Below, piece by piece: positions 1-64,000 of a stretch of 64,000 nt of DNA (positions are counted from its first letter, which is position 1; each line of letters begins with the position of its first letter). The notes under the pieces were generated by a model, which was given only the letters and a program-made list of their open reading frames with translations, was not told the origin of the DNA and did no database searches. The stretch is from the NCBI GenBank assembly GCA_964016885.1, contig OZ024742.1, forward strand, positions 313,720,001 through 313,784,000, written 5' to 3'. The stretch is from Eledone cirrhosa. Taxonomy: Eukaryota. A program made the position numbers and the translations under genes.

Positions 1-496
1 CGGCGTAGGCCGACACCACTTTCCGCAATCCCGGTTCCAAAGGGATGCCCTGCAACAACTCCAACTTCCGCAGTAGTGGCTCGAGAGTCAACACATACAG
101 AAGGGAGGAGAGAGGGCACCCTTGTTGGATGGACCGCGCGATTTTGAACGGCTCCGAGAGGTAACCGTTCACCTTGACCCTAGAGCAGATGCGGCTGCTG
201 TGCATAGCAGTGATCCAGCCCCTGAAAACGGGTCCGAAGCCTGCCGCCGCTAGCACCGCATCCAGGTAACCATGGTCAACCCCATCGAACGCCTTAGATT
301 GATCCAAGTTGATCAGAGCCCCACCAAAGCCGGGTTCGTTCCCAACCCTCTCTATGATGTATCGCATGAGGTGGAGGTTGTCATGGATGGACCTGGACGG
401 GATAGCGCATGTCTGCGCATCTCCCACCAGGTTGCCCACGACAAGCGCCAACCTCTTTGCTAGCACCTTGGCCAAAATCTGTAACTCTGTATTTAG
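1..496 (-). mobile_element. Tx1/L1-clade LINE RT fragment (second copy of 2795-3290, runs off window start)
   Basis: Identical to 2795-3290 at offset 2794. Encodes LNTELQILAKVLA...LDQSKAFD...QGCPLS...AYA. Confidence 0.9.
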
Positions 497-1157
497 ATAG
501 ATGGAGAGCCAGACAGACAGATATATAGATAGATGGAGAGCCAGACAGACAGATATATAGATAGATGGAGAGCTAGACAGACAGACAGACAGATATATAG
601 ATAGATGGAGAGACAGACAGACAGATATATAGATAGATGGAGAGCCAGACAGACAGACAGACAGATATATAGATAGATGGAGAGACAGACAGACAGACAG
701 ATATATAGATAGATGGAGAGCTAGACAGACAGACAGACATATAGATAGATGGAGAGACAGACAGACAGATATATAGATAGATGGAGAGCCAGACAGACAG
801 ACAGATATATAGATAGATGGAGAGACAGACAGACAGACAGATATATAGATAGATGGAGAGCTAGACAGACAGATATATAGATAGATGGAGAGCTAGACAG
901 ACAGATATATAGATAGATGGAGAGCTAGACAGACAGATATATAGATAGATGGAGAGCCAGACAGACAGACAGATATATAGATAGATGGAGAGACAGACAG
1001 ACAGATATATAGATAGATGGAGAGCCAGACAGACAGATATATAGATAGATGGAGAGCTAGACAGACAGACAGACAGACAGATAGATAGATGGAGAGCCAG
1101 ATAGACAGACATATAGATAGATGGAGAGCTAGACAGACATATAGATAGATAGATATA
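497..1157. repeat. Composite GATA/GACA satellite (~30-40 bp units AGATAGATGGAGAG(CT/CC)AGACAGACAGATATAT)
   Basis: Directly visible tandem units with a variable number of GACA repeats. Confidence 0.95.
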
Positions 1158-3290
1158 TTTCTTTTATTTGCCACTAGGGCATCAAAAGTGGGACAAGTAC
1201 AAAGGGGGGAGTTTACACAAAAAGGCGTCCTCAATAAGGAGGAGGCAATAACAAAATATAAAAATAAAATAAGATATAACAAAAAATAAAATTTTTAACA
1301 AAATCCTCAATAGAGAGGAGGCGCCTTGGGGGGTTGCACACACCCCCGAAAAAAGTGTGCAACCCTTCTCCTCAGGAGCACAGAGAAGGGGTGCTCCCTT
1401 GGTCTTTCATCTTCCTCACCTATAGTCTGATGTAGAGTGAAGGCCCATTCACACGGGCCATTCTCGCCACTTTCACCCATCTTTCATAGAAACGGCTGGG
1501 GTGCAGCACCTCTCTCTCCATCCTGATCCTTCTTCCGAAATGATATCGGAAGAAACGGACCAGTTGTTGGCCAGAGAGAAAGGTGCCCGACCTCAGTCCT
1601 TTCAGACGCGTCCACCATACAACCTCTTTCGCCATGGCTATTACGCACAGAAACACCGCCTCTGCTTCATCTTTGAAGGGGGGAGGCGGCTTGATCATTA
1701 CAATAGACTCGGTGGTCAACCGGATCGGTCCCACCCTTGACAGCAGTTGTTCGACATAGCCCCACAGATCGGCTACGCCCGAGCAGTGTACTAATGCGTG
1801 TGCAACGGTTTCCTCGTCGCACACGCATCTGGGACAGATCTTTTTGGCGGGGTCCCTACCCGGGCGCCCGTGTCTGTAGAGCCTTTCTCGAACGGGTAAA
1901 GCCCCTCGGTAGCACTGCCAGGCCAGGGACTTCTGGAAGTTGTCCATAGGTCCCGGGCTGAATGTCCTACCGAAAAGGCTGGCCAGTTCGTCCTCCTCCA
2001 TGTCTAGGGCTTCTCCGAGGGCGTCGTCGCACCTGCTGCGTACCAGCCCTCTATAGAATGTTGCGGTGGAGTCTCCACTGATAACCGGATCCGCCTGCCA
2101 GAGGGCGGTGAGCGCCTGGGCACACTCAGTGTGCCAGGCGCCCAGTTTTCTCGGTCTTTGCTTGACCCAGGATTGCAGCTCGGTGAGTGAGACGAGTCTG
2201 GGAAAGGTTCGTCTCACAAACGAGGCCCACACCGGTTGTCCGGTGAGGAATACGTAGAGGTGCCGTAGCCTTAATGCGTGTTTACGCATCATTAGCCACG
2301 GCATCCCCAGCCCTCCTTTCGAAGGGTGTTGACAGCAGATGGATCTCCTCACCATAGGAGCCCGCCTCTTCCAAAGGAATTGGAAGAGCGCGCGCTCCAT
2401 CTTGGTGAGGGTTTCCCTTGGGCAGGGCACTACAGTCAGGCGGTAGTAGATGACGGACGCTATGTAGGTGTTCGCCACCTCCGCCCGACCTTTCAGGGAT
2501 AGTTTGCAACTGGCCCACTTCTGGGTCAGTGCAAACACCCTGTTCGTAACCTCCGCCCAGTTTTTCTCCACTTGGAGGTCCGGTCCGAACCAGACCCCGA
2601 GCAACTTCACCGGGCCCTCCGTCCAGCGTCCGACGACGCCATCGGAGAGCATCGGTCTGCCCTCCACGTGCCGAGTTGCAAACCGATCGACTTGTCCCGG
2701 TTCAGCTTAGCCCCTGTGAACCTTTCGTACTCCTCCAGTAAGGTGCCGACCGCCTCGATTTCGGAGGCCGTCGACACCATTACTGTCACGTCATCGGCGT
2801 AGGCCGACACCACTTTCCGCAATCCCGGTTCCAAAGGGATGCCCTGCAACAACTCCAACTTCCGCAGTAGTGGCTCGAGAGTCAACACATACAGAAGGGA
2901 GGAGAGAGGGCACCCTTGTTGGATGGACCGCGCGATTTTGAACGGCTCCGAGAGGTAACCGTTCACCTTGACCCTAGAGCAGATGCGGCTGCTGTGCATA
3001 GCAGTGATCCAGCCCCTGAAAACGGGTCCGAAGCCTGCCGCCGCTAGCACCGCATCCAGGTAACCATGGTCAACCCCATCGAACGCCTTAGATTGATCCA
3101 AGTTGATCAGAGCCCCACCAAAGCCGGGTTCGTTCCCAACCCTCTCTATGATGTATCGCATGAGGTGGAGGTTGTCATGGATGGACCTGGACGGGATAGC
3201 GCATGTCTGCGCATCTCCCACCAGGTTGCCCACGACAAGCGCCAACCTCTTTGCTAGCACCTTGGCCAAAATCTGTAACTCTGTATTTAG
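1158..3290 (-). mobile_element. 5'-truncated Tx1/L1-clade non-LTR retrotransposon
   Basis: RT motifs, C-terminal CPRC..EETVAHALVHC zinc knuckle, and a 3' UTR ending GCCCTAGTGGCAAATAAAAGAAA directly on the satellite. Confidence 0.88.
1420..3290 (-). pseudogene. ORF2 remnant (RT plus C-terminal domain) with a 1-nt frameshift near 2660-2663
   Basis: ORFs 2607-3269 (AYADD) and 1420-2667 join as LGTWR-GRPM if one G is restored in a short G run. Confidence 0.85.
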
Positions 3291-4035
3291 ATAGATGGAG
3301 AGCCAGACAGACAGATATATAGATAGATGGAGAGCCAGACAGACAGATATATAGATAGATGGAGAGCTAGACAGACAGACAGACAGATATATAGATAGAT
3401 GGAGAGACAGACAGACAGATATATAGATAGATGGAGAGCCAGACAGACAGACAGACAGATATATAGATAGATGGAGAGACAGACAGACAGACAGATATAT
3501 AGATAGATGGAGAGCTAGACAGACAGACAGACATATAGATAGATGGAGAGACAGACAGACAGATATATAGATAGATGGAAAGCCAGACAGACAGACAGAT
3601 ATATAGATAGATGGAGAGACAGACAGACAGACAGATATATAGATAGATGGAGAGCTAGACAGACAGATATATAGATAGATGGAGAGCTAGACAGACAGAT
3701 ATATAGATAGATGGAGAGCTAGACAGACAGATATATAGATAGATGGAGAGCCAGACAGACAGACAGATATATAGATAGATGGAGAGACAGACAGACAGAT
3801 ATATAGATAGATGGAGAGCCAGACAGACAGATATATAGATAGATGGAGAGCTAGACAGACAGACAGACAGACAGATAGATAGATGGAGAGCCAGATAGAC
3901 AGACATATAGATAGATGGAGAGCTAGACAGACATATAGATAGATAGATAGATAGAGAAACAAACTGATAGATAGGTAAATTATATAGACAGACTTCAGAA
4001 AGATAGATGGAGAGACAGACAGACAGATAGATATC
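3291..4035. repeat. Composite GATA/GACA satellite (copy of 497-1157 plus degenerate extension)
   Basis: Same unit order as the first array; one substitution seen at ~3580. Confidence 0.95.
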
Positions 4036-4271
4036 TTATATAACATTGTTGTCATAACTATGGTGCAGTTCCTCCACCCACATTTCTTTTCATTATGACA
4101 TTCTTATCAATTGTATAATTTTAATAACATTTAACAGAGACATCTTTCTCGAGCTGTAGATTACAATTATGTTGAAATGTAATTTTAAAAATTATTTTTG
4201 CTCTAATCTCTAGTTTGTTATGATTACTTGTCAATAAAGAAGGGAACATTATACTTTCATTATTGTTTTAT

Positions 4272-4775
4272 ACTTCACTGGATTGGTTGTGTCAGTAGAG
4301 CATCAGACAATATGGCATATAGTTACCTTCCTTTATATTCTGAGTTTAAATCTTGCTGAGGTTATCTTTGCCTTTCATCCTTACGGGGGTGATAAAATAA
4401 AGTACCTGTAATGCACTGGGGTCGATTTAACCAACTTTTCTCTCCCCCCTAATTGTTGGCCTTGTGCCTAAATCAGAAACCATTATTATACATCCACGTG
4501 TTGAATTGGCAGTATCGGTAGAGGGTCGGACACCATGATTTGACGCATAGAGTTACGGCCCTTGCCATTCTGAGTTCAAATCCCGCCGAGGTTAACTTTG
4601 CCTTTCATCCTTACGGGTCGATAAAATAAAGTACCAGTAATGTACTGGGTAATTGCTGGCCTTGTGCTAATAGTAGAAACAATTATTATACGTCCACGAA
4701 AATGTTCTGAGTTCAAATCCTGCTGAGGTTAGCTTTGCCTTTCATCCTTATGGGGTTGATAAAATAACGATTTAA
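4272..4775 (+). mobile_element. Cluster of three SINE family M copies (tRNA head plus central GCCTTTCATCCTTACGGGGTCGATAAAATAAAGTACC domain, Meta-SINE-like)
   Basis: A-box-like TGGCAGTATCGG and B-box GAGTTCAAATCC; more than 12 related copies in the window. The third copy is interrupted and resumes at ~5076-5120. Confidence 0.8.
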
Positions 4776-4782
4776 TTGACTT

Positions 4783-5072
4783 CCCTTCTTCTTTTTCTTC
4801 GTTTTCACCCACTTATTCCTGAGAGGGTTGTGGGGGCAGAGTCCACAAACACTCCTTCCAGCGGGTCCTGTCAGAAGCAGCCATCTCCAACTGATCTGGC
4901 TGGATCTCCAAGTGAGACCAGCCAAGCTCAGGGATGTTATCTACCCCTGGGTCTTCTGCCGCTTGGTTTTACCTGTAAAATCTATCCAGCAATTCTTTCC
5001 TGAGACATTCTAACCACATGCCCATAGTATCAGAGCTGTGATCTTTCAATTCAGAGAAGTAGTGGTTCTACT
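4783..5072 (-). mobile_element. Decayed RTE (Expander/Rex3-like) 3' end with (AAG)n tail
   Basis: Reverse strand reads EPLLLxIERSQLxYYGHVVRM...GRRPRGR with stops. Related copies at ~24905-25155 and ~28820-29098 (+). Confidence 0.7.
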
Positions 5073-5271
5073 TGTCACTTAAAATTGTTGGCCTTGTGCC
5101 AAAGTCTGAACACATTATTGTTTTATACTTCCATTCATTAATATTTTCATTACATTTGATCTATAATTATTGCAGGTGAAACATAAACTTGAAAATCTTT
5201 TCATCATACTTTCCAATCTCAGATTTTTTTTCTCCAGGAACATGATGATATTTCTTCAACTATCAATTGAG

Positions 5272-5302
<31 letters not shown>

Positions 5303-5524
5303 TTTTTGAAAAAAATTATCATTAACATAATTATCTACACCTGTATGTATCATTAAGAAAATTATGAGGAAGCAGATTGAGTGGATGGGGGTAGGCTGAC
5401 TAAACTATAGTTATACCATATAGGTTACTTTTTGTGATTGATAGCTATAGAGAGACAGAAGGATAGATAGATATATGTTGGTTACCTTTTGTGATTGATA
5501 GCTATATCTAACTAAACCAATCAT

Positions 5525-5655
5525 TAACTTTGCTGTTGTTACTGAGTAACCATTATTTTACTGTGCAAACCCAAAGCCAATTCCTGCGTATTTAGCGTCC
5601 TTGGTTAGCTCTACAATATGTGCCACTTCTCCAAGTTATGCACATCCTTCTTCCA
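5525..5655 (-). mobile_element. Possible Gypsy RNase H remnant
   Basis: Reverse translation IVELTKDAKYAGIGFGFAQ resembles the TDASxxGIGxxLxQ motif; contains stops. Confidence 0.3.
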
Positions 5656-5659
5656 AATA

Positions 5660-5884
5660 AAATAATTGTTTCTACTTCAGACACAAGGCCAGCAATTTTG
5701 GAGGAGGGGGAAGTCGATTAAATCAACCCCAGTGTATTACTGGTACTTTATTTTGTCGACCCTGTAAGGACGAAAGGCAAAGCTAACCTCGGCAGGATTT
5801 GAACTCAGAACGCAAAGGGCTATAACTCTGTGCTGCAAAGCATGGTGTCTGATGCTCTACCGATACTGCCAAACCACCGCCCTA
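5660..5884 (-). mobile_element. SINE family M, full length
   Basis: Reverse complement of the 4497-4690 consensus. Confidence 0.85.
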
Positions 5885-6426
5885 CAAATGTGTACAATAA
5901 TTATATTCATCGTCCTCCTTCTCATCATCATTATCATCACCATCACCATCATCATTATCATTATTATTTAACATCTCCTTTCCAATACAGTAGTAATTCT
6001 TCCTTACATTGGAACAAGGCCAGCAAATAATAACATGTTGTGCTGCAAGTATCTAATCATCTGCCTGGGTTGTAAATTTAAATATATATATATTTTTTGC
6101 AATTGTTTTGCTTGCTCCTTTAATTTCTAAAAGAAAAAAAAAGGGGGATAAAAAGAAAGAGAAAAAGAATTCTTTCTTTTCATCTTACGTTTCTTTATTG
6201 TTATTTGATGATGTTGATTATGAAGATAATAATGACAACTGCCATGATTTTCTTTTATTATCTTCATTATCATGGCTGATGGTTTGAGAAATACATCAAA
6301 AGTTTCCCTTCTTAACAAGAATTAAGCACTTCTCAGAGGTCATGCATAAAAGTGTTCAAGGTTAATGAAAACCAAATCAAGGTTATCGGTAGGAGGACAA
6401 CAATGAAATGCAGACATGAAACCAGA

Positions 6427-6428
6427 AA

Positions 6429-6460
<32 letters not shown>

Positions 6461-6535
6461 ATGATGATTTCATTTATTGGCCACAAGGGCCGACATGTAA
6501 GGGGACAATACAAAGGCAGAGACAGTGGGGGTTTA
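6427..6535 (-). mobile_element. Tx1/L1-like 3' terminal fragment abutting (TAG)n
   Basis: Reverse strand GCCCTTGTGGCCAATAAATGAAA matches the 3' end of the 1158-3290 element. Confidence 0.55.
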
Positions 6536-6537
6536 AA

Positions 6538-6945
6538 ATAATAATGATTTCTATTTTAGGCACAAGGCCAGCAATTTGGGGCGAGGGGAAAGTTGATTAA
6601 ATCAACTCCAGTGCATTACTGGTACTTTATTTTATTGACCCCGTAAGAATGTAAGGCAAAGTTAACCTCGGCTGGATTTGAACTCAGAATGTAAAGAGAC
6701 GTAATTCTGCCGCAAAGCAAGGAGTCTGACACTCTACCGATTCTGCCAATCCACCGCCCTAATAATAATAATGATAATAATAATAATTATAATTATTATT
6801 TCTAAATTTGGCACAAGGCCAGCAATTTGAAGGAAAGTGGGAAAGTCAATTAAATCGATCCTAGTAAGTTACTGGTAGTTTATTTTATCGACCCCTTAAG
6901 GATAAAAGACAAAGCTAACCTCAGCGATATTTGAACTCAGAACGT
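6538..6945 (-). mobile_element. Two SINE family M copies separated by (TAA)n
   Basis: Same central domain and B box. Confidence 0.85.
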
Positions 6946-7164
6946 AATAAGTAGGAAGACAAAACTGAATACTGGAAAAAAGAGGAAGGGAGGAGCAGAC
7001 TCTACACCCTTGTTAAGGTGGTATATTTCAGCTGTATCTCGAGGCTTGTATTATCAGGCCGATAGATCAGCCCTGTTGTCTCCAAGGGGTTAATTGTATG
7101 TAAGGCTGTATGACTTGTGTATATCTGCATTGATATCAGTCTGTATTAGTATCAGTCTGCATTC

Positions 7165-7414
7165 TTGTTGTTAGCCCCAATGTAGTTAAGTTCTACTTAC
7201 TATTGTCATGTTTTATTAAAGTAGATAACTTTATTTACCCTTCAAACTTTACCTATCTTTCTAGGTCTTGGTAACAAGAAGTTCCCATCTTTGTTGTTAG
7301 CCTTGCATAGTTAGGTTCTACTTAATATTGTCATGTTTTACTCAAGTAGATAATTTTATTTACCCTTCAAACATTACCTATCTTTCTAGGTCTTGGTAAC
7401 AAGAAGTTTCCATT
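7165..7414 (+). repeat. 125-bp tandem duplication containing the 3' splice site and exon start
   Basis: TACCTATCTTTCTAG|GTCTTGGTAACAAGAAGTT occurs with AG at 7263-7264 and again at 7388-7389. Confidence 0.92.
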
Positions 7415-7559
7415 TCATCTACTTGTCATACATGGTTCCATAAAAATTAATTATACCAGTGAATTCAAACGAGAACATTTTTTGTCTTGGATGAAGAATG
7501 ACCCTAGTGGAGCTGTTGAAGGAATTGTCTGGCATTGTAATGATGGAGCATTATTTAAG
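7390..7559 (+). CDS. RLIG1: Internal exon of a C12orf29/RLIG1-like RNA ligase
   Basis: Bounded by ctag| and AAG|gtaagt. Reads (G)LGNKKFPFHLLVIHGSIKINYTSEFKREHFLSWMKNDPSGAVEGIVWHCNDGALFK, matching the GLGxKKxPxHLLxxHG and EGIVWHCxDG motifs recalled for vertebrate C12orf29. Confidence 0.88.
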
Positions 7560-7929
7560 GTAAGTAAACTTAACAAATCTTATATCTGATAATTTATTTT
7601 TTGAAACTTTTGTTACCATATGTGAAGGTGTGTAGCCTGGTGGTTAATGTGTTGGACTCATGGTCATCTGGTCATGGGTTCAATTCCTAGACCAAGTGAC
7701 ACATTGTGTTCTTGATATTAAAATTTGATTCTAATATCTGAAAGTTGCTTTATATATATATAGCTGGTATCTGAAAGATATGGGGTTCAATTCATCATAG
7801 TGGCCAATGGCAACTTCTTTTTCCATCTTTTAAAGGTGTTCACTTTATTTTATAAGCTATCTTTATAGCATTTCTGTGTTTGAGCACTTTCTTTATACTT
7901 ATATATATATATACATAAATATATATATA

Positions 7930-8293
7930 TAGAATAAGAAAATGCGAAGTAGTTTCAGATATTAAAGTCCTTTAATATTAATGCTGTGGTACATATTTCA
8001 ATGATGACAGTGGCCACACGCTTCGGTGTACCCAGTGATTATTACATAATAGGGTTATTTGCCTCGGGGAAAATAACCCTATTATGTAAGAAGCAGTCTG
8101 ATGATATCACGGCACTGGGTACGCCGAAGCGTGTGGCCACTGTCGTCATTGAAATATGTACCACAGCATTAACATTAGAGGACTTTAACATCTGAAACTA
8201 CCTTGCATTTTCTTATTCTAAATATACTCCGTCACTCCTATGTGGAAAAGTACGTTGAGTGCTTGAATTGAATTGCATGAATGTTTACCATAA

Positions 8294-8295
<2 letters not shown>
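7930..8295 (+). mobile_element. PLE-like 3' fragment with inverted 5' arm (palindrome 7930-8220) in (TA)n
   Basis: Inverted arms of ~105 bp, an inner 19-bp hairpin, a degenerate hammerhead at 8094-8151, and TA flanks. Confidence 0.65.
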
Positions 8296-8346
<51 letters not shown>

Positions 8347-8421
8347 TGTACCACTAGAGCTGATTCAAATTTTCCCAGCCAGCCATCCACCTAATCTACG
8401 AAGGTATTTTAGCCTACATAT

Positions 8422-8750
8422 TGTCGTTAATATTATGATGTTCCCTGCTGTATTAGCGTTAAATTTTCCCTGCTGTATTAGCGATAAATTTTCGAGGGTT
8501 TCTCTTAGTAGCTTTTTCATGTCGTTAATATTATGATGTTCCCTGCTGTATTAGCGTTAAATTTTCCCTGCTGTATTAGCGATAAATTTTCGAGGGTTTC
8601 TCTTAGTAGCTTTTTCATGTCGTTAATATTATGATGTTCCCTGCTGTATTAGCGTTAAATTTTCCCTGCTGTTATTAGCGTTAAATTTTCCCTGCTGTAT
8701 TAGCGATAAATTTTCGAGGGTTTCTCTTAGTAGCTTTTTTCATGACGTTA
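8422..8750 (+). repeat. Three 98-bp tandem monomers with an internal 25-bp subrepeat in the putative RTE 5' UTR
   Basis: Units start at 8422, 8520 and 8618; subrepeat TTCCCTGCTGTATTAGCG(T/A)TAAATT. Confidence 0.92.
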
Positions 8751-9058
8751 TTATTGTTAATTTTACTGATGTAGTATTAACTTGGATATTTACCATGCGA
8801 CCCTCAGTTCCTACCTCACAATTTCCCTCCCCCCCACCCCCACACACCACCATAGTCTATTCGACCAATCAAACCTAGCATGCCATTTCCACTGCTGCTG
8901 CTGCTACTACCTGCCTAACTAACTCTCTCCTCCTCTGGCGCATCCCAACACACCCTGCCATTACCCCACCACCACTGTCCTTCTAGCCCTCAATTTTCCC
9001 ACCGTTAGGGATGGATGAGCTGGGAATACACGAGCAACTCTGAATCAATAGATGAAAT

Positions 9059-12000
9059 ATGAATCTGCGAGCTACCAAGCACCCACGTGAAGCGCCAACC
9101 CAGAGACCCTCCCCTACGAGTGTCGACAAATGCCCAAAACTCCGAGTTGGTACCATCAATGTAGGCTCAATGAAAGGAAGAGCAGGAGAAATCGTAGAAA
9201 TGCTAGAGCGAAAGGAAGTTGATGTATGCTGTGTGCAAGAGACTAGATGGAGAGGAGGGTCTGCTAGAGTCCTTGTAGGAAAAAGCCAGTGCTACAAATT
9301 TTTCTGGGTGGGAAATGACGATGGGATGGGTGGTGTAGGTATACTATTAGCTGACAAGTGGGTAGATAAAGTAATCTCAGTGTACAGGGTAAATGCAAGA
9401 ATCATTAAACTCAGACTAGTCCTGAATAAGACAATTACCACAATAATATCAGCTTACGCACCCCAATCGGGGCTGCCAGACGAACTTAAGGATAGGTTTT
9501 ACGAGTCCCTAATACACACTACTGCTCTAACAGACGACAAGGACTTCCTAATCATTGCAGGAGATTTTAACGGACCCGTAGGTAAACACTGCGACGGCTT
9601 CAATAGAGTACATGGAGGCCATGGAGTTGGCACAAGGAATGAGGAAGGATTCAGACTTCTAGAATTCTGCGACGCCAATGACATGTCGATATGTAACACA
9701 AACTTTAAAAAACCCGACAACCACCTGATCACCTATAGATCAGGGGAGCACTCTAGTCAGTTAGATTTTATCCTCATCAGAGGACGTGACAGATGGACGG
9801 TCGTAAACACAAAAGCCTTCCCTAGTGAGGAATGTACATCCCAACATAGCTTAGTTGTCAGCGACCTCACGGTCAGAACTAGACGAGCCCTGAAACAGAG
9901 GCCAACCTGGAGAAGAAAGATCTGGAAGCTGAAAGTCCCCTCAACCAGTAACAGATTTAAAGATATTTTACTCAACGCCTACGACAGTAAAGAAGAACAG
10001 ATAGAGACATTTAACGTAGAAGAGAACTGGGAGTTCCTAAAAAATAACTTACTAGAGGCGACGGATGAGGTTTGTGGCTGGAGTAAGACCTCAAGCAGGA
10101 GGAGAGTGACTTGGTGGTGGAACAATAAGGTAGATGAAGCAGTCAAGGCCAAGAGACAGGCATGGAAAGAATGGAAGAACGGGGGGAGCAGGGTACATTA
10201 CATAGAGACCAAGAGGGAAGCTAGGCGACAAGTATACTTAGCTAGGAGGGAAGCAGAGGATAGAAAATTCAAGCATGTTTTACAACGTGAGGACCAGAAA
10301 CAGGAGGTATTCAAGATTGCGAGGCAGTGTGTCAGAGATAGTTGTGATGTCATTGGAGAGAAGTGTATCCGGAATGATAAAGGTGAGCTTGCCCTCACAA
10401 GTGCTGAGAAGAAAGATGCATGGAAGAGTCATTATGATAGATTACTAAATGAGGAGAATGCATGGGAAGAAGAGACCCTACCCCACGTAGACCCTATAGA
10501 GGGACCAGCAGTACAAGTCAGCGGCAGCGTAGTAAGTAAGGCAATCAGAGATATGAAGATAGGGAAGGCAACCGGTCCATCGGGTATAGCTGCCGAGATG
10601 CTGAAGGCATCTGGGTCTGTAGGTCACACTATAACCACACGTATCGTTAACCAGGTAATACTAGAGGGGGCCATACCAAAAGATTGGTGCAGTAGCATCA
10701 TTGTCAACTGCTACAAAGGTAAAGGCGATGCACTAGATAGAGGAAACTATAGAGGTATAAAGTTGATGGACCAGGTCATGAAAGTAACAGAAAGAGTTAT
10801 AGCACAGCTGATTAGGGACCGGGTGAATATAGACGAGATGCAATTTGGGTTTGTTCCAGGGAAAGGCACCACTGATGCGCTCTTCCTTGTGAGGCAATTA
10901 CAGGAAAAGTACCTAGCTAAAAGTAAGCCACTCTACTTGGCATTTGTCGACCTTGAGAAAGCCTTTGACAGAGTTCCACGTGCAGTAATCTGGTGGGCTC
11001 TTAGAAAACTAGGAGTAGATGAATGGCTTGTGAAAGCGGTACAAGCCATGTATAGGGGAGCAGTCAGCAAAGTTAGGATTGGCAATGAGTATAGCGAGGA
11101 ATTTAGCGTACAGGTTGGGGTCCACCAGGGCTCTGTTCTTAGCCCTCTCCTGTTCATCATAGTCCTGCAGGCAATAACGGAGGAGTTTAAGACCGGATGC
11201 CCATGGGAACTCCTGTATGCTGATGACCTCGCACTCATAGCTGAATCTATGGTAGAACTAGAGAATAAATTCCAAACCTGGAAGCAGGGACTAGAGAGAA
11301 AGGGCCTCAAAGTCAACATGACAAAGACTAAGGTCCTTATAAGTAGACGAGAAAACAGAACCCAGATCCCCTCAGGGAAATGGCCTTGCTCAGTATGTAG
11401 GAAAGGTGTAGGTAGGAACTCCATTCTTTGCCCCAAATGCAAACAATGGGTACACAAGAGATGTAGCGGGATCTCAGGAAGCTTAATTAAGAATGTAGGA
11501 TTCACATGCAGCAGCTGTGCTGAAACAGCAAGCAAACAGCCACAGGAAACAAGTACCACCAATCTCTGGGAGGGCCCTGTAGAAACAGTAGACAGCTTCT
11601 GCTACCTAGGTGACCGAATTAGCAACGGAGGTGGGTGCTCAGAAAGTACAATAACTAGGGTAAGAACGGGATGGAAGAAGTTTAGGGAACTACTACCACT
11701 GCTAGCTGCAAAAGGCTTCTCCCTCAGAATGAAAGGCAGACTGTATGATGCGTGTATCCGAACAGCGATGTTGCATGGTAGTGAGACCTGGGCGCTGAAG
11801 GTGGAAGACTTACGTAGATTAGAGAGAAACGAAGCCTGCATGCTCCGATGGATGTGTAACAGTAATATACGTGAACGACAAAGCATAAATGAATTGAGAG
11901 AGAGACTGAGCATAAGAGGAATCAAATGCTGCGTGCAGGAGAGGCGGTTACGCTGGTATGGACATGCGATGCGTATGAAGGATGACAGCTGCATAAAAAG

Positions 12001-12178
12001 GTGCAGAGCACTAGAAGTTGATGGAAACCGCGGAGTGGGGAGACCCAAGATGACTTGGGATGAGGTGATAAAAGCCGACCTTACCCAACTACACCTCTCA
12101 AAGTCAATGACACACGACCGTGACTTCTGGCGTCACGCAGTAATACAGGGTACCCGACCTCCCATGGGTACATGCTGA
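9059..12178 (+). CDS. RTE polyprotein, 1039 aa: AP endonuclease, reverse transcriptase and PHD-type Zn finger
   Basis: [36 protein letters not shown]4HC3 finger, RLRWYGH, GRPK; no stops. Confidence 0.96.
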   Translation: MNLRATKHPREAPTQRPSPTSVDKCPKLRVGTINVGSMKGRAGEIVEMLERKEVDVCCVQETRWRGGSARVLVGKSQCYKFFWVGNDDGMGGVGILLADKWVDKVISVYRVNARIIKLRLVLNKTITTIISAYAPQSGLPDELKDRFYESLIHTTALTDDKDFLIIAGDFNGPVGKHCDGFNRVHGGHGVGTRNEEGFRLLEFCDANDMSICNTNFKKPDNHLITYRSGEHSSQLDFILIRGRDRWTVVNTKAFPSEECTSQHSLVVSDLTVRTRRALKQRPTWRRKIWKLKVPSTSNRFKDILLNAYDSKEEQIETFNVEENWEFLKNNLLEATDEVCGWSKTSSRRRVTWWWNNKVDEAVKAKRQAWKEWKNGGSRVHYIETKREARRQVYLARREAEDRKFKHVLQREDQKQEVFKIARQCVRDSCDVIGEKCIRNDKGELALTSAEKKDAWKSHYDRLLNEENAWEEETLPHVDPIEGPAVQVSGSVVSKAIRDMKIGKATGPSGIAAEMLKASGSVGHTITTRIVNQVILEGAIPKDWCSSIIVNCYKGKGDALDRGNYRGIKLMDQVMKVTERVIAQLIRDRVNIDEMQFGFVPGKGTTDALFLVRQLQEKYLAKSKPLYLAFVDLEKAFDRVPRAVIWWALRKLGVDEWLVKAVQAMYRGAVSKVRIGNEYSEEFSVQVGVHQGSVLSPLLFIIVLQAITEEFKTGCPWELLYADDLALIAESMVELENKFQTWKQGLERKGLKVNMTKTKVLISRRENRTQIPSGKWPCSVCRKGVGRNSILCPKCKQWVHKRCSGISGSLIKNVGFTCSSCAETASKQPQETSTTNLWEGPVETVDSFCYLGDRISNGGGCSESTITRVRTGWKKFRELLPLLAAKGFSLRMKGRLYDACIRTAMLHGSETWALKVEDLRRLERNEACMLRWMCNSNIRERQSINELRERLSIRGIKCCVQERRLRWYGHAMRMKDDSCIKRCRALEVDGNRGVGRPKMTWDEVIKADLTQLHLSKSMTHDRDFWRHAVIQGTRPPMGTC

Positions 12179-12483
12179 AGCATATAAACAATATGCCCCC
12201 CCCCCCCACCGCAAGGTGGTCGTGGAGGTGCCACGGCAAAAAAGCACCCAGCCCACACTGTAAAGTGGACGTGTAGGCGCCACGAAAAAGCACCCAGCAC
12301 TCACTGTAAATGAGGTTGGTGTTAGGAAGGGCATCCAGCTGTAGAAATCAAGCCAGATCAGTTCCTGTATGAGCAAGGCATGGTCAGCCGACCAGACACT
12401 GCCCACAACAGGACAACCCGTCTAACCCATGCTAGCGTGGAAGAACGGACGTAAAACGGTGATGATGATGATGATGATGATAT

Positions 12484-12785
<302 letters not shown>

Positions 12786-12802
12786 ATGATGATAATATTA
12801 GT

Positions 12803-13141
12803 GGAAGCACATGGCTTAGTGGTTAGAGCATTGGACTTGCAATCGAAAGGTTGTGAGTTCAATTCTCAGACCGGGTGATGTGCTGGTTCCTTGAGCAAGG
12901 CACTTTATTTCACATTGCTTCAGTTTACTCAGCTGTAGAAATGAGATGATAGGGACTGGGGTCCTTGTCATTCCACTGCAAAGTGGTCGTGGAGGTGCCA
13001 CGGCAAAAAAGCACCCAGCACTCACTGTAAATGAGGTTGGTGTTAGGAAGGGCATCCAGCTGTAGAAATCAAGCCAGAATCAGTTCCCGTCCCACCCTTG
13101 CAAGCAGGGAAAAGCGGACGTAAAATGATGATGATGATGAT
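12803..13141 (+). mobile_element. SINE family C (tRNA head, CORE-like domain, RTE-A-derived tail, (GAT)n)
   Basis: TGGCTTAGTGG A box, GAGTTCAATTC B box, CCTTGAGCAAGGCACTT..CAGCTGTAGAAATG core; tail matches 12210-12365. Confidence 0.88.
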
Positions 13142-13255
13142 ATATATATATGAGCGTGACACGGTCACCTGACCCAACTTGCCTCTAAATAGGACAAACC
13201 TGTCTAACCCATGCTAGCGTGGGGCATAGACATTAATCGATGATGATATACATAT

Positions 13256-13383
13256 GTAAATCAACATGGATGCAGTAAAAACCTGTTTAGACCATTTCTC
13301 AGTAGAGTATGGTAATATGAAAGACTGGAACTAGCTGTTGAAACGGTAAGATCTCAGCTGTCGGCCTTCCAACTCTTTCATAT
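13256..13383 (-). mobile_element. Naiad-related pLTR 3' fragment with inverted arm, centre deleted
   Basis: 13256-13330 is the reverse complement of the 22645-22736 tail; 13331-13383 is the forward GAAA/stem III segment. Confidence 0.7.
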
Positions 13384-14237
13384 ATAATTATATAAAAAGC
13401 AACTTTCTGATATTAAAATAGTAGCGTGTCGTTTGAGTGAGATTTGGCTGCTATTTCTTGCAATCAAGCAACCATGTACTATTCACCTCATTCACTATTT
13501 CTTCATCCACTAATTTTACCATAGCTGTTTATTTTGTGTTTTTGTCTTGACAGGATGATATTGCCTGTTTGTTTTTATATGTGATGTCTTGTCTAACAGG
13601 ATGGTTAATGGCTGAGTGATGTTTTATGGGAACTGGTTCTAATGCCATTCAGTTTCATGCTAAAATTTGACACAACTGAGATTTATATAACAACATGATT
13701 GCTGGTGACATCTTTATACCATTTATTTATTGGGTTGTTTTGTGTATTATTGTTTTTCTATAATCAAGAAATTGTTTGCCGAAACAACTTTCTATATTGA
13801 TGTCATGATTGAATTTATGGAAGATAATTATGCTAGTAGCATCATCATCATCACTGTCCTCATTACCATCACTGTCACCATCATTACAACCATCACCACC
13901 ACCACCTCTACTATCACTCCTCACCACTACCATTTGGTAGAGCTTGCATTGTTTGGACATGTCTTGCATGGTCTAATTATTCAGCACGGCTTTTAGTCAA
14001 ACAGTACACACAGTAAGAGAGAAAAACCTTCACCAGCCACTTTATAACCATAAAGATATTGTTTGTGGTAGGAATAGATAACCCTCTTTACTCTGTATAA
14101 ATTCTTGTTAAAGGTTCCTATTCTCCCAGATTAGTAGACTACAATCCAGCTTTCAGAGTTCATATTTCCTATGTTTCCCTTTTTATCTTTTGGTATATAT
14201 TTTTTACAGCTGGATGCTTTCCCTATCATCAACTACT

Positions 14238-14636
14238 TTAACCCTTTAGCATTTACATTACATTGGCAGTATCGGTAGAGGGTTGGACGCCATGCTTTGC
14301 CGCATAGAGTTACGGCCCTTGCCATTCTGAGTTCAAATCCCGTCGAGGTTAACTTTGCCTTTCATCCTTACGGGGTCGATAAAATAAAGTACCAGTAATG
14401 CACTGGGTAATTGTGGTAAAAGTAGAAACAATTACTCTATATATACTATTATATTTTCATGGTGAAGGCTTTACCTCACATAATTATCTCACATAATATC
14501 AACTCTATAAGATTTCAATATTATTTATTTTGAGAACCATACCTTAAAGTCTGTATGAGGGGCCAGTTGTGGGTAGTTTGAACAGAATGAGATGAGAGAA
14601 TTCTGACTGGATACGGCCTAAATGCTAAAGGGTTAA
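14238..14636 (+). mobile_element. piggyBac-type MITE family 1 carrying a nested SINE M (14262-14430)
   Basis: TTAA-CCCTTTAGCATTT...AAATGCTAAAGGG-TTAA; the SINE is flanked by an ATTAC duplication. Confidence 0.85.
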
Positions 14637-14704
14637 AGTGTGAGCTGGGTGTAGATTTAGTATGTTCTTTTTACCCTGTATTAGAAGTAACTGTATACTA
14701 TATA

Positions 14705-14924
14705 TGGTTTCTTATATAGGCACAAGGCCAGCAATTTTTTTGAGGGAGGGGAATGTCGATTAATTCGACCCCAGTGCGTGACTGGTACTTTATTTTTTCG
14801 ATCTCGTAAGGATGAAAGGCAAAGTTAACCTCGGCAGGATTTGAACTCGGATCATAAAGAGCCATAACTCTATGCTGCAAAGCATGGAGTCCGACCCTCT
14901 ACAGATACTGCCAATCCACCGCCC
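14705..14924 (-). mobile_element. SINE family M
   Basis: Full consensus match. Confidence 0.85.
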
Positions 14925-15164
14925 GACTGTATACTATATATCATCATCTTTGTCGTTCTATGTCCACATTTACATGCTTGCATAGATTACACATGCACAT
15001 ATATGAGTTAATGTGTATATATGTGAGTGCATATATATATTGGATTTATATGTGTGTATGTGTATGAACAATGTATGTGATGCATGTAAATGTATAGGAG
15101 TGTGCATCCTTGTGTTTGTATGACCTTTTTTTAGTTGGGGGTATATATATATATATATATATAA

Positions 15165-15445
15165 TATTATATTATAGAAGTGTTGATCATATTGCTAGGC
15201 ACCCGCCGATAAGCTACATCTACAATATGGATTCTTCACTTATTATAGCGAAACATACTCTTATTTGAGCATGTCCGCGTGTTATTGTTATAATCGAATG
15301 GTTAGTACACTTTAATATATTCTTTTTATTGATTTATATTCACCATTCCTTCCATAGGTAATATGTTCGTCACTCTGGTGGTTTTTTATCTCCTATGATT
15401 GAACACATATCTCTATGTATACTTCTCTCTATATGTTGATATATA
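15165..15445 (+). mobile_element. PLE-like fragment with degenerate hammerhead (15200-15281)
   Basis: CACCCG-CCGATAA-GCTA..TAGC-GAAA-CATACTC..GAGCATG-TC-CGCGTG between TA runs. Confidence 0.55.
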
Positions 15446-15467
15446 TCTATATATATATATATATATA

Positions 15468-15594
15468 TCAGCCAGAATCAGTTACCGTATGAGCAAAGCA
15501 TGGTCAGCCGACCGGCTACTGCCTACAACAAGACAACCCGTCTAACCCATGCTACCGTGGAAGAATGGACGTAAAATGGTGATGATGATCATGA

Positions 15595-15597
<3 letters not shown>
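15468..15597 (+). mobile_element. RTE-A extreme 3' fragment
   Basis: Matches 12350-12481. Confidence 0.85.
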
Positions 15598-15645
<48 letters not shown>

Positions 15646-15651
<6 letters not shown>

Positions 15652-15724
15652 GTTGTCAAGTATGAAATTTGTAGAAAAACAAAGTCTGTTAATGTTTTAT
15701 TCAAATTTCATACTTGACGATCCA

Positions 15725-15727
<3 letters not shown>
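15646..15727. mobile_element. 78-bp mariner-type MITE with TA flanks
   Basis: 24-bp TIRs TTGGGTTGTCAAGTATGAAATTTG (22/24 match) flanked by TA. Confidence 0.75.
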
Positions 15728-15763
<36 letters not shown>

Positions 15764-15770
15764 TATATAT

Positions 15771-15997
15771 GCAAAATGTAAATGGAAACAACAATGCAAA
15801 CAACACAGTGCAATGAAGAAATATATTTGTTTAACACTTGATATTTTAGGCAAAGTGTCTTTACATTTCAGACTCTATTCCTTCATCAGAAGATAGAATG
15901 ATAAATAAAAGATGAAATAGAAAGATAGAGAGAAGAGGAGGGAATGGAAAAAAAATTGTGAGAAAAAACACGTGAATTCAGTGAACCATTTTAGAGA
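15771..15997 (-). mobile_element. PLE-like fragment with minimal hammerhead (15858-15893)
   Basis: Reverse strand TCTT-CTGATGA-AGGAATAGAGTCT-GAAA-TG-TA-AAGA. Confidence 0.55.
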
Positions 15998-16095
15998 ATA
16001 TATATATATATAAATATATGTATATGTATATATATATATATAAATATATGTATATGTATATATATATATAATATAAATATATATGTATATGTATA

Positions 16096-17460
16096 TATAC
16101 GCAGACGACCTGACACTCATAGCGGAATCAATGGCCGAGCTAGAGAAGAAATTCCAAACATGGAAGCACGGCCTAGAGTCAAAAGGACTTAAAATTAACC
16201 TGGCTAAGACCAAAGTTCTAGTTTGTAGGAAAGAAAACAAGGCGGCGGTCCCTTCTGGGAAATGGTCGTGCTCGGTGTGTAGGAAAGGCGTAGGTAGAAA
16301 CTCCATTTTATGTCCTAAATGCAAAGTATGGGTGCATAAAAGATGTAGTGGGATCACAGGTAAGCTAACTAAGAACATAGATTTTACATGTGGCCAGTGT
16401 TCTGGTGCAATAAGTAGCAGCAAGTGCCCACAAAATACTAGCTCTTTCAATTGCGCAGAGGGTTCTATAGAAATAGTGGACAGCTTCCGTTACCTGGGCG
16501 ATAAAATCAGCAGTGGGGGAGGGTGCTCTGAAAGTACTGTAGCTAGAGTCAGAACTGGTTGGAAAAAGTTCAGAGAGCTTATACCACTATTAGCTGCTAA
16601 AGGGTTCTCCCTAAAAATGAAAGGCAGGTTGTACGATGCCTGCATACGAACAGCAATGCTGCATGGCAATGAGACCTGGGCATTGTGTGCAGAGGATATA
16701 CGCAGACTAGAGAGGAACGAAGCTTGCATGCTCCGCTGGATGTGTAACAGTAATATACGTGAACGGCAAAGCATAAACAAACTAAGGAAAAAATTAGAGA
16801 TAAGAGGGATCAGATGTTGTTTACTCGAGAGAAGGCTACGTTGGTATGGACACGTGATGCGCATGAAAGTCGATAGCTGTATAACAAAGTGCAGGGCAAT
16901 AAAGATAGACGGTAGTCACGGAATAGGCAGACCTAGAAAAACCTGGGACGAGCTGATAAACTCCGACATCACACACTTACACCTCTCCAAGACAATGTCA
17001 CTGGACCGAGACCTTTGGCGGTACTCAGTAACAGAGAAGATCCGCCTTACCTAAATATATAGTAAAACCTACTCCAGCCAGTAGGCATCTCTAACAAAAT
17101 ACACCCCGTCCCACCACCACCACCCCCACCCCATCCACACCACCCCGTTCGATGTAAAGTTATGTTGGTGCCGCGCCATCGAGGCCGAAACAAATGAGAT
17201 CGTGTAGGTGTCACGACAAAAAAACACACAGTCCACGCTGTAATGTGGCCGTGTAGGCAACACGGTAAAAACCTCCCAGACCCACACTGTAAATGTGGTT
17301 GGTGTTAGGAAGGGCATCCAACTGTAGAAAACCTGCCAGACAGTCCTATGCGAGCAAGACAATCACTCTTGCCTCAAGTGGGACTACCCCCGTCCAAACC
17401 CATGCAAGCGTGGAACACGGACGTTAAAAGTTGATGATGATGATGATGATGATGATGATG
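16096..17460 (+). mobile_element. 5'-truncated RTE subfamily B (ORF open from YADD to stop at 17054)
   Basis: Near-identical to 52494-53956; (GAT)n tail; TA flanks. Confidence 0.93.
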
Positions 17461-17777
<317 letters not shown>

Positions 17778-18127
17778 CTTTTGCATGCGTGTGGGTGTGA
17801 AATCTATATACAGAATAAAATTGATTATTATTGATCTCACCATAAATACCTTTACCTGTCAAGCTTACTGGAGCACCACAGTTTAACTTTAGGTATAGGC
17901 GTGACAAGCCTCCTACTTCAACTATAAAGATCTACAAGCAGGTGCATATCATTCTCAGAAACATGGATCTACATGCACATACACACACACTCACACACAT
18001 ATATGTATATATATATATTTATATAGATAGATAACTACATATACATAAATATACACATACATATTCATCATTATAATATATACATATGTATATCCTACCA
18101 CATTTCTCTCTACTCATATATATATAT

Positions 18128-18465
18128 GGAGGCACATGGCTTAGTGGTTAGAGCATTGGCCTTGCAATCGAAAGGTTGTGAGTTCAATTCTCAGACCGGG
18201 TGATGTGTTGTTTCCTTGGGCAAGACACTTTATATCACATTGCTCCAGTTTACTCAGCTGTAGAAATGAGATGATAGGGACTGGGGTTCATATCATTCCA
18301 CTGCAAAGTGGTCGTGGAGGTGCCACGGCAAAAAAAGCACCCAGCACTCACTGTATATGAGGTTGGTGTTAGGAAGGGCATCCAGCTGTAGAAATCAAGC
18401 CAAAATCAGTTCTCGTCCCACCTTTGCAAGCAGGGAAAAGAGGACGTAAAATGATGATGATGATG
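18128..18465 (+). mobile_element. SINE family C
   Basis: Near-identical to 12803-13141. Confidence 0.9.
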
Positions 18466-18602
18466 ATATAAGAATTTTATTTCTCGCTCTAGAACAGCTG
18501 ATACTTAAAAGTATGTATGCATACATACACACATATATATATACATATGCATATATACATATGTACATATGCATATATATACATATGTACATATGTGTTT
18601 AT

Positions 18603-18775
18603 ATCGAACATTAATAATAATGTTTGATTCGTTTGTAAACAAATGAGCCCGAAGAGAAGCTGTTCCTCAAAGCCAGTGTTGAACAAACAGGTCACGACCA
18701 GTCACTGGCAGGACACAGCTTCTAATCGGGCTCGTTTATATACAAAGGAATCGAACATTATTATTAATGTTCGAT
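18603..18775. repeat. Imperfect ~75-bp inverted repeat with self-palindromic termini
   Basis: ATCGAACATTAATAATAATGTTTGAT... pairs with ...ATCGAACATTATTATTAATGTTCGAT. Confidence 0.85.
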
Positions 18776-18806
18776 TCACAGATATGTATATATATATATG
18801 TGTGTG

Positions 18807-19409
18807 TATACGTATGCATAAATGAATTGAGAGAGAGACTGAGCATAAGAGGAATCAAATGCTGTGTGCAGGAGAGGCGGTTGCATTGGTATGGACATGT
18901 GATGTGTATGAAGGATGACAGCTGCATAAAAAGGTGCAGAGCACTAGAAGTCAATAGAAACCACGGAGGGGTGAGATCCAAGAAGACCTGGGATGAGGTG
19001 ATAAAAGCCGACCTTACCCAATTACACCTCTCAAAGGCAATGACACACGACCGTGACCTCTGGCGTCACGCAGTAATACAGAGTACCCGACCTCCCATGG
19101 GTACAAGCTGAAGCATATAGACAATATGCCCCACACCCTCCCACTGCAAAGTGGTCGTGGAGGTGCCACAGTGAAAAAGCACCCAGCCCACAATGTAAAG
19201 TGGATGTGTAGGCGCCACGGAAAAAAGCACCCAGCACTCACTGTAAATGAGGTTGGTGTTAGGAAGGGCATCCAGCTGTAGAAATCAAGCCAGATCAGTT
19301 CCTGTATGAGCAAGGCATGGTCAGCCGACTAGACACTGCCCACAACAGGACAACCCATCTAACCCATGCTAGCATGGAAGAACGGATGTAAAACGGTGAT
19401 GATGATGAT
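18807..19409 (+). mobile_element. 5'-truncated RTE subfamily A
   Basis: Matches 11866-12481. Confidence 0.92.
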
Positions 19410-19424
19410 ACTGACTTTTATATA

Positions 19425-19572
19425 TATCAGGGCTTCCTGATGATTTTTCCCGAATTAAACAGTTCTAGTCCTGTAGAAGCCATTTCTATATTAAATATTA
19501 AATAATTATACTCTGCTATGTATTGAGTACATTATTTACTGTGGTTACCCTCCGATTGAACCTGGGATAAAC
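19425..19572 (+). mobile_element. PLE-like 3' fragment with hammerhead remnant (19431-19481)
   Basis: GGCTTC-CTGATGA...TAAA-CAG..CTG-TA-GAAGCC; TA flanks. Confidence 0.6.
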
Positions 19573-19611
<39 letters not shown>

Positions 19612-19772
19612 TATACATGTATATTTCATTGTATATATATCATCATCGTTATATATATATATTTGCATATATAAGTATAAATATATATATATATGGTGAG
19701 TAATATTAAATATTACCCAGTTACAAGTATGAATATAGCTCGATGTAATATATCAAGTAAAATACAGAGCCG

Positions 19773-20332
19773 AAATAAAATGTAAATAATAATCAAAGAG
19801 TATTTAATCTTTCAAACATTTAATAACTAATGATTGTTTCATCCTAACACATGACAGGAATCCTCAGAGTTATTACAATAGTTAAATACAAATATAGGAT
19901 CTAAACTTTGCTTCAGGAACATTTGGCAGATAGATATTATGAGAGGTTAGATAAGAGCAAGCATTAATGTCTCCTATTACCAACCGTTTCGGCATGAATT
20001 TGTCCTTAGCTATATATGGACTTCACTGTACTTCATTTATCCGTAACCATATGTATTTTACTTTATTTTATTGCCTTTTATCTACTCCTATTTTTCACAT
20101 GTATTCCACCTCAGTTGCTTGATTACCTTATATAAATATTAATGCTTGCTCTTATCTAACCTCTCATAATATGTATCCTCCAAATGTTCCTGAAGCAAAG
20201 TTTAGATCCTATATTTGTATTTAACTTTTGTAATAACTCTGAAGATACCTGCCTTGTGCCAGGATGAAACCCTTGTTAGTTATTAAATATTTGAAAGATT
20301 AAATACTCTTTGATTATTGTTAACATTGTATT

Positions 20333-20333
<1 letters not shown>
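19773..20333. repeat. ~195-bp inverted repeat (19773-19968 / 20138-20333), each arm with a minimal hammerhead
   Basis: AATAACT-CTGAAGA..GAAAC-CCTT-GTT-AGTTATT at 20232-20284 (+), with a mirror at 19822-19874 (-). Confidence 0.85.
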
Positions 20334-20372
<39 letters not shown>

Positions 20373-20375
<3 letters not shown>

Positions 20376-20790
20376 CCAAAGATTAATATGGTTCGTTGAT
20401 TACTCAACGAATACAATATTACAATAGATTAGAAGCACTCAAGAGGAGATTTTCCTGGAGTTTTTTAATATTATTCAAAATGTTAATAAATGAAAAATAT
20501 TCTCATAATCAAAATATATATTTTATTATACATATTTCAAAGGTACAATGGTGTTTAAGTACGTTTTCATCAGACAAAATATGATTTGATATGTGACATA
20601 CCGCTACGGTTTTGATTATTCAATTCCAGTATTGGCAGTCAATTGAATAATCAAAACCATAGCGGTATGTCACTTATCAAATCATATTTTGTCTGATGAA
20701 AACGTACTTAAACACCATTGTACCTTTGAAATATGTATAATAAAATATATATTTTGATTATGAGAATATTTTTCATTTATTAACATTTTG

Positions 20791-20798
<8 letters not shown>
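20373..20798 (-). mobile_element. PLE-like fold-back: 158-bp near-perfect palindrome (20468-20625 / 20641-20798) plus unique tail
   Basis: Two mismatches between arms, 15-nt loop, hammerhead in each arm, TA flanks. Confidence 0.8.
20684..20748 (+). ncRNA. Minimal type I hammerhead ribozyme with intact core
   Basis: ATATTTTGT-CTGATGA-AAACGTAC..GTACCTTT-GAAA-TATGTA-TA^ATAAAATAT. Confidence 0.7.
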
Positions 20799-20820
<22 letters not shown>

Positions 20821-20822
<2 letters not shown>

Positions 20823-21065
20823 CATCATCATCATCATCATCAACGTTTAACGTCCGTGTTCCACGCTTGCATGGGTTTGGACGGGGGTAGTCCCACTTGA
20901 GGCAAGAGTGATTGTCTTGCTCGCATAGGACTGTCTGGCAGGTTTTCTACAGTTGGATGCCCTTCCTAACACCAACCACATTTACAGTGTGGGTCTGGGA
21001 GGTTTTTACCGTGTTGCCTACACGGCCACATTACAGCGTGGACTGTGTGTTTTTTTGTCGTGACA
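20821..21065 (-). mobile_element. RTE-B 3' UTR fragment
   Basis: Reverse complement of 17209-17460. Confidence 0.9.
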
Positions 21066-21150
21066 TATATATATAATTACATAATACATAGCTTTGTACT
21101 ATACATAGAGCACTCTTCTTTCCTTTACCTTTTCTATGGAAATACTTAAG

Positions 21151-21187
<37 letters not shown>

Positions 21188-21209
21188 CACATTCATACAC
21201 AGAAACACA

Positions 21210-21249
21210 TATATAAAATGAGTAGGTTTTACTTTTCAAATTGCCAGAT

Positions 21250-21309
<60 letters not shown>

Positions 21310-21401
21310 TTCTCTCTCTCTCTATATATATATACATACACAGCACACACACACAGACACATATATAAAATGAGTGTTTTACTTTTCAAATTGTCAGATC
21401 C

Positions 21402-21454
<53 letters not shown>

Positions 21455-21632
21455 CATATATATACAGACACATATATGAAATGAGTATGTTTTACTTTTC
21501 AAATTGTCAGATCCTTCTATATATCATTTCATTTTATATATATATATATATATATTTCATATATATATATATATACATACACACACACATATATAAAATT
21601 AGTGTTTTACTTTTCAATTTGTCAGATTCTTC
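21210..21632 (+). repeat. Four copies of a ~43-bp unit separated by different microsatellites
   Basis: ATATAAAATGAGTGTTTTACTTTTCAAATTGTCAGATCCTTCT at ~21210, 21361, 21472 and 21590. Confidence 0.85.
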
Positions 21633-21885
21633 TGCCACCATTTCACCATTATTCCCACCATAGTACCACTAAGTAATCATTGATGCTAACAGCAGTAGCT
21701 GCTCAGTACACCAGTGTGATTGTAACTGTGTAACTGATATGGAAATGGTGAGGCAATATTGTTACACTAAGATCTCAGTCAGGTGAATACATTATTGATT
21801 TCACTTTGTTTTTGTCTTAGTATAGTATATTTGCTGTTTGCTATCTTGACATCTTCTGTCAAAAAGACAATCTGATTGGATTCAT

Positions 21886-22308
21886 GGGGGGGGGGGGGGG
21901 GCAGTGTCAGAGAGAGTGAGGAAGAAGAGTGTGTGGGGAAGAGAGAGTGGGAGAGAGATAAATAGGAATAAAGAGAGAGAAGGGAGGAGGAGAGAGTGAG
22001 GGACAGGGGAGAGAGAGAGAGTGTGAGAATAAGAAAGATAGAAATAGGTGGAGAGAGGGAAGAAAGAGTTAGGTGGGGAGGGGGGAGAGTGAGAGGAGGG
22101 AGGGAAGAAAGGGGGAGGGGGAGAGAGTGAGGGGGAGGGAGAGAGAAGGGAGACAGTGACAATGAAAATGAGGGATAAAGACAGGGAGGGTGAAAGAGAT
22201 AAAGAGAGAGAGAGAGAGTGAGGGAGAGAGAGAAAGTGATAATGAGAAAGAGAGGTAAAGAGAGAGAGGGGGAGAGTGAGAGGGGATAGTGAGAGAGAGA
22301 AAGAGAGA
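21886..22308 (+). repeat. G-run followed by a ~400-bp GA-rich polypurine tract
   Basis: Directly visible. Confidence 0.9.
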
Positions 22309-22595
22309 GTTGATTACCTCTCTGTGCAGTGTATTTTATTGTGTTTGTTATTCTCATATAATGTAAGGAAGTCATAGATTTGGGCAATTTTTCTTCATTA
22401 ATATGCATTAGTGTTTGTGTATCTATTCATGTATATGTCTATATGTATGTATATGCCTGTGTGTGTGTTTATATACACACACACATACGCATAGGCATGC
22501 GCAAACATATAAACATATACATGACTATATGCATGTGCATATATATATATATATATGCATATATATATATATAGATAGAGAGAGAGAGAGAGAGT

Positions 22596-22736
22596 TCGTA
22601 ACTAGCTGTTGAAACAGCAAGAGCTCGACCATCGGGTTTCCGACTCTTTCATATTACCACACTCTACTACCCTAAGTATCGAGTACTCTGGTGAGTAATG
22701 GTCTGACAGGTTTTTACTGCATCCATTTTGATTTGT
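22596..22736 (+). mobile_element. Older Naiad-related pLTR 3' end
   Basis: TAGCTGTTGAAACAGC..GAGCTC and CACTCTACTACCCTAAGTATCGAGTACTCTGGTG align with 54934-55040. Confidence 0.75.
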
Positions 22737-23166
22737 ATATATATATATATTTAACAGTGAGCAGGTGTTGAATATGTCATCACAGACCATGTCAGTGCAT
22801 AGCCGGAGCAACTGACCTCTCAGATGGGCTGAGGCTTACATCTATATTCTATAGTATGTATTGAGTGCTTTTTATTGTGGTAGCAACATTAGGGAGGTTG
22901 TCATGACTTTGACACAACTAAAGAGCCCGCTCTGCTCTTTATTTGGGCAAGTTTTCTATGGTTGGATGCCCTTCTTATCACCAACCAATTTACAGAGTGT
23001 ACTTGATATGTTATTATACTTTCACAAAGAAAGCTCTTCTTTCACTTAAAGCAGATTGTTAGAAGCTAATAATATCTTAAATATGAAGAATGTTGTAAAA
23101 AACTTGTTTCAAAAATATTTCAGAAAATTCTGAAATATTTGTGCCATATTTGAATATATTAAGTTA

Positions 23167-23401
23167 TTAACCTTTCTGTAACTGTATTCCTAATGAAATA
23201 CACTCTATTTCAATTAATTAATGAAGAATTTTAAAGAGTTTACTAAAATTTATAATTATTTCATTACTAAGATGGTGACTTAACATATGGTTCTTATATA
23301 AAATTGTCAGAAAATTATAATTTAAATAGGAACTCTTTGAAATGGTGATTTGTTTCTTAGAACCAGATCTGGTTCTGTTTGGGTTGGTACCAAAAGGGTT
23401 A
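23167..23401 (+). mobile_element. piggyBac-type MITE family 2 (decayed); relatives near 29485, 41362, 43494, 62100 and 63003
   Basis: TTAA-CC(C)TTT...AAAGGG-TTA termini and a shared internal AATGAAATACAC..TTTCAATTAATT. Confidence 0.65.
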
Positions 23402-23650
23402 TTATATTAAACTAACTTTCGGGGATGATTTTATTTTGTAAATATAGGATGTCTAAAAATTACATTTCAACCCCATAATGCATCCAAACAGTTATGACTC
23501 TATACAATTATAACTTTATATCAAACAATTGGTAGATATTGAATCTTTGTTTGTGGGTTGACTATCAACTATTAAGTACTTGACGTTATTGACTTCTTAT
23601 TTTTTCGTCTAGGGGGAATGATATTTTCTATTACAGATATTTCTTTCTGA

Positions 23651-23866
23651 TTAACCCTTTAGCATTTACATTACTCTATATTTACTATTGTATTTTCACA
23701 GTAAAGGATTTACCTCACATAATATCAAATCTACGAAATTTTGAAGTTATTTATTTTGAGAACAATAGCTTAATGTAGGTATGAGCGGCCAGTTACAGCT
23801 GATTTGAACAGTGGGAGATGAGCGAATTCTGGTTGAATATGGCTGGTTTAAATGTCATAGGGTTAA
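23651..23866 (+). mobile_element. piggyBac-type MITE family 1; others at ~27852 (truncated), 45143-45371 and 60335-60559
   Basis: TTAA target site and CCCTTTAGCATTT TIR. Confidence 0.82.
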
Positions 23867-26800
23867 GGATCCTCACAATAGCTGAAAAAAATTGGACAGC
23901 TTGTTTTTAATATTTTGATGCATTTTTGTCAGTTCATTTGATAGATAAATACTATTGTGTTAAGTGTTTTGTTTCAGTGTTGTAGAGTAGTACAGAATAT
24001 ATCTGTATATTTTAGCTAGCACTAAATGTAACAGACAGATGTAAACATATTTTTTTATTTTAGGGAGAGATAAGCTAGACTATTTTCAATCCTGTTTTGT
24101 TAAAGAGAGTGTTTGTTTTCTGAACATTTCTCTAGTTTTGTTAACCACAATGGGTTTCTCTCACAGAATGAAAGGAAGATTCTGTGATCCTTGTGTACAG
24201 ATTAGACTGAACTGTGAATTGTGTTTTTGAGCAAGGCACATCATTTCACATTGCTCTAGTCCAGTGGTTCGCAAAGTGGGTTCCACGGAACCCAAGGGTT
24301 ATGCAAAGTAGTGTCTGGGGTTCCATGAAAAAAGGTAGAGGAGACAATCAGATGTGCTTTTAGGGAGGTTTTGCTGCTATCTCTAGCAGGTCAGTCAGCC
24401 ATGTGGAATCTCTTGTTAATTTATCACTTTTTTGTTGAGTAAGTAATAAATTAAAATAATTGTTGTCCTTATATTGAATCTTTAGACTAGGCTACACAGT
24501 CCACTTTTTTACTGTATCGAAATAGTAACTACAGCCACAGTTCCACTACTGTTTCACTACTGCCACTATACTGGTGTGTAGAGAGCGTGAGCAAGAAATT
24601 CTATGAAGCTATAAATCATATATTCCAACAGTTTATGCTCACATTCCCTTCCATACAATGCCAGAATGTTGGGATATAAATAAAGCGGAGTGGGAGTTAG
24701 GCAAAAGAAAATATGATGGAAAATCTCCAGCTTCGTTTACATAGTTGGACAAATATCTTGGATATTATGGCATAAACCAGTGAGGAATGTGGTTGCTTAA
24801 CTTGTCATAAATAGCAGCCAAATCTTCCTCATATCATCGTATACCATTTTAAAGATAGTTGGGTATATATAATGTTGTTCTAGGTACACTTTGAATTTAG
24901 AAGAAAGGGTATGTGGTTAGAATGTTCCAGGAAAGAATTGCTGGACAGATTTTACAGGTAAAACCAACTGGCAGGAGACTCAGGAGTAGATCCCGAGCAA
25001 GATGATTGGATAATATCTATGAGCTTGGCTCGTCTCACTTGGGAATCTTGCCGGATCAGTTGGAGATGGTTGCTTTTGACAGGACTCGCTGGAAGGAATG
25101 TTTGAGGACACTGCCACCACAACCCTCTCAGGAATAAGTGAGCAAAGAAGAAGGGATATTTATTACTGGAATTTCTTTGAGCATAATGCCTACTCCATCA
25201 ATAGCAGGGAAGGGTTAAGGATTAGACAACAGATATATTGTGAAAATACAAAAGAAGAATTTACACAACAATAATAAATTTATTTTTAGTTAAAATTCGA
25301 GCTTTAGATATAAATAGGTATGCTGTGTCCCTGCATATCATAAAAGACAACTGTAAAGGTTGGTGACAGAAATTGACCAGAAAACATCATCATCATCATT
25401 TTGTATCCACTTTCCATGCTTGCATGGGTTGGATGGTTGTCATACGCGGAGACTGGGTGGGTTGGTGCCCCCCCCCCCCCCTTACTTGTATCTTGCATTT
25501 TTTACATGGTCTTTACCACATGATTCCTTTCCTGACACCAACCACTTTATAAAGTGTACTGGCACCAGCGCTAGAGCGTTCATTATGTTCTAAAGGAAAT
25601 CTCTCAACTATACATTGTCTTGATTTGATTGCTACCACTTTGCAGAATATACTGGTTGTATTCTATCTTGGTACCAGCACCAGTTTGTCTTGGGACTGGA
25701 CTGATCAAAGGTTACTCATTACCCTATGTTGTCTCCATTCAATCAAGCTAACATAGAAAGGTGGATGTAAAATGATGAGGCAGCTCTGCAGTTAAAGGAA
25801 GTTTTGGAATGTGTTATTGCCTATTATGTAGTGGAAATGAATATAAAGACCCAGGTTTCAGCTACATCATCATCATCATCATTATCACCATCCTTTTACA
25901 TCAGTTTTTTCATGCATTTATGGGTTATTTCCTCTGCGGTTTGGCTTTTCAAAATCTGCTCTCACCACTTCTGCCCAGGTCTTTCTTGAGAAGCAAACTC
26001 TATAACCACACAGCTATGTAACAGTATGTTCTTGAACCTGATAAAACAAATTTATGACCAAAGGCATTCCATCATGACCATCATCCTCATCATCAATTAT
26101 TTTTGTCTGTTTTTCCTTGCTGGAAAAGTTTGAACAAATGCAGGAACTTATCCCAATTTTATGTGGCATTAAGTGACTGAAAGTACAAAATTTCCACTTG
26201 GATGTCTTGTCAGTCTATCATAAGCTTAACCCCTATTGTTGTTGGTACTCATTTTTAGATGAGTAGACTAGAGCAATGTAAAATCAAATGCTTTGCTCAA
26301 GAACTCAACATACTACCCTGTTCAGGATTTGAACTCATGTTTATTTACACAATAGCATAGCAAATGGATATTAGTTTTAGTACTTCCATAGTTCTGAATA
26401 GAAATGGGAACCATGAGGTACTGCAATTTGAAAATACATTTAGTAGGAGTGTCCACTCTGATATATTTGGCCTAAGCCCTCCCTTGATGCACAGATGGAA
26501 TTTAGCCAATTAAAGATTGATCTAGAGCCAATTCAAAAGCTGCTATCCTTTACACCCAAAGTTTTTCCTAGTGTAAAAGCTTTTTTAATATTTATATAAT
26601 TTTATGAATGTAAAATAGAAATTTTACCAGAGGGGAATAGACTGTGACAATATACATGATAAATGGCCATTACTGCCTAAGGGAATTATATTAAACTTTT
26701 ATATGAAGCAAATGGACAGACACTGAACATAGAAACTTATTGATGTGTTTCTTGAAAATCACTCGTGTTATTGTTCTATTAAAATTAATGCTATTTAGAA

Positions 26801-27365
26801 AATGGAAAATTTTTAACTATTTTATATTTGTTTATTGCTCTCTCGCCATATATCAACTTGTCTACCTCTAATTCTCTAACTTCTCCCTCACTCCCTTTAT
26901 CCTTCTCTGCCCACATTCTCTTTCTATTTTTACAGCATTTATCCATTTATCTATATACCCAACAAACACATGTACATACATACATGTATACATACATACA
27001 TGTATACATACATACACATATACATACATACATGGCTATATACATACTTACATGTATACATACATGCACATACATGCATGTCTATATACATACTTACATG
27101 ACTACATACATACATACATGACTACATACATACTTACGTACATACATACTTACATACATACATGACTACGTACATGTCTACATACATACATACATGACTA
27201 CATACATGACTGCATATATATATATACATGACTACGTACATCTCTACATACATACATATATACATGACTACGTACATGTCTACATCATCATCATCGTTTA
27301 ACGTCCATCTTCCACGCTAGCATGGGTCTGGACGGGTACATACATACATATATACATGACTACAT

Positions 27366-27437
<72 letters not shown>

Positions 27438-29485
27438 TTGCATGTGTTTGTATATATGTGTGTATGTATTAGCTATCATAGGCAAAATCTTGTATAGTAA
27501 ACAACTATGCAGCGAATGGACATAGGGTGTAAAGCAGGGAACCTCAAATTGGTCAATATTGACCCTCAGGAAGTTGATTGACCATTTGGGCTAAAATATG
27601 ATATATGTATAAGAAATAAAAATACATACACTGCACCTTTACAGCATGTAAAAGGCATGCAGTACACTCGGTAAAGTGGTTGCCATTAGGAAAGACATCT
27701 AGCTATAGAAGGCATGCTGAAAATGGAATGTATGAGCAAGATGTGATTCTCTGATAACGACAACCTGTCCAACCCATCCAACCGATCCCAGCATAGAAAA
27801 CAGGTGTGAAATGATGATGAATACAATGATTTCTGATGCTATGAAGGATATTTAACCCTTTAGCATTTACATTACTTTATATTTACTATTATATTTTCAC
27901 AGTAAAGGCTTTACCTCACATAATTATCTCACATAATATAGAATCTATGAGATTTTGATATTATTTATTTTGAAAACAATACCTTAACATCAATATGAAT
28001 GGCCAAAGTGATTAAAGACTTGTCTAACACATGTTACCACGGGAGATAAAAATGTTGCTACTATTTCTCAGTTATTATTGCTGATGAAAATTATGACAGT
28101 GGAATAATGTTTGCTCTCAAGCTCCAGGCTGCTCAAACTTTTAATGAAAGTATGTTTTTCTAGGCAGGGTGTACCCCAAGCTATATTATCCAATGTGTTT
28201 TCCTTTCTGAAGATGGTAAGAGGTTATTTGAAGGAGATTTAGCTACTATTTCTTGCTGGTCAAGAAGCTTTTGAATGAGTGGAGGTTGCTATTTTTAAAA
28301 AGGAGAATTTAGATTTTAGCCAACCCAGGATCTTCAATTCAAGCATTTATTTTCTGTTTTCAAGTGCCTGCAATTCTTTAAATATTTCTGGAATGTGATC
28401 CAGTCTAATTTACATATACAGAAATGGAAGAAACTTCAGTTAGTTTCAACAATGAGTATTCCATTTTCTTTTTTTAGCAATTGAACAACCTGCTTATAAA
28501 ATTAATGCGCTAATCCATGTTCTTGCTTTCATTAACTCTGCATTGGATATGTTCCATTTTTATTTTGTGTTGATGCCAATAGATCCTATACATAATACAT
28601 TATATATTTAGAATATTCTATATATTTTGCATTATTTCCATTAAGTACAGTGTTTGGTGTTTTAGAGGCTGCCAAACAAATCTTTTTTAGATCAATATTA
28701 ATCAGAGGTACTCATCAGAAGAATACAATCGCAAATACAAGCAGCTGAAATGGGGTTCCTCTGAAGGATCTCTGGAGTAATGATACTTGATAGGGTGTGT
28801 AGCTCTGTGATCAGGGCCACTATTTCTCAATATTGAGAGACTGCAACTCTTGTACTGCAGAAATGTGGCTAGAATGTCTAATGAAAGAATTGCAAGACAG
28901 ATTTTATGAGCAAAGCCAACTGGCAGGAGACCCAGAGCTAGTCCATGAGCAAGATGGTTGGGTAACTTCCATAACCTCAGTTGGTCTCCCTTAGGGAGAC
29001 AGTCGGATCTTTTGGAAATGGTTGCTTTCGATAGGCCAATCTGGCATGTCTGAGAACTCTACCTCTATAGCTCTCTCAGGATTAAGTGGGCAAAGAAATT
29101 ACTAAATTTTTGAAATATTCTAACCCTTTAAATACCAACCCAACCAAAATAATGTTAGATTTCAATGCATCACCTTGTCAAGGAATCAAACCCATGGCAT
29201 TATGATAGTGAGCTCAACACCCTAACCCAAGACTACATGGACTCACACCCTTTGCTATATATATGACAAAGCTGAACCCCAATTTTGTGACCACCGCTGC
29301 ACTTTTTATGTATTATTGACTCTTTGCCTGCTTTGTTTTAGAATGTTTTGTAAGTTGTGACATACTCAACAGCATCATGTATTGGTATTAATACTAATTG
29401 AATCTCAGTTCGTTTCTTCAGCACTTCATACAATAGCTACAGCTTTAGCCAGGTCAAGATGATCAGTTTCCCTGAGATTGCCTAT

Positions 29486-30152
29486 TAACCCTTTCATGAC
29501 CATATTTATAATGAAATACACTATATTTCAATTAATTAATGAAGAATTTGGAGGTATTTACTAAAATTATTAATTACTTCATTATTTCATATTTGTAACA
29601 TAACTTAACAAAAGGTTCTTATGAAATTATGATGGAAGTTTTTAATCTAAATAGGAAACCTTTAAAATGAGCCATTTTGTTTCATAGAAACAGAGGCAGT
29701 TTTGGGCATGTTAGTATCAAAAGGATTAATGAGGTATCTAGATAGATGGACCTATGTATGTAAAACCAAAACTGTCGGTTAAATCATTAAACTCCCATAT
29801 AAATGTCTGTTGTTTTTAATTTTGTGAATTAATCAACAGTATATTTACCATTTTGTTTTGACAATCAAATCTCTATTATCAAAGAAACAAATACTATTTT
29901 TGTGTTTTGATTTAGTTGGTTCCTTATTATATTATAAACTGCCTCTGTTTCTATGAAACAAAATGGCTCATTTTAAAGGTTTCCTATTTAGATTAAAAAC
30001 TTCCATCATAATTTCATAAGAACCTTTTGTTAAGTTATGTTACAAATATGAAATAATGAAGTAATTAATAATTTTAGTAAATACCTCCAAATTCTTCATT
30101 AATTAATTGAAATATAGTGTATTTCATTATAAATATGGTCATGAAAGGGTTA
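29486..30152. repeat. Perfect 217-bp inverted duplication (29486-29702 / 29936-30152) with 233-bp spacer
   Basis: Arms read as exact reverse complements; sequence is MITE family 2. Confidence 0.92.
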
Positions 30153-30173
30153 TAATTTATTATATATCTGTAA

Positions 30174-30590
30174 GGGCGGTGGAGTGATAGTATCGGAAGA
30201 GTGTCAGACAACATGCTTTGTGGCATATAGTTAAGTCTTTTTACATTCTGAGTTTAAATCGCGCTGAGGTTAACCCATTACCATTTACATTACTCTATAT
30301 ATACTATTATATTTTCATGGTAAACACTTTATTTCACATAATTATCTCACATAATATCGAATGTATGAGATGTTGATGTTATTTATTTTAAGGACAATAC
30401 CTTAACATAAGTCTGAGCTGCCCATTACAGCCGGTTTGAACAGAAAGAGGTAAGAGAATTCTGGCTGGATACGGTTTAAATGCTAAAGGGTTAAGCTTTG
30501 TCTTTTATCCTCACAAGGTCAATAAAATAAAGTACCAGGAATGTACTGGGGTTGATTTAATTGATTTTCTCCTCCCCTAAAATTTTGTGT
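30174..30590 (+). mobile_element. SINE M interrupted by MITE family 1 (30270-30494) at its internal TTAA
   Basis: GAGG-TTAA[MITE]TTAA-GCTTTGTCTTTTATCC restores the SINE consensus. Confidence 0.85.
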
Positions 30591-31092
30591 CCCCATGTTT
30601 ATGCCTCTTCCCTCAAACACATACTAGTATAGGTATATTTTTGTCAGAAGTGTTAAGCAGGGTAGCATCATAGGATAACCCTTTTATTGCTGTATTTTCA
30701 ATGAAATACATTGCCTATGTGTTTTGATTGAATTAAAAAGATTTTTGAGGAGTTTAATAAAATGACTAAATTTTTCATAAGTAAGCTGATATTTAGAATG
30801 TTTGATAAGAAAGAATTCTGAAATAAAATTTTGATGAAAGGTTTTAATAAAAGGATAAACATTTGAAAATGAGCAGTTTTGTATCATTCTCCAAGTTTCT
30901 TCAGATGAATCTAATAAATAAATAAAAACCAGTGTGTGTGTGTGTGTGTGTGAGAGAGAGTGAGAGGACATATACATTTATATCTAAATGTGTGTAAGTG
31001 TGTATGTATGTATGGATAGGTGTATGTATGTATTATGTATGTATGTATCGATGGATGAATGGATTTAGATATGTGCATAAGGAAACAATACA

Positions 31093-31366
31093 TCAGACCG
31101 GGTGATGTGTTGTTTCCTTGAGCAAGACACTCTATTTCACATTGCTCCAGTTTACTCAGCTGTAGAAATGAGATGATAAGGACTGGGGTCCATATCATTC
31201 CACTGCAAAGTGGTCGTGGAGATGCCATGGAAAAAAAGCACCCAGCACTCACTGTAAATGAGGTTGGTGTTAGGAAGGGCATCCAGCTGTAGAAATCAAG
31301 CTAGAATCAGTTCCCGTCCCACCCTTGCAAGCAGGGAAAAGCGGACGTAAAATGATGATGATGATG
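31093..31366 (+). mobile_element. 5'-truncated SINE family C
   Basis: Matches 12866-13141. Confidence 0.88.
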
Positions 31367-31657
31367 CACATAGCAAGTTTTTCATAAGTAAGACATCAAT
31401 ATACATGTTACAGTTTAAATAGAGGTGAATTTATGGGACACATCGTATACACATATATCTCATCTATCTATCTAGTTTGCTATTCATGAATACTTCCAAT
31501 CATCTGTCTATCCATCTACAAATGCATTCCTATATATATAATAGAACTGGGGCCCTCTTTAAAACATCCACGATGACTACTATCAGATGTAGCCTGATAG
31601 GGAGCCAACTAAACCTATATAGGTATGAGCTATAACATCACACACACACAGAGACTA

Positions 31658-32854
31658 ATCATCATCATCATCATCATCAGTTTTACGTTTTACGCCCATT
31701 TTTCCCCGATTGCATGGGTTGGACAGGTCCATTTCAGCACAGTATATTTCCATACGGCATGTTCCTTCATCATTTTCCCTAAGTCTCAGTTTCCACCACC
31801 TCTGTCCAGGTCTTCCTTGGACTACCTCTACTGCAGCTTCTTTCCTCTGGGATTTCCTGGCACTTCTTCACCCAGCAATCATCATCCATGTGCATCATAT
31901 GTCTGAACCAACACATTCTTCTCTCTTGCATACCATGCCTTTTAAAACCTTGTTTCTCTCTAAGTTCATCCAAACTCTGTCTTTCTCTCCCATTTACATT
32001 CCACTGAAGCATGGTTGTTTCATTTCTCCCCAGTTTACACATGTCCATGCAGTTACTGCCCATGTTTCACTACCATACAGCATTGCACTTTGCATGCAGG
32101 TGGCATACAGATGTCCTTTTGTATATAGGGAGAAACCCTTTGTTGTCAACAGTGGGAATAACTCTCTAAACTTCTTCCATCCTATCCTTATTCTAGCTAT
32201 TATGCTCTCGGAGCACACTCCTCCACTGCTAATTAGGTCATTTAGATAAGCTGTCAACCACTTCTACTTCTATGGATCCTTCATGTGATTGGAAAAGGTT
32301 TATATCACTGATGCTCTTCCTCTTGATTACCCCTTTGCATCTTCTAAATACAAATTCTTCCATTCCTCTTAGTTTATCTTCTTTACTACTTATGAGCAAT
32401 TTAATTTGGCAAGTTTACTCTAGGATCTTTTGATTTCAAATTCTGTTTCCACAGTCAAAACTTATTCTCTAGTTCTTTTATGGATTCAGCTATAATGACC
32501 AGATTATCTGCAAAGAAAAGTTCTCATGGACAGCCAGTTTTAATCTTTGTTATAGCCTGGTGAACTATGATGAACAGCAGTGGGCTAAGAAGCGAGCCCT
32601 GATGAACTCCTACCTGTACCTTGAATTCCTCACTAAACTCACTTACTACTCTCATTTTACTGACAACACCCCTGTACATGATTTGCACTGCTCTCACAGG
32701 CCATTCTTCTACATCAAATTTTCTTAAGGACCACCAGATAATAGATCAAGGTACTCTGTCAGAGATCTTTTCTAAATCAACAAAATCTTAATATAGTGGC
32801 CTTATTCTTAGCCAAGAACTTCTTTAGTAGTTGCCTCACTAAGAAGAGGGCATC
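31658..32854 (-). mobile_element. Old degenerate RTE copy (RT to 3' end)
   Basis: Reverse strand DALFLVRQL, HQGS-like, [16 protein letters not shown] with frameshifts; (ATC)n tail. Confidence 0.85.
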
Positions 32855-33950
32855 TGGTTGTAAAAACATTGCCTTAAAACGTCCTCTCTAACCCATGCCA
32901 GCATGGAAAAATCAATATAAAAATGATTATGTTGATGATTATATGTATGTGTTTATCTATGAATGCATCTCTTTGATGACACTATTGAATATTTCCATAA
33001 CCAGGAGAAGAGAAAAAGAAAAGAAGAAAACACAAAATAAAACAAAAACAGAAAAGCAAACAAAAGAACTGAGGTGTGTTTAAGGAAGGAGGCCATCAGT
33101 TTAAAAAGGAATATCGAATATTGATATTTCTTATTCTTTGTTCCTTACAAATTTAAGCCACACATTGTTAAACACTCTTCATCACTATATCCAAACACAC
33201 AAATGCTTTCTAAGCTGTACTCACAGCCCACTACTTCCTTCTAAGATCTTTCCATCTTTAGAATTCCAACTTTCAACTGTTTCAACAGTTACCCCAGCAA
33301 TGAATCAAAGCCAGAGTGTTTCATTTGTGATTGGAATTAATTTTATCAAAAATAAAGGAATAACACTGAAAATTAACATCAATATTTACAGCCATTATAT
33401 TAATAATGATGATGATGATGATTTCTATTCAACTGCTTGTAGTAGTTGTAGTTGTTTATAGTTGCTGATTTCATGTTTAATGTTTATATATATATTTATA
33501 TATATATATATGTGTGTGTGTGTATGTATTTATATATGTATGCATATATGATCTATGTATGTGTATATGTATGCATATATGTATGCATATATGTATGCAT
33601 ATATGTATGTATATATGTATGTATATATGTATGTATATATGTATGTATATATTTATATATGTATGTATATATTTATATATGTATGTATATATTTATTTAT
33701 ATGTGTATATATTTATATATATATATATGTATTTATATATGTATATATTTATATATAGATTATATATATTGTTAAACTTTGTGTCACAGAAAGGCAAGTT
33801 GGAGTAAATAAAATGAAAGAGGAGATACAGAGGAGCATGAATAATCATTGAGAAGATCACAGAATGTGTGACAAAAGTGTGTTGATAATTAAGTATGACA
33901 AATAAACAACCATCCAGTTATTAAACCAACTGAGGAATGGATATAATATT

Positions 33951-34362
33951 CATCATCATCATCATCATCTTCATCATCAGGTTTAGCGTCCGTGTTCCAT
34001 GCTTGCATGGGTTTGGACGGGGGTTTTCCCACTTGAGGCAAGAGTGGTTGTCTTGCTCGCATAGGACTGTCTGGCGGGTTTTCTACAGTTGGATGCCCTT
34101 CCTAACACCAACCACATTTACAGTGTGGGGCTGGGAGGTTTTTACCGTGTTGCCTACACGGCCACATTACAGCGTGGACTGTCTGGCGGGTTTTCTACAG
34201 CTGGATGCCCTTCCTAGCACCAACCACATTTACAGTGTGGGGCTGGGAGGTTTTTACCGTGTTGCCTACACGGCCACATTTACAGCGTGGACTGTGTGTT
34301 TTTTTGTCGTGACACCTACACGATCTCATTTGTTTCGGCCTGGATGTTGTGGGACCAACATA
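33951..34362 (-). mobile_element. RTE-B 3' UTR fragment with the 112-bp internal duplication
   Basis: Reverse complement of ~53553-53956. Confidence 0.9.
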
Positions 34363-34371
34363 TTATTATTA

Positions 34372-34752
34372 ATAATAATTGTTTCTACTTTTGGCACAAG
34401 ACCAGCAATTATCCCAGTGTATTACTGGTACTTTATTTTATCGACCCCGTAAGGATGAAAGGCAAAGTTAACCTCGGCGGGATTTGAACTTGGACCATAA
34501 AAGGCCGTAACTCTTTGCTGCAAAGCATGGCGTCCGACCCTCTACCGATACTGCCAATTATTATTAATAATAATTGTTTCTACTTTAGGCACAAGGCCAG
34601 CAATTACCCAGTACATTACTGGTACTTTATTTTATCGACCCCCGTAAGGATGAAAGGCAAAGTTAACCTCGACGGGATTTGAACTTAAACCGTAAAGGGA
34701 CGTAACTATGCTAGAAAGCATGGCTTCCAACCCTCTAATAATACTGCCAATT
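34372..34752 (-). mobile_element. Tandem pair of SINE M
   Basis: Two consecutive consensus matches with (TAA)n tails. Confidence 0.87.
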
Positions 34753-34879
34753 TAATAATAATGATAATGGTTTCTGATTTTAGGTACAAGGCTGTCAGCT
34801 TTCCAAATGTTTGTTCATAGATATACAGTATATCATTAGGTATATGAAATTCACATATTTACATATATATATACATCTA

Positions 34880-35176
34880 CCCCCCCCCCCCCTCCCTGCA
34901 TCAACACGACCCTTTCTCTATAAAATTATGTTGGTACCATAACATCCAGTCCTAAATAAATGAGGTCGTGTAGGTGTCACGACAAAAAACACACAGTCCA
35001 CGCTGAAAACGTGGTTGGTGTTAAGAAGGGCATCCAGCCGTAGAAAACCTGCCAGACAGTCCTAAAAGAGCGAGACTCAGTCTCCCGACCAATCTTGTCT
35101 TAGGTGGGACAATTCCTGTCTAAACCCATGCTAGCGTGGGAAGATGGATGTTAAATGATGATGATGATGATGATGT
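34880..35176 (+). mobile_element. RTE-B-related 3' UTR fragment
   Basis: GTAGGTGTCACGACAAAAAACACACAGTCC..CCCATGCTAGCGTGG..(GAT)n. Confidence 0.8.
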
Positions 35177-36739
35177 TGGAACAAAACTTTAATATATATA
35201 TATATACAAAATAAAGAGTCAAGGAGACTCTTTAGTTGTGTGTACAGGTGACATGATAATCTCCCTAGTGCAGTTGATCTACATGATAAAAACACTCTGT
35301 ACACTCTGTGGATGGTGATAAGAAGGCCATCCAACCATAGAGACCCTGCCAAACATAGGGTTGGAAGTAGTCTTCAGCTGTGTAAAGACATGACAATGTC
35401 CCTAGTGCTGGTGTTATAATCAAATGCACTTGGTAGAGTACAGGAACATGTGTAAGTAAGATGCCAGCCCCGGCCCATCTGAGAATACTTACTTTGTCTG
35501 TGATGACCCATTCAGTCCTTCCTAAATGATGATGATAGATGATATATCATCATTATAATCATTTTATGTCCTGTTTTCCATTTTAGGTTGGTAGGGAGAC
35601 CACATGTTTCCCATTTCAGCATGCTTTTTACAGTTAGATAATTTTCCTATTGTCAACCAGTTTGCAGATTGTACTTGGTGCATTTTATCATGTTACCTCA
35701 ACTAGAGTGCTTGTTTTGACCTTGACAAACTGAGGAGTACTCTTTGATTTTTTTTTTGTCATGATTTTTATGGATGGATGCTCTTCCTAAACATTAGACC
35801 ATAATCATTCTCCATTTCATAATTATAGGTAGTGTATGCCACACATGGTCCCATAACTCTTAGGGGAGTTGTCGAGGTGCCATATGTCAATATGGCATTT
35901 CTAGGGCATTTTAAAACTTGGCAGAGCCCATCTCTTCTCTAGGTCTGAATACAGCAGATTTCTTCCAGCAAAGGATAGTGTGTAAGAGAATGGAAGTGAG
36001 AAAGATATATAGAGGAAGAATCGACCTTAGTACTTGACTGATACTTTTTTTATTGACCTCAAATGGATGAAAGGCAAAGTTGACCTTGGTGGGATTTGAA
36101 CTGAGAGAGCAGAGAGCTAAAATGAATACTGCAAATCATTCTATCTGACGTTCTAATGATTCTGTTAATTCACCACCTTGAGTAATACAACAAAATGTTC
36201 AAATTTAGATATGCACACATTAATTCAAATGGTAGTTTATCATAGACTCAGAGTCAGTTTGAAACTGTTTGGTATTAGATGAGTTAAATTCTCTCTTTTA
36301 TCATGTGCAACATTACATATATGCACCAGAAGATATTTAAACAGAAAACTCTAGCGACTAGAAATGGTTGGAAAAGAGTTTCTGGAAGTGAAGTCATACA
36401 AGTGTGTAGTCTAGGCCATTTGACAAAGGCGTAAAACTTTAGGTTAACACAATGTATTTCCCTAGGGCAACAATACATTTCAATGACAATAAGAGAAAAA
36501 ATATGAAAAAACAAGACTATTATATTTCTTTACATATCATTGTATGTTTGTATGTGAATTTGTCTATGTGTGTGTGTTTGCAACCATATTTATGTCCGCA
36601 AAAACTCATTTCTAATTTTAGTTTATCACATTAAAGTAATATTAATTGAATATTTCTCACTATGGAATCAAAACAGAAAGTTGTTATCTTGGTCATCTCC
36701 ATTATAAATATTGTATTTCTTTATAAAAGAAAATAAATC

Positions 36740-37260
36740 ATCACCAATAACAATAGCACCACCAACAATACCAGTGCCGTTGTCACTGCTATGACCACAA
36801 CCATGACTCCTACCCTTATACTACTACCATCACTGCTATCACTTCAATACCACTCCTATTACCACTACCATCACCACAAGAACCACAACTACCACCATGA
36901 CAACCACTACCACCATGACAACCACTACCACCACTACCATCACCACCACCACTACCATCACCACCACCACCACCACCATTAACACTCCCACTGCCACCAC
37001 CACCACCATCATTTCTGCCACCACCATCATTTCCACCACCACCATTTCCTCCAACACCATCACCACCACCACCACCACCATTTCCACTACCACCATTTCC
37101 TCCACCACCACCACTGTTACTATTTATATTTTCTTGACTACATCTAACATAAACAAAATGAACAACACCACCAACACTGCCATCTCTATTAAAAATACCA
37201 CCACCATCACCCTGTCATAAGTATCATAATCATCACCACCACCACCAACAACAACACCAT
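36740..37260. repeat. Degenerate (CAC)n/(CAT)n trinucleotide array
   Basis: Directly visible. Confidence 0.9.
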
Positions 37261-38317
37261 TTACTAGCACCAACACTACTGTTATTATTTATACTCTCTC
37301 TCTCCCTTACAACTAACACAAACCAAAGGAAGAACAACAGTAATAACAGGAAAAAAAAAACTAGATTTAATCTGATAGAGAAATAGGTTACAGAAATAAT
37401 TGAATTAGTATTGGAAGACATCACAGCTTGGCTTTATAATCTGAGATCGATCTGTTCTTGAAGATCAGAATCCCAAGTGAAATGTTTATATAGTTGCTTG
37501 TAAAATTGTCATTCAGATGTGGATCTTTGTAAGCCATCTTTCATTTCTGTGTTATGTTAAAATGGAAGCCATATTGAAGTATAAATGATAATTCCATTTC
37601 AACATTATCTGCTCTAATTTAGCTTATTACAATTTGCTATTAATTCCTACAGTTTCTTTTTTTGTTTGATTTGGTTGAGAGGACTCTGCAGTCATGTCAA
37701 AGATATGACAACCTCTCCAGTGTTAGTGCCATGTTAGAATACACCCAGTACTGGTAGCTAGATTTCCAGCTGTTGAAACCATGCCAAACAAGGGGTTGGG
37801 AGGACTCTTCAGTGTCAAGGATATGACAACCATCCTAGTGTTGCTGCCATGATGAAATGCACCCAGCACTCTATGTAAAGTGAAAGAAACCATTCCAAAG
37901 AAAGAGTTGAGAGGGCTCTTTAGCTGTGTCAAGGATATGACTACCTCCTTAGTTTTGGTGCTATGATAAAATGCATCCCATACACTCAGTAAAGTGGTTG
38001 GTGTTAATGGATATCAGCTACAGAAACCATACCAAAAAACGTCTGAAAGGACTCTTCATTCATGTCAAGGATATGACAACTATATATATGAAAATTGAAT
38101 TAGAAGATTTTGCTGTAACTTTGACTAAATAAAATAGTCTAATAATAACAGTCTAATAAAATAGTCTAATAATAATGAATAGAAAAAGATGGGCAAAAGA
38201 GTGCACACTTGCCCGGCAAACACGAGGTGGGAGTTCGAGCCCCATGTATGCCTTATATCTTCTAATTCAATTTTCGCATTCCCCATGGCATTTTCTAAAC
38301 GCACGTGCTATATATAT

Positions 38318-38366
<49 letters not shown>

Positions 38367-38738
38367 GTACACACACATATATGTATGTATATAAATGTAG
38401 AGAGACAGAAACACAACTTCCTGTATTGTTCCAGATGTGAGTGTTTATATGATATCAAAGTGCCTTTGAAGAGGATTCACAATATCGATTTTTGTGATAT
38501 CATCTTGCTGTAATCATAACAAACTAGGTCTTTAGAGGAAAGGATATGGAAATTGTAATATTGTTACCTTCAGCTCTAAATAACAATGATGTGATACCAT
38601 AAACTGGTTATCAATAGAAATCTAACCTCTATCATGGCTTCATCCCCAAAACTGTGTTTTCTTTACTTACACCAATTATATGTGTATATAGGTAAGACTT
38701 TTTATATCCCACATGGATATATATATATATATATATAT

Positions 38739-39350
38739 ATCATCATCATCATCGTTTTACGTCCATTCTTCCACACTAGCATGGGTTAGACGGGTTGTCC
38801 TGTTGTAGGCAATGCCAGGTCAGGTGACCATGTCTTGCTCATACAGAACTGATTATGGCATAATTTCTACAGCTGGATGCCCTTCTTAACACCAACCTCA
38901 TTTACAGTGAGTATTGGGTGCTTTTTTTCCATGGTATCTACACGACCACTTAACAGTGGGAGTTGGGTGGGGACATACTGTCTATATGCTTCAGCTTGTT
39001 CCCGTGGAAAGTCGGGTCTTCTGTATTACTGTGTAACGCCAGAGTTCTTGGTTCTGTGTCATCCTTTGAGAGGTGTAATTGGGCAAGTTCAGCTTTAATC
39101 ACCTCATCACGGGTCTTCTTATGTCACCCCCACTGCAAGGCTTCCATCGACTTTTAGTGCTTTGCACCTTTTTATGCAGCTTCCATCCTTCAAACACATC
39201 GCATGTCCATACCAAAGTAATCTCTCCTGAAAACAGCATTTGATTCCTGTTATGCTTAGTCTCTCTCTCAATTCGTTTATGCTTTGCCGTTCACATATAT
39301 TACTATTACACATCCTTCGAGGCATGCAAGCTTTGTTTCTTTCTAATCCA
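38739..39350 (-). mobile_element. Diverged RTE-A 3' fragment
   Basis: Reverse strand [22 protein letters not shown] plus 3' UTR and (ATC)n. Confidence 0.88.
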
Positions 39351-39355
39351 CACAA

Positions 39356-39415
<60 letters not shown>

Positions 39416-39624
39416 TTAAGGTGGTGAATTGGCAGTCCATAGAGCCATTAGATGTGAATAAAGTACCAGTCCAATACTGGGATCGATTATTCCCCCACCT
39501 CTTTCTCTCTCAGGAAGAAATTGGCTGTATTCAGATGGGCTCCATCAGGTTTAAATGTTCAAGACTTGCAATATGCTACAATGGTACACCTACAACTACA
39601 TCAGAATAACAACACAATCAGTAC

Positions 39625-39669
<45 letters not shown>

Positions 39670-39672
<3 letters not shown>

Positions 39673-39866
39673 ACAAAGGAATTGTGGTAAGGAACCAGAT
39701 GGACCATACCGCACCAGAGTACTCAATACTTAGGGTAGTAGAGTGGGAAATAGGAAAAAGTATGACCCCGACGGCAGAGCTCAAGCCGTTTCGACGGCTA
39801 TTTCTGGACCGAAATAGCCGTCGAAATGGCTTGAGCTCTGCCGTCGGGGTCATACTTTTTCCTATA
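39670..39866 (-). mobile_element. Naiad-related pLTR end with 55-bp fold-back (39750-39804 / 39811-39865)
   Basis: Homologous to 54925-55064; 6-nt loop TGGACC; TA flanks. Confidence 0.88.
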
Positions 39867-40090
39867 TATATATTTATATATATATATACATGCACTGTTC
39901 TCTCCCTTCTTTGTAAATTGATGCACTTAGGATACTTTTCATCTATATTTGTGTAACTTGTCTTTACCTGTTTTCTTATGTCCCAATGTGCACTGGAATG
40001 AATGGTATCAACCTTAATGGACCAAAACTATTGGGATTTCCAGATGTTGATTGGGACTGTTCATTTTTCCATTGTGCACCCCTATCTTGA

Positions 40091-40123
<33 letters not shown>

Positions 40124-42304
40124 CTATTTTATATGCTAGCATATATACACATATTTATATACTAGTGTTGGTGATTACATGATAAGCACACCCAGTACAC
40201 TCTGTAAAGTTGATGGTGATAGAAAGGCATTCAGTTGTAGAAAAGCTGCCAAACAACAGGTTGGGAAGATTTATTAGAAATAAATTACTCATTTCTGACC
40301 ACAGAGGAAATAGTAGTTGATAGCTATTTATATTGTTTTCACAATGAGACAGAACTAATGCTTGTGTGTGTCTGTATGCATATGTATGTATGTATGTGTA
40401 GGGCATATATTATTAAAGAATATTATTTGAGAGGGCTCTTCATCTATGTCAAGACCATCATAACCTCACCAGTATTGGTGCCACAAAAAAATGCCTCCAT
40501 TACACATTGTAAAGTGGTTGGTGTCAGGAAGGGCATCCAGTTATAGAAACCATGCTAAAATAGACCATATTGGAGCAAAACATGGTCCTCCAACTTGCAT
40601 ATGTAGACAGTAGCTTAGATTAAGTACTGACTTGGTCTGTAATGATCCGTCCAAATCACAACAGCATAGAAAATTGGATGTATTGTGATGATGTTAATGA
40701 AGATCTAACCAAATACAATGTTAGATCTTGTGAATTTGCTGACCTTGTTAATGGCAAAATCTGATTGGCTAATGTTCAGTGCCCAATATCTCTTATGTTG
40801 TGGACTTTATAGAAAGAGAAGAGAATGTAGAAGAAAACTAGATTTGATGTTACATTTGACATGTTGATCAGGCATCCAGTTAGTGTTAGTGTTGTTCCTG
40901 CACAGGAATATTGCAGTTGTGTTAAGATATGAATCACCTTTCAACTTTGGTAACATTATACTTCTCTATAATACTTTGGATAGTGTTTTGGTTTAGAAGA
41001 TTATTTGATCTTCCAACCTTATCAACTTGACTGTCATTTACCATTATTTCTCACATGTGTGTGTATAACTACATGTTTTCTTTCTCTGCTGTATATAAAG
41101 CTTGAAGATGTCCTTGGGCCTAATAGCTGATTTCTTCAAAATATGTAATTTTCTTACTGCATCTTAACTGAATACTTGCCAGTTGCAGATCCAGTTTGAC
41201 ACCAATGACGTTATCTGTAATTCTGAAAGTTGGGAGATCAGTGTGAATATGACTCCAGGTTTTCTATATTATCAATAAGTCATTGGACGAATCTTAAGAC
41301 TATTCATTTCTCCACTTCTGTCCAAAAATAAACTAACACAATTCAAATTTCTTAGTATCCTTTAATCCTTTTGATACTAAATCACATGAAACCACCCACG
41401 ATTCGACAATACTAAGCTGTTTATTTCAAAATGTTTATATTAATTTAAAAGCCTTCCATCATAATTTTATGTGACAACATATTTTAAGTTATACACCAAA
41501 CAACAGCTTAATAATGGGAAAGTTATAGTTGTAAATCATTGCAAATCCTTGAATATTTTCAAAATTAATTGAAAATTCTTGGTAGTATCTTTTATTAGAA
41601 ATATGCTAATGAATGGGTTAAATGGAATTATATCTTTTGTGGCCATATTTCTAATGGAATGCACTACTGATGTGTTTCAGTTAATTTTGAAAATATCCAA
41701 GAATTGAAAGGCAAGAATTGAAATAAACAAAACTTAACAAAAGATTCTTACAAAAATCACGGTAGAGAGATTTGATTGAAATATCAGCACTTTAAAGCAA
41801 TCAGTTTCATATCTTAGAACAGAAACAGTCTTAGATGAGTTGATATTAAAATGGTTGAAAGATTGTGCAGTGGCTCCTCCTCTTAAAAGTACATTGTTGT
41901 TGTGTAACCTCAAGTTAATCTTGGTTGAGCAGAATTATGATCAAAGGCATTTAAGCTGTGATTCTTCTATCTTCCTAGGGGTCTCAATGACTATATTATC
42001 TAATGTTCTTTCCTTTTTTTTAAGATGGTAGGGTGTAATTTGAAGATCTAAGTTGCTATTTCTAGCAGGTCGAATAACTGCATAGAGGCATCCTTATTAG
42101 GTTAAATAGGAAGTATGTATTACACATCAGTCAGTCTATATTGGCAAACAATAAAGGAGTGTATATACTTGACAGAATGTATAAACACTATTTTGATAGA
42201 GCAAAGTGTAATAGAGACAGAAAGAGGATTCAAACCCCTTGTATCTATCATATCTGTTACTCTTTTCTGTTTAAAATTGATACTTACCCTGTCTAATGCC
42301 ATCT

Positions 42305-42486
42305 ATAATTGTTTCTACTCTTGGCACAAGGCCAGCAATTACCCAGTGCATTACTGGTACTTTATTTTATCGACTCCGTAAGGATGAAAGGCAAAGTTAA
42401 CCTCAAACAGGATTTGAACTCAGATCGTAAAGGGAAGTAACTATGCTGGAAAGCATGGCGTCGGACCCTCTACCGATACTGCCAAT
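42305..42486 (-). mobile_element. SINE family M (also 44823-45014 and 62162-62339)
   Basis: Consensus match. Confidence 0.85.
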
Positions 42487-42767
42487 AATATTCGGATTGT
42501 TACAACATTCATGTGTCAGGGTGTTAAATTTTTGTCCCTTTGATACTAACCTGTCTAAAACAGTTCTATTTAACAAAAATCACATATTTTAAAAAGTTCC
42601 TATTTAAATTCAGATTTCCCCACATTATATATATCTATCATCATCATCATCGTTTAACGTCTATCTTCCACGCTAGCATGGGTTTAGACGGAATTGTCCC
42701 ACTTGAGGGGACTGTCTGGCAGGTTTTCTACGGCTGGATGCCCTTCCTAACACCAACCACGTTTACA

Positions 42768-42804
<37 letters not shown>

Positions 42805-42809
<5 letters not shown>

Positions 42810-43165
42810 TAAAAGGACAATTTGTTATGTCTTCATTACGTTTATTGAGTAGTGATGTATGTTTCGCTATTGATCAGCTCAAGGTTCAATCTGTATCGAC
42901 CTAGCCCAACTCTGGAATCAAAAGCTCGTTGGACCTCTGCTGTGGTAATGATAGAGTCAGGCTAGATTGATACAGATCGAACCTTCAGCTGATTAATAGA
43001 GAAACGCGTGTCACTACTCAATAAATGTAATGAAGACATAACAAATCGTCCTTTTATTATTATAATTACACTCTGCTTAGTTCGACACCTCGTTACAGAT
43101 GGAAAACTATGCATCGAGTGCTCACTCAGGAACCTACAGTAACTGCATGTTACATTCCCTGTGTA
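42805..43165 (+). mobile_element. PLE-like fold-back (arms 42805-42913 / 42953-43061) plus unique tail
   Basis: ~109-bp diverged inverted arms, GAAACGCGTGTC stem III-like motif, TCGAGTGCT in tail, TA flanks. Confidence 0.7.
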
Positions 43166-43170
43166 TATAT

Positions 43171-43228
43171 ATAGAGGGTGTGGTAAGATACCAGGTGGAC
43201 CATAATGCACCAGAGTACTCAATACTTT
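43171..43228 (-). mobile_element. Naiad-related pLTR extreme 3' fragment
   Basis: Reverse complement of AAGTATTGAGTACT..GGTCCACC..TACCAC. Confidence 0.75.
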
Positions 43229-45454
43229 GTTATTATGTTAAAGAATATTGTTTTAATCATGAAATAATTAATATATTTGGTAAATCCTACCAAATTAATT
43301 GAAATTCAGTGTATTTCATTACAACTATGGTCACAATAGGGTTAAACAACATTAACAAAATCAAAGTCATAATCACCCATGCTAGCGTGGAAAATGGATG
43401 TTAAACGATGATAAACAATGATGAAATAAGTTTGAGAGAAACGTTTGAAACAATTTTAACTATGGAATTAAATTGAAAACATAATCGAAATCTTTAACCT
43501 TTTTATTACCATATTTCTAATAAAAGATACTGTCTATGTTTTTCATATAATTTTGAAAATATTCAAGGATTTTGATGGATTTAGTAATTCAACTAACCTT
43601 CTCATTATTAAATTGGGATTTGAAACATTACAAAGGTTCTTAAGTAAAATTATGATAGAAGGTTTTTAGATAAATATAAACACTGTAAAGTATAGTTTCA
43701 TCTTGTAGAACCAACAGTGGTTTCAGGTGGTTTGATATAAAAAGGATTAACATGGTGGAATAAAGTTACAACGATTTATAAATTTAGGCATGAAAATAGA
43801 AATAAGAAAATTTATTAAAATGTGGAATTTCCACTTGTCTTGCTAGCTAGTTCACATTAACATCTCTGCCATTAATTTCATACTTCAAAAATCTGGTCTT
43901 GATATAGACAAGTATAAATGTCTTGCTTGATTGATTTCTTCCAATCTATTCCTTGGAACTTCTACAAGATTTACTCAATACCAGACAGTATAGAAATCAG
44001 AACAGTCCAAATATATATGGAATGAACTACTATTAGCAATCAGGAAATCTCTCAGACAATTACAAACTTCAAAAAGAAGCTAATGAATATTATTTGCTAA
44101 ACCTGAAATAATATATACTCTTCACATAAAATGTATAGCAATCGAGAATCATCATCATCATCATTCCGCCACTACATTCTTCTTCTTCTTCTTTTTCTTT
44201 TTCTTTTTCTTTTTTTTCTTTTTCTTTGTTTTCTTATTCTTTCTTTTTCTTTTTTTTCTTTTTCTTTGTTTTCTTTTTCTTTGTTTTCTTATTTTTTCTT
44301 TTTCTTTTTCTTCCTTTTCTTCTCCCCCCCCTCCTCCTCCTCAACGTACTTTACCCCTAAGACATGAACAATGTCTAGTATTTTGTTCTTCACACATACA
44401 CACACACACGCACGCATGCACGCACGCGCACACAAAATAATAATGATTCAATTTCTTTTGTAAGAATGATATCTGATTTCTCTGTAAGCTATTGCTTTAT
44501 TGACAAATAAGTCCCAACTGAATTTTTACCATTTACCACATTGCAGTGCTTCTGCTGTTTGACTATTGAGTAATTGTTGTATTATTTAATGTTTTGAACA
44601 AATTAAATTTGATGATGGTTTTAGGAATTGCATCTGCAATGACAAAATTGACGACTTACCATTCACAGTGGCCATCTCCATCCATATACTTTGTTGTTGC
44701 TATGGCAGTACATCTACTGGATTGTTGATGTCTTTTATTCACTGAAACTGATAATGAGATGACATCAATCTCAGTCTTCAGTTCAGTATTCTTGATGAGT
44801 GCTTTTCCTTTTCATTAAAGAGTAATAATTGTTTCTACTTTTGTCACAATGCCAGCGATTACCCCAGTGCACCACTGGTACTTTATTTTATCGACCTCGT
44901 AAGGATGAACAGCAAAGTTAATCTCGGCAGATTTGAACTCAGAACATAAAGGGCCATGACTATGCTGCAAAGCATGGTGTCTGATGCTCTACCGATACTG
45001 CCAAACCACCGCCTTAAAAAGTAATAGTGTTGGTTGATTGATACTGAGGATGAATACTTGAAATTTTTCAATTTTCACATGCCCATACTACAGCAAAACT
45101 TTCCATTCTTTTTCCTGTTTGACAGTAGCATTATTCAATGTTTTAAACCTTTAGCATTTACATTACTCTATATTAACTATTATATTTTCTCAGTAAACAC
45201 TTTATTTCACATAATTATCTCACATAATATCGAATCTAGGAGATTATGATGTTATTTAATTTGAGAACAATACCTTAACATCAGTATGAGTGGCTAGTTA
45301 CTGCCAGTTTGAACAGAAAGAAGTGAGAAAATTCTGGCTGGATATGACTGGTTTAAATGCTAAAGGGTTAAAGTGTTTTGAATAGATAGGAAATAACAAG
45401 TCATTCACCTTTGGTGTCATGTAATACCAAGCTGGATATGTATATATATATACA

Positions 45455-45505
<51 letters not shown>

Positions 45506-45663
45506 GTATATATATATACACACAAACTACTATAATGTAATTTAATGCAACTGAAGCTAGTATTCAACATTATAAAGTGTTATCTTCTCACTTGGAATAT
45601 CATGAGATATATTACTTGACAGTGTTAAAGCTAGTATTATGTAAGTTGAAAGGCAGCAAAAGA

Positions 45664-45711
45664 GGGTAGTGAAACTGCTACTCAATTCCTTGAGTAGCAG
45701 TTTCACTACCC
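45664..45711. repeat. Perfect 22-bp hairpin with 4-nt loop
   Basis: GGGTAGTGAAACTGCTACTCAA-TTCC-TTGAGTAGCAGTTTCACTACCC. Confidence 0.95.
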
Positions 45712-46774
45712 ACTTTGGGCTCAGGTAACAGTATCTGTAAAATATTAGAAGCCAGCATTAGATCAGTTAATGATTCATCAAAAAGTTTGTCTACATTTCT
45801 GTTGTTAGCTCATGTCACGCGCAGACACACACACAGAGAGAGAGAGAGGGACAAACAGAGAGAGAGAGAGAGAGAGATACACTCTTCTTTTTCTCATATA
45901 CTCACACACATATATATAGATCCACATAGAGAATGGATATCAGGTTTAAGTTACTTGGTGTGAATATCACATTTTTGCAAGTTAGAAATCACAAAGAATC
46001 CATTGTTATGGCCTGTTGGGAAAGTCACATACATCATTCTGCTTCACTTAGTTTGCCTCACTGAGCAAAATAGATTGCATTCCCACTTCACATAGGGTAG
46101 GGCATCCAATTGTAAAACATATTTGATAAAGGAAAGAAAAAATACACTGAAGAACTTCCTCAGGTATTGGTTTGGTCAGATGGAAGTAACACTATAATAA
46201 TAGTAGTTATATGTGCATACATTCATTCATATATAAATGTGTGCGTGTGTGTGTATATACACATGTACTTGTACACACGCACACACATATATATATATAT
46301 ATATATAAAATATTAAACAAATAATGAATAAACAATTCCTTATATTAAACAAAAAAAGTTCATTATTTAACGATCGTTTCTAGGATATATATGTGTTAGG
46401 ATATATATGTGATCGTTTCTAGGATATATATATATGATTTTTCATTACATCTCTTCTTTCCATGATATCCGGAATACATTGAGTTCTTCATACGGATTGG
46501 ACACTACCGTAAACTCTTGGTAGATTTATCTACATATATATATATATATTTATATATAACCCTAACCATAACCGTCTAACCCATGCTAGCGTGGGAAATG
46601 GACGTTAAACGAAGATGATGATGATGATATGAGTATTTTTATATATAAACGTTATGCAAGCACACAATTTTTGTGTGTATATATATATACATATGCACAT
46701 GTCCATATGTATATACATGAGTGTATTTTTATTTATAAATGTATCTATGCATATGTGTGTATGCATATTTGTTA

Positions 46775-48490
<1,716 letters not shown>

Positions 48491-49039
48491 ATGAGTATAG
48501 ATATCTACGAATGCACACACACACACATTTTTGTGTATATATATACACACACATGTATATATATACACATACACACATACATAAATATAATATATATATA
48601 TGTGTGTGTGTATACACATTATTTTATGTATATATTCTTAGTTATCATGAATACTCCTGACAAATCTATAAAGATAAATAGCCACTGGGGTCTGTAATCA
48701 GCAAGGATCAAAGGGACATTGTTGATATTCCAACATTGATGCTTAGTGTTTAATAATTATTGATCTAAATATTCTGCATGTTTAGATTGGCAAAGTTCTA
48801 TGGGATCTTATAATATGTAATAAATGGTTTAACATCAAAGTTTTGTAACAGTGGCAGATTTTATATCAGTTTTTAATGGCATGTAATCAGTTTGTGAGAC
48901 TATCACATGCACACATACACATGCATAGATATTCATATATATATATGTATGTATGTATGTATCTCACTATAAAAGCTTCACGACACAGGCATTGCTTTAT
49001 ATCTGGAGATCTCTCTGCACTTGTCTTCACATGGTACCA

Positions 49040-49293
49040 TGGGCCCAGCACTATGTGTCAATAATTGTCACAAGTGTAGTGTTTGTACCAGAGTTTTCAA
49101 GTCACTGGCTGGACTAAAAAGTCACTCGTTCAGCGCATCGGTAGGGGTTCTCTTACATGGATATAAAGTAGTGGCCGTACTCGAAAACGAGTTGGCAGGC
49201 ACCATGTATGTATGTATGTATGTATGTATGTATGTATGTATGTATGTATGTATGTATGTATGTATGTATGTATGTATGTATGTATGTATGTAT
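49040..49293 (+). mobile_element. RTE/BovB-like 3' end with C2H2 finger and (TATG)n tail
   Basis: HKCSVCTRVFKSLAGLKSH followed by a short UTR and TATG repeats. Confidence 0.6.
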
Positions 49294-49515
49294 GTTCTTC
49301 TGGTTTTATAATTTCACAAAGTTTTACCAATAGAGAGAGAGAGTTGGTTTCTAACATAGACACATGACTCTCTCATTAGAATGTTCACAACATCAACTAG
49401 GTAGATGTGTATGTATGCATGCATGTGTAGATATCGATGTTATTGTATGTGTGGATGTGTATGTTTTGAGTTGTATGTGTGCATGTGTATATGCTTTGTA
49501 TCTGTGTATATGCAG

Positions 49516-49833
49516 TTATTAGATGCAACATTTTTGGAATGTTTTACATATTTTTACTGTTTCATTAATGGATTGTACTTGTAATTTCCTAACTAGTTGT
49601 GTTCTTTCTGTTCCTGTGAAGCCTAGCTTCTCAAGATTTGTATTGAGGCAGTTACTAACATATCCCAGTGCCCCAATAATCACAGGCATAAATCTGAAGG
49701 TGTAATCAGGGTGGAGTATCTGCAGATTTCTCATCAGTTCTGCATAAATATTCTCCTTTTCACTAATCTTTGATATTATATTGGTATCTGCTGGGCAGCT
49801 AATTTCCACTACTGTGCATGTTTTCTTTTCCCT
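49516..49833 (-). mobile_element. R4/Dong-like non-LTR 3' fragment (restriction-like endonuclease region)
   Basis: [32 protein letters not shown]. Confidence 0.72.
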
Positions 49834-50180
49834 GTATGTATGTATGTATGTATCTATATATGTATGTATGTATATATGTATGTATGTATATGTATATATG
49901 TATGTATGTACATATGTATATATGTATGTATATATGTATGTATATATGTATATATACATGTATATATGTATATATATATGTATAAATACATGTATATATG
50001 TATATATATATGTATATATGCTATGAATATATGTATATATACATGTATATATGTATATATATATGTATATATGCTATGAATATATGTATATATATATGTA
50101 TATATGTATATATATATGTATATATGCTATGTATACATACATATATCATATATAATGTATACATACATATATCATATATA

Positions 50181-51177
50181 TAATTAAGAATGTAGGCTTT
50201 ACATGCAGCAGCTGTGCTGGGACAGCAAGCAGCAAACAGCCACAGGAAACAAGTACCACCAATCTCTGGGAGGGCTCTGTAGAAACAGTAGACAGCTTCT
50301 GCTACCTAGGTGACCAAATTAGCAACGGAGGTGGGTGTTCAAAAAGTACAATAACTAGGGTAAGAACGGGATGGAAGAAATTTAGGGAACTACTACCACT
50401 GCTAGCTGCAAAAGGCTTCTCCCTCAGAATGAAAGGCAGACTGTATGATGCGTGTATCCGAACAACAATGTTGCATGGTAGTGAGACCTGGGCGCTGAAG
50501 GTGGAAGACTTACGTAGATTAGAGAGAAACGAAGCCTGCATGCTCCGATGGATGTGTAACAGTAATATACGTGAACGACAAAGCATAAATGAATTGAGAG
50601 AGAGACTGAGCATAAGAGGAATCAAATGCTGTGTGCAGGAGAGGCGGTTGCGCTGGTATGGACATGTGATGCGTATGAAGGATGACAGCTGCATAAAAAG
50701 GTGCAGAGCACTAGAAGTCAATGGAAACCGCGGAGTGGGGAGACCCAAGATGACCTGGGATGAGGTGATAAAAGCCGACCTTACCCAATTACACCTCTCA
50801 AAGGCAATGACACACGACCGTGACCTCTGGCGTCACGCAGTAATACAGAGTACCCGAACTCCCATGGGTACAAGCTGAAGCATATAGACAATATGCCCCC
50901 AAACCCCCCACCGCAAGGTGGTCATGGAGGTGCCACGGCAAAAAAGCACCCAGCCCACACTGTAAAGTGGACGTGTAGGCGCCACGAAAAAGCACCCAGC
51001 ACTCACTGTAAATGAGGTTGGTGTTAGGAAGGGCATCCAGCTGTAGAAATCAAGCTAAATCAGTTCCTGTATGAGCAAGGCATGGTCAGCCGACCAGAAA
51101 CTGCCCACAACAGGACAACCCGTCTAACCCATGCTAGTGTGGAAGAACGGACGTAAAACGGTGATGATGATGATGAT
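50181..51177 (+). mobile_element. 5'-truncated RTE subfamily A
   Basis: Near-identical to 11484-12481. Confidence 0.94.
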
Positions 51178-51306
51178 ATGTACATATATATATATGGTAT
51201 GTATACATATATATACATATGTATGTATACATACATATGTATGTATATATACACATATGTATGTATACATGTATATATGTATGTATACATGTATATATAT
51301 ATATGT

Positions 51307-51354
<48 letters not shown>

Positions 51355-51389
51355 GTATATATATGTATATATATATGTATATATATATG

Positions 51390-51540
<151 letters not shown>

Positions 51541-51566
51541 ACATGTATATATATATATATATATGT

Positions 51567-51612
<46 letters not shown>

Positions 51613-51615
<3 letters not shown>

Positions 51616-53956
51616 CGAACCGTGATATTGTCGGGGAGAAGTGTGTACTTAACGATGATGGCATACTTGCCATCACCGACGCTGATAAGAAGGTAGCTTG
51701 GAAGTGTCACTACGAAAGGCTTCTAAATGAGGAGAACAAATGGGAGAAAGACAGTCTCCCCCAGATCGATCCAATAGAGGGACCAGCAGTGTTAGTTGAA
51801 GGTAGTATAATAAGTAAGGCAATCAAAGATATGAAGACGGGTAAGGCGGCTGGGCCTTCGGAAATAGTTGCTGAGATGCTGAAGGCATCTGGTTCGGTGG
51901 GACACACCATGGTCACCCGGATAGTTAACCAAGTCGTACAGAATGGGGTTGTTCCGAAGGAATGGCATAGCAGCATCATCGTTAACTGCTATAAGGGAAA
52001 AGGAGATGCCCTAGATAGGAGTAACTATAGAGGCATTAAATTAATCGACCAGGTCATGAAGGTCACGGAAAAAGTAATAGCGCAACTAATCAGAGAGAGA
52101 ATTGATCTAGATGAAATGCAGTTCGGGTTTGTGTCAGGCAAAAGTACCACAGACGCTCTTTTCATTGTACGACAACTACAGGAGAAGTACCTAGCTAAAA
52201 GTAAACCCCTATACTTAGCTTTTGTCGACTTGGAGAAAGCCTTCGACAGAGTCCCCCGTTCCATTATCTGGTGGTCTCTTAGAAAACTAGGTGTTGACGA
52301 ATGGCTTGTGAGAGCTATACAAGCCATGTATAAAGAAACAGTCAGTAAGGTTAGAATTAACAACGAATATAGTGAAGAGTTTAGCGTAAAAGTTGGTGTC
52401 CATCAGGGCTCTGTACTTAGCCCCCTACTATTTATTATTGCCCTTCAGGCTATAACAGAGGAGTTCAAGACCGGCTGCCCATGGGAACTCCTATACGCAG
52501 ATGATCTAACGCTCATAGCTGAATCAATGACCGAACTAGAGAAGAAATTCCAAACGTGGAAGCACGGCCTAGAATCAAAAGGCCTTAAAATTAACCTGGC
52601 TAAGACTAAAGTTCTAGTTTGTAGGAAAGAAAATAAGGCGGCGGTCCCATCGGGGAAATGGCCATGCTCAGTGTGTAGGAAAGGCGTAAGTAGAAACTCC
52701 ATTTTATGTCCCAAATGCAAAGTATGGGTGCATAAAAGATGTAGTGGGATCACAGGTAAGCTAACTAAGAACATAGATTTTACATGTGGCCGGTGCTCTG
52801 GTGCAATAAGTAGCAGCAAGTGCCCACAAAATACTAGCTCCTTCAACTGCGCAGAGGGTTCTATAGAAATAGTGGACAGCTTCCGTTATCTGGGTGACAA
52901 AATCAGCAGTGGGGGAGGGTGCTCTGAAAGTACAGTAGCTAGAGTCAGAACTGGATGGAAAAAGTTCAGAGAGCTTATACCACTATTAGCCGCTAGAGGG
53001 TTCTCCCTAAAAATGAAAGGCAGGTTATACGATGCCTGCATACGAACAGCAATGCTGCATGGCAGTGAGACCTGGGCATTGTGTGCAGAGGATATACGCA
53101 GACTAGAGAGGAACGAAGCTTGCATGCTCCGCTGGATGTGCAATAGTAATATACGTGAACGGCAAAGCATAAACGAACTAAGGAAAAAATTAGAAATAAG
53201 AGGGATCAGATGTTGTTTACTCGAGAGAAGGCTACGTTGGTACGGTCACGTGATGCGCATGAAAGACGACAGCTGTATAACAAAGTGCAGGGCAATAAAG
53301 ATAGACGGTAGCCACGGAGTAGGCAGACCCAGAAAAACATGGGACGAGCTGATAAATTCCGACCTCACACGCTTACACCTCTCCAAGACAATGTCACTGG
53401 ACCGAGACCTTTGGCGGTACTCAGTAATAGAGAAGACCCGCCTTACCTAAATACAAAGTAAAAACCTACTACAGTCAGTAGGCACCTCTATCAAAACACA
53501 CCCCCGTCCCACCACCTCCACCCCACCCACACCGCCCCTTTCAATGTAAAGTTATGTTGGTCCCACAACATCCAGGCCGAAACAAATGAGATCGTGTAGG
53601 TGTCACGACAAAAAACACACAGTCCACGCTGTAAATGTGGCCGTGTAGGCAACACGGTAAAAACCTCCCAGCCCCACACTGTAAATGTGGTTGGTGTTAG
53701 GAAGGGCATCCAGCTGTAGAAAACCCGCCAGACAGTCCACGCTGTAATGTGGCCGTGTAGGCAACACGGTAAAAACCTCCCAGCCCCACACTGTAAATGT
53801 GGTTGGTGTTAGGAAGGGCATCCAACTGTAGAAAACCCGCCAGACAGTCCTATGCGAGCAAGACAACCACTCTTGCCTCAAGTGGGAAAACCCCCGTCCA
53901 AACCCATGCAAGCGTGGAACACGGACGCTAAACCTGATGATGATGATGATGATGAT
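51613..53956 (+). mobile_element. 5'-truncated RTE subfamily B; RT and PHD frame open to stop at 53450
   Basis: [22 protein letters not shown]4HC3; no endonuclease domain; (GAT)n tail. Confidence 0.94.
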
Positions 53957-53975
53957 ATATATATATATATGTGTA

Positions 53976-55064
53976 TACCCCCACCACCCCCTCCCCTAGT
54001 CTATGATAGATTTGGCGGACTCCGCCCTTTATAGCAGTTGGCTTAGACCCCGGATACTTGCCCCCTTTTTCCGACCGCTCCCACTATTCTCTGTGCCCTC
54101 TATATTTCTTAGTGGCACTTATGCCTTATTTTTTCGTTTCAGTATTTCTTGCTTCGCTTTTCTTCTGGGCGGGGTGGATTCTGAATTTATTTCTCCGTAT
54201 TCTACCTTTATTTCGTACGAACTTCCATGTAGCTTGTTTTAGATCTTTTAGAGTTAGCATTAGTATATATTTTTCTCAGGACTCAGAATTATTATCTCGT
54301 ACAAGTTCACTTTGCTGCACTGGGTCGTTGCTGGCCCGGGATGGATACCTTTATTGTTTATTTCGTGGTAGTCTCTTTAGTATTTTGGCCCCTTTTGTTG
54401 ACCCATCACCGTATCATTTACGTACTTATACCTCTTAAAAGGGTCCTTGCCTATGCCGTCCCACCTAGTTCTTTTACTTATTTCGTTATTTCTTTATTTA
54501 TTTATTTCTTTACTTCTTTCTTTCTTTCTTTATTTTATTCTAGCCTAACAATAGCCTGAGACCTAGGTCGTAGAATTTAATTTACTTTACTTTTTTCTTT
54601 ACACTTATTTGCTTTTCTTCACTCTCAGTATTTTTTCTTTCCTATATATTTCTACCCCCCATTGTTCTACCTACCGTTCCGACTTCCTCCCCCTTCCCTG
54701 TATCTTCTTTGACCTCATGCCCAGCTGTAGCTGGCACTACCAACGCTTGATTGGGTCTACTCCACCCCCTCCCCTCTTTCTCCTACTGGCAGGTTTAGCC
54801 ACCATCTCCCCTACTAATTTGCAACCACAGAATTACTACTGATTTTTGACAATCAATTTGACCATATATGGAATTACCCCTTGAGAAGATCGGCTATTTA
54901 AATACCAGGATAAATTTTCATTTAGTCCAGAATTAGCCGTCGAAACGGCTTGAGCTCAGCTGTCGGGGTCTTACTGGTTCCTATTACCCACTCTACTACC
55001 TCAAGTATTGAGTACTTTGGTGCGTTATGGTCCACCCGGTTCCCTACCACATTTCCTTCGTTAT
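53976..55064 (+). repeat. 5' pseudo-LTR
   Basis: Direct repeat of 57512-58617 with a few substitutions and indels. Confidence 0.95.
54876..54969 (+). ncRNA. Type I hammerhead ribozyme, U3-A8 core variant; predicted cleavage after C54964
   Basis: ACCCC-TTGAGAA-GA(T)CGGCTA..TAGCCGTC-GAAA-CGGC-TTGAGCTCA-GCTG-TC^GGGGT. Confidence 0.8.
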
Positions 55065-55154
55065 CTAGCTCCTACTCCTGTAGTAGAGCACTTTCCGACC
55101 CTACCACGCCGTATCCAGACTTTTCCGCTAAGCTCAATTCATTTCACCCGCACC

Positions 55155-57308
55155 ATGCGAAAACACAACATTGACTTCTCTACCAAGAACATCCCAATCC
55201 CACCGAAATAACTTTACCTTCGGATGCTCACGCAAAAAATCGATCTATTTGCGAAAAGACTTAGATGGAGAACTTTTTTCTATCACAGATATTGCGACAA
55301 CCAAGACTTCGGCACCAAGGAGAGATTCGGATTTATTACCTACAAATCTCCGCCCCTGAACCCCTTGCTCGCACCCTTCGAGAATGACCTCTTCCAACTG
55401 GTCAAGAACATTAAATTTAAACCCAGACACAACCGATTCCTACAAAAACTCCATAGCAACTTAACAGAGTATGATAACACAAATGACATCATGGTGCATT
55501 CGGATAAAACTGGGAACCTATACTTTGTCAACCCTGACAGATACCACACACTGATCAGGAGCAGCCTAAACTCCACCTATAAAAAGGCCAACCACTCTTG
55601 CATCGAGGACATAAATCGAGATGGACAACAAATCACCTCCAGCCTCGGGGTCGCCGACCGCACGGAACCTCTAGACCCACGGACACCATACTTCACACTG
55701 AAGGACCATAAATCCGATTTTGACCGTAAACCCTCTATCAGGCTTATTAACCCAACGAAGTCCGACATAGGGAGAATCAGCAAAAAAATCCTAGACCGCG
55801 TGATACCAAAACTCAAGCAACACACCCGACTTAGCCTATGGATCAACACCCAGGAAGTAATCTCCTGGTTCAGCAATATGGAGGATAAACGAGAAACTAA
55901 ATTCATACAGTTCGACATAGAGAGCTACTATGCTTCAATCACCTTACCGCTACTTACTGCCGCCTTGGACTTCGCCGAAACACTTGTGCCCATCACCGAC
56001 CAGGAAAGAAAAATCATCCTCCACGCCAGGAAGACAGTCTTACTCTTTGACGACTCTAAATGGATAAAAAGAGCTCCCGACTCACCCTTCGACGTCAGCA
56101 TGGGCGCCACAGATTCGGCGGAGGTCACAGATCTTATAGGATTATTCCTAATAGCCAAACTCACTGATATGTTTCCTGCATTCGGTGGTGGATTGTACCG
56201 TGATGATGGGCTCCTTACCCTTAAAGGGTACAACCGCAGTAGTACAGATCGGGTCCGGAAACAATTAATCAGATTCTTCCGCGACTGGGGATTTAAAATA
56301 ACCCTACAAACGTCCCTGACCCGAGTAAACTTCCTGGACGTGACCCTCGACCTCGAAAACGACCTGTACTACCCATACAGGAAACCTAATGACAATCTGC
56401 ACTACATCCACCGCCGATCAAACCATCCTAGGAACATCACAAACAACCTGGTCAAAAACATCTCCCTCCGCATATCCCGTTTGTCAGCTAATGAGCGGAT
56501 ATTCGATGAACATGCGCCTTATTACAACCAGGCCCTCAAGCAGAGTGGTTTCCGGGAGGAAATATCCTACTGTCCAGCTCCCATTAGCGGAACCAGCAGG
56601 AGACACCGCCGCTCACGCAATGTAACATGGTTCAATCCTCCCCACAACGCAGAGGTGACTACTCCCATCGGGAAACTATTCTTTAGGCTCATTGAAAAAC
56701 ACTTCCCATTACAACACCGCTACCACAACATAATTAACAAAAATACCATCAAACTCTCTTACAGCACTACACCAAACTTCGCACAAAACATCGTCTCCTC
56801 TAACAACAAAAAACTCAACCCCGATGGCAGAAATAACCTAAATAGCAGTGGAGAACCGACCAGGAGGTGTAACTGCCCGGATAGATCTATTTGCCCACTC
56901 GACAATAGATGCAGAGACCGTAATGTGATCTACCAGTGCAACGTGACGACGGATACCTCCAACAAAGCCTATATAGGACTTACCGCATGTGACTTCAAGA
57001 CCCGGCTATACCAACATAGACATACCTTCCGAAATCCGGCCCGGCGTCACGCCACTACACTTTCGGGCCACATATGGGACCTCAAGGACAACAACATCAC
57101 CTATGATCTCACTTGGAGATTACTGTCCAGAGCCAATTCTTACACGGGAGGACGCCGTCCGTGCAATTTATGCTCGGAGGAAACTTTACAAATGCTGTTT
57201 TCGACGGACCAACTCCTAAACAAGAAAGATGAACTGGTTACTGCATGTAAACATAGATTGCCTAGGACTTACCTCGCCCTCAAACCCCATAATGACCCGG
57301 GGGGGTAG
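55155..57308 (+). CDS. Naiad-type PLE protein (RT, Zn linker, GIY-YIG endonuclease); in-frame TAA at 55209-55211, 694 aa open from 55224
   Basis: FSTKNIPIP..KIDLFAKRLRWR, FDIESYY, FDVSMGA, YRDD, NFLDV, WFNPP, CNC..CPL..C, VIY..YIG, CNLC. Confidence 0.9.
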
Positions 57309-57511
57309 ACTAGGGCTATAACACCCCACCTGCCGATTTTGCAATGGGTAACCCCTGCTTGCCAAGGAAGACGTAAGATCTTTGTATTCTTTTATCGCTT
57401 CCTTTATTTCCTTCCCCCCTCTCTCCTTTGTCCTTCTACCCCAGCTCTTCTCCTTTGTCGGCGTCTTTTCTCGCCCACCCGAGGCTGCCCTTTGGCCCCA
57501 TGTAGCCTTAG

Positions 57512-58617
57512 TACCCCCACCACCCCCTCCCCTAGTCTATGATAGATTTGGCGGACTCCGCCCTTTATAGCAGTTGGCTTAGACCCCGGATACTTGCCCC
57601 CTTTTTCCGACCGCTCCCACTATTCTCTGTGCCCTCTATATTTCTTAGTGGCACTTATGCCTTATTTTTTCGTTTCAGTATTTCTTGCTTCGCTTTTCTT
57701 CTGGGCGGGGTGGATTCTGAATTTATTTCTCCGTATTCTACCTTTATTTCGTACGAACTTCCATGTAGCTTGTTTTAGATCTTTTAGAGTTAGCATTAGT
57801 ATATATTTTTCTCGGGACTCAGAATTATTATCTCGTACAAGTTCACTTTGCTGCACTGGGTCGTTGCTGGCCCGGGATGGATACCTTTATTGTTTATTTC
57901 GTGGTAGTCTCTTTAGTATTTTGGCCCCTTTTGTTGACCCGTCACCATATCATTTACGTACTTATACCTCTTAAAGGGTCCTTGCCTATGCCGTCCCACC
58001 TAGTTCTTTTACTTATTTCGTTATTTCTTTATTTCTTTCTTTCTTTACTTCTTTCTTTTTTTCTTTATTTTATTCTAGCCTAACAATAGCCTGAGACCTA
58101 GGTCGTAGAATTTAATTTACTTTACTTTTTTCTTTACACTTATTTGCTTTTCTTCACTCTCAGTATTTTTTCTTTCCTATAGATTTCTACCCCCCATTGT
58201 TCTACCTACCGTTCCGACTTCCTCCCCCTCCCCCTCCCCCTCCCCCTCCCCTGTATCTTCTTTGACCTCATGCCCAGCTGTAGCTGGCACTACCAACGCT
58301 TGATTGGGTCTACTCCACCCCCTCCCCTCTTTCTCCTACTGGCAGGTTTAGCCACCATCTCCCCTACTAATTTGCAACCACAGAATTACTACTGATTTTT
58401 GACAATCACTTTGACCATATATGGAATTACCCCTTGAGAAGATCGGCTATTTAAATACCAGGATAAATTTTCATTTAGTCCAGAATTAGCCGTCGAAACG
58501 GCTTGAGCTCAGCTGTCGGGGTCTTACTGGTTCCTATTACCCACTCTACTACCTCAAGTATTGAGTACTTTGGTGCGTTATGGTCCACCCGGTTCCCTAC
58601 CACATTTCCTTCGTTAT
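57512..58617 (+). repeat. 3' pseudo-LTR
   Basis: Direct repeat of 53976-55064; expanded (CCCCT)n at ~58221-58251. Confidence 0.95.
58429..58522 (+). ncRNA. Second copy of the U3-A8 hammerhead; predicted cleavage after C58517
   Basis: Identical to 54876-54969. Confidence 0.8.
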
Positions 58618-58622
58618 ATGTG

Positions 58623-58653
<31 letters not shown>

Positions 58654-58656
58654 GTG

Positions 58657-58689
<33 letters not shown>

Positions 58690-58712
58690 GTGTATATATA
58701 TAAATATATATA

Positions 58713-59031
58713 TCATCATCATCATCATCTCATTTTACGTCCACTTTTCCCTGCTTGCAAGGGTGGGACGGGAACTGATTCTGGCTTGATTTCTACAGCT
58801 GGATGCCCTTCCTAACACCAACCTCATTTACAGTGAGTGCTGGGTGCTTTTTTGCCGTGGCACCTCCACGACCACTTTACAGTGGAATGATAGGGACCCC
58901 AGTCCCTATCATCTCATTTCTACAGCTGAGTAAACTGGAGCAATGTGAAATAAAGTGCCTTGCTCAAGGAAACAACACATCACCCGGTCTGAGAATTGAA
59001 CTCACAACCTTTTGATTGCAAGGCCAATGCT
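58713..59031 (-). mobile_element. SINE family C, slightly 5'-truncated
   Basis: Reverse complement of 12825-13141. Confidence 0.9.
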
Positions 59032-59040
59032 CATATATAC

Positions 59041-59129
<89 letters not shown>

Positions 59130-59152
59130 CATGTATATATATATATATATAT

Positions 59153-59236
<84 letters not shown>

Positions 59237-59239
<3 letters not shown>

Positions 59240-59429
59240 GGAACCAGTAAGACCCCGACAGCTGAGCTCAAGCCGTTTCGACGGCTAATTCAGTCCAGAA
59301 TTAACTGTCGAAACGGCTTGAGCTCAGCTGTCGGGGTCTTACTGGTTCCTATTACCCACTCTACTACCTCAAGTATTGTTGTACTTTGGTGCGTTATGGT
59401 CCACCTGGTTCCTTACCACATTTCCTTCG

Positions 59430-59433
<4 letters not shown>
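59237..59433 (+). mobile_element. Naiad pLTR end with 55-bp fold-back (59237-59291 / 59298-59352)
   Basis: Right part matches 54924-55064; left part is its reverse complement; loop AGTCCA. Confidence 0.92.
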
Positions 59434-59461
<28 letters not shown>

Positions 59462-59693
59462 TATGTATACATATATATATATATATATATGCTATGTATA
59501 CATACATATATATGTATATATATGGTATGTATACATACATATGTATGTATATATATATCTACATACGTATGTATACATGTATATATGTATGTATATATAT
59601 ATCTACATACGTATGTATACATGTATATATATATATATCTACATACGTATGTATACATGTATATATATATATGTATATATTTATATGCTATGT

Positions 59694-59767
<74 letters not shown>

Positions 59768-59964
59768 TATGTATACATATATATGTATGTATTTATATAT
59801 ATACATATGTATATTTACATATACATATTCATATATATATGGTATGTATACATACATATGTATGTATTTATATACATACGTATGTATATTTACATATACA
59901 TATTCATATATATATGGTATGCATACTATGTATGTATATATACATACATATTCATGAGATTTGC

Positions 59965-60262
59965 ACTTAGAAAGTTTCCCTTCTGAGCCACAATCCTGGG
60001 CAAAGTGTTTTTGTAGAAGACTAGGAGTCACTCATGCATACCATTCTCCCCTCTCCATGCAATCGATGTTGTCCAATGAAAAGGCAATGGCCAATACAGC
60101 TTGACACCAGTGATGTCACAACTCATTTTTACAGCTGAGTGAATTAGAGCAATGCGAAATAAGTGTCTTGCTCAAGACCGCAACACATGCCCAAGTCCAG
60201 GAATCAAACTCACAACCCACAATTGTGATTCCAATGCTAAAACCATTAGGCCACATGCCTTT
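59965..60262 (-). mobile_element. Older CORE-like SINE with a different tail
   Basis: Shares ACAGCTGAGTGAA..GAGCAATG..TGCTCAAG core and tRNA-like head. Confidence 0.65.
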
Positions 60263-60980
60263 ATCTTCTATTAGATTCAATTGTTATTAAAAAGGTATTC
60301 AAACTGGAATTTTGCTATATCTATTTTTGCATGTTTAACCCTTTAGCATTTAAACCGGCCATATCTGGCCAAAATTCTCTCACCTCTTATTGTTCAAACT
60401 GGCTATAACATTACGGTAGTGTTCTTAAAATAAATAACATCATAATCTCCTAGATTTGATATTATGTGAGATAATTATGAAAGATAAAGCCTTTACTGTG
60501 AAAATACAAAAGTAGAGTTATGTAAATGATATAGAGTTATGTAAATGATATAGGATTAAGTAGAGCTCTTATGGTTTAGTTTCGGAGTGAATTTCTCTAT
60601 AAAACATTTCTCCATTTCTAGTCAGTACTTTGGATCATTCCTTGAACATTTATAAAAAGGGAATATTTTGAATTTGTTGTTCCTACAAATTTCTAAATGT
60701 TATCATAGTGGGATTTTTCTCTTGGCTCTGGTTTTTATATCTGTTGTTTGTATACCTTGACTTGTTCACACAAAGGATTACTGGTCTCACCAATATAATT
60801 CTCTTTACAGCTGAGACCGACAATACAATGTATCAGATTTTCTGGTTTTTAATTTATTAAAGGATTATCTCAGAACCAGTAGAAACAATATTTCATAAAA
60901 ATTTTAATGGATATATTATTGAGAAGTGGAAAAAGCATTGCATTGCCTTTCGCCCATTTTTATTTTTTTTTGTTTTTCAG

Positions 60981-61184
60981 CTTCACCGGTTTCATCTGTG
61001 CACTTCACTTCCATGGCCTGTACCAAAACCAACATTATCAAATTTAAGACCTGTTACCATCAATCTCAATGTTGAGCTTTTGGATGAGACTGACCGAGAA
61101 AACAGCACACTGCATCAGCTTTTGGATTACAATGGACATAATTTTAGTTCACTGGCAGAATTGAACTCTACTCTGTTCACATGA
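60981..61184 (+). CDS. RLIG1: Terminal coding exon of the C12orf29/RLIG1-like RNA ligase
   Basis: Strong acceptor, then LHRFHLCTSLPWPVPKPTLSNLRPVTINLNVELLDETDRENSTLHQLLDYNGHNFSSLAELNSTLFT*. Matches the recalled HRxHL..WP.P....RPV.IN motif. Confidence 0.85.
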   Translation, partial: LHRFHLCTSLPWPVPKPTLSNLRPVTINLNVELLDETDRENSTLHQLLDYNGHNFSSLAELNSTLFT

Positions 61185-61427
61185 TGGTGGACACTGTTGA
61201 ATCTACTATAGATTGCTTTATCTCAATCCCAGTCCTTTATACTACACTTTAAACTTTTACTTCCCCCATCTTTCTCCTCCCCATTCTTTATGAATGACTT
61301 GTTGTTATAATGCCTCTCTATCTCTCCAAATGAAATTATCATTTCTGAAAGGCTTGTCATTATCTTTCGAGTTATTACAATTTATTGACTCTTTTAGATG
61401 TCATGTCTTATTATTAGCAATGTATTT

Positions 61428-61710
61428 GTGGATGCATGTATGGCTGAGTGGTTTAGAAGTTCACTTCACAATCATGATGTCCTGTGTTCAATCCCTCTGC
61501 ATGACATCTTAGGCACATATCTTTACTCTATCTTTGGATTGACCCAAGCCTTGTGAGTAGAATTGGGTAGATGGAAACTGTGTAGAAAGCATGTCAGATT
61601 GATTTTACTTATAATTCAAAGGTCCAGCCATTATCATATTATGTCACACTGATTCCACTTGGTATACATATCTGTGGAATACTCAACCAGCTACACATTG
61701 ATTCAGGAGC
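61428..61710 (+). mobile_element. Old tRNA-derived SINE (third family)
   Basis: TGGCTGAGTGG A box, GTTCAATCCC B box, GCCTTGTGAGT..GGAAACTG body. Confidence 0.55.
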
Positions 61711-64000
61711 TGGATATTCATCTGATGGAACAATGTTCATCATTAAAACTGATAGCGGATCCATCATATGTTGACAAAGAATGACTCCTTTGCCTTGAAC
61801 AAATTCATTCCTGTGATAGATGCATACCTCTTTATTACATAACAACTCCTATTTTAAGTAACTTCCTTGCCTAGAAAATCAGTTTCTCTCAAAAACTTCC
61901 CGAAAAAAAAAAAATCTTTACTCCAGACAAGTACTTACTCTAAATGAGTTAATGAGTTTTTCCATTGAATGACACCTCACACAAAATTACTGTTTTCTCC
62001 AACCCCCTAAAAAATAAAAGTTTTCCCACAAATTGTTTGTGTTAGAGATTATTTTATTATATTAGTTTAACTTAAAGGGACACATTAGTTAAGTTTTTAA
62101 ACAATTTAATTACCATATTTCTAATGTAAAACATTGCTTATGATTTTAAAATTGTTTTGAAAATAATTGTTTCTACTTTTGGCACAAGGCCAGCAATTAT
62201 CCCAGTGTATTACTGGTACTTTATTTTATCGACCCCGTAAGGATGAAAGGCAAAGTTAACCTCAGCGGGATTTGAACTCAGACTCTTCACTGCAAAGCAT
62301 GGTGTCCGACCCTCTACCGATACTGCCAATCCACCGCCAATCGTTTTGAAAGTAATGAGGAATTCACAGGGATTTAGTAATATAACAAATTTTCTCATTA
62401 TTAAGCTGGTGTTTACAGTTTCTTACATAAGATTATGATGGAAGGTTTTTAGATGAATATAAACACTAAAATAAACAAAATTGTAGAATCAGGAGCAGTT
62501 TCAGGTAGTTTGGTATTGAAAGTTTCAATAAATTCTCTTATCTAAAAGCCTCTTTGAAAAAAACATTTTTTACTCCAAACAATTCTTTATTCTAAATGAG
62601 TTCATACCATGGATCAATATTGCTCACCCAATATTGCTGCATATATTTTGATTTCTATTTTAAATAAAAATCTGTTGCAGTTGGAAGATGACACTATTGT
62701 AGTTTGTTAAAAGATGTAAACAAAAGATTAAGAAACTTATTGAAACTTAATAAGATGGTAAATAATCACACTCTAAACAATACTTAAGATATTTTAGTTA
62801 TCAAAACTTCATAAAAATATTCTTCATTTGTAGGAATTTACAAAACTATACCTTGGCTTATACACGAAGCTTCAATTTTTGTTCATTTCTCAGACATAAT
62901 ATAGTGAGATGGAGTTAGCTTATATCTGGATTGGCTTATACATGAGTATATACAGTACTTTTTGTACTCTAATTTAACTTAAAGAGATATATCGTTTAAG
63001 TTCCTAACCCTTTTGATACAAAATTGCCTAAATCACTCCAGGTTTTATTCATGATTATTTTCAAAATTATTTGATACATCTAAGCAGTGTATTTCATTAG
63101 AAATATGCTGATGAAAGGATTAAATAACTAACTAGTGATGAGCTGAAAAATAAACCTGTGATTTATTCAATACCAGCAGTATTCCCTATTTAGGTACAGA
63201 TATTTTACTTTATATACTGTGATACTTAAACAGTAAAAGATGGTATTCTAAACAATTAGCAAAGTTGGTTAGTGGCAAGAACTCTAAGGAGAGCAGGACA
63301 TCAGGTCTTATTTCACATTTCACTTTCTGTCAGGAGCTGTGACTGGAAGATAGTATCAGCAATGGAAAGACCAATGGAAGCATTGTTTCCTTGGTCCAAT
63401 TTGATTGATTCAATTGTTCGATCATTTTCCCATGCTTGCAGGGGCTGGAGGTATCTGAGAGCTTATTCTGGTTTCAGGGATGTCAAGTGACTAAGAGTAC
63501 AAGCCACTTCCTGGACGGGATGCTGATACTCATTTTCAGCTGAGTGAAGTGGAGCAACATGAATGAAGTGCCTTACTCCAGGATATAGTGTGTCACCCAG
63601 TCTGGAGATCAACCTTACAATCTTGAACCCAACGCTTCATCTGTAAAGCCAGTGTCTTCACAGTCATTATACTTGCAGTGGAAAAGGCAGTGTGAGGAGA
63701 CAGTATAGCCATAGGTCAAAGTTTGGCATGTGTTAGTGTGTGACATCATGCTAATCAATTAGGTAGTCACTTTTGTGGTGGGTGATGCAGCCAGGATGAT
63801 CCTGAAGCTGAAGTACTTCTAGATGTATGGGCAGCATTATTCCATTATGTATTTATTAATTTTGAGAGTTAAAGGCCAGTCTTTGTGATTCAGTTATTGC
63901 TATGTTGAGAGCATCTGAGATTGTCAGGAGAGAACATCAAATGCCTAGCATTTATAGTGAACAGCTGAAGTATTCTCTTGAGAAGAAAACATATTTCATG

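What the first reader, a model, noticed from the sequence alone, without database searches (positions are those of the whole stretch)
54965..58517. Twin sense-strand ribozymes could excise a 3,553-nt unit-length element RNA from the host intron
Seen: both hammerheads are on the strand of the ligase pre-mRNA and bracket the whole ORF, the first cutting 190 nt before ATG 55155. The second lies ~2.5 kb before the terminal exon. Known: hammerhead cleavage leaves 5'-OH and 2',3'-cyclic phosphate ends that RtcB-type ligases can circularise, as for retrozymes. Inference: promoter-independent expression by host read-through, possibly as circular RNA, and the host intron must be spliced across a cut transcript.
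Basis: inference. Interest (0 to 1): 0.75.

Follow-up and report, generated by a model that had tools for sequence, protein, structure and literature searches.

The report
Broken Penelope retrotransposon with twin hammerheads
A jumping gene of the Penelope type, with a premature stop in its only gene, sits in the last intron of an RNA-ligase gene and carries a predicted self-cutting RNA at each end; this layout is already described for such elements, and the many sister copies suggest, without proving it, that the family is likely copied from a one-unit, possibly circular RNA.

Summary
Two identical type I hammerhead motifs (U3-A8 core) lie on the sense strand of the last RLIG1 intron. Predicted cuts follow 54964 and 58517, 3,553 nt apart, 190 nt before ATG 55155 and 2.46 kb before the last exon. 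They are the two pseudo-LTRs of a Hydra-clade Penelope-like retrotransposon, and cut-then-circularise is the model Cervera and de la Peña proposed in 2014. No ORF-bearing daughter of it was found, the fold is disfavoured in longer context, and RLIG1 cannot join hammerhead ends. Sister copies add indirect support at family level: every classifiable end lies 20 or 100 nt downstream of the cut, and the redundant ends of one insertion share 143 of 148 informative alleles. Against this, tandem arrays show duplication patterns, and a subfamily with a mismatched core reached about 1,500 copies. No run is on record as RNA, so cutting, circles and any host effect are untested. The scan noted the same layout before in another octopus genome (e1-10342995). 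Verdict: new member of a known kind.

The parts
53976..58617 (+). Whole Penelope-like (Hydra-clade) insertion: 5' partial unit + one full unit + 100-nt end, in a (TA)n tract
53976..55064 (+). 5' pseudo-LTR (5'-truncated partial unit)
   Evidence: aligns to 57512-58617 with 8 substitutions in 1,088 columns plus indels
57512..58617 (+). 3' pseudo-LTR; element end at cut+100
54870..54981 (+). Hammerhead 1, type I: stem I 54876-54880/54965-54969 (distal 54870-54873/54978-54981), core UUGAGAA 54881-54887, G10.1 54888-C11.1 54941, stem II 54891-54896/54934-54939 with a 37-nt loop region, GAAA 54942-54945, stem III to 54963 with palindromic loop, predicted cut after C54964
58423..58534 (+). Hammerhead 2, identical to hammerhead 1; predicted cut after C58517
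54965..58517 (+). Predicted cut-to-cut unit RNA, 3,553 nt
   Evidence: existence as RNA not shown
54935..54950 (+). Competing hairpin that would sequester the GAAA box
   Evidence: sequence; pair probability 0.24 in the isolated motif, 0.91 with 100 nt of upstream RNA
55155..57308 (+). ORF for telomerase-like RT plus C-terminal GIY-YIG endonuclease, 717 codons, interrupted at codon 19; open from ATG 55224 (694 aa)
55209..55211 (+). Premature TAA (codon 19)
   Evidence: 29 of 29 sister loci and 32 of 32 other insertions read through here
58538..58617 (+). 80-nt optional 'tail' between the two family end points (cut+20, cut+100)
7390..7559 (+). Penultimate RLIG1 (C12orf29-like) exon, followed by GTAAGT
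60981..61184 (+). Coding part of the terminal RLIG1 exon
59237..59436 (.). Separate two-armed stub of the same family; holds only the 3' half of the hammerhead

Best explanation
This is a disabled copy of a young Hydra-clade Penelope-like retrotransposon in the last RLIG1 intron, whose two predicted hammerheads are the two copies of its pseudo-LTR; the family is likely reverse-transcribed from a one-unit RNA joined end to end, while at this locus cutting is probably slow and of little effect on the host gene. Steps: (1) shown: pLTR-ORF-pLTR anatomy, hammerhead motif in each pLTR, (TA)n target, stop at codon 19. (2) inferred: a transcript that spans two pLTRs, from a pLTR promoter or by read-through, is cut late, helped by pairing of the two palindromic loop-III sequences or by the element protein. 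(3) inferred: the 5'-OH and cyclic-phosphate ends are joined by RtcB, or the RT jumps from end to end; not by RLIG1. (4) shown at DNA level, inferred as RT starts: copying begins 20 or 100 nt downstream of the cut, one start for each side of the target break, and runs back across the junction, which regenerates the two pLTRs from one template. (5) inferred: this copy arose that way, then decayed and has been an unproductive source.
For: Anatomy and motif. TERT is the top fold match (E 1.1e-8); Hydra motifs read directly against the clade definition. Ends: 24 of 24 two-armed insertions with both ends visible have one end at cut+20 and one at cut+100; 4 one-armed ones end at +100; 5 of 33 could not be classed. 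A linear cut-to-cut RNA would have these starts 20 or 100 nt from its 5' end, so copying must cross the cut. One template: in 22 of 33 insertions (single unit with an adjacent same-strand overlap) the two copies agree at 143 non-majority alleles, 29 of them seen in no other insertion, and disagree at 5 shared and 45 private sites; the window copy carries its two rare tail alleles in both pLTRs. Slow cutting: stem I probability falls from 0.98 to 0.03 with 100 nt upstream and is 0.53 with 100 nt on both sides at 37 C; the stem III piece forms a dimer at -26.3 against -4.9 kcal/mol as monomer; tested metazoan PLE hammerheads are weak or protein-assisted. Decay: 8 of 9 private ORF changes are non-synonymous; no daughter among loci that share single rare alleles (2 with the TAA, 10 of 11 other loci with the 57761 allele read).
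Against: No RNA-level evidence at all. No significant covariation among 45 hammerhead copies (93.8% of 937 cells paired, but 1 pair with a two-sided change; 416 of 500 shuffles as high). Arrays A and B show alternating ABAB alleles and array C a nested pattern, which points to DNA-level duplication or a dimer template and offers another route to matching ends. A sister subfamily with C3 opposite A8 has 1,499 exact core matches and a second Hydra family has a U4-to-A core, so cutting may be dispensable. In the lizard element PAc, hammerhead mutants did not affect insertion in vitro and no RNA-seq reads ended at the cut. Folding predictions ignore tertiary contacts and kinetics. The sample of 33 insertions is biased to young, top-scoring copies.
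Confidence: 0.6

Rival explanations
1. Cleavage is not part of copying: the RT uses long uncut transcripts from a pLTR promoter, the hammerhead fold serves mainly as the landmark for the two RT starts, and matching ends come from DNA-level tandem duplication or gene conversion.
For: PAc data: uncut RNA is the main substrate in vitro. The short end (cut+20) falls at the base of stem I. Subfamilies with altered cores amplified. ABAB and nested alleles in arrays; 7 of 33 insertions have two or more units.
Against: Single-unit insertions also match at 143 of 148 informative sites, and their 5' partial units reach 1-2.5 kb upstream of the motif, into the ORF, which a transcript starting in one pLTR could not template. 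Core positions stay conserved while N7 varies freely, as expected if catalysis is selected.
Confidence: 0.27
2. One reading: RLIG1 read-through is cut efficiently at both sites, releasing a 3,553-nt RNA or circle and forcing splicing across a severed intron, with an effect on RLIG1 output.
For: Orientation, spacing and intact cores; the isolated motif folds as a three-way junction; stems are long enough for monomer activity; fast intronic ribozymes lower splicing (Fong 2009 as cited in PMC10919898 and PMC2995048); ribozyme cleavage can promote cap-independent translation (PMC13725137 passages).
Against: The released RNA would carry a stop at codon 19 and an upstream ATG at 55027; at most one 140-nt stub could be its daughter; fold disfavoured in context; slower hammerheads in introns leave splicing intact (Dye 2006 as cited in PMC2995048); at the mammalian rate of 3,800 nt/min quoted there the second site has about 40 s before the exon is made (inference; the animal's rate is unknown).
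Confidence: 0.13

Closest known systems
Hydra clade of Penelope-like elements, incl. Hydra-1_Obim (Craig et al. 2021, PMC8557442; section 11, passages and supplement part 2 read)
   Same: RT with C-terminal GIY-YIG, DKT, CxCX5C linker, CxxC and CxH, no CCHH, (TA)n target, type I hammerhead near the 3' end.
   Different: RWR instead of RWK; unit 3.5 kb against under 3 kb for most; clear pLTRs and arrays; all Hydra hammerheads listed in File S2 have a C3-G8 core and short loops, whereas this one has U3-A8, a 37-nt loop II region and a 6-nt palindrome in loop III. By eye the N-terminus differs from Hydra-1_Obim (no alignment run).
PLE hammerheads and the circular-RNA model (Cervera and de la Pena 2014, PMC4209133; parts 1-3 of 4 read)
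   Same: Motifs in both pLTRs about 3 kb apart, U3-A8 variant, unpaired base at the start of stem II, palindromic loop III, proposal of self-cleavage, ligation to a circle and more-than-unit copying.
   Different: This motif has a full 5-6 bp stem III instead of a minimal one; that paper gives no allele-level test of a one-unit template.
PAc, Poseidon element of Anolis (PMC11167929; passages and section 3 part 2 read)
   Same: Two adjacent RT starts that define an optional tail; AT-rich target; hammerhead at the pLTR-ORF junction.
   Different: Tail 80 nt here against 30-40; here the starts lie in the 5' UTR, 20 and 100 nt after the cut; different clade.
Metazoan non-LTR retrozymes (PMC7229834 passages; bioRxiv 10.64898/2026.07.22.740005 part 1 of 5 and passages)
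   Same: Type I hammerheads one unit apart; RtcB circularises such ends in vitro.
   Different: Retrozymes are 170-400 nt and non-coding, with circles shown in vivo; this unit is 3.5 kb and coding, and no circle is shown.
Intronic self-cleaving ribozymes such as CPEB3 (PMC10919898 passages)
   Same: Sense ribozyme upstream of an exon that could race with splicing.
   Different: CPEB3 is a conserved single-copy HDV-like ribozyme; this is a recent transposon insertion with no sign of selection for a host role.

Membership tests
Penelope-like elements (EN+) | Telomerase-like RT | tested here: met
   Model pLDDT 77.8; best PDB fold matches are TERTs; YRDDG motif in sequence. Pfam and PDB sequence searches gave no hit.
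Penelope-like elements (EN+) | GIY-YIG endonuclease | tested here: inconclusive
   VIY...YIG motif and beta-beta-alpha layout at the C-terminus; no profile hit; domain not searched on its own.
Penelope-like elements (EN+) | Partial tandem with pLTRs, 5' truncation, inverted copies, optional tail | tested here: met
Hydra clade | C-terminal EN; RWK, DKT, CxCX5C, CxxC, CxH; no CCHH | tested here: met
   Read from the translation against the definition: RWR (conservative change), SDKT, CNCPDRSIC, CNLC, CKH.
Hydra clade | (TA)n insertion | tested here: met
Hydra clade | Placement inside the clade on an RT tree | not tested
   No tree built; motif match to the supplement alignment by eye only.
Type I hammerhead ribozyme | Core boxes, three helices, NUH site | tested here: met
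   U3-A8 variant core, GAAA, GUC; GAAA positions 43-45 of 45, while loop positions vary. Rfam models do not hit.
Type I hammerhead ribozyme | Covariation of helices | tested here: inconclusive
   No excess over shuffles within the family; a family at 54% protein identity has different stems at the same place but an altered core.
Type I hammerhead ribozyme | Self-cleavage | not testable with these tools
   Needs an in vitro assay or raw RNA reads.
Retrozymes | Small non-coding unit | tested here: not met
   3.5-kb unit with an RT-EN ORF.
Retrozymes | Circular RNA in vivo | not testable with these tools
   No raw RNA reads were offered for this stretch.

The most novel reading that the evidence does not exclude
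Autonomous, protein-coding Penelope elements replicate through a 3.5-kb ribozyme-cut circular RNA: twin hammerheads pair through their palindromic loops so that they cut only once a full unit has been made, and the RT enters the circle at two fixed sites, one for each side of the DNA break. The genomic copies of this family would then be an allele-level record of that cycle, and sense intronic copies could be launched by host transcription without harming splicing.
Probability: 0.4. Interest if true: 0.65.

Novelty: new member of a known kind. Interest (0 to 1): 0.33.

Why it matters
What the hammerhead does in Penelope-like elements is an open question: a 2014 paper proposed cut-and-circle, a 2024 in vitro study found cleavage dispensable, and a 2021 survey calls the function unclear. 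This family is a good test bed: thousands of young copies, many intact ORFs, two fixed end points, and natural core variants. This particular locus is a poor representative because its ORF is broken, but its private alleles make it one of the few places where a circle junction can be told from a genomic tandem by a 224-nt read.

Tried and rejected
Rfam at gathering score and at E up to 10: no hammerhead hit. Pfam on the ORF and on 13 relatives, and PDB by sequence: nothing relevant. My first guess of the Naiad clade (recalled) was wrong: Naiads have an N-terminal endonuclease. Sequencing runs: no RNA holder listed; only contigs could be laid, which cannot show starts, ends, strand or level. 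One run, X4 (type not on record), has a 1,410-nt contig that begins to fit at 60975, next to the predicted splice acceptor, with 1,104 letters that fit elsewhere, and no cover on 60583-60938; this looks like spliced RLIG1 mRNA but the run type and whether that animal carries the insertion are unknown, so it is not used. Tandem arrays as proof of rolling-circle copying: rejected because of ABAB and nested allele patterns. Covariation: the first structure string was mis-registered and was redone; no significant signal. Rows dropped before that count: L102 and L117 (no 3' half), L101 (same as L100); L058 and L065 were added with short 3' ends; the rows were picked by patterns that fix the 5' core and part of stem II, so conservation there is circular. 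Daughters of this copy: the two other TAA loci and 10 loci with the 57761 allele lack its other rare alleles (one locus, on C1635, was not read). Own promoter: a GC-box/TATA-like stretch at about 54014-54035 is not kept in that form in 86 sister loci (0 matches); inconclusive. Intron inside the pLTR: many acceptor-like sites, one donor-like site at 57373, no GT-AG joint among those listed. Host ligase as the circularising enzyme: rejected, RLIG1 joins 5'-phosphate to 3'-OH (PMC9931718 abstract). Fong et al. 2009 was not held and is cited second-hand. A search for U3A8/C3G8 kinetics found no paper. In one search, 18 of 25 'shared differences' were artefacts (16 alignment overruns at 55065, 2 from separate stubs); one search repeats the count without them.
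Full report
Observation. The stretch 53976-58617 is one mobile-element insertion bounded by 1.09-kb direct repeats, 53976-55064 and 57512-58617, which differ by 8 substitutions in 1,088 aligned columns plus indels. Each repeat holds the same motif: stem I, core UUGAGAA (54881-54887), stem II with a long loop, GAAA (54942-54945), stem III and GUC ending at 54964; the second copy is 3,553 nt further on. A descriptor scan finds these two and nothing else on either strand of the window; shuffled windows give 0.15 per 64 kb and the shuffled unit 0 of 400. Rfam does not detect the motif, and its folding energy is ordinary (z -0.35). The host gene is RLIG1, the C12orf29-type RNA ligase: exons 7390-7559 and 60981-61184 match consecutive parts of PF17720 on the + strand, with a GT-AG intron of 53.4 kb. 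The animal is probably an octopus; that label comes from an earlier scan note and from recalled repeat types, not from a test here.

The frame from ATG 55155 stops at codon 19 (TAA, 55209-55211). All 29 sister loci from the first search and all 32 other insertions read through there. An ATG at 55224 opens 694 codons, but loses the conserved N-terminus. Of 16 alleles private to this copy against 32 other insertions, 9 lie in the ORF and 8 are non-synonymous, as expected for neutral decay.

What the element is. The protein has at least 779 relatives among the candidates scored, at about 40-54% identity; its model (pLDDT 77.8) matches telomerase RT best. It carries the features that define the Hydra clade of Penelope-like elements: C-terminal GIY-YIG, DKT, CxCX5C linker, CxxC and CxH, no CCHH, (TA)n target, with RWR for RWK (one search read against PMC8557442 section 11). 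That paper's supplement lists Hydra-1_Obim from Octopus bimaculoides with a canonical hammerhead; all Hydra motifs listed there have a C3-G8 core. The family is young and large: 2,924 exact matches to the window-type 5' core, 2,886 with other bases at N7, 1,499 with C3, 21,375 matches to the common tail haplotype, and many intact ORFs.

Is the motif a ribozyme? [quoted passage not shown] In 45 copies from several subfamilies N7 takes all four bases, the GAAA box is kept in 43-45 of 45, and loop positions vary. The helices pair in 93.8% of 937 cells but show no covariation beyond shuffles. A second family at 54% protein identity has a hammerhead-like motif with different stems at the same place and the same two-end layout, but its core reads CAGAAGA. 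So the scaffold is real and of one origin with PLE hammerheads; activity is inferred. In longer RNA the fold is predicted to lose: stem I probability 0.98 alone, 0.03 with 100 nt upstream, 0.53 with 100 nt on both sides, 0 with 200 nt on both sides, with a hairpin over the GAAA box as the main rival in most contexts. The stem III piece dimerises through its palindrome (-26.3 against -4.9 kcal/mol). Tested metazoan PLE hammerheads cut poorly, as dimers, or only with the element protein.

What the sister copies say about the template. In 33 insertions (the window's and 32 fetched) the outer ends fall 20 or 100 nt after the cut: all 24 two-armed insertions with both ends visible have one of each, 4 one-armed ones end at +100, and 5 could not be classed. 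This matches the two RT starts and optional tail shown for the lizard element PAc. A linear cut-to-cut RNA has these starts next to its 5' end, so it cannot be the template unless it is circular or the RT jumps end to end; the alternative is uncut RNA. Among 22 single-unit insertions with an adjacent same-strand overlap (11 of 33 left out: 7 arrays, 4 without such an overlap), the two copies agree at 143 non-majority alleles, 29 of them unique to that insertion, and differ at 5 sites where both alleles occur elsewhere and 45 private sites. Redundant ends are therefore made alike again and again, which a one-unit template does automatically. But arrays of up to 4.5 units show alternating or nested alleles (A: GCGC, CACA, CTCT; B: CTCT; C1=C2), so DNA-level duplication or dimer templates also act, and the C3 subfamily spread with a mismatched core (ORF pieces mostly 87-96% identical). 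The circle is the simplest reading, not a proven one.

This locus. Its tail haplotype occurs in its own two pLTRs and in one 140-nt stub elsewhere. The other two loci with the same TAA and 10 loci that share the 57761 allele lack its other rare alleles. So no ORF-bearing daughter is visible in this assembly. The other family pieces in the intron lack the 5' core. RLIG1 joins 5'-phosphate to 3'-OH ends (abstract of PMC9931718), so the host gene's product does not fit hammerhead ends; RtcB does circularise retrozyme monomers in vitro (PMC7229834 passages). For host splicing the literature, seen second-hand, cuts both ways: slow hammerheads in introns leave splicing intact, fast ribozymes abort it (passages of PMC2995048 and PMC10919898). 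Retrozymes are under-represented in Xenopus introns (preprint passages), a hint that active sense copies cost something. Other PLEs carry a promoter in the pLTR; none could be shown here. Expression, cutting and allele-specific effects remain untested because no raw RNA reads were available.

Comparison and novelty. The function of PLE hammerheads is called unclear in PMC8557442, and PMC11167929 found cleavage dispensable in vitro. Searches for octopus, Penelope and hammerhead, for Penelope-like, hammerhead, pLTR and Naiad and for Penelope, hammerhead, circular RNA and rolling (listing only) did not show a paper on this family or an in vivo circle of an autonomous PLE; most subscription journals are outside the library. 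The scan itself has noted the same layout in another octopus genome and two fixed ends in retrozyme families of this genome; these are unchecked AI notes and are not counted as support.

Verdict. Real, well-formed, and of a known kind. The locus is an ordinary, broken intronic insertion. The family is a useful system for an open question, and the allele counts give modest new support for a one-unit template. Interest 0.33; 0.65 if the circle were shown.

Noticed in passing
G000 genome-wide; L111-L125, L166-L175: A sister subfamily with core CUGAGAA (C3 opposite A8) has 1,499 exact matches. C3 goes mostly with G at N7, so it may use a shifted register (C3-G8 with N7 missing and an extra A), or it may not cut.
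   Followed up: partly
L126-L145: A second Hydra family (54% protein identity, 713-codon frames) has a hammerhead-like motif with a U4-to-A core about 160 nt before its ATG and ends about 25 and 110 nt after the predicted cut.
   Followed up: partly
window 59237-59436, 39667-39865, 22600-22703, 43179-43227: Four short stubs of the same superfamily in the same intron, two of them two-armed; truncation often falls inside stem II-III of the hammerhead, and such stubs far outnumber full copies.
   Followed up: partly
L031-L033 (G000:C1 near 91.49 Mb): At the junction of the two arms of a 4.5-unit array lies a run of dozens of 55-bp tandem copies of an ORF fragment (window 56678-56735), suggesting RT slippage or later expansion.
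   Followed up: no
window 55284, 55812, 56236, 56947, 57262: Five of the 16 alleles private to this copy are G/C transversions, an unusual share.
   Followed up: no
L157: The 5' partial unit and the full unit differ at two linked sites (57687, 57701) whose alleles both occur in other insertions: a possible switch between two templates or a conversion tract.
   Followed up: no
window 7560-60980: The last RLIG1 intron is 53.4 kb and filled with retroelement remains, including an intact-looking 1,039-aa endonuclease-RT ORF at 9059-12178 on the sense strand and a near copy at 51219-53450 just upstream of this element.
   Followed up: no
window 1420-3161: Two minus-strand ORFs of another LINE-type element, with a 2.8-kb repeat of window 1-500 at 2800-3300.
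   Followed up: no
window 12812-12869: tRNA-like Rfam hit (34.8 bits), probably the head of a SINE.
   Followed up: no
window 54000-55069 and 57445-58346: The pyrimidine-rich pLTR holds many acceptor-like AG sites on the host's sense strand, which could trap RLIG1 splicing independently of any ribozyme.
   Followed up: no
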